Assembly (NCBI GenBank): GCA_950097015.1
Contig: CATNEN010000025.1
Span: forward strand, 2,480,001 to 2,544,000
DNA from: Macrostomum hystrix
Taxonomy: Eukaryota; Animalia; Platyhelminthes
Length of the DNA stretch: 64,000 nt
Reading direction: 5' to 3'
Made by a program: the position numbers and the translations under genes. Shown here in pieces: positions 1 to 64,000 of the stretch (positions are counted from its first letter, which is position 1; the number at the start of each line of letters is the position of its first letter). The notes under the pieces are model-generated. The model searched no databases. It was not told the origin of the DNA and was given only the letters and a program-made list of their open reading frames with translations.

Positions 1-482
1 TATAGTTGGAAGCCATGGGAGCTAATAAGACCTACAATAAAAGCGTAAAAGCGTAGGATTAAAATATATAAATATTTCTGAACGCTTCAGCTGCTGTTTT
101 TGATTCTGAGCTGTCGATAAGAAACTTCAAAAAAGTAAAAAATGTTCTTCTAAGAGAATTAAAAAATATACAATGTCAAACGGTAAAATACGTAAATATA
201 TCAAAATAGGAAGACACAATGTCTTAATTTTATTGAGATTCGGATGCATAATATAAAACAATAAAAGCAGAAAAAAACTTTGAATTTATTAACGATTGTT
301 TAACTTCCTCGAAAAAATGGTGTACGCACATAATGAAACGTAAATTCAATCACTATTTTTATAATCTACGCACTTTCGACCCAAATGCTTGTTGCTGATT
401 GTTTTTTTTGAAAATTTTCTTTCATGATCCTTAGTATTCACAATTTAGATATAAATTATACCTAAGCCCAGTTAACCCAGAT

Positions 483-720
483 CTGCAGCTATTGTGGCGC
501 TCCCAAAGGCAGAGTACATCTGTTCAGTCCGTGGACTGGGGAGTCAGTAACACCCCAATAAGTATCAACCCTCCTATAAAGTTGCTGGTGCCAATTTTAC
601 AGCTGGTTGAACTGAAACACCAGGGCAGAAACAGACAATGACAGATTCTGATAGGCTGAGATTCGAACCCCCAACCTCTCGGTGAGAAATTCGAGCTCTA
701 ACTACCGGGCCACAAGCTAT
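483..720 (-). mobile_element. tRNA-derived SINE family A, diverged copy
   Basis: Minus-strand A-box-like TGGCCCGGTAGTTAGAGC, B-box GGTTCGAATC and the family 3' motif CAGTCCACGGACTGAACA. Confidence 0.7.
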
Positions 721-1095
721 CCCTGGTCGGTGCAAGTAAAATAATTTATAAAATAATTATACAAACTTGAAAGAGGCAACAAAAAAACACCGGAAAACAT
801 TTCCAGTTATGAAAAGCAGCTAATCCAAGCGATTAAGCTTGATGAAAAAAAATATAAGGGCGATTTTGTCTAGTATCTACCAAGCTAAAGCGTCTAAAAA
901 ACCGTTTTCACTACAGTGTTACTAACAGTAGACACAACGCTCGCTATAGCGCAATTTTCTTTCAAAGCTCAAATCAAACTAACAAAAGTTCAAATCGGAC
1001 CCACTTTCTTAAGCGGATCCACATCAGCAGGAAATACAATGACACCAGTTAAATCACGCCTACTTGTTGCTAGTCTATCCAGCAGTTGACTTTGA

Positions 1096-4000
1096 TCAGA
1101 TCGGTGGCAGAGTGCCACCTCGAGACCCTCGGTCGCCTAGTGGGCCCGAACGCATCCACTCGGGCTCCGGCACGTCTGCTGGCTCGTCACCGGCAACAGC
1201 GGCATCGGGCGCTGGAAAATGAGCCATCGACGATGACTCGCTCCGGTAGTTGTCGTAGTCATCGTCAGGATTGTCCGCGCCACGGTTAGCCGTCACCACC
1301 ACCGCCACCGGAGCCTCCACGGTTTCTTGGCCGTCAGCAATGTCGTAGGAGTTAAGATTGTCCAAGCCGTCGTTGAAACCGCCGACTACCAGTAGTCGGG
1401 CAGCGCCGCCGGAGTCGCTGCCGGAATCGGCGGCGATGGCGGCGGCAGCCGTTGGCAGAACCACGCCAGAGTCCCAGTCGCTGTCGCTGCTGCCGTTGCT
1501 TCCTCCACTCCTGTTGCCGCCGTGATCAACTAAACCGAAATTGGTAGCAGTTGTGCTGTTCGCCGATGCGGATACAGAGTTGGAGCGCTGATCCGGCACA
1601 GTGAAGACTGAGAAGTCCGTGAACTGACGACCGTCAGCTAAGTCGGCTGTTCTCTTTTGGACCTCATCTTGTTCGGCCATCCCGTTGGCCGCAGCGAAGC
1701 TGATGACGCCAATCTGCAGGCGAGGGACCGGGGATGGATGGGTGATTGTAGCTACTGGTTGTAGCATTTCAGTGTAATCTGCAGGCGTTTTTTCCGAGCT
1801 GGGACTTCGAAATATTTGTGCTTTTTAGATGGGATGTGAAGGCGTGTGGACTTTGGATGGGATCTGAAGACGTGTTGATTCTGGATGGGATCTGAAGGCG
1901 TGTTGACTCTGTACTGTATGGATCTGAAAGTGTGTGGACTTTGGATGGGATCTAAAGGCTTGTGGACTTTAGATGGGATCTGAAGGCTTGTGGACTTTAG
2001 ATGGGATCTGAAGGCGTGTGGACTTTGGATGGGATCTGAAGACGTGTTGATTCTGGATGGGATCTGAAGGCGTGTTGATTCTGGATGGGATCTGAAGACG
2101 TGTTGATTCTGGATGGGATCTGAAGACGTGTTGATTCTGGATGGGATCTGAAGACGTGTTGATTCTGGATGGGATCTGAAGGCGTGTTGACTCTGTACTG
2201 TATGGATCTGAAAGTGTGTGGACTTTGGATGGGATCTAAAGGCTTGTGGACTTTGGATGGGATCTGAAGGCGTGTGGACTTTGGATGGGATCTGAAGGCG
2301 TGTGGACTTTGGATGGGATCTGAAGGCGTGTGGACTTTGGATGGGATCTGAAGGCTTGTGGACTTTGGATGGGATCTGAAGGTGTGTGGACTTTAGATGG
2401 GATCTGAAGGCGTGTGGACTTTAGATGGGATCTGAAAGCTTGTGGACTTTGGACCATAGACATCGAAAATGATGGCGTGGCGCACGACAGAAAGTTTTGC
2501 ACAAGTTTGAATTTGGTTAATTTTCATGAGATGTTATAATTATAGTTCTGTTCGAGTACATGTTACCCTACTGCAGTTGAGGAGACAACTTTGAAACTGT
2601 TTGTGATAGTTTCAAATTTATTTAACTGCTTCATTTTTCATGTAAGTAAAGCGTCTATAAATTATTTTTTTCTGTTACTCTTGCCGGCAGCTGAAAACTG
2701 TTGTTTGAACAACTCCTAAGACTTTGTGGACACCCTCGTATCTTCCCAGACCTTCTTAGAAGGAACGTAAGAAATAATAAGTGTAGCCTTGATGTCATAT
2801 TAACATCAATGATCTAATACTCGTACATTGATTCAGCAATGGGTAAGGAATATTCACAATGATTCCTGGCATTAAGAATGCTCCACTATAGTTTTCGTAC
2901 ACTACAATGCTTGGCATTATTTCTCTTCAACTAGCATTGAAAAGCAATGCGACTAGCCCAGGCTCTGCAAACAATGACCGTCAGCAGCTAGATGGGTATG
3001 GGCAGGTAGGGCAGGTAGGGCAGGTAGGGCAGGTAGGGCAGGCTTGACAACCATATGGACCAACTGAATACAAATACCGAATGTGTAAAGCTAGAAACAG
3101 TCCTCCCAGTGTGAGTTGGTCTGCTAAATTTCTAACATATTGAGCCTGCAGGAATAAGTGCGGCTTGAGCAGCTAAGAGTAAAACACAAAATATGCGCTC
3201 ATTATGGTACATTACTCTAGGACCACTAATAGACCTTCTGTCATTGCAGCTAGCCACCAAATGTCACAAGTGGAAAGTAATGAAATGCCTTAGAATGCTT
3301 CTTACTGTATTAAAAATGCTTTAAGATGCGTTTTTGCCAGACGTCTTCATCTTACCTGGGTAGTTTTGATGTGGAAGGGGAAGTTCTTGTTGGCCAGACT
3401 AGGCCAGGTGAGGACCAGGTAGAAAACGTGCGCCAAGAACAGCGAGATGACCTCGATGAAGTTGACCACCTTGGCCCGCGTGTAGTCTGGCACCTGCTGG
3501 ATGTTGATGACCACCGTGACGGGAATGGCGATGAACCAGAGGCTGTAGAAAACTAGCATGGGCGCATAGAAGGCCAGCTTCTTCTTGTGCTTGGACATTG
3601 TGAAGATGCAGCTGGCCAGGAAGAACAGCCAGGACGCCAGAATGATGGCCATGAGGCCGTAGCCTGGCGAGCTCTCGTATCGGTAGAGCACGAGCGCCGG
3701 GTCGAACGTCGCCGCCTCGACTATGTACAGAGCGACGTTTGTGATCACGAATGACGTCATGAAGACTGAGAGGCAGATGACGCCCCAGTGAGGGAGGCGA
3801 CCGCAGACCACGGTGTAGCCGAGACTCAGCAGCAGCAGCATCAGCACCAGCAGGATCTGGGACGTCGCGTACAGGGCCGACGCTGCGGGGGGTGGTGAGT
3901 GAGCGCTGTAAGTTGGCTGGCTGGTGAGAATCATAATAATGTTCAACTACAGTCGACTAGTGGCCGATAAGAAAGCAATATTGCATACCCCTAAGCACAC

Positions 4001-6539
4001 ACTCTAGGCTTCCTCATGGTCAGGCGGGTTGGCACTCGTGGGTGCAAATTGCACGAAACTTAGTGCGACATCGCAGAGGATCGAGCTCGTGGATTCATAA
4101 TAATGATAATCATAATTTGGTGACCCTGGACCCGAAGCCAGCGAGGAGGCAATTCTGCCCATTTCGCTAACTCCTTAGCACACACGCACACAGGTGTGTA
4201 CATCTGCCCTGACTTTCTCATCGTCAGGCAGTGTATACTTTCACTGTGCCTTGGAGGTGGGGCCTTCAAGGGCGTAAATTGCACGAAAAGCCCCCAAGCC
4301 TTCTCTCAGCGGCTGCGCCCCAAATAAATGTGGCCTCGCCTCGGAATCGAGCTTAGGGACCTTGGTGCGAGAGGCAAACGCGTTTACCGTTAGCCACTCA
4401 CCCCCTGAGTAGTCTTGTGTCCTTTTTCATTTTAGCCAGTTTAGTTTGTAAATAAAATCGTATTCATCCTTCAATTCTTAATAAAGATTAAGTTAAGAAA
4501 CTAAGTAGTTAAGATATTTAGAATACTTTAAATACTTTCAGTCTGTATTACCTTCAGCTGTTCAGTCCGCGGACTGGGACTGCAATACCAACACTAACTT
4601 TCTACCCCAGTTACGAGTTCCGGTAGAATTCTTAACAGCTACCATGGTGGATTTCTACCGGTCTCTACTCAATTGAAACAACAGCCAAATAGGTTCAATA
4701 CCGAAAACATCCATACTTTGGTAATGCCATTTCCTATTAAATAGTCAGTTCGCTTCACCTCACTTCATAGGATTTCTGTTTTCATTTACTATGCATTTAG
4801 CGGTGTTCAAATCGAAGAACGAAAAATCTGTTCGGCAGGTACTCACCAAAGTACTTTAATCCAGAGTTTTCAAAGCCATTGGTGGCGTAGCTCAGATATG
4901 CAGCGCAGGTGACAATTATGGAGGCAAAGAAGAAGACAACAGAACACAGAAAGATTTTATATGAGGAATGAAACATCTGCATGTTGGTCAGTTTCACTGA
5001 AAAGTATAGGTTTATTTTCAATTTGTTAGGCTACGTGAAGCGATAATTCAAATATGTCAGAGACTAGATCGAGACATAGGCCTACCGCTGACGACAACTA
5101 CCAGAACCACCATCAGAAGTTCAATGAAGAAGAAGGCAATGTTAAATTCCAGGATGTCTGCGTATGAAAGTATGGATGAATTTACTAGTAACTGTTTTAA
5201 TTAAGGCCAATGGATAGTTTAGATACTACGAATACATTGTTTTAAATCTCTCAGTTCGCTTACATATCTCGTCGGCGGAAAAGTGCTCGCGAAATAAATC
5301 TCCCGGATTACCGTTGCGCATGATGACGTCATACTTCATAAAGAGGCCCTGAATGAAATTTATAAAAAAATAACGATCTTGTGTAAAAAAAATAGACTCA
5401 TAAGCCACCGGTATCGAGTGTTTAATAACAAACTTTATCTGCGAGGCAGTTGGAAATCGCCAGGAACCACCAGCGTTCCCGAGCTGACAGGAATGTGATT
5501 CTTTCCGTTGCGCACACAACAGTGTTATTGTTCTCTATGAAGCAGAATGGCAATGCTGTATTCAATCTAAATATCTGAGAGCTTCTAATGTCCAGCAAGG
5601 CCTCCTTCTGGCTGCATGTCTGCAATTTGAAAGAAGAATGATAATTTTTAGATGATAAAACGTGATGACCTTTTAATGATTGACATACCTTATTATTATT
5701 TTGCTATTTTTTAATATGAAAAAGGAAAATGATGCAATAGAAGAAACTTTCATTCTATTTTTTACAAAATTACAATTCACAAAATGTTCTTTTTTCATGT
5801 ACATCACATTAAATTAAATTAGATTAAAAATAAAATGGTGTCAAGTTGTGTTTTTTAGAGTAGCTATAAAAACAAAATCTTAATTTAATATCAGAAACAA
5901 CTCTTCAACATTGGCACACACAATTTTATTTTTGGCATTAATTAAAAATAATTTACACTAACCATGCTTTTATTCGAGTATGCAGATCTCCATAGATTCG
6001 GCTTGTCCCAGTAAAGCAGAAGGCTCTGAGTCAGGTATGACTATAAAGGAGACAAGAAGTTGGCTATATTATATTTTCATTTCTGCCTTTGCCTTTATTT
6101 GTTAGTTAACTGTTCAAAAATCAACACTTACCATCGGATAAGTGAAGTAAAATTGAAGCGTACCAGTGCCATTTAGAAAGCAGAATCTTGTTAGAAATTT
6201 CCAGTTCTGTAATAGTATACTTTTCTTGTTTTTGATTTAAAAAATATGAAAGTTGCAATGAAATGTAATTTTAGGAATAAGGTAAAATCGTTCCATAATT
6301 TTAACACGTTTCGGTAGAAATATTCGAAATCGCTGTGAAACTATGGATTGCATTGATAGGAACAAAGAATTAAATTCGTTAAACAACCTGATAGTTTTAT
6401 AAGCGGATTACCCAAATTGGACGAAAATGTTTACCTCGCTTGTAGACGTTTCGAGGAGACCTTGAAGTCGCTTACCGTGAGCAACTTGAATCGTAATAAA
6501 TATACAAACAAACGAGAGGAATGCAACGCCGAATCGCAT
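1096..6539 (-). CDS. TMEM145: Transmembrane protein 145 (GPR180/TMEM145 family, 7TM), 9 exons, about 631 aa
   Basis: Exons (minus): 6539-6435, 6206-6132, 6040-5963, 5619-5434, 5348-5264, 5157-5086, 4996-4847, 3882-3356, 1713-1096. All introns are GT-AG with matching phases; total 1896 nt. Signal peptide [22 protein letters not shown]. Motifs [47 protein letters not shown] and [18 protein letters not shown] match my recollection of vertebrate TMEM145. Confidence 0.93.
1815..2452. repeat. 28-bp minisatellite (GGATGGGATCTGAAGGCGTGTGGACTTT) in TMEM145 intron 8
   Basis: Direct tandem repeats with variant units. Confidence 0.95.
3000..3043. repeat. 9-bp repeat (GGCAGGTAG)n
   Basis: About five tandem copies. 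Confidence 0.9.
4096..4410 (-). mobile_element. tRNA-derived SINE family B, in TMEM145 intron 7
   Basis: Reverse complement is nearly identical to 58115-58470: tRNA-like head, CTGCCTGACGATGAGAAAGTCAGGGCAG hairpin, 3' stem-loop and (ATT)n-like tail. Confidence 0.8.
4555..4620 (-). mobile_element. SINE family A 3' fragment
   Basis: CAGCTGTTCAGTCCGCGGACTGGG matches the family 3' palindrome region. Confidence 0.5.
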
Positions 6540-8075
6540 CTTTAGGTGGAATTACAGAAATGAATTATATATTTCATTTATTAGGAGCTACAGAGCTATT
6601 CCACACAATACGCCTGTACGGGGAGTTTGCGTGTTTAACCGTTTCACAGTAAATTAAGTTAAATAATAACAAAAAAATAGTGATTAAAAAACTAGATACT
6701 AGTGTACACAACAACTTTTTTATCTAATCATTTAAGTCATGCTATAAAATTTCATTTAAACAGTTGTAAAACCATTTAAAAAGCAAACAGTTGTGAGAAT
6801 AATTTGCAGCTGTAAAACGTTTTACTTATTGCTTTGTTTTTTTCGACAACTAGCTACGCTTTACGGGGGTATTCTTATGTGTCCAGAGCGACTCGGTGAC
6901 TATTTGACGATTCATGCATATTTTAATTGAATACCGAGTATTCATAATCAGAACTATTAATATGCAGAATATTAGATCGAACGTAGCTTAATTTGTATTT
7001 CATAAATCTGTCTAAATTAAAATGTTTTAGGTGTCAATACTCAATACTGTAAGAATCCTAGCTGTAAACACTTTATAGGTGCGCGCAGTAGTTGCTCTAG
7101 TAATCTCAGGCCTTAAAAGGCCATTGCGTCAATGCGTCACAGGCAAATTACAGCTTTTGCTACTGGTCCTTGCTTTAGCATCACATGTGATTTATAGATT
7201 TTTCATTCTTAATCACGTACAATTCAAAAGGAACTCAAAGCTGTATTTCCCAAATAAGTATGAAAGTTTTTTGTATTTTTTAATAAGAAGCCGGATGCTT
7301 CAAAAGATTAAATACAACTTTTTAATTAATGAACGAATTTGCGTTATTTTGATATTTTCGAAAAAGGAAATTACGGGCACACGTTAATTAAAAAATGGTA
7401 TCTAACTCAGATTGATTCCTGTAAAAAATCTAGGTCCATTCTATTCTCACAAAAAATGTATAAATGTCAACAAACGAAACTCAGATAAAATAACCAAATG
7501 TCATGTTTTGTTGCAGGTAGTGAAAAAATTGCTTGAAAACAGCCGATTTAAAAAGCACAATTTACGAGCCAGCTCGACTGCTGCACATTTGTTTTTTTAA
7601 TCTGGATTCAAATATAAAAAAGCAACACACATGGACCGAGTTTTAACAAAAAACTTGCTGAATAGAATGTTGCATTGATTTAAACATAAATGTTAACAGC
7701 GCAGTTAAAATCTCCAATCCTCAAGGATTTGCCGGCAAAGCATTTAGACTTACATTGAAGATCTAAAACTAACGTAAACTGCACTGGCTGGTGAAGATTC
7801 AAATGAAAAATCCGGCCTAAACCTATGGGATAGGATGCAGAAATTTAGGTGCACCTCCTGGGCCAATTGCGTCAGTAGGAGCTGAGGAAACTTGGCTCAG
7901 TGAAGAGGGAAGAATGTTTGCTATTATGGACTGAATTTTAGATGAGGCAGGCATCTTATTTTTGCGGAATAAATTTCAGAAACATTTTCTTGCTACAATA
8001 ACAGTAGCAAGTCAGCCGTAGCAGAAGAAGCGGAAATCTAAAAGTCTCTCAGGCCAGCCAGCCCCAACTGCAGAC

Positions 8076-9278
8076 ATGTTTGAGGGCTCATTTCTGCGCC
8101 GCGAATTCCTCTGGCATAGCAACGCCTGCGCGCCGCTGCTCCGCCTGCTGGAGTTAAACAGCAGCGGCTTCGATGGCGGCTTCGCCGACCGCTCCTGCAA
8201 CCAGAAGGACGTCCGCATGTCTGCAGTGTTCCTCCCAGTCAGCCTGGTTGGCCTACTTCTCAGCCTGCTGAGCACGGCGCTGTTCCTGCGCCAGAAGCAG
8301 CGGACCGCCTTCCGTCTGAGCCAGCTGAGCCTGTCATCAGTGATGAGTCTCTACCTGCTGTTCTCGACTGTGGACTTCGCCAATGTTTTAGCCGGCGCGT
8401 GTCAGTACTGGAGACAGCCGAATCGGCACGCCCAGGTGGTCGTCGGCGCGCTCGCCTGCCTTCTGGTGGACGCTCTGCTGTGCCTGCGCAACTGGTGCAC
8501 GGCCCTCATCGCTGCCCAACGAGCCGAAGCTGTTGCCTTCCCGCTGAGACCCAAGAAACTGCTTGACGGTAGAAACTTCCGAGCCAGCTTACTGGCCGTG
8601 GCGTTCGGCCTCTGCCTGCCATTGTCACTGATTCGCTCCCTGGCCGAGGCCATGGTCGTCTGCCACGGCTCCGGCGGCTACTCGGTTGCGAGCGTCGGTT
8701 ATCCGCTGTCCGAGCGACAGTCGAAAGGACTCGAATCCAGTCATAGGCAGCACTACAACTACCTGCTGGAGTCTGACTGGTTCGAACCATTCGAAGTCTA
8801 CGTGTTCTTCTCGGTCCAGACTGTCCTACCTGTGGTGGCCGTCATCTGCCTGTCGCTGTCGATGGCGCTGACGATGCTGTGCCGCCGGGGTGTGGCTGGC
8901 CCGGTACAGCCGACAGCCGGTAAGCGAATCAAAGCCAGGGCCAGCCGCACTGTACTGTGCCTGGCTGTGGTGTTCACACTGCTGCAGGCGCCAGTGTTTG
9001 TTGGCACTTTGCTCAGACACGCCGGTGCATTCGACGTTGAGTCATCATTTGGCAAGCACTTCCAGTTCATAGCCGAGCTCTGCCTGCTATCGGAAGCAAT
9101 CTGCAACACCTTTGTCTACGCCTACTTTGTGCCAGATTTTCGGATCTTCTTTTGGCGAGGGCTGCGCCGCTGCTGCTGCCCAGCTGAAGGCGTCGAAAAT
9201 ACGGATAATCGACGTCAACAGCTGACGGCGATCAGGCAGCAGCAGCTAGCGGAGCGTCGACCACTGGCAGTCACATGA
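8076..9278 (+). CDS. Intronless class A (rhodopsin-like) GPCR, orphan peptide-receptor-like
   Basis: 400-aa ORF with seven hydrophobic segments, TM3 NW...QRAEAVAFPL (DRY variant), TM3 and ECL2 cysteines, TM7 NTFVY (NPxxY variant) followed by an FR helix-8 motif and a CCC palmitoylation cluster. AATAAA at about 9308. The start could be Met 8076 or 8217. Confidence 0.88.
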   Translation: MFEGSFLRREFLWHSNACAPLLRLLELNSSGFDGGFADRSCNQKDVRMSAVFLPVSLVGLLLSLLSTALFLRQKQRTAFRLSQLSLSSVMSLYLLFSTVDFANVLAGACQYWRQPNRHAQVVVGALACLLVDALLCLRNWCTALIAAQRAEAVAFPLRPKKLLDGRNFRASLLAVAFGLCLPLSLIRSLAEAMVVCHGSGGYSVASVGYPLSERQSKGLESSHRQHYNYLLESDWFEPFEVYVFFSVQTVLPVVAVICLSLSMALTMLCRRGVAGPVQPTAGKRIKARASRTVLCLAVVFTLLQAPVFVGTLLRHAGAFDVESSFGKHFQFIAELCLLSEAICNTFVYAYFVPDFRIFFWRGLRRCCCPAEGVENTDNRRQQLTAIRQQQLAERRPLAVT

Positions 9279-9439
9279 GCTCACTGAAATTGAGCAATAT
9301 AACAAAAATAAACAAACTTTCTGTTGCATCAACAAAAATTGATTAAAGTTCTTTAATTTTGTGATGTCTTACTATGCAGCCCTTAGAAATAATGGTGGGG
9401 ACTGATTCTTGCAGAAATTAAGGTCACCGCAGTTCTGTC

Positions 9440-10000
9440 TCTGAAGCTGGCATCCGAAACTTCAGGGAACTGAAGCTGTCATCCGGAACTTCAGGGAACT
9501 GAAGCTGTCCTCCGGAACTTCAGGGAACTGAAGCTGTCTTTTGGAACTTCAGGGAACTGAAGCTATCATCCGGAACTTCAGGGAACTGAAGCTGTCATCC
9601 GGAACTTCAGGGAACTGAAGCTGTCATCCGGAACTTCAGGGAACTGAAGCTGTCATCCGGAACTTCAGGGAACTGAAGCTATCATCCGGAACTTCAGGGA
9701 ACTGAAGCTGTCTTTTGGAACTTCAGGGAACTGAAGCTGTCCTTCAGAACTTCAGGGAACTAAAGCTGTCTTTTGGAACTTCAGGGAACTGAAGCTGTCA
9801 TCCCTCACTTCTCGTGACTGAAGCTGTCCTCCTGAACTTCAGCGAACTGAAGCTGTCTTTTGGAACTTCAGCGAACTGAAGCTGTCTTTTGGAACTTCAG
9901 GGAACTGAAGCTGTCCTCCGGAACTTCAGGGAACTGAAGCTGTCCTCCGGAACTTCAGGGAACTGAAGCTGTCCTCCGGAACTTCAGGGAACTGAAGCCG
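9440..10000. repeat. 29-bp minisatellite with internal CTTCAG-GGAA-CTGAAG hairpin
   Basis: About 19 tandem units. Confidence 0.95.
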
Positions 10001-10194
10001 CATAGCTTTTCCGTTTTTTTCAAAAATGTCAAATTTGTTAATCAAATTTTTAACATTTTTTGTATAAACACAAAATGGTTACCGGATTAGCTATGATCAG
10101 AAATAATATAAACAGAAAACTATTCATTGAGACTAATCAATTTTCGTGAAAAAATTTCCTTATTTGGCTTCATCTTAGAAATTAGTCTTCAAGT

Positions 10195-11056
10195 TGTGCC
10201 GGTTTATCAATCAATATCAATAATTGTGACAGTTTATCAATCAATATCAATAATTGTGACAGTTTATCAATCAATATCAATAATTGTGACAGTTTATCAA
10301 TCAATATCAATAATTGTGACAGTTTATCAATCAATATCAATAATTGTGCCAGTTTATCAATCAATATCAAGAATTGTGACAGTTTATCAATCAATATCAA
10401 TAATTGTGACAGATTATCAATCAATATCATTAATTGTGACAGTTTATCAATCAATATCAATAATTGTGACAGTTTATCAATCAATATCAAGAATTGTGAC
10501 AGTTTATCAATCAATATCAATAATAGTACTTGTCTATCATCAATATCAAGAATTGTGACAGTTTATCAATAAATATCAATAATAGTGCTTGTCTATCATC
10601 AATATCAAGAATTGTGACAGTTTATCAATCAATATCAAGAATTGTGACAGTTTATCAATCAATATCAAGAATTGTGACAGTTTATCAATCAATATCAATA
10701 ATTGTGACAGTTTATCAATCAATATCAATAATTGTGACAGTTTATCAATCAATATCAAGAATTGTGACAGTTTATCAATCAATATCAATAATTGTGACAG
10801 TTTATCAATCAATATCAATAATTGTGACAGTTTATCAATCAATATCAATAATTGTGACAGTTTATCAATCAATATCAATAATAGTACTTGTCTATCATCA
10901 ATATCAATAATTGTGACAGTTTATCAATCAATATCAATAATCGTGCTTGTCTATCATCAATATCAAGAATTGTGACAGTTTATCAATCAATATCAATAAT
11001 CGTGCTTGTCTATCATCAATATCAAGAATTGTGACAGTTTATCAATCAATATCAAT
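10195..11056. repeat. 30-bp AT-rich minisatellite (GTGACAGTTTATCAATCAATATCAATAATT)
   Basis: Tandem repeats with shorter variant units. Confidence 0.95.
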
Positions 11057-11674
11057 TCCAGTAGTGAACTCTTATTATAGTATGCAGTTATTATTGACTA
11101 CAGAAATATCAATTTGAACCTTCTCCTTGAGAACCTTGAGGATATCGACAGAGATAATAGAATGGTCTCTATCCGGAGAGGAAGAGGACGATAGAGTTTC
11201 AAGGCACAGTGGTGAAATCTGAGAGCTAATTTTCGCCTTCATCTCGGATTGTACTTTCCAATTCTTCTCGGTTAAAATCTGAGAATATTTGCTCAGATTC
11301 CGTCTGTGCCAACAGGAAGCAAGCATAGACCCGAGTACTCAAGGTTATCCCCAATCTGCAGTACTCAGCTCTGCTAATCAAAAATGTGTCACGACTCTGG
11401 TCTCCTCTATTGATGGCTGCAGCTTCTGTGACATGACTTTGTTAATGCCAGCGTGAAAGAACTGGAACTTGATGGGAAACATATGTGAAAATCTAGGTTG
11501 ACAGATTGAAATCATTCGCTGACAGGCGGGCTTGAATATTCATAATTCAGTCAGCTAAAAATAATTTGATATTTACGCATCCGAAATTTCGATGACAAAT
11601 AAAACTTATTCACTTTACACTGGACATGGCGAAAGTGGAATTTTAGGAGAAGTGCTTCTCATAAATTGCTGCTG

Positions 11675-11820
11675 ACAAAACTGCTTCTCACAAAACTGCT
11701 TCTCACAAAACTGCTTCTCACAAAACTGCTTCTCACAAAACTGCTTCTCACAAAACTGCTTCTCACAAAACTGCTTCTCACAAAACTGCTTCTCACAAAA
11801 CTGCTTCTCACAAAACTGCT
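11675..11820. repeat. 15-bp minisatellite (CTGCTTCTCACAAAA)
   Basis: About 10 near-perfect copies. Confidence 0.95.
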
Positions 11821-11822
11821 TG

Positions 11823-11885
11823 TTGAGCTTGTAGCCAAGTGGTTGGAGCGTCGGACTTATGACCGAGTAGTCGAGAGTGGTTCGT
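11823..11885 (+). mobile_element. SINE family A tRNA-head fragment
   Basis: GTAGCCAAGTGGTTGGAGCGTCGGACTTATGAC resembles the head of the 34.2-kb copy. Confidence 0.5.
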
Positions 11886-12299
11886 GTTTCACTCGTCTCA
11901 CTCGAACTGTGCGATATGAACTAAAGAGTGCAGACTAGCTTACTAACTATCGGATCTGATATTCATCACAACTGTCTAGCCCTGAGCATACTTCACAGTA
12001 ACGAGTCAAAGGCTGATAAAAATTAGTTCATCTAACCATGCGAGAGGGTACTGTCCGTAGTGTTGCTAATAGTGAGTGCGTGTTCTCGCATTCGGGGTTT
12101 CAATTCAATTTGGTGTCAGAAAGCTCCAGTGTATATTGCCGACTGATATAGAACTCAAACTGATGCTTATAATAGATAGGATTAGCTGGAGGACAAAGCC
12201 CTGTCATCAAGCAATATCTTGTAGCAGTGCTCGTATCTTTGCAGCTTTTTGTCAAATAAGCCGAGTGTAAAATAACGACGAACTCGGCGGTTAATCGAA

Positions 12300-14757
12300 A
12301 CAATGTCCCTGCCTTGCCTACAGCCACTCCAGTGAACACTGTCCCTGCCTTGCCTACAGCCACTCCAGTGAACACTGTCCCTGCCTTGCCTACAGCCACT
12401 CCAGTGAACACTGTCCCTGCCTTGCCTACAGCCACTCCAGTGAACACTGTCCCTGCCTTGCCTACAGCCACTCCAGTGAACACTGTCGCTACCAACATAC
12501 AGCCACTCCAGTGTACACTGTCCCTGCATTGCCTACAGCCCCTCCAGTGTACACTGTCGCTACCAACATACAGCCACTCCAGTGAACACTGTCCCTGCAT
12601 TGCCTACAGCCCCTCCAGTGAACACTGTCCCTGCATTGCCTACAGCCACTCCAGTGTACACTGTCGCTACCAACATACAGCCACTCCAGTGAACACTGTC
12701 CCTGCCTTGCCTACAGCCCCTCCAGTGTACACTGTCCCTGCCTTGCCTACAGCCACTCCAGTGAACACTGTCCCTGCCTTGCCTACAGCCCTTCCAGTGT
12801 ACACTGTCCCTGCCTTGCCTACAGCCCCTCCAGTGTACACTGTCGCTACCAACATACAGCCACTCCAGTGAACACTGTCCCTGCATTGCCTACAGCCCTC
12901 CAGTGAACACTGTCCCTGCATTGCCTACAGCCACTCCAGTGTACACTGTCGCTACCAACATACAGCCACTCCAGTGAACACTGTCCCTGCATTGCCTACA
13001 GCCACTCCAGTGAACACTGTCCCTGCCTTGCCTACAGCCACTCCAGTGAACACTGTCCCTGCCTTGCCTACAGCCACTCCAGTGAACACTGTCCCTGCCT
13101 TGCCTACAGCCACTCCAGTGAACACTGTCCCTGCCTTGCCTACAGCCCTTCCAGTGTACACTGTCCCTGCCTTGCCTACAGCCCCTCCAGTGAACACTGT
13201 CCCTGCCTTGCCTACAGCCCTCCAGTGAACACTGTCCCTGCCTTGCCTACAGCCCCTCCAGTGTACACTGTCGCTACCAACATACAGCCACTCCAGTGAA
13301 CACTGTCCCTGCATTGCCTACAGCCCTCCAGTGAACACTGTCCCTGCATTGCCTACAGCCACTCCAGTGTACACTGTCGCTACCAACATACAGCCACTCC
13401 AGTGAACACTGTCCCTGCATTGCCTACAGCCACTCCAGTGAACACTGTCCCTGCCTTGCCTACAGCCACTCCAGTGAACACTGTCCCTGCCTTGCCTACA
13501 GCCACTCCAGTGAACACTGTCCCTGCCTTGCCTACAGCCACTCCAGTGAACACTGTCCCTGCATTGCCTACAGCCACTCCAGTGAACACTGTCCCTGCCT
13601 TGCCTACAGCCACTCCAGTGAACACTGTCCCTGCCTTGCCTACAGCCACTCCAGTGAACACTGTCCCTGCCTTGCCTACAGCCACTCCAGTGAACACTGT
13701 CCCTGCCTTGCCTACAGCCACTCCAGTGAACACTGTCCCTGCATTGCCTACAGCCACTCCAGTGTACACTGTCCCTGCCTTGCCTACAGCCCCTCCAGTG
13801 TACACTGTCGCTACCAACATACAGCCACTCCAGTGTACACTGTCCCTGCCTTGCCTACAGCCCCTCCAGTGAACACTGTCCCTGCCTCGCCTACAGCCCC
13901 TCCAGTGTACACTGTCCCTGCATTGCCTACAGCCCCTCCAGTGAACACTGTCCCTGCCTTGCCTACAGCCACTCCAGTGTACACTGTCCCTGCCTTGCCT
14001 ACAGCCCCTCCAGTGTACACTGTCCCTGCCTTGCCTACAGCCCCTCCAGTGTACACTGTCCCTGCCTTGCCTACAGCCCCTCCAGTGTACACTGTCGCTA
14101 CCAACATACAGCCACTCCAGTGAACACTGTCCCTGCATTGCCTACAGCCCCTCCAGTGTACACTGTCGCTACCAACATACAGCCACTCCAGTGAACACTG
14201 TCGCTACCAACATACAGCCACTCCAGTGAACACTGTCCCTGCATTGCCTACAGCCCCTCCAGTGTACACTGTCGCTACCAACATACAGCCACTCCAGTGT
14301 ACACTGTCCCTGCCTTGCCTACAGCCCCTCCAGTGAACACTGTCCCTGCCTTGCCTACAGCCCCTCCAGTGTACACTGTCCCTGCATTGCCTACAGCCCC
14401 TCCAGTGAACACTGTCCCTGCCTTGCCTACAGCCACTCCAGTGTACACTGTCCCTGCCTTGCCTACAGCCCCTCCAGTGTACACTGTCCCTGCCTTGCCT
14501 ACAGCCCCTCCAGTGTACACTGTCCCTGCCTTGCCTACAGCCCCTCCAGTGTACACTGTCGCTACCAACATACAGCCACTCCAGTGAACACTGTCCCTGC
14601 ATTGCCTACAGCCCCTCCAGTGTACACTGTCGCTACCAACATACAGCCACTCCAGTGAACACTGTCGCTACCAACATACAGCCACTCCAGTGAACACTGT
14701 CCCTGCATTGCCTACAGCCACTCCAGTGTACAATGTCGCTACCAACCTACAGCCACT
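12300..14757. repeat. 36/35-bp minisatellite (CCACTCCAGTGAACACTGTCCCTGCCTTGCCTACAG) with block duplications
   Basis: 2.45-kb array of two interleaved monomer types. Confidence 0.97.
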
Positions 14758-15174
14758 TATAAGCCTCACTTTAGTCTCACTTATTTCTCACAGAAATTAA
14801 TTTGCCAGCTTTTGCAAACACACGCTAAAAGTTTGGTGTTTCGAAGCAGTGCCATTCAAGCATAAAATAGGCTTCCCGTGTGTTGGGTTGGGTTTTTGTT
14901 ATAAAATTCTCTTTTCTGCTTCAGTGAATTAGAAGCTGGATATGCCTCAATTCCTGGCACAAGCTAGTGAAAGGATTTTTCCCCTGGGACACAGGAGCCC
15001 AGTATGGGTGCAGTGTGACACTGGGGGAGACTCATTTTGCACCGCACGGGTTTCAAAATCTAAATTTTTTTTTTAAACTTTTCACTATCAACAGTAGAGT
15101 GACAGTTGGGCGTTTCAAATACCCACATTTTTCTGAGTACGAAATTTCATTAAGTAACCATGTCGGTTATCATT

Positions 15175-16715
15175 GTGAAACACGAACCATAAAGCTAGGG
15201 AAACACGAACCATAAAGCTAGGAAACACGAACCATAAAGCTAGGAAACACGAACCATAAAGCTAGGAAACACGAACCATAAAGCTAGGAAACACGAACCA
15301 TAAAGCTAGGAAACACGAACCATAAAGCTAGGAAACACGAACCATGAAGCTAGGAAACACGAACCATAAGGCTAGGAAACACGAACCATAAAGCTAGGAA
15401 ACACGAACCATGAAGCTAGGAAACACAAACCATAAGGCTAGGAAACACGAACCATAAAGCTAGGAAACACGAACCATAAAGCTAGGAAACACGAACCATG
15501 AAGCTAGGAAACACGAACCATAAAGCTAGGAAACACGAAACATAAAGCTAGGAAACACGAACCATGAAGCTAGGAAACACGAATCATAAAGCTAGGAAAC
15601 ACGAACCATAAAGCTAGGAAACACGAACCATATAGCTAGGAAACACGAACCATGAGGCTAGGAAACACGAACCATAAAGCTAGGAAACACGAACCATAAG
15701 GCTAGGAAACACGAACCATGAGGCTAGGAAACACGAACCATGAGGCTAGGAAACACGAACCATGAAGCTAGGAAACACGAACCATAAAGCTAGGAAACAC
15801 GAACCATAAAGCTAGGAAACACGAACCATAAGGCTAGGAAACACGAACCATGAAGCTAGGAAACACGAACCATGAGGCTAGGAAACACGAACCATAAAGC
15901 TAGGAAACACGAACCATAAAGCTAGGAAACACGAACCATAAAGCTAGGAAACACGAACCATAAATCTAGGAAACACGAACCATGAAGCTAGGAAACACGA
16001 ACCATAAGGCTAGGAAACACGAACCATAAGGCTAGGAAACACGAACCATGAAGCTAGGAAACACGAACCATAAAGCTAGGAAACACGAACCATGAGGCTA
16101 GGAAACACGAACCATAAAGCTAGGAAACACGAACCATGAAGCTAGGAAACACGAACCATAAAGCTAGGAAACACGAACCATGAGGCTAGGAAACACGAAC
16201 CATAAGGCTAGGAAACACGAACCATGAAGCTAGGAAACACGAACCATGAAGCTAGGAAACACGAACCATAAAGCTAGGAAACACGAACCATGAAGCTAGG
16301 AAACACGAACCATAAGGCTAGGAAACACGAACCATAAAGCTAGGAAACACGAACCATAAAGCTAGGAAACACGAACCATAAAGCTAGGAAACACGAACCA
16401 TAAAGCTAGGAAACACGAACCATAAAGCTAGGAAACACGAACCATAAAGCTAGGAAACACGAACCATAAAGCTAGGAAACACGAACCATAAAGCTAGGAA
16501 ACACGAACCATAAAGCTAGGAAACACGAACCATAAAGCTAGGAAACACGAACCATAAAGCTAGGAAACACGAACCATAAAGCTAGGAAACACGAACCATA
16601 AAGCTAGGAAACACGAACCATAAAGCTAGGAAACACGAACCACAAGGCTAGGAAACACGAACCATAAAGCTAGGAAACACGAACCATAAAGCTGGGAAAC
16701 ACGAACCATAAAGCT
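15175..16715. repeat. 22-bp minisatellite (GCTAGGAAACACGAACCATAAA)
   Basis: About 70 units, homogeneous toward the 3' end. Confidence 0.97.
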
Positions 16716-18264
16716 TTCTAATATATTTTTTATCGCATTGAAATGCTAAAACTAGAAAATAGAAACAAGCATCGTAGTGCACTACTGTTCTATACCGGAA
16801 AGTAGTATGTCGAGGTGCATGTAATACACACACCTCTTTTTTTGAACAAGCCTAATATTTAGCCTTAATCAGTGAAATCGGAGAAATTTTTCACAGGGTG
16901 TCCACAGTGGCCTAGTTCCACCTGTTGTCCTTGAAGGTCCAGCTGTGCGTCTAGATAAAGGTAGGTGACCACCGAAGAATGAGATGCTGCAGGCACATTC
17001 GGGTGACATGCTGATAAATGTTGAAGGCCTGGCAAGGCCGCACTGAGGCGCAGTGCTAATTCGGGTATAAAGGGTGTAGGCAATACACTACCGCTCTTTT
17101 GGAAAAATCAGACCTTCGGCCAGAACCATTGAATATCCCGACGGTCTGAAGAGCTGGCGACTTGATTCTTGTTTCAGAAGATGCGCAACAAAAAGTTGGC
17201 CCGTGTTCTTGAGTTTCGTGAGCTTGCGTTGCTGCTCCGTTCGGGTGCATCAAGAATCATGGGGGAATTCCCCACTGATAAAATTGTGCCAAAATTAGTT
17301 TTATGCAGTTAATCAATCACAGCTGATATGTTAGTGTGAAAACGAAATCGCTTTTGTGATTGAAAATGGATTTTTTATGAACAAAAACTGTGCAGGTTAC
17401 TTCTTACGTACACTGAGCGGATTATAGCCAGGCCAATTATGAAATGCTTTCTCAGATTTCATTGCTCCATTGCTTCCCAGAAGCAGTTGCCAGAAGTTTT
17501 AGGGGTTTCGTCAGCTGCAGCTAAGCCTCTTAAATATTGTACCGCCCGCCATGCCGTGACTTAAGAGAGCCTAGATTTAAAATCAAAGACAGACAGACTT
17601 GCTTAGGCTCCTCGCAATCGGAGGCCAATGAAACATAGGGAAAGTTTTGCTAGTCGTGTGACACCTTCACTATTCAAACAGGGGCGCCGCAACCAACCCC
17701 ACCGATACTCCATCCGGTGTGGGGGTGTTAAGCATTCGCGAAGTGCCAAATACCGCCCCCACACACTCACACTCACACACGGCAAGAAAGATCCGATTTT
17801 GGGCGAGTTCTATTATTAACACTGAAATCTGAGCTGATTAGAATGGGAGTGGAAATTGTGGGACTTTGCGAAATAGATATGATAGGAATATGGGAACATT
17901 GTAAGCTGAAAAAAAGGAATTGGCAAATAGACTGAATATTGGGACACCTACCCTTGCCGTTTATGGCAATCTGCGTTACTCGGGACTTTTCTAACCTAGG
18001 TAACTATTTTTTAACGGAAACGCCTTGTAGTAATGTCGCATTTGTTCTATAATGTTACTTCCGTTAGTTCGATGACCGGATGCACAATGAAGAATTTATT
18101 TTTGCTCCTACAAGTGAAGAATAGTTTCAATGTGTATTTGCGAATTTCTTATAGACTGGTTTTAGTGAGCTCAACGATTGTGCATTATTGTTGCTAAGTC
18201 TGTGGATTCTGTCCTATCGTGTTATGGGAGGACTCTTTTCGAGGAATCAAGGGATTGATAGTGA

Positions 18265-19290
18265 TGGGTGAGATTTGATACTGAAGGGTGAGATTCGCTA
18301 CTAAATGTGAGGTTTGATACTGAAACGAGTGAGATATGATACTGAAGTGTGAGATTCGCTACTAAAGGGTGAGATTCGCTACTAAATGGTGAGATTTCTA
18401 AAGGATGAGATTTGATACTGAAGGGTGAGATTTGATACTAAAAGGTGAGATTGGATACTGAAGGGTGAGATTTGATATTGAATGGTGAGATTTGATACTG
18501 AAGGGTGAGATTCGCTACTAAAGGGTGAGGTTTGACACTGAAGCAAGTGAGATATGATACTGAAGGGTGAGATTCGCTACTAAAGGGTGAAATTCGCTAC
18601 TAAAGGGTGAGATTCGCTACTATAGGGTGAGATTCGCTACTAAAGGGTGAGATTCGCTACTAAAGGGTGAGATTCGCTACTAAAGGGTGAGATTCGCTAC
18701 TAAAGGGTGAGATTCGCTACTAAAGGGTGAGATTCGCTACTAAAGGGTGAGATTTGACACTGAAGCAAGTGAGATATGATACTGAAGGGTGAGATTCGCT
18801 ACTAAAGGGTGAGATTTCTAAAGGATGAGATTTGATACTGAAGGGTGAGATTTGATACTAAAAGGTGAGATTTGATACTAAAAGGTGATATTGGATACTG
18901 AAGGGTGAGATTTGATACTGAAGGGTGAGATTTGATACTGAATGGTGAGATTGGATACTGAAGGGTGAGATTTGATACTGAATGGTGAGATTTGATACTG
19001 AAGGGTGAGATTTGATACTGAATGGTGAGATTTGATACTGAATGGTGAGATTTGATACTGAAGGGTGAGATTGGATACTGAAGGGTGAGATTTGATACTG
19101 AATGGTGAGATTTGATACTGAATGGTGAGATTTGATACTGAAGGGTGAGATTGGATACTGAAGGGTGAGATTTGATACTGAATGGTGAGATTTGATACTG
19201 AAGGGTGAGATTTGATACTGAAGGGTGAGATTGGATACTGAAGGGTGACATTTGGTACTGAAGAGTGAGATTTAGAGAATGGAGGGTGAG
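18265..19290. repeat. 20-bp minisatellite (GTGAGATTTGATACTGAAGG / GTGAGATTCGCTACTAAAGG)
   Basis: Two monomer types arranged in blocks. Confidence 0.95.
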
Positions 19291-20523
19291 ATTTGACTTT
19301 GATTTGAGAAGTTAACTACTATTAGGTGGATGTTGTTTATGAAGCAACCGCATAAATATTTTCTGAAATCTTGGCTTTTCCACAATTAGCGAAGACGGGT
19401 AAACTAGTTTTCGTATTCTGAAATTTCATTTCGTCATTTGCTTGCTTGCTTCATTAGCACTCAGTTGCCGTGAGTTTTGTGAACGAGTTTTCATCGATTA
19501 CTGACTGATCGAAGTTAGTTGTAGTTTTAAAACAGTTTAGCATCATAAATTTATCATTTTGATGGTGAGATTAGAGATGAGAACATATATGATGCAGTGA
19601 GAGATAGTGCTCAACCTTCAACTTGAAAACTATAAGACAGCCAACCCCAAATTCAACAGCTTTTTTCATGGCAGAGCTTGCTAAAAAAGATAGAAAAACA
19701 ATGCTTAAACTGCTCATTTTACTGGAACTAGACCTCAGTGTCTGGGTAAAGTTGAATTTGTGGGCACATTGTCACCAAGCTTGATAACCAAACTGACAGG
19801 TCATCAATTTGACGAGTTTCGGTAGACGACTATTCGAGGGCCACATATTGATTGACAGCTGGCAGTTTGAATAGGACTCGACCCGGTGGCTTTGGGGCGG
19901 GGCTACTCGCCTAGTTGTGTAAACAGGCCCCGCTTAACACAATGGGTCAGGGCTCGCCAATTACTGCTATGAATAGTCAATGTAAATCGGCGGGCTGGAC
20001 AGACGGGCGGGCAGACTCGAGACTATAAGACCCTCGCAAGCCCTTGAGGATGAGAGCCAAGTTGCGGAATTTCGAGTATAAGGAGTTCCAAAAGTCGTTT
20101 CTATAGGAAAGCATTGGCTGGAGCCAAGGGCTGTTGGCTGTGTGTTTAACTAGCAGCATCAATATTTGGCCAAGTTGTTGAGTCCGACGCCACAGGTTCT
20201 GAGCGCCCTCAGCATCGACTCACCCACCGAATTTCCGCTGCGCTTTCAAGTTTCCTCACCATAATTATAATTTATTGTTTGTCACTGTCTGGCTTGTTGA
20301 TATGTCTCTGGATTGGATTCTAGTGATCTATTGACAACTTAATCTTTTTCTCTAGATTGCTTCTATAGATCTTTAGACAGTTCGTCTGTATCCTCAATTC
20401 TCTCTCCCTCTCTCTTTCTCCATCTTATTGGCTCTCTCGCCCTTTCCATCTCTATCTATCTCCAATTTCTATCTCCCATCTACCTCTCACTCTCCCTCTC
20501 TCTAACTCTCTCTTTTAATCTCT

Positions 20524-20558
20524 CCCTGACGAAGAATATAATATATTCTAAAGGTCGG
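20524..20558 (+). ncRNA. Degenerate hammerhead ribozyme relic
   Basis: CC-CTGACGA-A-GAATAT(AAT)ATATTC-TAAAG-GTC-GG: CUGANGA, a 6-bp stem II and GUC are present, but GAAAC is mutated to TAAAG. Confidence 0.55.
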
Positions 20559-20619
20559 CCATTGAACTTATAGCCGGAGTGGCTTGCGTCTCTGTGTCTG
20601 TGCCTGTGGGCCTGTGAGG

Positions 20620-21230
20620 CGACATCTCCTCTCTCCCTCTCTCTCTCCCTCTCTCTAACTCTTTCTCACCCTCTCTAACTCTCTCCCACTCTCTCTCACT
20701 CTCTCTCCCACTCTCTAACTCTCTCTCTAACTCTCTCTCTAACTCTTACTCACCCTCTCTAACTCTCTCTCTAACTCTTTCTCAACCTCTCTAACTCTCT
20801 CTCTAACTCTTTCTCATCCTCTCTAACTCTCTCTCTAACTCTTTCTCACCCTCTCTAACTCTCTCTCTAGCTCTTTCTCACCCTCTTTAACTCTCTCTCT
20901 AGCTCTTTCTCACCCTCTCTAACTCTCTCTCTAACTCTTTCTCATCCTCTCTAACTCTCTCTCTAACTCTTTCTCACCCTCTCTAACTCTCTCTCTAGCT
21001 CTTTCTCACCCTCTTTAACTCTCTCTCTAGCTCTTTCTCACCCTCTCTAACTCTCTCTCTAACTCTTTCTCACCCTCTTTAACTCTCTCACTCTATAACT
21101 CACTCTCTTACTCTCTTAAACTCTCTCCCTTTCTGTATCTTTCTCCCCTTTCTGTATCTTTCTCTCTCTCCCATTCTGTATCTTTCTCCCCTTTCTGTCT
21201 TTCTCTCTCTCTTTCTGCTTCTCTGCTTCT
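20620..21230. repeat. CT-rich compound mini/microsatellite
   Basis: CTCTCTCTAACTCTTTCTCACC-type units. Confidence 0.9.
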
Positions 21231-21899
21231 ATATCGATTCTCCCCCAATATCGACTAGTACCCTTCTATTCCTCTTCTCTCTCGACCATAATTATAATTA
21301 TCCCGCGCAGCAATCTTCACACATTGCCAGTTCCCAAAGTCTGTCGCGGCTACTGTTGCAGATCCTGCAGACGCCTCCATCTTTGATTACCTATGATTAC
21401 TGGTTGCCCATTCTTATTATCCCCAGGTGGTGAAAATTTGTGGGTTTTAAATATCCTCGTCTTCACTAATTCTAAAGTGACTTTTGACTCCACACAGTGT
21501 CCACTGAATGAGCAATTCAGCTTCTCATCATCATCATCAATGGGCCATTATCCCCGCCTCCCATTAATATCTCTCTATGATTATCCCCTTTGGGATAAAC
21601 TTTGGGATTTAACAAAATAATTAGCAGCCAATATCAAATATCCCAGAGTGTCTCGGCTTTGTTTAACTTTCGCTTTCAGTCCGACTCACGAATTCAAATT
21701 CAAACTACGAGAATCGAACGAGTGTCATTGTGTCAATTGATGGCGCGCAGCAGATTCGAACTCAGGGACCTCGGAGAAATGCCACTCCGCCACTCCATCT
21801 ACCTGATAACAAATGAGTCTTAGCCTTTTTTATTTATCTCAAACTGTCTATATCTTTTCTCTCCCTTACTCTCTTCTGATACTTCAGAATTTGATACTT

Positions 21900-23390
21900 C
21901 TCTATCAAATTCTCTCTTACTCTCTCTACTTCTCTATCAAATTCTCTCTTACTCTCTCTAATTCTCTATCTAACTCTCTCTTACTCTCTCTACTTCTCTA
22001 TCTAACTCTCTCTTACTCTCTCTACTTCTCTATCTAACTCTCTCTAACTATCTCTACTTCTCTATCTAACTCTCTCTAACTCTCTCTACTTCTCTATCTA
22101 ACTCTCTCTAACTCTCTCTACTTCTCTCTCTAACTCTCTCTAACTCTCTCTACTTCTCTATCTAACTCTCTCTAACTCTCTCTACTTCTCTATATAACTC
22201 TCTCTAACTCTCTCTACTTCTCTATCTAACTCTCTCTAACTCTCTCTACTTCTCTATCTAACTCTCTCTTACTCTCTCTACTTCTCTATCTAACTCTCTC
22301 TTACTCTCTCTACTTCTCTATCTAACTCTCTCTAACTCTCTCTAACTCTCTCTACTTCTCTATCTAACTCTCTCTAACTCTCTATACTTCTCTATCTAAC
22401 TCTCTCTTACTCTCTCTACTTCTCTATCTAACTCTCTCTTACTCTCTCTACTTCTCTATCTAACTCTCTCTAACTCTCTCTAACTCTCTCTACTTCTCTA
22501 TCTAACTCTCTCTAACTCTCTATACTTCTCTATCTAACTCTCTCTAACTCTCTCTACTTCTCTATCTAACTCTCTCTAACTCTCTCTACTTCTCTATTTA
22601 ACTCTCTCTAACTCTCGCTACTTCTCTATCTAACTCTCTCTAACTCTCTCTACTTCTCTATCTAACTCTCTCTAACTCTCTCTACTTCTCTCTCTAACTC
22701 TCTCTAACTCTCTCTACTTCTCTCTCTAACTCTCTCTAACTCTCTCTACTTCTCTATCTAACTCTCTCTAACTCTCTCTACTTCTCTATCTAACTCTCTC
22801 TAACTCTCTCTACTTCTCTATCTAACTCTCTCTAACTCTCTCTACTTCTCTATCTAACTCTCTCTTACTCTCTCTACTTCTCTATCTAACTCTCTCTAAC
22901 TCTCTCTACTTCTCTATCTAACTCTCTCTAACTCTCTCTACTTCTCTATCTAACTCTCTCTAACTCTCTCTACTTCTCTATCTAACTCTCTCTAACTCTC
23001 TCTACTTCTCTATTTAACTCTCTCTTACTCTCGCTACTTCTTTATCTAACTCTCTCTAACTCTCTCTCTACTTCTCTATCTAACTCTCTCTAACTCTCTC
23101 TACTTCTCTCTCTAACTCTCTCTAACTCTCTCTACTTCTCTATCTAACTCTCTCTAACTCTCTCTACTTCTCTATCTAACTCTCTCTAACTCTCTCTACT
23201 TCTCTATCTAACTCTCTCTAACTCTCTCTACTTCTCTATCTAACTCTCTCTTACTCTCTCTACTTCTCTATCTAACTCTCTCTAACTCTCTCTACTTCTC
23301 TATCTAACTCTCTCTAACTCTCTCTACTTCTCTATCTAACTCTCTCTAACTCTCTCTACTTCTCTATCTAACTCTCTCTTACTCTCTCTC
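21900..23390. repeat. 32-bp CT-rich minisatellite (ACTCTCTCTAACTCTCTCTACTTCTCTATCTA)
   Basis: 1.5-kb polypyrimidine array. Confidence 0.95.
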
Positions 23391-24112
23391 GCTTTTTCTT
23401 TACCGCCTCAGTGCCCGGGATTGGAGGTTCTCACCTCATAATTGAAACTTCATTTAAATTTTCAGCCAAATAAACGTACATACGCTCGCATGTTCTATGA
23501 TACACGATTTATATTTATCTAATTGTTGTTAACTTGTCAGTTCTGGCATTTGAGATTATAAGAATCGGGCAAAATAACAAGCAGACACTCGTTGCTGTAA
23601 AACAGTTGCTGTAAAACACTAAAGGCATATAATATTAACACAGTGAATAGAACGAATTAGAAAACAGCTTGTAGGACGATTTCATTTTTAACTGAGATCG
23701 TAGAGAGAGAGAAAATGAAAGGATCTACAGTCTTTGTGTGACACAAAAGACCTGCCTATACATAGTAGAGAGAACTAAAGTTAAAAAATGATTCAATTGA
23801 AGCTTCTATCTTTGCATTGGTTAGTTTTGCATGAAATTTGTAGAGAGGAAACAAGCTGACAGCAGAAGTGGTGTGAAAGATAGGGACAGATATAAATTGA
23901 TTACCTCTAACATTTATAGCAAGCTTTTAGCAAATTCGCGGCAGATTAATGACTGATCTCTCTGGTGTGTGAGTACGCTGCTTTCGCGAGAACAATCTGT
24001 CCAACGCAGACGTGGTGAAAGAGACACAAATGGAAAAAAAACTGGGTACAGGCATTGAAGGATTAAAGCAGCAGTTGAGTTTGCTGGGCCAGTGCACTTA
24101 GAATTCTGTCCA

Positions 24113-27100
24113 TCAATTGCACCTTGGTCGCTTCCGTTCGGGACCGAGTGCCGACGCCGGCGCGAAAGACATCGGCAACATCGGCGGCAGTAGCGACATC
24201 GGCATCGACGCCTGCGGCGGTGACTCCAAGTCGAGACGACTCCGCTTCCAGGAGCAATTCAACGGCTGGTTCCAGCACTGCAGCGGCGGCGGCGGCGCCG
24301 GTGGCGGCGGCACCTGCGGCGGTAGCGGCCTCCGTTCATCATCCTTGGCTGCGCTGTCTTCGATGTCAGAGCCCGTATCAACCACGTCTAGCCAGCTGTC
24401 GTCGTCTTCTGCGTTGACGCCGGTGCCACCGCCACCGCCGCTGCCGCTGCCACCGCGCCCGTCGCAGCCGAGATTCATTGGCGAGTCGGCCGATTCTGGC
24501 CTGCCGTGAAGTCTGCAATTGCGGAAGTCAACGATCTGAGTGTCATGGTGACCACCCACGGCTGGACACAATTCAATATGCAACCCGTTCAGACAGACAA
24601 GTTAGCGAGGCTCTAGTGATTGACACAAGCCAGATTGGTGCAGCTACAATTGAGGTATCATGCGGGCTCCCAGCTTGACATGCCTGCAACCTGTCCCCTT
24701 GTCCCCCCAAGCAGCGGAGGTGGTTGAAGGGGATCAGCATTGATGCTTGAGGATGTTTTGGGAGGAGCTGATATGAATTGGCTGACTATGTGACAGGGTG
24801 ATTTCCAGCAGCATAGCGATTGTCTATATAGCTATTTTATGCCTGTGTAGATAAAAAAAATTGGGAGAGAGACACGACCAGACAACTGGGACTGTGACGT
24901 GTGGCCTCGCAGCTTCACATAATTATTAATTTACTTCGGTATAAGGGGTGGTTTTGGCGCGAACTAGAGTCACAATAGACACTTGGCTGGCCAATACACC
25001 ACCAGCAGTTGCATGATATAGATAGAGCTGCTGCACCCACAGAGACAGGTAAGTGAATTGATGGACAGGTGCAACCCCCTCTCAGACAGTGTATAAGCAT
25101 AGATGTATAAGGACTGCAGCCACATGACCAGTCAGTCAATTGGGCCTGGGTCAGTGAGGATGTAGAGACTTGGATTGCCCAATCCTGCACTATGGCATAT
25201 CCAGCCTGAAAAAATGATTCCCCGACAGGTTCATAGCAGGAAGCCGTTCTGCTATTCTTCAAATATCTAACTAGTTTCAACTATCTTTTTTGACTGCTAT
25301 ATAGAGATCAATGATATTTCTATTTTATTTCTAATGACATAGAAAGAATAAGTATCCTACAGTTGAGCCTGATAATTTTATAGGCGCAATTATATATATA
25401 TATCAGGAGTGGGCAAACTTATTTGCTGGCGGGCCAAAGAGAGAGCCTAAAAGACGACAGCGGGCCGCATTGACTGTATAAATATGAGATAGGGGAGAGA
25501 TGAGACACGGGAGAGATGAGACACGGGAGAGATTAGACACGGGAGAGATTAGACAGGGAAGAGACTAGACACGAAAGAGATTAGACACGGGAGAAATTAG
25601 ACACGGGAGAGATTAGACACGGGAGAGATTAGACACGGGAGAGATTAGACACGGGAGAGATTAGACACGGGAGAGATTAGATACGGGAGAAATTAGACAC
25701 GGGAGAGACTAGACACGGGAGAGATTAGACACGGGAGAGATAAGACAGGGAATAGATTAGATACGAGAGCGATGAGACACGGGAGAGACTAGACACGGGA
25801 GAGATTAGATACGGGAGAGATTAGATACGGGAGAAATTAGACACGGGAGAGATTAGATACGGGAGAAATTAGACACGGGAGAGACTAGACACGGGAGAGA
25901 TTAGATACGAGAGCGATGAGACACGGGAGAGACTAGACACGGGAGAGATTAGATACGAGAGCGATGAGACACGAGAGAGATGAAACAGGACACTGTAGAT
26001 GTCAGAAGGGGCAACGGGCCGGATTTGGGAGCTTCGAGGGCCGCATCTGGCCCGCGGGCCGGAGTTTGCCGACCCCTGATATATATAAAAGACAATGGGT
26101 TTTGACTTCGCATTTAAGTGGATGGGAGCTTCAAGGGAGGGGGACGACAGGTGATCATGCATGCCATATTAGAGCCGTTCCACTGGAAACTAAAACTCAT
26201 TTATTATTATTATTTTATTATTTTATGCGAGTCTTTTATCTAACAGCCATTCGCGACTGCAGCAATGATAATATTAATTATCAGACCGCAGAATTATTCT
26301 ACTCTAATTTTTCCTTTCCTTCTTTTCGCAAACTATTTAGACGTGACAAACTTTGATTCCAGAGTAGAAAATAGAAATCTGCGGCGCGCTTCTTTAAACA
26401 AATAAATACATTGCTCTTCTTTACAAAATATAAGTAATTAACTCGCGTCTACTTGAGTTGGCTCAAGTGTGCAGGGTTGCTGGGGCAGAGACGAAAATGA
26501 ATCGACACTTGAGGTGCGACAGATTGAAGATGAGGTGGGTCACCACTGCCGCTGCTGCTGCTGACACCGCTCATGCTGAGCAATGCAAAGTCAAGGCGCT
26601 TGCAGACAGGTAGAAAAAAATGATTCAATGAAAAGAAAATAATTTAAAAGATATGCATTAGATAAAAGATAAAAACGCATGCGCATAATTAGAGAATATA
26701 TGCCTAAATGTGAGAAGTATGCTCATACTCGTAGTGTCAAACATATAGTGCCTCGCCTGCAGGTATTTACGCAAATCAGTTTATTCGGCTTCCTAATCGT
26801 TTGCTTATTTTATTGGATTAATTAAATAGAATTAAATAGTGATACTTGGCCGAATGGTTGGCATATATGATTATTTTAGTCTATCTTATTTTAGTTTTAC
26901 TCTATCTAATAGAGTTAGCCATTTTAAGTATAGAGCTAATTGGCAAGGAAAAGCCCGTGAATAGTCGAATGAACAGGTAACAGACAGTCTAATGAACAGG
27001 TAATGGACAGTCTAATGAACAGGTAATAGACAGTCTAATGAAGAGGCAATAGACAGTCTAATGAACAGGTAATAGACAGTCTAATGAACTGGTAATAGAC

Positions 27101-28031
27101 AGTCTAATAAAGAGGTAATAGACAGTCTAATGAACTGGTAATAGACAGTCTAATGAAGAGGTAATAGACAGTCTAATGAACTGGTAATAGACAGTCTAAT
27201 GAAGAGGCAATAGACAGTCTAATGAACTGGTAATAGACAGTCTACTGAAGAGGTAATAGAAAGTCTAATGAACAGGTAATAGAGTATAATGAACAGGCAT
27301 AAACAGTTTACCAACCTGCTCTTTGCCGCAGCGGCTCTGTCCCTCTGTCGCCGATTCTTGAACCAGTTGCCCACCTGAGTTGGTGTCAGCCCTGTAGCGG
27401 CTGCGAGCTCTCGCTTCTTGGCCGGGTTGGGGTACGGGTCCTGCAGGTACCACTCGCGCAGCAGGCCCCTAGTTCGCTCCTTGAAGCAGTGAGTCTTCTG
27501 CTCGCCATCCCAGATGGTCCTTGGCATCGGGTACTTCTTGCGCACCCGGTACTTGTCCACCGGGCCGAGCGGACGGCCTCGGAGTTTCTCGGCCTCCAAA
27601 TAGTGCGCCTCCAGCCAGAGAGTCTGCAGTTTGGCGTGCGATGCCTTGCCAAAATGGTGCAGCTCCATGAGCTGGTACATCTCCCGATAGTTGCCAGCGT
27701 GGAAGGCCACAACGGCGCGGGCTCGAACCACTGACTCCTGGCGGCTGAGGGCCTCCCACAGCACCGGACTAGCCGGCAGGGACCAGAGGAAGCGAGCCAG
27801 CCGATCAATGTCGCCAGACTCCTCCAGCGTCTGGCAGACTCGGCCAACCTGTTCGGCGCCGAAGAATTGAAACGCTGGCAGCGGCGGCAGCGGCGGTGGC
27901 GGCGGCGGCGGCGGCGGCAGCTGGTCGCGCCCGTCATCCGCCTGTTGCAGCTGCAGGTGCCGATGTGTCAGCGCCAGTGATGGAACCGATGGAAACGCTG
28001 CGAATGCTGATAGGCCGAGATTCAGTGCCAT
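24113..28031 (-). CDS. Six3/6: Six3/6 (Optix) homeobox transcription factor, 2 exons, about 371 aa
   Basis: Exon 1 28031-27316 has the SIX domain ([26 protein letters not shown]) and a homeodomain with the Six3/6-diagnostic QKTH and [15 protein letters not shown]. Phase-2 intron AG|gttggt...ttgcag|A at the conserved KxR|L position. Exon 2 24512-24113. Confidence 0.95.
25404..26078. mobile_element. Non-autonomous hAT (Charlie-like) MITE containing a 16-bp minisatellite, in the Six3/6 intron
   Basis: TIRs CAGGAGTGGGCAAACT / AGTTTGCCGACCCCTG, subterminal GGCCCGCGGGCC, 8-bp TSD ATATATAT on both sides (25396-25403, 26079-26086). Confidence 0.85.
26965..27295. repeat. 23-bp minisatellite (TAATAGACAGTCTAATGAACAGG) next to the Six3/6 donor site
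   Basis: About 14 units beginning about 20 bp into the intron. Confidence 0.93.
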
Positions 28032-28190
28032 TGAATCAGTTCTCAAGATATCAGCGTGAACTAATCTATCAGGACTTAGTTGCCTAATCTAATAAGCGCG
28101 GCTCCTTTGTCTGCACAAGAGGGGCGGATGATCCACAAATCTATGCCTATTGAGGAGTCTGTCGGGTGGGGTGGCTGGTCTAGACGCTGG

Positions 28191-28266
28191 CCAATGATAG
28201 CTGGCCTAGGGGTCGGATTGGCTAGGCATTGGATAGGCAGCTGAATGGAGTGCCTGCCGCTATTGG
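28191..28266 (-). promoter_or_regulatory. Cluster of four CCAAT boxes upstream of Six3/6
   Basis: CCAAT at 28191 and ATTGG at 28217, 28228 and 28262, 160-235 bp upstream of the ATG at 28031. Confidence 0.4.
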
Positions 28267-28429
28267 AGAGCCAGATTTCAGCTATGCCGGTGCGTAGGAT
28301 GGGCGAAGTACAAGTGGACAACAACTCCTTTAACATTAGAAGCTTTTATTTGCATATGAGAAGGAAATGAGCCTTAGGTAAATCAAAAAGAAGTGTACGG
28401 GAGGGAATAAAGAATCAGGACTGAGCGTT

Positions 28430-28900
28430 AGAGACAGGTAGGATAGACAGATAGATAGAGACAGGTAAGATAGACAGATAGATAGAGACAGGTAGGATAG
28501 ACAGATAGATAGAGACAGGTAGGATAGACAGATAGATAGAGACAGGTAGGATAGACAGATAGATAGAGACAGGTAGGATAGACAGATAGATAGAGACAGG
28601 TAGGATAGAGCGATAGAGACAGGTAGGATAGAGCGATAGAGACAGGTAGGATAGAGCGATAGAGACAGGTAGGATAGAGCGATAGAGACAGGTAGGATAG
28701 AGCGATAGAGACAGGTAGGATAGAGCGATAGAGACAGGTAGGATAGAGCGATAGAGACAGGTAGGATAGAGCGATAGAGACATGTAAAGCATAGAGCGAT
28801 AGAGACAGGTAGGATAGAGTGATGGTGACAGGTAGGATAGATAGAGACAGGTAGGATAGAGCGATAGAGCCAGCTAGGATAGAGCGATAGAGACATGTAA
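28430..28900. repeat. 27-bp and 23-bp related minisatellites (GACAGGTAGGATAGAGCGATAGA family)
   Basis: A 27-bp block followed by a 23-bp block. Confidence 0.93.
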
Positions 28901-29664
28901 AGGATAGAGCGAGGCAGGTAGAAAAGCTGCGGTATGTTATAGCATGATCTATTCAATCAGCTAACCGCAATTAACTTTACATTGCAGTCATTACACCCAA
29001 AAAACAAGCCTCTAAATAGAAAATGGCCCAATATAGAAAAATATGGACTAAAATGACAATGAGCAATTGACTCTCATTGATACAAGATGAATTTGCGCTG
29101 TGCTTAACACCTCTCTGTGAATGGCTTGGCATTTGACTTGTTAAGCATTTAGAATCCTGCATGCAGTTGCAGCTGAGACCGGAAACAGGAAACTGTCCGC
29201 GTAGCCTCGTAGGGAGCTGAGAGGGCAAGGAGAGATTAGAGGAGGGGGTTGGCCAGCAGATACTCAAAGGCGCCGTGATGTCGGGTGCGTCGCAAACGCC
29301 TGACACCAAAGCTGACTAAAGCATCATCATATTATATGATGATGGCATGCAGCGGTTGATGTCAAGTGCTGGGGAGTTGTCAATCGGATTTTGGGAAGCC
29401 AACTGCAGGGTGGGTGGAGCCGGCTCTGACAGTGTGAGAGAGAGAGAATGGGAGACAAGAGAATAGTCTTCAATTAAACGCGCGTATTGACGCACACACA
29501 CGCACACACAAATGGAACATGCAGCTATAGAGATACGTTTAATAATTTCAGAAACAAGAAATATAAAGCCTCCATCTACCCTCTATCTCCCTCCCTCCGC
29601 TTCTGCCCTCTTTCTCCTCTCATACCTTAAATCTCCCTCTCCCGTTTTTCATTCCTGAAAAAAT

Positions 29665-30740
29665 CATCTCTCCCCTGTCTCATCTCTCCCCTGTCTCATC
29701 TCTCCCCTGTCTCATCTCTCCCCTGTCTCATCTCTCCCCTGTCTCATCTCTCCCCTGTCTCATCTCTCCCCTGTCTCATCTCTCCCCTGTCTCATCTCTC
29801 CACTGTCTCATCTCTCCCCTGTCTCATCTCTCCACTGTCTCATCTCTCCCCTGTCTCATCTCTCCCCTGTCTCATCTCTCCCTGTCTCATCTCTCCACTG
29901 TCTCATCTCTCCCCTGTCTCATCTCTCCACTGTCTCATCTCTCCCCTGTCTCATCTCTCCTGTGACAGGATAGAGTGATAGAAACAGGTAGGATAGAGCA
30001 CTAGAGGAGGTTTATGTCAAGTGCTGGGGAGTTGTTAATCGGATTTTGGGAAGCCGAAAAAGACACAAGAACATCATAAAAGTGTCATAAAAGTGTTTCT
30101 ATCACTCTATCCTGTCACAGGAGAGATGAGACAGGGGAGAGATGAGACAGTGGAGAGATGAGACAGGGGAGAGATGAGACAGTGGAGAGATGAGACAGGG
30201 AGAGATAGAGACAGGTAGGATAGAGCGATAGAGACAGGTAGGATAGAGCGATAGAGACAGGTAGGATAGAGCGATAGAGACAGGTAGGATAGAGCGATAG
30301 AGACAGGTAGGATAGAGCGATAGAGACAGGTAGGATAGAGCGATAGAGACAGGTAGGATAGAGCGATAGAGACAGGTAGGATAGAGCGATAGAGACAGGT
30401 AGGATAGAGCGATAGAGACAGGTAGGATAGAGCGGGTGCGTCGGGTGCGTCGCAAACGCCGACACCAAAGCTGACTAAAGCATCATCATATTATATGATG
30501 ATGGCATGCAGCGGTTTATGTCAAGTGCTGGGAAGTTGTTAATCGGATTTTGGGAAGCCGAAGACGACACAAGAACATCATAAAAGTGTCATCTCTCCTG
30601 TGTCTCATCTCTCCCCTGTCTCATCTCTCCTCTGTCTCATCTCTCCCCTGTCTCCTCTCTCCCCTGTCTCATCGCTCTACACCTATCTCATCTCTCCATT
30701 GTCTAGTCTCTCCCCTGTCTCTACTCTCCACTGTCTCACG
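29665..30740. repeat. Mosaic of 16-bp (TCTCATCTCTCCCCTG, both orientations) and 23-bp minisatellites with duplicated unique DNA
   Basis: 16-mer at 29665-29960, its inverse at 30120-30200, 23-mer at 30200-30432, degenerate 16-mer at 30590-30740. Confidence 0.9.
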
Positions 30741-31499
30741 TATCTATAAGTTTGCCAATAATTGCTGCTTTTAAATTCTGTGCCACTGAAAGCCGAACAG
30801 ATAACTTAATGAAGAAAGCAGCCATTCCTGATGGAAGGAAGCCGTGTCACCGCTTTTGTCACCTGTCAGTCTATAATGCAATTCAGTTGACTTACTGCCG
30901 CCAGCGACTAAATAGCGAGAAGAACTAAAAAGCCACTTTATAAGTAAGCTGAAACCAAACAGCTTCACTCGCTCCCATCCTGCCAATTGCTTTCACTTTT
31001 TTTAAAGGCTGAATTATCCGACAGTGGAGCTGATTGTCCCTGCCGATAGGAACAGTTGCACTCGATGTGCTGCCCATGCAGCTTCTTGTGAAGCCTTCAA
31101 CTATAACTGCCTCCGAATTGGATGCTCTACGCGGATTCACCGGTGAAAGGCGAAGATTAACTTCCCATTTCTGCACAATCTTGATCAAGATTGTATACCA
31201 GCGAGTGTTGGGATCAAAGTGTGTTAGCCCTGCTGACTGGGCCTCGCATATGTATATTGATCGTGTCTATTATATGGGCTATACATTTGCATCCTTCAGT
31301 GGAAGCTGAGAAAGTTATCGCTTTATCATTGCCTACAATAACGATTCCCAGGTGAATAGGCATAAGGGGATCTGTTGCACCTCTGCTTCACCGTATCCAA
31401 TTCTTGCCTCTTTATGTCAATCTTTATTTTTTTAGTAGCAGCAAAACTGACCAGCCAGTTTAACGTTGGTACTAACCAGCTGAATGGGATATTTCAGAG

Positions 31500-31690
31500 G
31501 AAGACTGAGAGGTAGAGAAGTAGACTGGGAGGTATAAAAGTAGACTGGGAGGTAGAGATGTAGACTGGGAGGTTGATAAGTAGACTGGGAGGTAGAAAAG
31601 TAGACTGGGAGGTAGAAAAGTAGACTGGAAGGTAGAAAAGTAGACTGGGAGGTAGAAAAGTAGACTGGGAGGTTGAGAAGTAGAGTCAGA
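31500..31690. repeat. 20-bp minisatellite (GTAGACTGGGAGGTAGAAAA)
   Basis: About 9 units. Confidence 0.9.
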
Positions 31691-32699
31691 TGAAGAGAAG
31701 TAGAGGATGAGACAGGAAACTTAGATCTTATGTTTCCTATTCTCATCATAAAATACCTTTTTTAATATTTCCTTACTTTCGAATTTCATCCTGCTTTGAA
31801 AGCAACGTTCATTTTTATCAGAGATTTTAACGAAGCTTTTTAAGTCGCTTAATTGGCTCTGAGATTTGCTTTGTTCGCGCGGAGCATATCCGTTTTTTAA
31901 TTTGATAAAAATCTCAATTAGTCGCTCAGTTGGTTTTTTAGACTGCGCCAGCAACAGTCATGGAAATGAATCCGGAATGTTTGCGCCAGTGAAACTAAAA
32001 TAACTAGATTGACAGATGACATGAAAGTCCCCCCAGAGCAGACAGACACCCTCGCGACAATCATTTAAGGCTCCAAATTGTCAAAATTGGTCCATCAAAG
32101 CAAATGAAACTGGCAGAAAATTTTGTTTTAATAAACTCGGATTGTTTATAACAAATTGCAATGTTTGATCCGGGATATAGTTTTTTTTCAAATGGATTTG
32201 GATTAAAAAATGAAAAGCTAAAATTCATGCCCGAAATGTGAATTTGGCAATTTTCTAATTGCTTTGATGCGGGGGAATGGGTAGGTAACTGCAATCACTT
32301 GAATTAATTTAACAATTCCGATAACAACAGATTGATTATAATTGCTATTCCACCCGGTGTCCTCACCGGCGGTTTGAGTATGGCTTGTCTGAATGGGATA
32401 ATATTCCCCATGGGAGCGTTTTATCGACTGAATGAGTGAAATGTTGTTATTTCTTTTATGAAAAGGAAAATTGTCTAAACAGAAGACGGAAAAATGTTAA
32501 TATCATCTCCGCAATGATACAGTCTTGATATTAGGAAACAGAAAATATGATGACGATTGCAGATGTTGAGAAAATTTGAAATAGTCAGCATTGGGATAGG
32601 CATTAAGCGTTCTGAATTGAAAATATAAAATATTTACCGTTCGGGAAATCTGATTATCCTAATAGGATTCCAAGATTGAAGCTTCAGGGATAGAAAATT

Positions 32700-33300
32700 C
32701 AAGAACTGAGGATTGAGGATTCTGTGATTGAGGATTCTGGGATTGAGGATTCTGAGATTGAGGATTCTGGGATTGAGGATTCTGGGATTGAGGATTCTGG
32801 GATTGAGGATTCTGTGATTGAGAATTCTTTGACTGAGGATTTTGGGATTGAGGATTTTGGGATTGAGGATTCTGGGATTGAGGATTCTGAGATTAAGGAT
32901 TCTGGGATTGAGGATTCTGTGATTGAGGATTCTGGGATTGAGGGTTCTGGGATTGAGGATTCTGAGATTGAGGATTCTGTGATTGAGGTTTCTGGGATTG
33001 AGGATTCTGGGATTGAGAATTATTTGACTGAGGATTCTAAGATTAAGGATTCTGGGATTGATGACTTGAGATGGGGGATCGAGGATAGATTATCCTTTGA
33101 TTGAGGATTTTAGGATTGAGGATTATGGGATTTATGATTCTGGGATTGACGACTCAGACCTCAGTGATTAAGGAGTCTAACGACGAACACTCAGGACTGA
33201 GGATTCGGTGAGTGAGGATTTAGGAATGAGGATTCTAAGGATTGAAGGATTCGGCGATGCACGATTTCGGGATTTAGGTTTCTGGGATTGATAATTAGCA
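32700..33300. repeat. 15-bp minisatellite (GATTGAGGATTCTGG), decaying toward the 3' end
   Basis: Tandem repeats. Confidence 0.92.
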
Positions 33301-34219
33301 ATCGATGTTTTTTGGAATGAGTATCTTTTATGTTAAGAATTCGTAGAAAGGGGATTTTAACATTGGGGATACAGAGATAGAGGATTTTGTAGATGGCTAT
33401 ATGTTTAGTGTATCAACCGATTGACTGAATAGAAAAAGTTTGATAGTGAGAATTCACACCGAATATTCAGAACTGCTAAAATTTTATCCCACTCGAACCG
33501 CGCCCCTTTCCCACTTAAAGGGCCGCCTGTGGTAAGAAAAATATTTTTCCTACAAAATCTGATCAACTTGCCCCCGCACAATGACTTTTCATCCTGCAAC
33601 GAAAACTCCCACCCGCACAGATAATGGGATTGGAATCTGTTATGCAATTAATATTGGGAATCAGAAACCTAGGTCCATTGACACCTGATAAGGCAGTGGC
33701 CGACTCGCCCGAATACCTTAAACAATAGCAGCTCCCAATCCGGTGTTTACTACACACTTAGCTTCTCCCTGGGGGCTTAAAATATACTGAACGAATTGCT
33801 TCTAGCAATCAAAACTGACTTTCCTCTAGCTCAAATTACAGATAGCAGAAAACTTTTCATCCAGTATTGATCAGCCGGCGAAGATCTGTTTGGCTCTTGG
33901 AAAAATATACTAAATAATCTTTGCTTGGCCAAGACTTCAGATAACTTCAGATATTGATAATAGACTTATACTGGACTTCCTAACACCCCCTGTAGTGGCT
34001 TATCGAAATTCAAAGTCAATATCAAGTAATGGTGATGTCACATTTTCATATACGAGCTATCTCTATAGTTTATTTTTGCAATTATGATATTATATCAGAA
34101 TGATAAGTTCCACTATTGGTGCTTGATTTAATGTATCTTTTATTCGCTTTTATTCCAGTCTCCGATTGTACGCAGTCTCTGATAGCTGCGGCTGCGCTCC
34201 GTCAACTGCATCAGACGGA

Positions 34220-34462
34220 GGTAGTAGGCTTGTGGCTGGAGCGTCGAACTTACGACTTGAAGGTCGGGGGTTCGATTCCTGACTCCATTGGAGCAATTTG
34301 TGTCCTTCCTTAGCAAGACACTTAACTCTGCATTGCTTCAGTTCACCCAGCTGTTAAATGGGTACCAACAAAAGCTGGAATAATTGGGGGTGGGTGTGGC
34401 GTCCCCCCAGTCCATGGACTGAACAGCTGTACGCAGCTTTCAGATGCGCCGCGGAAGAACCG
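34220..34462 (+). mobile_element. tRNA-derived SINE family A (CORE-like central domain)
   Basis: tRNA head with B-box GGTTCGATTCC, central TGTGTCCTT..AGCAAGACACTTAACTCTG..GCTTCAGTTCACCCAGCTGTTAAATGGG, 3' palindrome CAGTCCATGGACTG. Homologous to the copies at 53.8 and 55.9 kb. Confidence 0.8.
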
Positions 34463-35259
34463 AGAGAGAGATTTGAGCAGACAAAAGCTCAAAATCTGTG
34501 CTTTCATAATTATTTTTCTCTCTAACATGGATCTTTGTCAATTATATCCATCTATTTGCAACATTTTCTTGACAATTGTCGCATTCTCTCTCATTCAATT
34601 ATTTTCAAGTGATATTGGCTGGAAGGATTCTGTAGCAGGCAATGATTTAAGTGCTCAAGGCATCTCAACAGCTCCTCGGTTTAGCAAAAATCCTTTGTAA
34701 GAACAACAGGATCTGCTAGCCTACAGGCCTATTAAGAAGATTGACGTTTGTCATGGATTAGCGAAGGATACAGTTGAGAAGAGATTAACACGATTAGCGA
34801 TCTGGGAATCGTCACAATGGCAAGATCCGAAGCTTTCACACTAATGGAAGCTCGGAGACAGCCGTGTAATTTATCCCCTTATCTATAGCTCCTCCCCTAC
34901 CCCCGCCTGAGGCGAAATCCCACTGCAGGACTCGAAATCCCATTTCGGTGCCAAACTAAATCCAAATTTGGGGCTAGTAAAGAGAAGGAAAAGGCGTCAA
35001 GAGGATTATTGTTACCGAGTGGTGACGGGAGGAAGTGCTGAGGGAGCCCATTTGACAGCCATTTGCGGCTTTCGTGCGGTCCGGTATCGAATGTCGCTAC
35101 CGACGCTTGGAGGCTTTCTCATTCCTTATCCCCGAATGCTTGAGTAATCCAGCAGGTCATGTGTTGACGAGAATGCCAGTGAGTGCATAAGATTCACTTC
35201 AGTGTCAGTAGGTCAGTATCCAGTGCAACTCCATTTCGGAAACAATTCTTCAAATGGAC

Positions 35260-35612
35260 TCAGCTTTCTTTTCTTGCTCTCAGTCTACTTCTCTTGCTCT
35301 CAGTCTACTTCTCTTGCTCTCAGTCTACTTCTCTTGCTCTCAGTCTACTTCTCTTGGTCTCAGTCTACTTCTCTTGCTCTCAGTCTACTTCTCTTGGTCT
35401 CAGTCGACTTCTCTTGGTCTCAGTCTACTTCTCTTGCTCTCAGTCGACTTCTCTTGGTCTCAGTCTACTTCTCTTGGTCTCAGTCTACTTCTCTTGGTCT
35501 CAGTCTACTTCTCTTGGTCTCAGTCTACTTCTCTTGGTCTCAGTCGACTTCTCTTGGTCTCAGTCTACTTCTCTTGGTCTCAGTCTACTTCTCTTGGTCT
35601 CAGTCTACTTCT
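35260..35612. repeat. 20-bp minisatellite (CTCAGTCTACTTCTCTTGGT)
   Basis: About 17 units. Confidence 0.95.
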
Positions 35613-35659
35613 GCTCACTCTACTTCATACAGCATGAAAAATCTTACAGTATAACCAAC

Positions 35660-36350
35660 CCTACAGCATGACTGATCTAACAGCATGACCAATCTTACAG
35701 CATGAACAATCTTACAGCATAAGAAAGCTTACAGCATGACCGATCTAACAGCATGACCAATCTTACAGCATGAACAATCTTACAGCATAAGAAAGCTTAC
35801 AGCATGACCAATCTAACAGCATGACCAGTCTTACAGCATGATCGTTCTTACAGAATGACCAATCTTACAGCATGAGAAAGCTTACAGCATGACCGATCTT
35901 ACAGCATGACCAATCTTACAGCATGACCGATCTTACAGCATGACCGATCTTACAGCATGACCAGTCTTACAGCATGACCAATCTTACAGCATGACCAATC
36001 ATGCAACATGACCAATCTAACAACATGACCAACCCTACAGGATGACTGATCTAACAGCATGACCAATCTTACAACATGACCAATCTAACAACATGACCAA
36101 TCTAACAGCATGACCAATTTAACAGCATGACCAATCTAACAGCATGACCAATCTAACAGCATGACCAATCTAACAGCATGACCAATCTAACAGCATGGCC
36201 AATCTTACAGCATGAGAAAGCTTACAGCATGACCAATCTTACAGCATGGCCAATCTTACAGCATGAGAAAGCTTACAGCATGATCGATCTTACAGAATGA
36301 CCAATCTTACAGCATGAGAAAGCTTACAGCATGATCGATCTTACAGCAAA
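35660..36350. repeat. 17-bp minisatellite (CAGCATGACCAATCTTA)
   Basis: About 40 units. Confidence 0.95.
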
Positions 36351-38004
36351 ACCAATCCTATTACCTTTTGAAGTCATGAAAAAACAGCCAGGTTTTTCCG
36401 TCATCCTTCCCTCACAGATTCGCAACAGACTACTTACAGCATAGTATTGGGAAACTGAGGATACAGGAACTATAAACTAAGTGAGGTTTAGGAGGGTGTC
36501 AGCAGAGGAACTGGTCCAAAAATTTGCACCAGCTGTTTGGCCATCGCTTTTCCAAGCTCTAATGGGTAATGGGTAATGTTCCATTAGCCAACTGCCATAG
36601 AGATAGAGAAGATTGCGGCTCTGTTAATGCAAATAAATCTATCACTTTTGACATTGGGGTGGTTGGGTCGGGTGGCGAGCGGCGTTCTTTCAGATAGATT
36701 TTATGGGAAAGGCTTAGTTAAAAGCATCAAAGCCTTAGTTACAGGCTACACTCACAATGACAACGCAGTCGAAGCATTTGTTGTCAAATTGAAAATAACA
36801 TGTTTTGTTGTTTTCCGGGTCGGTTTGTCGATTTATTTCCGTTTTTAAATTCAGATTTTTCAGAAAGAAAGAACGTGCCTATTTTTCTGAAATCCGTTTT
36901 TTTCTTCAATTGTAGCACAAATTTCTAACGAAAATAAAAAAGTAAAATCGGACGCATTATAAGCATTTTATTTCTAAGAAACCGCTTTTAGAATCGAACA
37001 GCATTCTAAAGAAAATAATTCTTAGAAACCTCCAATTAAAGTAATCGTGGAATTCGCAAAATAATCGGCGATCTTTTGTAACATTTTAATGGGATTAAAA
37101 ATCAACAGTCACGCTGTCCAAGGTACTCATTAGATTTCTAAGAAAACGATTCAGATTTCTTAGAAACGAGTGCAATTTCTTAGAATATATTGGAATAAAA
37201 AATAATTGGAAATTGAGTTTATTTAGAAACCAGTGAGACTTTTTAAAACCACGAAATGAGTGAGATTTCTAAGAAACTGATAGTATTTCTAAGAAACGAG
37301 GGAGATTTATAAGAATCATTTGAGATTTATAAGGCTTGAAAGATTTATTTAAAAAAACGATTCCGTTTTCTTAGAAACGAGTGCAATTTCTTAGAACCGA
37401 TTGGAATTTTAAAAAATAATAGAAAATTGGGTTCATTAAGAAACCAGTGAGACTTCTTAAAACCTGCGAATTTTTAAGTAAGCATCATCTACGAAAACAG
37501 CAAGATTGTCTAGAAACTAAAAACGATTTCTTAGAAACGTGTGATATTTCAAAGATGGCAATCGTGAAAATCTTATGAATTTCATTCTCAAAGTTTGGAA
37601 AAATAGCATGAAAGTCAATGAACAGCTTTGCTAATTGTGTTTGGTTTTTCGGATTGTTAACTAAAAGTCCTCGTCAAGTTTCACTTCTGACTAAACATAT
37701 TCGCAGACTAGTTTCAGGACTTGGTTGCTCAGGACAGACAAGATATACAATTTTAACGCAATATTTTAATTCCGGTGTCCTAATTTTCGCGTGCCTATAC
37801 ACAAACTTCCATGACTAGCCCATTGCTTTTCGTTTTATTCTGAGTGTCATAGGATTCAGCTGTTTCAGAAAAGAGACACTAATTTCGATACAAAATTAGT
37901 TTGGGCCGCCTAGTGGAACTACATTATTGACCTTGATTTTCTAATTTTCTAAGCATTTCTTTTCTCCACCAGTGTTTGTTTGTCTTCGATTGAATATGAA
38001 ATAA

Positions 38005-39000
38005 TGAACTTCTCCCTTCTCCCTTCTCCCGTTTCCCATCTCCCATCTCCAACATTCTTTCTCCCTTCTCCCTTCTCCCTTCGCCCTTCTCCCTTCTCCC
38101 TTCTCCCATCTCCCTTCTCCCATCTCCCTTCTCCCATCTCCCTTCTCCCATCTCCCTTCTCCCCCGTCTTCCGTCTCCCTACTCCCTTCTTCCATCTCCA
38201 TTTTCCCGTCTCCCTTCTCCCTTCTCCCGTTTCCCATCGCCCATCTCCAACATTATTTCTCCCTTCTCCCTTCGCCCTTCTCCCTTCTCCCTTCTCACGT
38301 CTCCCGTCTCCCTTCTCCCTTCTCCCTTCTCCGGTCTCCCATCTCCCTTCTCCCATCTCCCTTCTCCCATCTCCCTTCTCCCCCGTCTTCCGTCTCCCTA
38401 CTCCCTTCTTCCATCTCAATTTTCCCGTCTCCCTTCTCCCTTCTCCCGTTTCCCATCGCCCATCTCCAACATTATTTCTCCCTTCTCCCTTCGCCCTTCT
38501 CCCTTCTCCCTTCTCACGTCTCCCGTCTCCCTTCTCCCTTCTCCCTTCTCACGTCTCCCTTCTCCCTTCTCTTTTCTCCCTTCTCCCTTCTCCCGTTTCC
38601 CATCGCCCATCTCCAACATTATTTCTCCCTTCTCCCTTCTCCCTTCTCACGTCTCCCTTCTCCCTTCTACCTTCTCTCTTCACCCTTCCCCCGTCTCCCT
38701 TCTCTCTTCTCCCGTCTCCCTTCTCCCTTCTCCCTTCTCCCTTCTACCTTCTCTCTTCACCCTTCCCCCGTCTCCCTTCTCTCTTCTCCCGTCTCCCTTC
38801 TCCCTTCTCCCTTCTCCCTTCTACCTTCTCTCTTCACCCTTCCCCCGTCTCCCTTCTCTCTTCTCCCGTCTCCCTTCTCCCGTCTCCCTTCTCCTGTCTC
38901 CCTTCTCGCTTCTCCAGTCTCCAACATTCTTTCTCCCTTCTCCCTTCTCTCTTCACCCTTCCCCCGTCTCCATTCTCTCTTCTCCCTTCTCTCTTCTCCC
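38005..39000. repeat. 7-bp (CTTCTCC)-based polypyrimidine repeat with longer duplicated blocks
   Basis: Tandem degenerate heptamers. Confidence 0.92.
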
Positions 39001-39379
39001 GTATCCAAATTATATTCTTTAATCTCCCATAATTCTTCTCTATTATTCCTTCTCTCAGCTAACTCCCCCTAACTTTCCTTACCTTTCGATTTAATCTGTG
39101 TCCCAATCTTCCTAAAGGCCTGAACCCTCAATTCGAACGCTTTTGTTAACCTCCATTCACCTGGCTCTCGTAATTAACTAGGCCCTCCAATCTGTCCGGT
39201 AAATTTATTTTCCTAATCTCTCGCCTTGACTAGAGTTACCGTCAGTTATTTTACAACTACAAAAAACGTTTTCTGAATTATAAAACGCACTTTACGTGAC
39301 TATGCATAATGTCACTGGACCAAAATTAGTTTTATAGCAACGTTGCACATTTTTATATGAATGATCTGCTTTATGACAG

Positions 39380-39700
39380 ATATTCAGTATGACCAATCTT
39401 CAGTATGACCAATATTCAGTATGACTAATCTTCAGTATGACTGAACTTCTGTATGACCGATCTTCAGTATGACCGATCTGCAGTATGATCGATCTGCAGT
39501 ATGACCGATCTGCTGTATGACCTATCTGCTGTATGACCGATCTTCAGTATGATCGATCTGCAGTATGATCGATCTGCAGTATGACCGATCTGCAGTATGA
39601 CCGATCTTCAGTATGATCGATCTGCAGTATGATCGATCTGAAGTATGACCGATCTGCAGTATGACCGATCTTCAGTATGACCGATCTGCAGTATGACCGA
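39380..39700. repeat. 16-bp minisatellite (CAGTATGACCGATCTG)
   Basis: About 20 units. Confidence 0.93.
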
Positions 39701-40282
39701 TCCGACTCTCGTGAGGTTTGTCATTTTAGAAAGCTTTGCAATTAACTCGTTAACCATTCGAGTCAGCCGACATGTCTTACAATGAGACGCCTCAGAAGTC
39801 AAGATCTATGCCGGCACGAACAAACGACTCGAACCTGTCAGTCCATCGGCCATTGATTAATCACTTCACCTACGTGCCTCAACTGTGTGTCGTATTTTAT
39901 GAAGTCGCTGTGAGGTTTTTCAGCCTTTGCGATCCCAAACAAAATGCCTTTGAATAGACTTGCACAGACATAGACTCGGCCCCGGCTGGAGGAAAATCGA
40001 TTTAATTACTTCCTTGGTTGCTCCAAGCCGGGAGAACTTTAAGGCGAGGGAAGAAATGAGAAATGGATAGGAGAAAGATCCAGAGAAAAAGTTCTATATA
40101 TGTTGGCAGAAAACTCCCATGCCGCTCCGCACAATAATCCATTCACTACTGGAACAAATTTTCCATTTCACATCAGCTTTTTAAAACATCTATTCGGATT
40201 GTAATATATGAGATCATGAGAGTAAACTGAGAGAATGAGAGAGTTGGGTGAGAGAGAGGACACTGCCCATTGAATTTCAAAA

Positions 40283-41380
40283 GGAGAGAGAAGGAGAGAG
40301 TAGGTGAGAGAAGGAGAGAGTAGGGTGAGAGAAGGAGAGAGTAGTTGAGAGAAGGAGAGAGTAGGTGAGAGAAGGAGAGAGTAGGTTAGAGAAGGAGAGA
40401 GTAGGTGAGAGAAGGAGAGAGTAGGTTAGAGAAGGAGAGAAAAGGTGAGAGAAGGAGAGAGTAGGTGAGAGAAGGAGAGAGTAGGTGAGAGAAGGAGAGA
40501 GTAGGTGAGAGAAGGAGAGAGTAGGTTAGAGAAGGAGAGAAAAGGTGAGAGAAGGAGAGAGTAGGTGAGAGAAGGAGAGAGTAGGTGAGAGAAGGAGAGA
40601 GTAGGTGAGAGAAGGAGAGAGTAGGTTAGAGAAGGAGAGAAAAGGTGAGAGAAGGAGAGAGTAGGTGAGAGAAGGAGAGAGTAGGTTAGAGAAGGAGAGA
40701 GTAGGTGAGAGAGGGAGAGAGTAGGTGAGAGAAGGAGAGAGTAGATGAGAGAAGGAGAGAGTAGGGTGAGAGAAGGAGAGAGTAGGGTGAGAGAAGGAGA
40801 GAGTAGGTGAGAGAAGGAGAGAGTAGGTGAGAGAAGGAGAGAGTAGGTGAGAGAAGGAGAGAGTAGGGTGAGAGAAGGAGAGAGTAGTTGAGAGAAGGAG
40901 AGAGTAGGTGAGAGAAGGAGAGAGTAGGTTAGAGAAGGAGAGAGTAGGTGAGAGAAGGAGAGAGTAGGTTAGAGAAGGAGAGAAAAGGTGAGAGAAGGAG
41001 AGAGTAGGTGAGAGAAGGAGAGAGTAGGTGAGAGAAGGAGAGAGTAGGTGAGAGAAGGAGAGAGTAGGTTAGAGAAGGAGAGAAAAGGTGAGAGAAGGAG
41101 AGAGTAGGTGAGAGAAGGAGAGAGTAGGTGAGAGAAGGAGAGAGTAGGTGAGAGAAGGAGAGAGTAGGTTAGAGAAGGAGAGAAAAGGTGAGAGAAGGAG
41201 AGAGTAGGTGAGAGAAGGAGAGAGTAGGTTAGAGAAGGAGAGAGTAGGTGAGAGAGGGAGAGAGTAGGTGAGAGAAGGAGAGAGTAGATGAGAGAAGGAG
41301 AGAGTAGGGTGAGAGAAGGAGAGAGTAGGGTGAGAGAAGGAGAGAGTAGGGTGAGAGAAGGAGAGAGTAGGGTGAGAGAA
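40283..41380. repeat. 20-bp purine-rich minisatellite (GAGAGAAGGAGAGAGTAGGT)
   Basis: About 55 units; same family as the repeats around the hammerheads. Confidence 0.96.
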
Positions 41381-42442
41381 TTAGGAGGAGTGTAAGCGCA
41401 TCTCCCACAGCCAACGCCATGTCAAACGAAGGCTAATTGGAAGGCCCTATCATCTCTCATCATAGGCACCAAAAGCTGAGCATACATTTTAAATGTTGGC
41501 AGAGCAGGCATATTTTTGTCCTGTCCTAATCAGAATTTTGTTTGTCCAGCACTAATATTTGAATGAATGCATGAATTCAAAAGTACAATTGATTTGAAAA
41601 CAGGAAAAAACTGATTAAAGGCACTAGCCAATCGACGGTGCACTCAGTTCTGATTGGATGAGAGAAGGGAGTGGCTAGAAGATAGAACAGGTTTTTGTAT
41701 GCTAGCAATTAACACAGCTCTGAGGACAGGCAGAGAGGTTCGAATGGATATTGTCTGCATGACTACCAACTCAGAACTTCAAATCTCCAATATTAAACTA
41801 CCTCATAGTTTAAACAATGACTTCTCCAGCTAGGGCTACTAGAAGCAGCAGCAATTTCGGGTGAGAAAGCTTTCACTGTTCAACAGGAGCTGACTGACAC
41901 ATATCACGTGCATTTCGAAAGTGAGGATGTGAATAAAAGAGGAGACGAAATGGAAGACAGTTGACCGATTGGCAGCAAGAAAATGCACAGCTGTGACGAT
42001 TGTCAGATTGGAGAGAAAATAGAAAGAGAGTAGGGTGAGAGAAGGAGACAGTAGGTGGGAGAGAGAGAGTAGAGTAAGCGAAGGAGAGAGTAGATGAGAG
42101 AAGGAGACAGTAGGTGGGAGAGAGAGAGTAGAGTAAGCGAAGGAGAGAGTAGATGAGAGAAGGAGAGAGTAGGTAAGAGAAGGAGAGAGTAGGGTGAGAG
42201 AAGGAGAGAGTAGAGTGAGCGAAGGAGAGAGTAGGTGGAGGAGGAGAGAGTAGGTGAGAGAAGGAGAGAGTAGTGTGAGAGAAGGAGAGAGTAGGTATGA
42301 GAAGAAGAGAGTAAGGGAGAGAGGGAGAGAGAGAGAGTGGGAGAGAGGAGAGAGGACACTGCCCATTGAATTTCAAAAATCTAATGTTGGAATCGATTCC
42401 GATATGTATCGAAAAAATTGAAATCAGGATTCGAACCAAGGC

Positions 42443-42487
42443 AACTCTAGACGCGTTTCGCTCTTATTGGAGCTCATCAGTAGAGTC
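42443..42487 (-). ncRNA. Minimal type I hammerhead ribozyme, copy 1
   Basis: Minus strand GACUCUA-CUGAUGA-GCUC(CAAUAA)GAGC-GAAAC-GC-GUC^UAGAGUU: complete core, 7-bp stem I, 4-bp stem II, palindromic ACGCGU stem III. Predicted cut between 42450 and 42449. Confidence 0.9.
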
Positions 42488-42742
42488 TAGCCTACACCTA
42501 CTCTAGAGAGAGTAGGTGAGAGAAGGAGAGAGTAGGTGAGAGAGGGAGAGAGTAGGTGAGAGAAGGAGAGAGTAGGGTGAGAGAAGGAGAGAGTAGGTAT
42601 GAGAAGAAGAGAGTAAGGGAGAGAGGGAGAGAGAGAATGGGAGAGAGGAGAGAGGACACTGCCCATTGAATTTCAAAAATCTAATGTTGGAATCGATTCC
42701 GATATGTATCGAAAAAATTGAAACCAGGATTCGAACCAAGGC

Positions 42743-42787
42743 AACTCTAGACGCGTTTCGCTCTTATTGGAGCTCATCAGTAGAGTC
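42743..42787 (-). ncRNA. Minimal type I hammerhead ribozyme, copy 2
   Basis: Identical to copy 1, offset by exactly 300 bp. Predicted cut between 42750 and 42749. Confidence 0.9.
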
Positions 42788-43599
42788 TAGCCTACACCTA
42801 CTCTAGAGAGAGTAGGTGAGAGAAGGAGAGAGTAGGTGAGAGAGGGAGAGAGTAGGTGAGAGAAGGAGAGAGTAGGTGACAGAAGGAGAGAGTAGGTGAG
42901 AGAAGGAGAGAGTAGGGAGAGAGGGTGTGAGAAGTAGTAGGGTGAGAGAAGGAGAGGTGAAGTTTCTTGAATGTGTTAATTTCAGGAAAATATATTTTGA
43001 AGATAAGGGAATTTCCGTAAAATTGAAAAACTTCTAGTTTTTTTGCTACCTTTTCGGGAAAATAGTTTCTTTGAGGAGTCAAACGAAATACGAGTATTTT
43101 CGGAATTTCTTTCCCGAATTATCAATTCGGAATTGGCTCAAGCGAAGAGTGCATATTCTAACATTTCTACCCCCCTAAGCTTTAGGTCTCATCTTGAAGA
43201 GCACTCTAAATAGCGGAAATCGTTAATCCTTATCCAACGTCTCTCGTTATTCGATCGGTGCGTTCTGATTGGGTAACGGAAAAAGGCCCAGAAGAAACTA
43301 GAAAACTGTGAAGCAGCTCCACAGAGATAAGCGGTCACGCTTTGCTGATTCTGAAGTTCCCATCCCAGTGAAGCCTCTGGATCAATCAATAAGATACCAA
43401 AGCAAGCTGAGAGATGGAGGGCATTGCGGCTCGGGCCACATACCAATGAGAACTGGTATGGAAATGCTATAACTGCTTCGAATATAATATATTTTTATTC
43501 GAACATATTTACTAACAGCTGGAACATAACATCTATACTAGCAGCTGGAACATAACATCTTTGCTAACAGCTGGAACATAACATCTTTACTAACATCTA

Positions 43600-46500
43600 T
43601 ACTACGACTACATAACAGCTTGAATATAACATCTAAACTACATAACAGCTTGAATATAACATCTAAACTACATAACAGCTTGAATATGACATCTAAACTA
43701 CATAACAGCTTGAACATAACATCTAAACTACATAACAGCTAGAACATGACATCTAAACTACATAACAGCTTGAACATGACATCTAAACTACATAACAGCT
43801 TGAACATAGCATCTAAACTACATAACAGCTAGAACATAGCATCTAAACTACATAACAGCTTGAACATGATATCTAAACTACATAACAGCTTGAACATAAC
43901 ATCTAAACTACATAACAGCTTGAACATAACATCTAAGCTACATAACAGCTTGAACATGACATCTAAACTACATAACAGCTTGAATATAACATCTAAGCTA
44001 CATAACAGCTAGAACATAGCATCTAAACTACATAACAGCTAGAACATAACATCTAAACTACATAACAGCTTGAACATAACATCTAAACTACATAACAGCT
44101 TGAACATAACATCTAAACTACATAACAGCTTGAACATAACATCTAAGCTACATAACAGCTTGAACATGACATCTAAACTACATAACAGCTTGAACATGAC
44201 ATCTAAACTACATAACAGCTTGAACATGATATCTAAACTACATAACAGCTTGAACATAACATCTAAACTACATAACAGCTTGAACATAACATCTAAGCTA
44301 CATAACAGCTTGAACATGACATCTAAACTACATAACAGCTTGAATATAACATCTAAGCTACATAACAGCTAGAACATAGCATCTAAACTACATAACAGCT
44401 AGAACATGACATCTAAACTACATAACAGCTTGAACATGACATCTAAACTACATAACAGCTTGAACATGACATCTAAACTACATAACAGCTTGAACATAAC
44501 GTCTAAACTACATAACAGCTTGAACATAACATCTAAACTACATAACAGCTTGAACATGACATCTAAACTACATAACAGCTTGAACATGACATATAAACTA
44601 CATAACAGCTTGAACATAACATCTAAACTACATAACAGCTTGAACATGACATCTAAACTACATAACAGCTTGAACATGACATCTAAACTACATAACAGCT
44701 TGAACATAACGTCTAAACTACATAACAGCTTGAACATAACATCTAAACTACATAACAGCTTGAACATGACATCTAAACTACATAACAGCTTGAACATGAC
44801 ATCTAAACTACATAACAGCTTGAACATGACATCTAAACTACATAACAGCTTGAATATGACATCTAAACTACATAACAGCTTGAACATGACATCTAAACTA
44901 CATAACAGCTTGAACATAACATCTAAACTACATAACAGCTAGAACATGACATCTAAACTACATAACAGCTTGAACATGACATCTAAACTACATAACAGCT
45001 TGAACATAGCATCTAAACTACATAACAGCTAGAACATAGCATCTAAACTACATAACAGCTTGAACATGATATCTAAACTACATAACAGCTTGAACATAAC
45101 ATCTAAACTACATAACAGCTTGAACATAACATCTAAGCTACATAACAGCTTGAACATGACATCTAAACTACATAACAGCTTGAATATAACATCTAAGCTA
45201 CATAACAGCTAGAACATAGCATCTAAACTACATAACAGCTAGAACATAACATCTAAACTACATAACAGCTTGAACATGACATCTAAACTACATAACAGCT
45301 TGAACATGACATCTAAACTACATAACAGCTTGAACATAACGTCTAAACTACATAACAGCTTGAACATAACATCTAAACTACATAACAGCTTGAACATGAC
45401 ATCTAAACTACATAACAGCTTGAACATGACATCTAAACTACATAACAGCTTGAACATGACATCTAAACTACATAACAGCTTGAATATGACATCTAAACTA
45501 CATAACAGCTTGAACATGACATCTAAACTACATAACAGCTTGAACATAACATCTAAACTACATAACAGCTAGAACATGACATCTAAACTACATAACAGCT
45601 TGAACATGACATCTAAACTACATAACAGCTTGAACATAGCATCTAAACTACATAACAGCTAGAACATAGCATCTAAACTACATAACAGCTTGAACATGAT
45701 ATCTAAACTACATAACAGCTTGAACATAACATCTAAACTACATAACAGCTTGAACATAACATCCAAGCTACATAACAGCTTGAACATGACATCTAAACTA
45801 CATAACAGCTTGAATATAACAACTAAGCTACATAACAGCTAGAACATAGCATCTAAACTACATAACAGCTAGAACATAACATCTAAACTACATAACAGCT
45901 TGAACATAACATCTAAACTACATAACAGCTTGAACATAACATCTAAACTACATAACAGCTTGAACATAACATCTAAGCTACATAACAGCTTGAACATGAC
46001 ATCTAAACTACATAACAGCTTGAACATGACATCTAAACTACATAACAGCTTGAACATGATATCTAAACTACATAACAGCTTGAACATAACATCTAAACTA
46101 CATAACAGCTTGAACATAACATCTAAGCTACATAACAGCTTGAACATGACATCTAAACTACATAACAGCTTGAATATAACATCTAAGCTACATAACAGCT
46201 AGAACATAGCATCTAAACTACATAACAGCTAGAACATGACATCTAAACTACATAACAGCTTGAACATGACATCTAAACTACATAACAGCTTGAACATAAC
46301 ATCTAAAGCTACATAACAGCTTGAACATGACATCTAAACTACATAACAGCTTGAACATGACATCTAAACTACATAACAGCTTGAACATGATATCTAAACT
46401 ACATAACAGCTTGAACATGACATATAAACTACATAACAGCTTGAACATAACATCTAAACTACATAACAGCTTGAACATGACATCTAAACTACATAACAGC

Positions 46501-49117
46501 TTGAACATGACATCTAAACTACATAACAGCTTGAACATAACGTCTAAACTACATAACAGCTGAACATAACATCTAAACTACATAACAGCTTGAACATGAC
46601 ATCTAAACTACATAACAGCTTAACATGACATCTAAACTACATAACAGCTTGAACATGACATCTAAACTACATAACAGCTTGAACATGATATCTAAACTAC
46701 ATAACAGCTTGAACATAACATCTAAACTACATAACAGCTTGAACATAACATCTAAAGCTACATAACAGCTTGAACATGACATCTAAACTACATAACAGCT
46801 TGAATATAACATCTAAGCTACATAACAGCTAGAACATAGCATCTAAACTACATAACAGCTAGAACATAACATCTAAACTACATAACAGCTTGAACATAAC
46901 ATCTAAACTACATAACAGCTTGAACATAACATCTAAGCTACATAACAGCTTGAACATGACATCTAAACTACATAACAGCTTGAACATGACATCTAAACTA
47001 CATAACAGCTTGAACATGATATCTAAACTACATAACAGCTTGAACATAACATCTAAACTACATAACAGCTTGAACATAACATCTAAGCTACATAACAGCT
47101 TGAACATGACATCTAAACTACATAACAGCTTGAATATAACATCTAAGCTACATAACAGCTAGAACATAGCATCTAAACTACATAACAGCTAGAACATGAC
47201 ATCTAAACTACATAACAGCTTGAACATGACATCTAAACTACATAACAGCTTGAACATGACATCTAAACTACATAACAGCTTGAACATAACGTCTAAACTA
47301 CATAACAGCTTGAACATAACATCTAAACTACATAACAGCTTGAACATGACATCTAAACTACATAACAGCTTGAACATGACATATAAACTACATAACAGCT
47401 TGAACATAACATCTAAACTACATAACAGCTTGAACATGACATCTAAACTACATAACAGCTTGAACATGATATCTAAACTACATAACAGCTTGAACATAAC
47501 GTCTAAACTACATAACAGCTTGAACATAACATCTAAACTACATAACAGCTTGAACATGACATCTAAACTACATAACAGCTTGAACATGACATCTAAACTA
47601 CATAACAGCTTGAACATGACATCTAAACTACATAACAGCTTGAACATGATATCTAAACTACATAACAGCTTGAACATAACATCTAAACTACATAACAGCT
47701 TGAACATAACATCTAAACTACATAACAGCTTGAACATGAAATCTAAACTACATAACAGCTTGAATATAACATCTAAGCTACATAACAGCTAGAACATAGC
47801 ATCTAAACTACATAACAGCTTGAACATGACATCTAAACTACATAACAGCTTGAACATAACATCTAAACTACATAACAGCTTGAACATAACATCTAAACTA
47901 CATAACAGCTTGAACATAACATCTAAGCTACATAACAGCTTGAACATGACATCTAAACTACATAACAGCTTGAACATGACATCTAAACTACATAACAGCT
48001 TGAACATGATATCTAAACTACATAACAGCTTGAACATAACATCTAAACTACATAACAGCTTGAACATAACATCTAAGCTACATAACAGCTTGAACATGAC
48101 ATCTAAACTACATAACAGCTTGAATATAACATCTAAGCTACATAACAGCTAGAACATAGCATCTAAACTACATAACAGCTAGAACATGACATCTAAACTA
48201 CATAACAGCTTGAACATGACATCTAAACTACATAACAGCTTGAACATGACATCTAAACTACATAACAGCTTGAACATAACGTCTAAACTACATAACAGCT
48301 TGAACATAACATCTAAACTACATAACAGCTTGAACATGACATCTAAACTACATAACAGCTTGAACATGACATATAAACTACATAACAGCTTGAACATAAC
48401 ATCTAAACTACATAACAGCTTGAACATGACATCTAAACTACATAACAGCTTGAACATGACATCTAAACTACATAACAGCTTGAACATAACGTCTAAACTA
48501 CATAACAGCTTGAACATAACATCTAAACTACATAACAGCTTGAACATGACATCTAAACTACATAACAGCTTGAACATGACATATAAACTACATAACAGCT
48601 TGAACATGACATCTAAACTACATAACAGCTTGAATATGACATCTAAACTACATAACAGCTTGAACATGACATCTAAACTACATAACAGCTTGAATATGAC
48701 ATCTAAACTACATAACAGCTTGAACATGACATCTAAACTACATAACAGCTTGAACATGACATATAAACTACATAACAGCTTGAACATGACATATAAACTA
48801 CATAACAGCTTGAACATGACATCTAAACTACATAACAGCTTGAACATGACATATAAACTACATAACAGCTTGAACATAACATCTAAACTACATAACAGCT
48901 TGAACATGACATCTAAACTACATAACAGCTTGAACATGACATCTAAACTACATAACAGCTTGAACATAACATCTAAACTACATAACAGCTTGAACATAAC
49001 ATCTAAACTACATAACAGCTTGAACATGACATCTAAACTACATAACAGCTTGAACATAACATCTAAACTACATAACAGCTTGAACATGACATCTAAACTA
49101 CATAACAGCTTGAACAT
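43600..49117. repeat. 30-bp satellite (ACATCTAAACTACATAACAGCTTGAACATG), 5.5 kb, with higher-order structure
   Basis: About 184 units; diagnostic variants recur periodically. Confidence 0.98.
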
Positions 49118-49589
49118 ACTCGTAAAATCTAGGTCATATGTTTTGGAACATCACCTGCACGTGGTCATCAAGTTATAAAAACCCGATGCATTGCTTAATG
49201 GCCAAGCTTAGTTGGCCTTTTAAAACTTGAGTTTGCTGGACTAACTCGAGCCGTAATTTCCTATTGAAAATGAGCAGAAAAATTCAAGCTTGCCTTTGAT
49301 GTAGGCAATAAATTTCACTCGTTAAAATATTTCTAGTATAATATGCAATTGTGCTGTTGCTTAATTTGGACTCAAGCGAATAAAAGTGAGCAAGAGTTAG
49401 ACCCCAATGATGAGAATTGTGACCCCGAGTATTCTGTGAGGCAAAGTGATGATTATTGCGAGTTGCGACTATACGATCATTGCACAATCTTGTCATTCGC
49501 GTTCAAGTAAAACAGAAGAAATTATGGAATAATAAAAAGTTTTATTACACAGTAGTTTGATAGATGGGGCATGGCCAGATCTAGCGACA

Positions 49590-50010
49590 GATCTGTTGCT
49601 TCGATTCCTGCTTCGATTCCTGCTTCGATTCCTCCTGCAATTCTTGCTTCGATTCCTACTGCGATTCTTGGTTCGATTTCCACTGCGATTCGTGCTTAGA
49701 TTTCTACTGCGATTCCTGCTTCGATTCCTACTGCGATTCTTACTTCGATTCCTACTTGGATTCGTGCTTCGATCCCCTCCTGCAATTTTTGCTTCGATTC
49801 CTACGGCGATTCTTACTTCGATTCTTACTTCGATTCCTACTTAGATTCGTGCTTCGATCCCCTCCTGAAATTCTTGCTTCGATTCCAACTGCGATTCTTC
49901 ATTCGATTCCTACTTCAAGTCACTGTAAATCTGTACTTCGATTCTTGCTTCGATACCTCCTGCGATTCCTACTTCGATTCCTACAGCGAATTCTAAGCTA
50001 CGATCTCCGA
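49590..50010. repeat. 12-bp degenerate minisatellite (CTTCGATTCCTA)
   Basis: Tandem repeats. Confidence 0.9.
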
Positions 50011-50636
50011 GCAATTTTAGACAAAGACTGCTTTTCAATCAGTACAAATGGTTAAGCCATATTTAACAATTCGAACACTAGATTTAAAACGTCGCGAGTT
50101 GAGCCCTACAAAGCACGCAAACTGGCTCAGAAACTTGGCTGCAGCAGCAGCAGCAGCAGCAGCAGCAGCGGCATGCCCACCCAGGGAGTTTCCTGGAAAG
50201 ATGTTTTAAAAAAGCGCCTCGGACCTACGCCACCGCAAGACAGGCTCTCGTCCGCGCCTCACCTTGGCGAACTCATTCTTTAACCCACCGCCGCTTAATT
50301 GGCCTGAGAAAGAAGGCTTCTTCTGCTACAATCTTCTTCTGCTAAGCAGCAGCAGGCAAAGGGGCCGGTGCGTGTAGTTGTGGCAGCCAATTGGACCCCA
50401 ACTCTCTCTTTCTCTCTCTGTCTGGACTAGAGATGGGCCAAAATTAAAAGCACGTGCACATGGAAAGGAGAAGAAGACGAAACAGAAGAAGACAGAGTCC
50501 ATATAATCGTAGTAGGCTTCAGGCCAGGACGAGCCCGAACCAACAAGTAGACAGTTGGCAGTGAGGCATTAAATTCTTGAATATTTTTTTCAGAAGCAGC
50601 CGAGGCAAATCTGATCCAGAGGAATCGGACATACGG

Positions 50637-51944
50637 ATGACGGCTGGCCGCGGTGGTGGAAGGCGGACAGTGCTTGTCTGCGCTGCGACAACCCTCGCGG
50701 CGGCGGCCTTGGTGCTAGCGATAACGGCGATTCTGCAGGTGAGGTGGTCTCCGTAGCAACAACAGGTGCAGCAGCAGCTTGAGCTCGATTCCACGGCGAG
50801 GAGGTCACATTAATTTGAGGGCCAACCTCCTAGGCACAGTAAAAGTGTACAGGGCAGACAGATGTGTGAGCTTGCAGCCTGCGTGCAGTATCTGTGTGCG
50901 TGTGTGCTCAGGAGTCAGCGGAATGGGCAGAATGGCCTCCTCGCTGGCTGCGGGTCCAGTGTCACCAAATCATTAACATAAGTTTTCGTTTGCGTCCGCA
51001 TGGCTTGGGCGCTTGTGGTTCAAACTAGACCCATCGGCGATTAAAAAAGCAGAGCCCTATGAAACGTCACTTCCCATCCTCCCTTTCGAAAGCAGCAGCG
51101 ACAGCAGCAGCAGCAGCTAGAGCAGCGTCTGCCACACTGCATCATCATCGGCGCTAGAAAGTGTGGCACCCGCGCCTTGCTCGACTTCCTCGACGCCCAC
51201 CCGAGCGTGGCGGCCGCCAAAAGCGAGATTCACTACTTCGACACCCCTGCCCGACTGAGAAGCGGCCCGGGCTGGTACCGCGGCCAGATGCCGCTGAGCC
51301 GGCCCGGTCAGCTGACTATCGAGAAGACGCCGGCTTACTTCGTCACCGAGTCGGCTCCGCGCCAGGCCCACAGGCAGATCGGCGATCATCTTCGCCTGCT
51401 GCTGATTGTTCGCGATCCCGTCACCAGGGTGATCAGCGACTATGCTCAGCATCTGCATAGGCGAGCGAAGTCGGGCAGGCCTGCTCAACGCCTGGAACGT
51501 CTGGTGCTGACTGGCCCGGGTCGAGTCAATCCGAGGTCCCGAATGATTCACACCTCCGTCTATCATCGACATCTGCAGCGCTGGCTGCAAGAATTTCCAG
51601 CAAAAAAATTACACATTGTTGACGGCGATAAACTAATTAGACAGCCACACACGGAGCTGCAGCTGGTTGAGCAGTTCCTCGGCCTGCCTGCCTACCTAAG
51701 CAATCCAGAAAGGTTCGTGTTTAACGCCACCAAAGGCTTCTACTGCGTAAAGTCCGATCAGGAGCGCTGCCTGGGAAGCGAGAAGGGCCGCCGTCACCCG
51801 GCCGTGTCGCAGCGAACCCTGACAAAGTTAAGAGAGTTTTTCCTGCCGCACGACACCGAATTGGTCAGGCTGACTGGGCGCCGGTTCTCCTGGATGCTTG
51901 ACGATTCTGTTGAGTTGCCCGACGATTCTAGAGCACTGCTCTGA
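50637..51944 (+). CDS. HS3ST: Heparan sulfate glucosamine 3-O-sulfotransferase (HS3ST1/5-like), 2 exons, about 317 aa
   Basis: Exon 1 50637-50738 (MTAGRGGGRRTVLVCAATTLAAAALVLAITAILQ, type II anchor, donor gtgagg). Exon 2 about 51093-51944 with RLPHCIIIGARKCGTRALL (5'-PSB), SEIHYFD, EKTPAYF, RDPVTRVISDY (3'-PB), FNATKGFYC and CLGSEKGRRHP. Confidence 0.92.
50815..50975 (+). mobile_element. SINE family B 3' fragment in the HS3ST intron
   Basis: GTGTGCTCAGGAGTCAGCGGAATGGGCAGAATGGCCTCCTCGCTGGCTGCGGGTCCAGTGTCACCAAAT is shared with the other family B copies. Confidence 0.75.
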
Positions 51945-51959
51945 CACTGTTTACAAGTG

Positions 51960-52400
51960 ACCATCTCTGATCTGACCAATCACTGACTAGATCTCTCATC
52001 TGACCAATCGCTGACAAGATCTCTCATCTGACCAATCACTGACCAGATCTCTCATCTGACTAATCACTGACTAGATCTCTCATCTGACCAATCACTGACT
52101 AGATCTCTCATCTGACCAATCACTGACTAGATCTCTCATCTGACCAATCACTGACCAGATCTCTCATCTGACCAATCACTGACCAGATCTCTCATCTGAC
52201 TAATCACTGACTAGATCTCTCATCTGACCAATCACTGACTAGATCTCTCATCTGACCAATCACTGACTAGATCACTCATCTGACCAATCACTGACATCTC
52301 TTAAATCTGACCAATCGCTGACCATCTCTCCCCTTACCATCTCTCCCCTGACCATCTCTCCCCTTACCATCTCTCCCCTGACCATCTCTCACCTGACCAT
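51960..52400. repeat. 28-bp minisatellite (CATCTGACCAATCACTGACTAGATCTCT) directly after the HS3ST stop
   Basis: About 12 good units followed by degenerate ones. Confidence 0.93.
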
Positions 52401-53049
52401 CACCTGATCAACTCCAGATGCTCCCATCTGACACATCCCATCCGTCTGACAGCATGCCTATATGCTTATAGTTACTTCCCAAACAAACAGTGGCGCCCCG
52501 CACGAAGGCCGCTTAATCGACTCGTTTAAATTCATACTTCAAACACCATGGACCCAAAATAATCTAGCCCATGCTAGTAACTATCTAAATTTATGTTATA
52601 AAAACTTGAAGGAATGTTTACCTTCCTCCGTACGGGGCAAAATGTCCACATGAAGCATAAATTAACAAATCCTAAAGTGAAATTTGTCTCAACGATCTTC
52701 TCTATAACATCAGTTAAGCCCATAGTTAAAAATATTAACGATAACATGCCGTTTATCTTTATATTTCACCAGCATCTTAGCGATTTCTAGCAGTAAGTTC
52801 ATTTTAGCGGCCGTCCTATGTAAAGATTTTCAATTACTCGTAATTCATGGAAATATTCTATTTTTATCGATTACGAATTATCGATACCAGTATAATGCTG
52901 CATACAAAATATATATTAATGCATATGTGAATAGTCTCTTTGTCAAAGTTAATTTCTCTCGCACTAAGTAAGTGTCTTTTTGTTTTAAAACTAGAAAAAC
53001 ATTTGTCTTTGGCTGACCGAAATTCCTAGAAAGAAAATCGAAATTACGA

Positions 53050-53732
53050 AGGCAACCTGTCAATCACAGTTAAGGCTTTCAACCCACCTGTCAATCACAG
53101 TTTGAGCTTCCAACCACCACCTGTCAATCACATTTTGAGCTTCCAACCCACCTGTCAATCACATTTTGAGCTTCCAACCCACCTGCCAATCACAGTTTGA
53201 GCTTCCAACCACCACCTGTCAATCACATTTTGAGCTTCCAACCCACCTGTCAATCACAGTTTGAGCTTCCAACCCACCTGACAATCACAGTTTGAGCTTC
53301 CTACCCACCTGCCAATCACAGTTTGAGCTTCCAACCCACCTGCCAATCACAGTTTGAGCTTCCAACCCACCTGCCAATCACAGTTTGAGCTTCCAACCCA
53401 CCTGACAATCACAGTTTGAGCTTCCAACCCACCTGTCAATCACAGTTTGAGCTTCCTACCCACCTGTCAATCACAGTTGGAGCCTCCAACCCACCTGCCA
53501 ATCACATTTGGAGCCTCCAACCCACCTGTCAATCACAGTTTGAGCTTCCTACCCACCTGCCAATCACAGTTGGAGCCTCCAACCCACCTGCCAATCACAG
53601 TTTGAGCTTCCAACCCACCTGTCAATCACAGTTTGAGCTTCCAACCCACCTGCCAATCACAGTTTGAGCTTCCAACCCACCTGCCAATCACAGTTTGAGC
53701 TTCCTACCCACCTGTCAATCACAGTTTGAGCT
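53050..53732. repeat. 31-bp minisatellite (AATCACAGTTTGAGCTTCCAACCCACCTGTC)
   Basis: About 22 units. Confidence 0.95.
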
Positions 53733-53761
53733 ACCAAGGGTTTAATTCGCCACTCCACTAG

Positions 53762-53975
53762 AACAGTTTGTGTCCATTAGCATCTGCATTGCTTCAGTTC
53801 AGCCAGCTGTTAAATGGGTATCAGCAACAGCTGGGGTAATTGAGGGTGGGTGTGGCGTCCCCCCAGTCCATGGACTGAACAACCGTACGCAGACCTCAGA
53901 TGCCCCGCGCAATAGCTGCGGCTGTGCTGTCGGCTGCATGCCTCGTCCAGTTGTGGCAGGTGTAATCGATTATTT
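53762..53975 (+). mobile_element. SINE family A, headless copy
   Basis: Near-identical to the central and 3' parts of the 34.2 and 55.9 kb copies. Confidence 0.75.
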
Positions 53976-54379
53976 ATATTACTATTTTTTACAACTATAT
54001 TATTAGAAGTCTACAGAAACACTACTTAAAGTAGTGTTTTCCTGGAAAAAAAATTGCCACGTGAAATAGAAATGATCACGTGCCTTTAAATTTAATTTCC
54101 TCCACAAAAACACAATATTGAACATTTGTAGTTTATTTCAACTACTAGTCGGCTTGTCCTAAAAGTAAAGATAATATAACAGGGTCTGAAACACTGTATA
54201 GTGCAGCGTGCAAATACTGACTACAAGTAGTTATCTAGAAAGTCATAAACGAAGCAATGCAATATTTTTTTATGTTTAGAAGCTTTTTTTTTGAAAAGCA
54301 GCAGTTTATGTCTCACAAAAGGTTCATTCACGTAAGCCATCCAATAGCTCGCTCTGGTGCATAAGAGTATTTACTTACT

Positions 54380-55550
54380 CGCACTTCAAAACGCACTCAA
54401 CCACCAATTACCGAACCTACTCAACAACCAACCATCAAACCTACTCAACCACCAATTACCGAACCTACTCAACAACCAACCATCAAACCTACTCAACCAC
54501 CAATTACCGAACCTACTCAACAACCAACCATCAAACCTACTCAACAACCAACCATCAAACCTACTCAACAACCAACCATCAAACCTACTCAACAACCAAC
54601 CATCAAACCTACTCAACAACCAACCATCAAACCTACTCAACAACCAACCATTAAACCTACTCAACAACCAACCATCAAACGTACTCAACAACCAACCATC
54701 AAACCTACTCAACAACCAACCATTAAACCTACTCAACAACCAACCATCAAACGTACTCAACAACCAACCATCAAACGCACTCAACAACCAACCAACAAAC
54801 GTACACAACAACCAATTACCAAACGTACTCAACCACCAATTACCGAATCTACTCAATAACCAACCATCAAACGTACTCAACAACCAACCATCAAACCTAC
54901 TCAACAACAAACCATCAAACGTACTCAACAACCAACCATCAAAACCAACCCAACAACAAACCATCAAACCTACTCAACAACCAACCATCAAACCTACTCA
55001 ACAACCAACCATCAAACGTACTCAACAACCAACCATTAAACGTACTCAACAACCAACCATCAAACCTACTCAACAACCAACCATCAAACCTACTCAACAA
55101 CCAACCATCAAACCTACTCAACAACCAACCATCAAACCTACTCAACAACCAACCATCAAACCTACTCAACAACCAACCATCAAACCTACTCAACAACCAA
55201 CCATCAAACCTACTCAACAACCAACCATCAAACGTACTCAACAACCAACCATCAAACCTACTCAACAACCAACCATCAAACGTACTCAACAACCAACCAT
55301 CAAACCTACTCAACAACCAACCATCAAACCTACTCAACAACCAACCATCAAACCTACTCAACAACCAACCATCAAACGTACTCAACAACCAACCATTAAA
55401 CGTACTCAACAACAAACCATCAAACGTACTCAACAATCAACTATCAAACGTACTCAACAACAAACCATCAAACGTACTCAACAACCAACCATCAAACGTA
55501 CTCAACAACCAACCATCAAACACCCTCAACAACCAACCACAAACGCCCAC
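54380..55550. repeat. 24-bp AC-rich minisatellite (CAACAACCAACCATCAAACCTACT)
   Basis: About 48 units. Confidence 0.95.
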
Positions 55551-55598
55551 AACAAGCAGTTATAAAACACACTGACCACGGACCAGCCGGACCATGTT

Positions 55599-57225
55599 TC
55601 AAGCCAAGAACTGGGCCCTATCGAGGCCCTCGCCAATTAGCGGTACAGTTGAGGCCAGAAACTTCAGCCAGGTTTGCCGGCTAGCAGAGAATTTCTCATC
55701 GCCAAATCGGTCATGCAAAACCGCTTCTAGGACGTCGTTGAGCGCCTGAAAATGGAAATTGCAAGTCTTCAATGTTTATTTTATGAAATGTGTCAATAAG
55801 ATCGAGTAATTTACTTTTTTTAATAACAACTAGCTTACACTCGTAAAAGTTCTATTTTTATTTTAAGGGGCTATGGTACGTAGCGTAGACACAAGTGGGT
55901 TGTAGCCTAGTGGTTAGTGCGGCGGATTCGCGACTTAAAGGTCGGGGGTTCGATTCCTGACTCTATTAGAACAATTTGTGACCTTTAGCAGCACACTTAA
56001 TTCTGCATTTTTTGAGTTCACCCAGCTGTTAACTGGGTACCAGCACTAGCTGGGGTAATTGAGAGTGGGTGTGGCGTCCCCCCAGTCCATGGACTGAACA
56101 ACCGTTCAGATGCGCAGCGCAATAGCTGCGGCTGAGCTGTCGGTTACATCTGTCCCAATTGGGGCAGGTGTAATCAATTATTAATACAATAATTTAGGCA
56201 CACACTCACACAGGTGTGTACAACTGTTTACACTTTTTTAATCTTCAGGCAGTGCACACTATCATTGTGCCTTGGGATTTGATTATCATGGGAGAAAATC
56301 ACACTACAAGCCTCCCCCCCAGCTGCGCAACAAATTAAAGGTGCCTCAACGCGGATTCGAGCTCGGGGACTTTGATCCTGGGCCACTCAGCCCATCACTA
56401 TTAATAACTGATGCCGCGAGATTCGCCGACCAGCCGCAGCGCTTCGGCGGAGGCCTCGGAGTCCGGGCTGTCTAATCCGGCGATCACAGAGTCCAGGGCG
56501 TTTACCACGCGCAGGCCGTGGGCACGCAAGGTCGGCAGATTGGCCAGCTCCGACTGGGCTCGGCCGCGGAAGTTGGAGAACTTGTCCTGCACCTCCGGGT
56601 AGAGCTGGAAGAGTCTGCGGCAGATGAAGACGAATATAAGACTCTAAAGTGGGATTTCTCGAAGTCCAAGAGAATCCCTTCCTGTTTTTTGAGGGAATTC
56701 TATGAGGGATTTCTATAGGATTTCCCTTGGCTGTTTCTAAGTGATTCCCCTAGCATTTTCAGTTGGAAATTTAAAAGGGATTCTCCTTGGGGCTTTTCCA
56801 AGAGATTCACCAGGGGGATTTCCGATGGATTTCCCCTAGGAAAGTTCCAAGAGATTCAACAGGGGGATTTCCAACCGATTCCCCAAGGGACTTTCCAAGG
56901 GATTACCCAGGAAAGTTTAAAATGATTACCCAGGGGACTTTCCAAAAAAATATCCTAAGGGATTTTCCAAGGGATTCCCCAAGGGATTTCTCTAGGAAAG
57001 TTCTAAGGGATTCCCCGGGGAATTTACAAAAGATTATAAGAGATTCTTAGGGAATTCCAGGTAATGCTCCACGTCGCTTCAAACCACTTCAACGATGCGT
57101 AAAATAATGCAGCTGTCTCACTTGATGAACACGGCTACACCGAGAGCGGTCTTGTCCCTGGTGGCAACAAGCCAGTCGGATCTAATAATTCTCTTCTCCT
57201 GCTTCGTCAGAGAAATCTTTGACAT
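55599..57225 (-). CDS. Globin, 3 exons with classic B12.2/G7.0 intron layout; exon 2 is lesioned (possible pseudogene)
   Basis: Exon 1 57225-57122 MSKISLTKQEKRIIRSDW...GVAVFIK. Exon 2 from 56614 LFQLYPEVQDKF...LRAHGLRVVNAL (CD1 Phe, E7 His) runs to a stop at 56401 with no good phase-0 donor. Exon 3 55745-55599 ALNDVLEAVLHDRFGDEKF...TWLKFL...IGEGL (G/H helices). Confidence 0.85.
55897..56175 (+). mobile_element. SINE family A, full copy in globin intron 2
   Basis: A-box GTAGCCTAGTGGTTAGTGC, B-box GGTTCGATTCC, CORE-like domain and 3' palindrome. Confidence 0.8.
56195..56393 (-). mobile_element. SINE family B, degenerate copy abutting globin exon 2
   Basis: Minus-strand GGGCTGAGTGGCCC...GAGCTCGAATCC head, CCCAAGGCACAATGA, CTGCCTGA and GTACACACCTGTGTG match family B. 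Confidence 0.6.
56690..57060. repeat. Degenerate GGGATTTCCCCAA-type repeat in globin intron 1
   Basis: Imperfect short tandem units. Confidence 0.75.
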
Positions 57226-57310
57226 TTTTCGGAATTTCAGTTTTCCTCTGAGCTACAGTGATTTTTTCATAGAAAGCGAAACTCAGCAGCAAAGATAACC
57301 AGGGGGTGGC

Positions 57311-57318
57311 TATATATA
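57311..57318 (-). promoter_or_regulatory. Putative TATA box of the globin gene
   Basis: TATATATA in GC-rich flanks about 90 bp upstream of the ATG at 57225. Confidence 0.4.
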
Positions 57319-57639
57319 CCCCCATTAGTTCGCATCAGCCTTGGCATGATCATGCCTCATTTCAGACCGCGCATGCGGGTATCTATGCCGGCAATTTTCT
57401 GACTTCCTGACTTCTTACCCGAAATCCTTTCAGGCGAAGATGAAAGGAAAATTTTAGGTCATTTTTTTGCCTCTAAATTAGAAGATCTAACAGAAGGTCT
57501 AACAGAAGGTCTAACAGCAAAGCAATAGTGTTCAATGACTGGAAACACTCGGTGACGGCTGAGTAGAGATAGATGAAGTGGGCTGTTGTAATGGAGATAA
57601 TGCAAGTTACATTCTGAAATGGCACCCACACATACTCCA

Positions 57640-58035
57640 CTCACACGAATAGAATCTCCACTGACACTAATAGAATCTCCACTGACACTAATAAAATCTC
57701 CACTGACACTAATAGATTCTCCACTGGCACTAATTGTGACGTTAACTTTTCTTTGTACCACCCCGTGGGGTCGGTGCTATAAATAGATGTGCGTAGTGCT
57801 GAGACGCCGTACGTTGTTTGGATCTCCGTGGCTCAACTTGGAGCTTGTGAATCGTATCTCTCAATCTTACTTGATTAAAAGAATACAACACTAATAGAAT
57901 CTCCACTGACACTAAGAGAATCTCCACTGACACAAATAAAATCTTCACTGACACTATAGAATCTCCACTGACACAAATAAAATCTCCACTGACACTATAG
58001 AATCTCCACTGACACTATTAGAATCTTCCCTGACA
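57640..58035. repeat. 21-bp minisatellite (CTGACACTAATAGAATCTCCA) in two blocks split by unique DNA
   Basis: Blocks at 57640-57735 and 57890-58035. Confidence 0.88.
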
Positions 58036-58114
58036 CCATTATTAGGTAGATTCGAAACAATGATCTTCTAGGAGACTACGCTAACCATCTCCCTCTTACA
58101 CGAGCTCCTATAAC

Positions 58115-58470
58115 CAGGGTAACTGGCAGAGCGGTTTAACGCGTTTAACACGAATGTCCCTAAGCTCGATTCCGCGGCGAGGCCACATTCATTTGGGGCG
58201 CAGCCGCGGAGAGAAGGCTTGGGGGGCTTGTCGTGCAATTTACACCCTTGAGGGCCAACCTCCAAGGCACAGTGAGAGTGTACACTGCCTGACGATGAGA
58301 AAGTCAGGGCAGATGTACACACCTGTGTGAGACTGTGCCTGCGTACGGTATCTGTGTGCGTGTGTGCTCAGGAGTCAGCGAAATGGGCAGAATTGCCTCC
58401 TCGCTGGCTGCGGGTCTAGTGTCACCAAATGATGTGCAGCCCTCCTGTAGTTATTATTATTATTATTAAG
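58115..58470 (+). mobile_element. tRNA-derived SINE family B, full copy
   Basis: Head GGGTAACTGGCAGAGCGG...GCTCGATTCC, internal hairpin, 3' stem-loop and (ATT)n tail at 58450-58470. Confidence 0.8.
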
Positions 58471-58654
58471 CTTATAAAGCTCTTCAAATTAGTTTTCAAA
58501 AACGTGTTGCTACTAGAACTTTAATTTTGATAACGACAAAAATACGTGTAAATCAATTAGAATTTGATTACCTGTAACCCATATTCTAATAATAGCAATA
58601 TATTAATTAATGTGAATCAAGGTTTATTAAAAATGTTTCGCAATGTCCCCCTGG

Positions 58655-60704
58655 TCACTTCTCAACACTGTTGATAGCTTTTCTCGGAACCAGCTTGTTG
58701 AATTCAATTTCATCTTCATCATTGTTGGCCTCGGCCTCGCCTTCGTGTTCGTCAGCAGCTGAGCCGCCCAGCTGACGGTGGAAGCACAGCTCGTAGATCC
58801 ATGAGCCCGCAGCGCAGCCGATGTACGGACCGAGCAGCGGCGCCCAGAAAGCTCGCGAGCCGGCCGCAGGCAGCACCTGCCAGCCGTAGCCAGCCAGGCA
58901 GGCGAACAGCCGCGGTGGGAAATCCCTGGCCGGGTTGAGGGTGCAGCCGGACACTGGCAGTGTGCATTGGAGCAGGCAGGTGGCCGACAGACCGACAAGC
59001 AGTGGCTGCAGGCCGCTCTGCACAGCCGAGTTCCGCTTGTCCGTCACCGCGCGAACGGCCAGCATGAAGGCGGCCGATGTGAACAGCTGATTGGCCAACA
59101 CGATGCCGAGGCCGGCTGACGGATGCGGCAGGGTGACGAACACGCTGGCAGTGCCGTTGGAGCCGAATGCGACTCGCCGGCCGCCGTCGACAATGTCCAG
59201 CATCGGCGAGTAGAAGGCGTAGACAGCGCCGGCTCCGGCGAACCCGCCCACGAACTGGGCGACCTTCGGGGATGCGAAGCGTTGGGATAAAAAGGGATCG
59301 TCGATTTGAAACGGTTTCGTTAATCCGATCCGTAATTCTAAATAAATGCATTAATCCGATCGATAATCCTAAATGAATACTTTGATCCGATCAATAATCC
59401 AAAAAAATATTTTATTCCAATCAATAATCTGAATTAAAGTTGTTAATCCAATAAAAAATCTTAAATAAATAATTTAATCCGATCAATAATTCGAATTAAA
59501 CAAGTTAATCCGATCCATAAGTCTAATAAAACATGTTAATCTGTATGTTACTTCGATAATTCCAAAATAAAAGGTAATCCGATCGATAATTCTGAATGAA
59601 ACGGTAATCCGATCGATAATTCTAAATGAAACGGAAATCCGATCGATAATTCTAAATGAAACGGAAATCCGATCAATAATTCTAATTGAAACGAAAATCC
59701 GATCGATAATTCTAAAAGAAACGGTAATCCGATCGATAATTCTAAATGAAACGGTAATCCGATCGATAATTCTAAATGAAACGAAAATCCGAAATTCTAA
59801 ATGAAACGGTAATCCGATCGATAATTCTAAATGAAACGGTAATCCGATCGATAATTCTGAATGAAACGGTAATCCGATCGATAATTCTAAATGAAACGGA
59901 AATCCGATCGATAATTCTAAATGAAACGGTAATCCGATCGATAATTCTAAATGAAACGGTAATCCGATCGATAATTCTAAATGAAACGGAAATCCGATCG
60001 ATAATTCTAAATGAAACGGTAATCCGATCGATAATTCTAAATGAAACGGAAATCCGATCGATAATTCTAAATGAAACGGAAATCCGATCGATAATTCTAA
60101 ATGAAACGGAAATCCGATCGATAATTCTAAATGAAACGGTAATCCGATCGATAATTCTAAATGAAACGGTAATCCGATCGATAATTCTAAATGAAACGGA
60201 AATCCGATCGATAATTCTAATTGAAACGGTAATCCGATCGATAATTCTAAATGAAACGGTAATCCGATCGATAATTCTGGATGAAACGGTAATCCGATCG
60301 ATAATTCTAAATGAAACGGTAATCTGATCGACAGTTCCAATCGAGTCAGGTAATCCCATCAGAATTTGAGCACTCACCTGATAGACCAGAAAGTCCATTA
60401 GCGACATTCGGCCCACAACCAGCATGGCCAGCGACACGGCCGGATTAACGTGCCCGCCAGACACGCCGTAGGCGGCGTAGACAGCCAGCGCCAGGGCCAG
60501 GCCGGACCCGATGGTGGCCATCAGGACGGAGGCGTCGTCGCCGCCGCCGCCGGAGCCGCCAGGATTGGCGTGTCGCGACACCAGACAGTTGGCAGAAGCG
60601 GACAGGCAGAGCGACACAAGCAGGAATGTCGCAATCAGTTCAGCAATGGCGACACGGCACAGTCTACTGCCGATGCGCAGGCGAACAGCTCTAAAGCTGG
60701 GCAT
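58655..60704 (-). CDS. Aquaglyceroporin (AQP3/7/9/10-type MIP), 2 exons, about 311 aa
   Basis: Exon 1 60704-60378 (AELIATFLLV, SGGHVNPAVS; donor CAG|gtgagt). Exon 2 59263-58655 (VAQFVGGFAGA, GCTLNPARDFPPRLF, FWAPLLGPYIG). Asp after the second NPA-R is the aquaglyceroporin signature. Confidence 0.93.
59340..60330. repeat. 30-bp minisatellite (ATCCGATCGATAATTCTAAATGAAACGGTA) filling the aquaporin intron
   Basis: About 33 units. Confidence 0.96.
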
Positions 60705-61434
60705 TTTCTCAGGCACTGTTCTAAAGTTCTCGCGCTAATTGGTATAATTTATATTCGCCGCTTTGCAGGTCAGATTATGCTAATTAAACTGTTTCTGATT
60801 AAAGCAACTGCCAGTCTGATTATACACAGAATAATGAAACTGGGCATTTTTATAGCCCAACATTTTAGTTGCGCAATTATAATAGTTTTGCTTAACACCC
60901 AAAAATAAAATCCGGTTGGATCCAGAAATTTCCTGAATTCTTTACAAGAACGAGAACTGTTTCGTAAATTAAAAAACAGAAGGTGAAAGCTCATGAAAAC
61001 TATTCATTCTTCGATTTGCACGTTGAAAATTTTGCTGTTTTTTGTTTAACCGAAAAAAATGCTTACTCATTTTTTTAGTTTTATGTACACTGCATTTATT
61101 TATGTACACCCAATAAGTGAATATTGTACTCTCACTATTTACCTTATAGAAGCAATAATTAAGCGAGATTTATATATAGACTAAAAATGCTTACAGAAAA
61201 TAGTTTTATAACTTACTAGATATTGGCCAACCAGAGGGCCTTCTTGTGATAGAAAAAAACTTATAAACGAAAGGCTGCATAGACAGCATGAGTAATGACA
61301 GTTAATTATAATAATTTATGCAGAGAGCAATTACCTGATCACCTTATAGGGTGCAGTACACGACAAATGTGGACTGCACGAGTGCTGGGCTAATTTAACT
61401 GCTTATGGATCATACGGTATTAGTGATGGAGCAA

Positions 61435-63250
61435 TGACGAGGGATAGGGCAATGACCTGCTCATTGACGAGAGGAGGGATAGGGTAATGACCTGCTCATT
61501 GGTTAGAGAAGGATAGGGTAATGACCTGCTCATTGATTAGAGGAGGGATAGGGCAATGACCTGCTCATTGGTTAGAGAAGGGATAGGGTAATGACCTGCT
61601 CATTGACGAGAGGAGGGATAGGGTAATGACCTGCTCATTGGTTAGAGAAGGATAGGGTAATGACCTGCTCATTGATTAGAGGAGGGATAGGGTAATGACC
61701 TGCTCATTGGTTAGAGAAGGGATAGGGCAATGACCTGCTCATTGACGAGAGGAGGGATAGGGCAATGACCTGCTCATTGACGAGAGGAGGGATAGGGTAA
61801 TGACCTGCTCATTGACGAGAGGAGGGATAGGGTAATGACCTGCTCATTGGTTAGAGAAGGATAGGGTAATGACCTGCTCATTGATTAGAGGAGGGATAGG
61901 GCAATGACCTGCTCATTGGTTAGAGAAGGGATAGGGTAATGACCTGCTCATTGATTAGAGGAGGGATAGGGTAATGACCTGCTCATTGGTTAGAGAAGGG
62001 ATAGGGCAATGACCTGCTCATTGACGAGAGGAGGGATAGGGCAATGACCTGCTCATTGGTTAGAGAAGGGATAGGGTAATGACCTGCTCATTGATTAGAG
62101 GAGGGATAGGGTAATGACCTGCTCATTGGTTAGAGAAGGGATAGGGCAATGACCTGCTCATTGACGAGAGGAGGGATAGGGCAATGACCTGCTCATTGAC
62201 GAGAGGAGGGATAGGGCAATGACCTGCTCATTGACGAGAGGAGGGATAGGGTAATGACCTGCTCATTGACGAGAGGAGGGATAGGGCAATGACCTGCTCA
62301 TTGACGAGAGGAGGGATAGGGCAATGACCTGCTCATTGACGAGAGGAGGGATAGGGTAATGACCTGCTCATTGATTAGAGGAGGGATAGGGTAATGACCT
62401 GCTCATTGGTTAGAGAAGGGGTAGGGCAATGACCTGCTCATTGACGAGAGGAGGGATAGGGAGGGATTGGGTTAGTTGACCTGCTCATTGACGAGAGGAG
62501 GGATAGGGCAATGACCTGCTCATTGACGAGAGGAGGGATAGGGCAATGACCTGCTCATTGACGAGAGGAGGGATAGGGTAATGACCTGCTCATTGATTAG
62601 AGGAGGGATAGGGCAATGACCTGCTCATTGGTTAGAGAAGGGATAGGGCAATGACCTGCTCATTGGTTAGAGAAGGGATAGGGCAATGACCTGCTCATTG
62701 ACGAGAGGAGGGATAGGGCAATGACCTGCTCATTGACGAGAGGAGGGATAGGGCAATGACCTGCTCATTGACGAGAGGAGGGATAGGGCAATGACCTGCT
62801 CATTGACGAGAGGAGGGATAGGGCAATGACCTGCTCATTGACGAGAGGAGGGATAGGGTAATGACCTGCTCATTGATTAGAGGAGGGATAGGGCAATGAC
62901 CTGCTCATTGGTTAGAGAAGGGATAGGGCAATGACCTGCTCATTGACGAGAGGAGGGATAGGGCAATGACCTGCTCATTGACGAGAGGAGGGATAGGGCA
63001 ATGACCTGCTCATTGACGAGAGGAGGGATAGGGCAATGACCTGCTCATTGATTAGAGGAGGGATAGGGCAATGACCTGCTCATTGATGAGAGGAGGGATA
63101 GGGCAATGACCTGCTCATTGGTTAGATGAGGAATAGGGCAATATCCTGCTTATTGATTAAAGGGGATAGACAAATGACTTGATTTGTGATGGGGCAATGT
63201 AGAGGTTTGGGGTAATGACCTGGTCATTGATGAGAGGAGGGGTGGTGTAA
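61435..63250. repeat. 35-bp minisatellite (GGGATAGGGCAATGACCTGCTCATTGACGAGAGGA) with CAATGA/TCATTG hairpin
   Basis: About 50 units with three alternating variants. Confidence 0.96.
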
Positions 63251-63331
63251 TGACCGATTTAATGAGCAGTGGACGGGTAAAGAGTGCTTAAGATAAGGAT
63301 TTGAGTATGAGAACTGGCGAAATGTGTGCCA

Positions 63332-64000
63332 TCAGGTCTTCTTCTGCTGCTTGTCCTTCCTGCAGTCAGGGCAGTACCATTTTCCTCGCGGCTCGGATGT
63401 CAGCTTGACGCATTTGAAGTGAAACCATTCGATGGCGCATCGGTCATTGTCGCAGGCGATCATGTCGCCGAAGGAGCCCTTATTGCAGATGCAGTAGCGG
63501 AGGGTCTCATCGTTGGCCGAACCGGAGCTGTGATTCTTCTGCTGTTGCTGTTGAGTCTTGGCCGACTTCTGCGACTGCGACGCCTGCTGCCGTTGCTGCT
63601 TCCTTGAAGCGCCGGCGGGCGTCTGCTGCTGCTGCTGCTGCTGACGCAGTTTTCTTCGCTTTGGAGACAATAGTCCACCAGTCGAAGCTGCGGCAGCGGC
63701 AGCGGCAGCGTCCCGACTGCTCGAGCTGGCATTGGAGGAAGCGGGCTCGTCCTTGTCGGAGGCTACAGTGGATTGTCTCCTCTCTCCGCCAGCCGAAGCC
63801 CGATGATGTCGATGACGCTGACGATGCTGGTGCTGCTGCTGCTGTTGCTCTGTTGAAGAGGCCGGGCTGCCAGTCGATGACGCGGCGGCTGCAGCGGCGG
63901 CGGCGGCAGCAGATGCCGCTTCGATTCGAGACAGGAGGTTTCGCCTACCGGCATCCAGTTGCATCCGGCGGCCGTCGATGAGGTCCTGGATGAGGCCGGC
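63332..64000 (-). CDS. ING: ING-family (inhibitor of growth, ING1/2-like) PHD finger protein, 3' part; runs off the window end
   Basis: The frame is open from 64000: [16 protein letters not shown] (end of ING N-terminal helical domain), PKRRK NLS, and PHD finger [45 protein letters not shown]. Confidence 0.92.

Follow-up and report, generated by a model that had tools for sequence, protein, structure and literature searches.

Two hammerhead ribozymes 300 nt apart in a polypyrimidine minisatellite of Macrostomum hystrix: a probable local DNA duplication of a truncated copy from a dispersed element family

The window, i.e. the whole stretch of DNA that was analysed, comprises 64,000 nt of the Macrostomum hystrix genome (assembly GCA_950097015.1, contig CATNEN010000025.1, positions 2,480,001 to 2,544,000 of the forward strand). 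On its minus strand, two identical hammerhead ribozymes were found within two tandem blocks inside a 20-bp polypyrimidine minisatellite (Table 1). In each copy helix I was formed by GACUCUA and UAGAGUU together with a distal AGGC/GCCU part, and it was followed by CUGAUGA, a helix II of GCUC and GAGC with the loop CAAUAA, GAAAC and GCGUC. Both copies contained the CUGAUGA, the GAAA and the GUC triplet of the type I conserved core (CUGANGA ... GAAA plus NUH), and the core was complete in both. The cleavage C was located at 42750 in one copy and at 42450 in the other, with predicted cuts at 42750/42749 (A) and 42450/42449 (B); sequence reading, TRF and the lag plot all gave a spacing of exactly 300 nt. 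Helix I (7 + 4 bp, open) and helix II (4 bp) were recovered by the cmscan alignment and by the MFE fold. Helix III consisted of the palindrome ACGCGU alone, which could form a 6-bp helix between two copies and would be unstable within a single copy.

The Rfam model Hammerhead_HH9 (RF02275) aligned end to end with both cores at 36.9 bits; in the comparison with HH9 the score was 36.9-38.1, which is below its gathering score of 52, and an Rfam scan of the whole window at gathering thresholds returned zero matches. Most of the shortfall against 52 is due to the missing hairpin of helix III, for which 5 positions of the consensus are deleted. In their core, helix II and loop II the copies came near the HH9 consensus (GCUCCAAAAAGAGC), and helix I had two parts in both. 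In the strict sense, HH9 is an intronic ribozyme that is conserved in amniotes. A 31-nt stretch of the ribozyme was the same in both copies and corresponded to the commonest form genome-wide, with 48 exact copies compared to 0 for a reversed-pattern control. The exact spacing, the alignment to the model and the 48 copies versus 0 in the control therefore indicate that the motif is real and did not arise by chance. In canonical animal type I hammerheads, helix I measures ~6 bp and helix II 4 bp, while helix III is reduced to 1-2 bp and closed by a small palindromic loop; such ribozymes with a short helix III are active when two copies pair (PMC4209133). Judged by its architecture, the predicted motif is an ordinary dimer-dependent animal type I hammerhead. 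An earlier, sequence-only reading of the stretch had described two intact minus-strand type I hammerheads with the same cuts, an exact 300-nt spacing and a palindromic helix III of the dimer-dependent type, and had proposed an Infernal search as a check. The sequence and the HH9 alignment agree with the first of these, TRF and the lag plot bore out the second, and the third is in line with the architecture in PMC4209133; the Infernal search matched HH9 to both cores, although under the cut-off.

Table 1. Features of the ribozyme locus (window positions) and of the canonical unit of the element family (unit positions).
Feature	Position	Strand	Basis or remark
Hammerhead A	42730-42796	-	Type I, HH9-like; Rfam RF02275 36.9 bits, E 1e-7, model positions 1-77
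Hammerhead B, identical to A	42430-42496	-	HH9 36.9 bits, E 1e-7
5'-truncated family copy A	42609-42794	-	Unit positions 151-334 of 336; BLAST against canonical unit 95.7%
5'-truncated family copy B	42307-42494	-	Truncation point and junction as in copy A
Two tandem blocks of 300/302 bp	42275-42876	-	Lag-300 plot, global alignment; TRF period 300, 2.5 copies, 94%
5' junction, 10-nt inverted satellite copy (CACCTACTCT-CT-AGAGTAGGTG) directly before the element	42795-42816	-	Repeated at 42495-42516
Host 20-bp polypyrimidine minisatellite, unit CTCACCTACTCTCTCCTTCT	42025-42957	-	TRF; broken up by both element copies
Main array of the 20-bp minisatellite, 54.5 units	40282-41380	-	TRF
Third family copy, extreme 5' truncation, unit positions 267-322	40229-40282	-	Pattern search, sequence, BLAST
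Purine-rich structured 5' part	unit 1-124
A-box-like motif TAG(C/T)CTAATGG	unit 131-141		10/11 matches to TRGCNNAGTGG
Hammerhead	unit ~151-206		Cut after 195
B-box motif GGTTCGAATCC, perfect	unit 208-218
T6	unit 228-233
3' region, then CT-rich tail	tail from unit ~290

The ribozymes are part of two 5'-truncated copies of an element whose canonical unit, taken from locus L028, is 336 nt long. Both copies started at unit position 151 and thus were without the 5' 150 nt and the A-box-like motif, and they retained the 3' 186-188 nt of the unit, in which the whole ribozyme and the B-box-like motif are followed by T6, by the 3' region and finally by the CT-rich tail. In copy A the B-box-like GGTTCGAATCC was located at 42737-42727 and T6 at 42717-42712. 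Each block began with ~75 nt of satellite and the junction, after which came the truncated element and further satellite, which amounts to the element plus ~114 nt of satellite per 300-bp block. The third family copy bordered the main array on its downstream side and had the same orientation as A and B. As this copy beside the main array is cut back differently, the array must have been hit at least twice. The junction 24-mer was found at two places only in the 220-Mb assembly searched, both at the window locus, and the 20-bp satellite (two units, ≤2 mismatches) occurred genome-wide only at window positions 40330-42900. Near the cores, a search for a gene-like ORF or another sign of transcription gave none, and the ORFs present were of low complexity. 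Tandem arrays made up 42% of the window or more, and the ORFs in the interval from 30 to 56 kb were all located inside tandem repeats.

A genome-wide search with the core, which the sequence-only reading had suggested, revealed a dispersed family. In the 220-Mb assembly 132 candidates were spread over many contigs, and the 40 of them that were scored had 97-100% identity to the core. Hammerhead-bearing copies (31-mer, ≤3 mismatches) numbered 92, including the 48 that were identical to those of the window, and a pattern search for the 3'-end motif gave 132 copies genome-wide. Two ribozymes in one continuous element were present at five loci, where their spacing was 316-336 nt and not 300. Both after cleavage to the monomer and in circular form, the canonical unit was predicted to fold into a long rod that was 67-69% paired at ∼-125 kcal/mol (z ∼-5.5 compared to shuffles), in which the 3' region and the CU tail are the pairing partners of the 5' part. 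The canonical unit had a GC content of 0.49, and the window monomer one of 0.46. ARAGORN called no tRNA when run on the window and on four canonical loci, and Rfam gave no tRNA match at E values up to 1; the tRNA likeness of the unit thus comes down to its two box motifs.

The anatomy of the insertions was analysed in a sample of 80 loci with 82 independent copies, the loci being chosen by the presence of the ribozyme. In most of the 82 copies the 3' end was located at unit positions 332-336 or 1, in the CT-rich tail. The 5' ends were variable: 32 copies were 5'-truncated, ~30 started at or near position 1 with CT-rich DNA before them, and ~18 ran into a partial upstream unit, with a maximum of 1.64 units. 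At least one 100-bp flank with ≥80% C+T on the sense strand was present in 76 of the 82 copies, purine-rich flanks were present in 0, and a search of all loci for family fragments in the opposite orientation gave none. The background, calculated from 100-bp windows of this 64-kb window only, was 5.7% CT-rich and 2.6% GA-rich; measured against this single-window background, both the excess of CT-rich flanks and the one-way orientation greatly exceed what chance would produce. The CT-rich flanking tracts differed between loci, and upstream and downstream flanks shared at least 20% of their 12-mers in 20 of the 80 loci, compared to 0.2% of flank pairs from different loci. This sharing of 12-mers within loci indicates insertion into pre-existing, locus-specific arrays. 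At L011, which is outside an array, an 85-bp target duplication beginning at a CT tract was visible and the 5' end coincided with the ribozyme cut site. An enrichment of 5' ends at the cut site was considered and was not convincing, with 2 candidates (L011 and C2:7353327) against ∼0.4 expected (Poisson p ∼0.06); a third apparent 5' end at the cut site turned out to be a point mutation instead. An apparent clustering of 5' ends between unit positions 155 and 168 was discarded as a sampling artefact, because the loci had been selected by ribozyme presence.

The relation between the two window copies was investigated by a self-comparison of the minus strand. With a lag of 300 the match was perfect over ∼250 nt except for one core substitution. 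The identical stretch started in the satellite ∼75 nt before the junction and extended through the junction and the core, and identity continued past a 2-nt indel. Overall the blocks were ∼99% identical, with 1-3 substitutions and the 2-nt indel (one mismatch and two gap columns in the global alignment). Both cores also carried a G-to-A change in helix I that is absent from the rest of the family. The shared junction, the shared satellite flank and this private change point to a duplication of DNA that already held the insertion, and they argue against two insertions as well as against reverse transcription of a dimeric RNA. Comparable arrangements were found at L064, where two truncated copies with an identical junction were located 222 bp apart, and at L049, where five identical truncated copies formed part of a higher-order repeat. 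We consider it probable (about 0.78) that one ∼186-nt copy was inserted into the locus-specific minisatellite and that the 300-bp block was then duplicated as DNA. In this sequence of events, a 5'-truncated cDNA of a 336-nt, hammerhead-bearing, non-autonomous retroelement would have integrated into the polypyrimidine array, and the subsequent duplication, likely caused by unequal exchange or slippage between flanking satellite units, would have produced two intact ribozymes 300 nt apart. The lag-300 identity through core, junction and flanking satellite supports the very recent local duplication that the sequence-only reading had named as its alternative explanation.

Two independent insertions into one array would offer another route to a pair of cores. 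The array is a repeated target with a third, differently truncated copy 2 kb away, and the arrays at L039 and L065 each hold two differently truncated copies. In the window, however, both cores are truncated at the same point and preceded by the same 10-nt inverted sequence, they share a G-to-A change in helix I that is private to them, and the neighbouring satellite units carry an identical pattern of variants, which makes this explanation extremely improbable.

The second block might also be an artefact of the assembly, either a false expansion of the repeat or alleles placed in tandem. The blocks are ∼99% identical in a repeat-dense region. The only public runs found to contain the core were four small ones from one study, of unknown kind and none of them recorded as RNA, which were available as Logan contigs, in which ends and circles are not visible. 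None of the contigs from these four runs spanned the pair, and the window junction was absent from them. The contigs that matched 42300-42860 covered the core, extended into the canonical 5' part and had the canonical bases at 42748 and 42724. Against an artefact, the blocks differ by the core substitution and the 2-nt indel, a 300-bp unit is far below the length of long reads, and duplicated truncated copies occur likewise at L064 and L049. Taken together, we regard an assembly error as very unlikely.

The sequence-only reading had proposed a retrozyme-like repeat built on the minisatellite. Of this proposal the retroposed, retrozyme- and Penelope-associated family is supported, and the 300-nt unit itself as the element is not, the canonical unit being 336 nt with a different, structured 5' half. 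Since part of the repeat in the window is satellite of the host, and since its junction is found at this locus only, the 300-nt unit would not count as a repeat derived from the element. The idea of a unit built on the minisatellite is also at odds with the occurrence of the junction at two places only and with the monomer, which is without the rod fold of the canonical unit. The further suggestion that the element could be spreading the satellite was not sustained either, since the satellite is confined to this locus genome-wide. As read from the sequence, the satellite is the landing site and not a cargo, and in this respect the direction of the link between satellite and ribozyme is settled.

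Nothing in the sequence forbids that a minus-strand transcript through both cores could pair via ACGCGU and release a 300-nt RNA. The pair might therefore be read as a working retrozyme variant, in which minus-strand read-through would give a ribozyme dimer and a 300-nt RNA, half of it CU-rich satellite, that would circularise and perhaps be retroposed. Both ribozymes are intact, helix I is complete including its distal part and the ribozymes match the commonest form of the family; moreover, the palindromic helix III requires a nearby second copy, which the duplication provides (PMC4209133, PMC7229834). On the other hand, there was no sign of mobility, with junction and satellite confined to this locus, and the monomer was predicted to be 31-34% paired at -47.5 kcal/mol, while the rod of the canonical unit reached 67-69% at ∼-125 kcal/mol. 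The window copies no longer have the A-box-like motif, the T6 located between the ribozymes would stop Pol III, and the segment between the ribozymes is host DNA that was duplicated along with the junction. A working variant is therefore unlikely. In the preferred reading, a truncated insertion followed by duplication, the locus by itself carries little weight, as a duplicated, truncated member of a genome-wide family. The points that are new lie at the level of the family and are modest: orientation-specific integration into polypyrimidine tracts, a fixed end in the tail and secondary amplification by the host arrays.

By its unit and ribozyme, the family is a Sm-alpha-like or non-LTR-retrozyme-like element. 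Sm-alpha and Sj-alpha of schistosomes are described as SINE-like, with a ∼335-bp unit and a type I hammerhead (Ferbeyre et al., 1998, as cited in PMC2770079 and PMC8490949). The likeness, as judged from these descriptions, includes a ∼335-bp unit, a canonical type I hammerhead with a short helix III, and a dispersed and locally tandem occurrence, read as that of tRNA-related SINE-like retroposons. In contrast, the tRNA likeness of the M. hystrix family is limited to A- and B-box-like motifs flanking the ribozyme, its copy number is low (∼100-130), its association with polypyrimidine tracts is strict, and the window copies are truncated and without the A-box-like motif.

With the metazoan non-LTR retrozymes (PMC7229834) the family shares the type I hammerhead, a unit of ∼300 bp, a GC content below 50%, a rod-like canonical fold and the absence of LTR, PBS, PPT and gene-like ORF. 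Penelope-like elements co-exist in both, and the target duplication is large where visible. The retrozymes are long multimers, whereas insertions of the family do not go beyond 1.64 units, and ribozyme pairs with the canonical spacing of 316-336 nt were present at only ∼5 loci. Further, the tandem pair in the window stems from a DNA duplication that includes host satellite, and the family is known here from DNA sequence.

Penelope-like elements (PMC4209133, PMC8557442) resemble the family in their partial tandems with a variably truncated upstream unit, in a bias towards simple-repeat targets and in target duplications of variable length, and the family's helix III, GAAACGCGUC, recurs together with its cut site in one Penelope-like lineage of this genome. 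They differ in that the family is without an ORF and in that its ribozyme is canonical (4-bp helix II, 6-7-bp helix I) and not of the minimal Penelope type; also, the target biases reported for them are (TA)n, (CA)n and (C)n and not CT-rich minisatellites.

A bias towards insertion into microsatellites and copies in partial tandem are known from Penelope-like elements (PMC8557442), and animal retrozymes have been proposed to be their non-autonomous derivatives (PMC7229834; bioRxiv 10.64898/2026.07.22.740005). The pattern of the family, as analysed here, fits this proposal, and its features fit the proposed mobilisation of animal retrozymes by Penelope-like elements, with RNA in multimeric or circular form as the starting material. 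The 3' end that is fixed internally to the cut, the variable 5' ends and the partial tandems may reflect target-primed reverse transcription, and the long target duplication and the simple-repeat bias are likewise consistent with it. Target-primed reverse transcription is probably what mobilises the family, with Penelope-like elements, abundant in this genome, as the putative partner that supplies it. At a nicked CT/GA-rich target, the purine-rich strand would anneal to the CU-rich tail of the RNA, and this annealing would fix both the 3' end and the orientation. Synthesis would then stop at variable points, sometimes past the start of a second unit. Copies extend from tail to tail and beyond, which suggests that the template is multimeric or circular. 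The data on the family suggest a rule of target choice based on complementarity between tail and target. A Pol III-transcribed SINE that is mobilised by another reverse transcriptase would also fit, and the canonical unit has A- and B-box-like motifs and a T6 tract.

In its most extended form, this model would hold that the family homes in an orientation-bound manner to polypyrimidine/polypurine minisatellites, with the purine strand of the target priming on an internal CU-rich tract of circular or multimeric RNA, that the arrays amplify the truncated copies, and that the new pairs are cut as dimers and release satellite-carrying circles. As a whole this chain of events is doubtful.

To a GIY-YIG-bearing ORF there were at least 134 matches genome-wide, with open frames of up to 750 aa. 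Pfam confirmed the GIY-YIG domain alone, and the ORF was read as the putative C-terminus of a Penelope-like element. Among the Penelope-like lineages compared, a matching 3' tail was sought and none was identified. Two short repeats located 5.8 kb apart (L084 and L085) were considered as a trace of the partner and were rejected as a segmental duplication without ORFs. The longest Penelope-like frames were found at C8:2492698 and C8:2496088 (666-750 aa). In the Penelope-like L103-L105, a minimal hammerhead was located downstream of the ORF; its helix III, GAAACGCGUC, and its cut site were those of the family. These elements were rejected as the autonomous partner, as their 3' end differs from that of the family. 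The hammerhead of L103 was itself located inside a 20-bp minisatellite.

The hammerhead family of ~336-nt repeats is accompanied in the genome by a second dispersed repeat of ~113 nt, of which the window holds a fragment. This shorter repeat contains a minimal hammerhead-like motif, CTGATGAAGAATTTTTAATTCGAAATATC, in which a palindromic AUAU replaces helix III. Its 3' end, GGAGGTGCTCTCCTCTCTCTCCC, is similar to the tail of the 336-nt family, and CT-rich arrays adjoin it as they do the family copies. The family-like 3' end and the CT-rich array context suggest that one integration machinery is common to several ribozyme repeats.

Copies of the hammerhead family were also analyzed at other loci of the assembly. 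In the copy at L011 the 5' end coincides with the site of ribozyme cleavage, with 4-5 additional bases in front of it, and the target-site duplication has 3 mismatches and a start that adjoins a CT tract. At L049 the five truncated copies make up a higher-order tandem repeat of ~2.27 kb that has a ribozyme insertion at its core. The tRNA-like sequence at L019 was found again, in both orientations, in the flanks at L025, L072, L065, L013 and L005, and is probably a separate tRNA-derived SINE.

Features in the window and at loci elsewhere in the same assembly (L-numbers, coordinates within the locus; G000, the assembly; C8 and C38, its contigs)
Feature	Location	Strand or orientation	Remarks
Second short repeat, ~113 nt	L014:815-935	(-)	~34 genomic matches
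Fragment of second repeat	window 23397-23437	(+)	
Hammerhead-family copy	L011:1125-1790	sense	1.41 units; 85-bp target-site duplication
Five identical 222-nt truncated family copies	L049 (G000:C38:21522500-21529700)		spacing 680-690 and 1589 bp
tRNA-like sequence	L019:1395-1490 (sense orientation)	opposite strand	directly upstream of truncated family copy
Third hammerhead-family copy	window 40229-40282	(-)	only last ~55 nt left, without ribozyme
5'-truncated Penelope-like copies	L103:979-2086, L104, L105		ORF with GIY-YIG domain
Penelope-like copy pair	G000:C8:2492698-2493528 and C8:2496088-2496918	(-) and (+)	opposite orientation, ~2.6 kb between

Within the window, the third family copy, oriented like the other copies, borders the main array of the 20-bp satellite (54 units) on its downstream side. 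Minisatellite arrays make up at least 42% of positions 1-64000 (~27 kb). There are ~30 different ones, their periods range from 7 to 70 bp, and the majority are not CT-rich. No convincing ORF was found between 30 and 56 kb.

A minimal hammerhead, CTGAAGATGGCTAGTTTTAGCCGAAACGCGTC, was also present ~200 nt past the stop codon in the three truncated Penelope-like copies. The Penelope-like copy at L103 is inserted in a 20-bp AATCC-type minisatellite, and L104 carries a head-to-head inverted partial copy. The paired copies on C8, with frames that stay open over 666 and 750 aa and have no stops inside the match, are candidates for intact autonomous elements.
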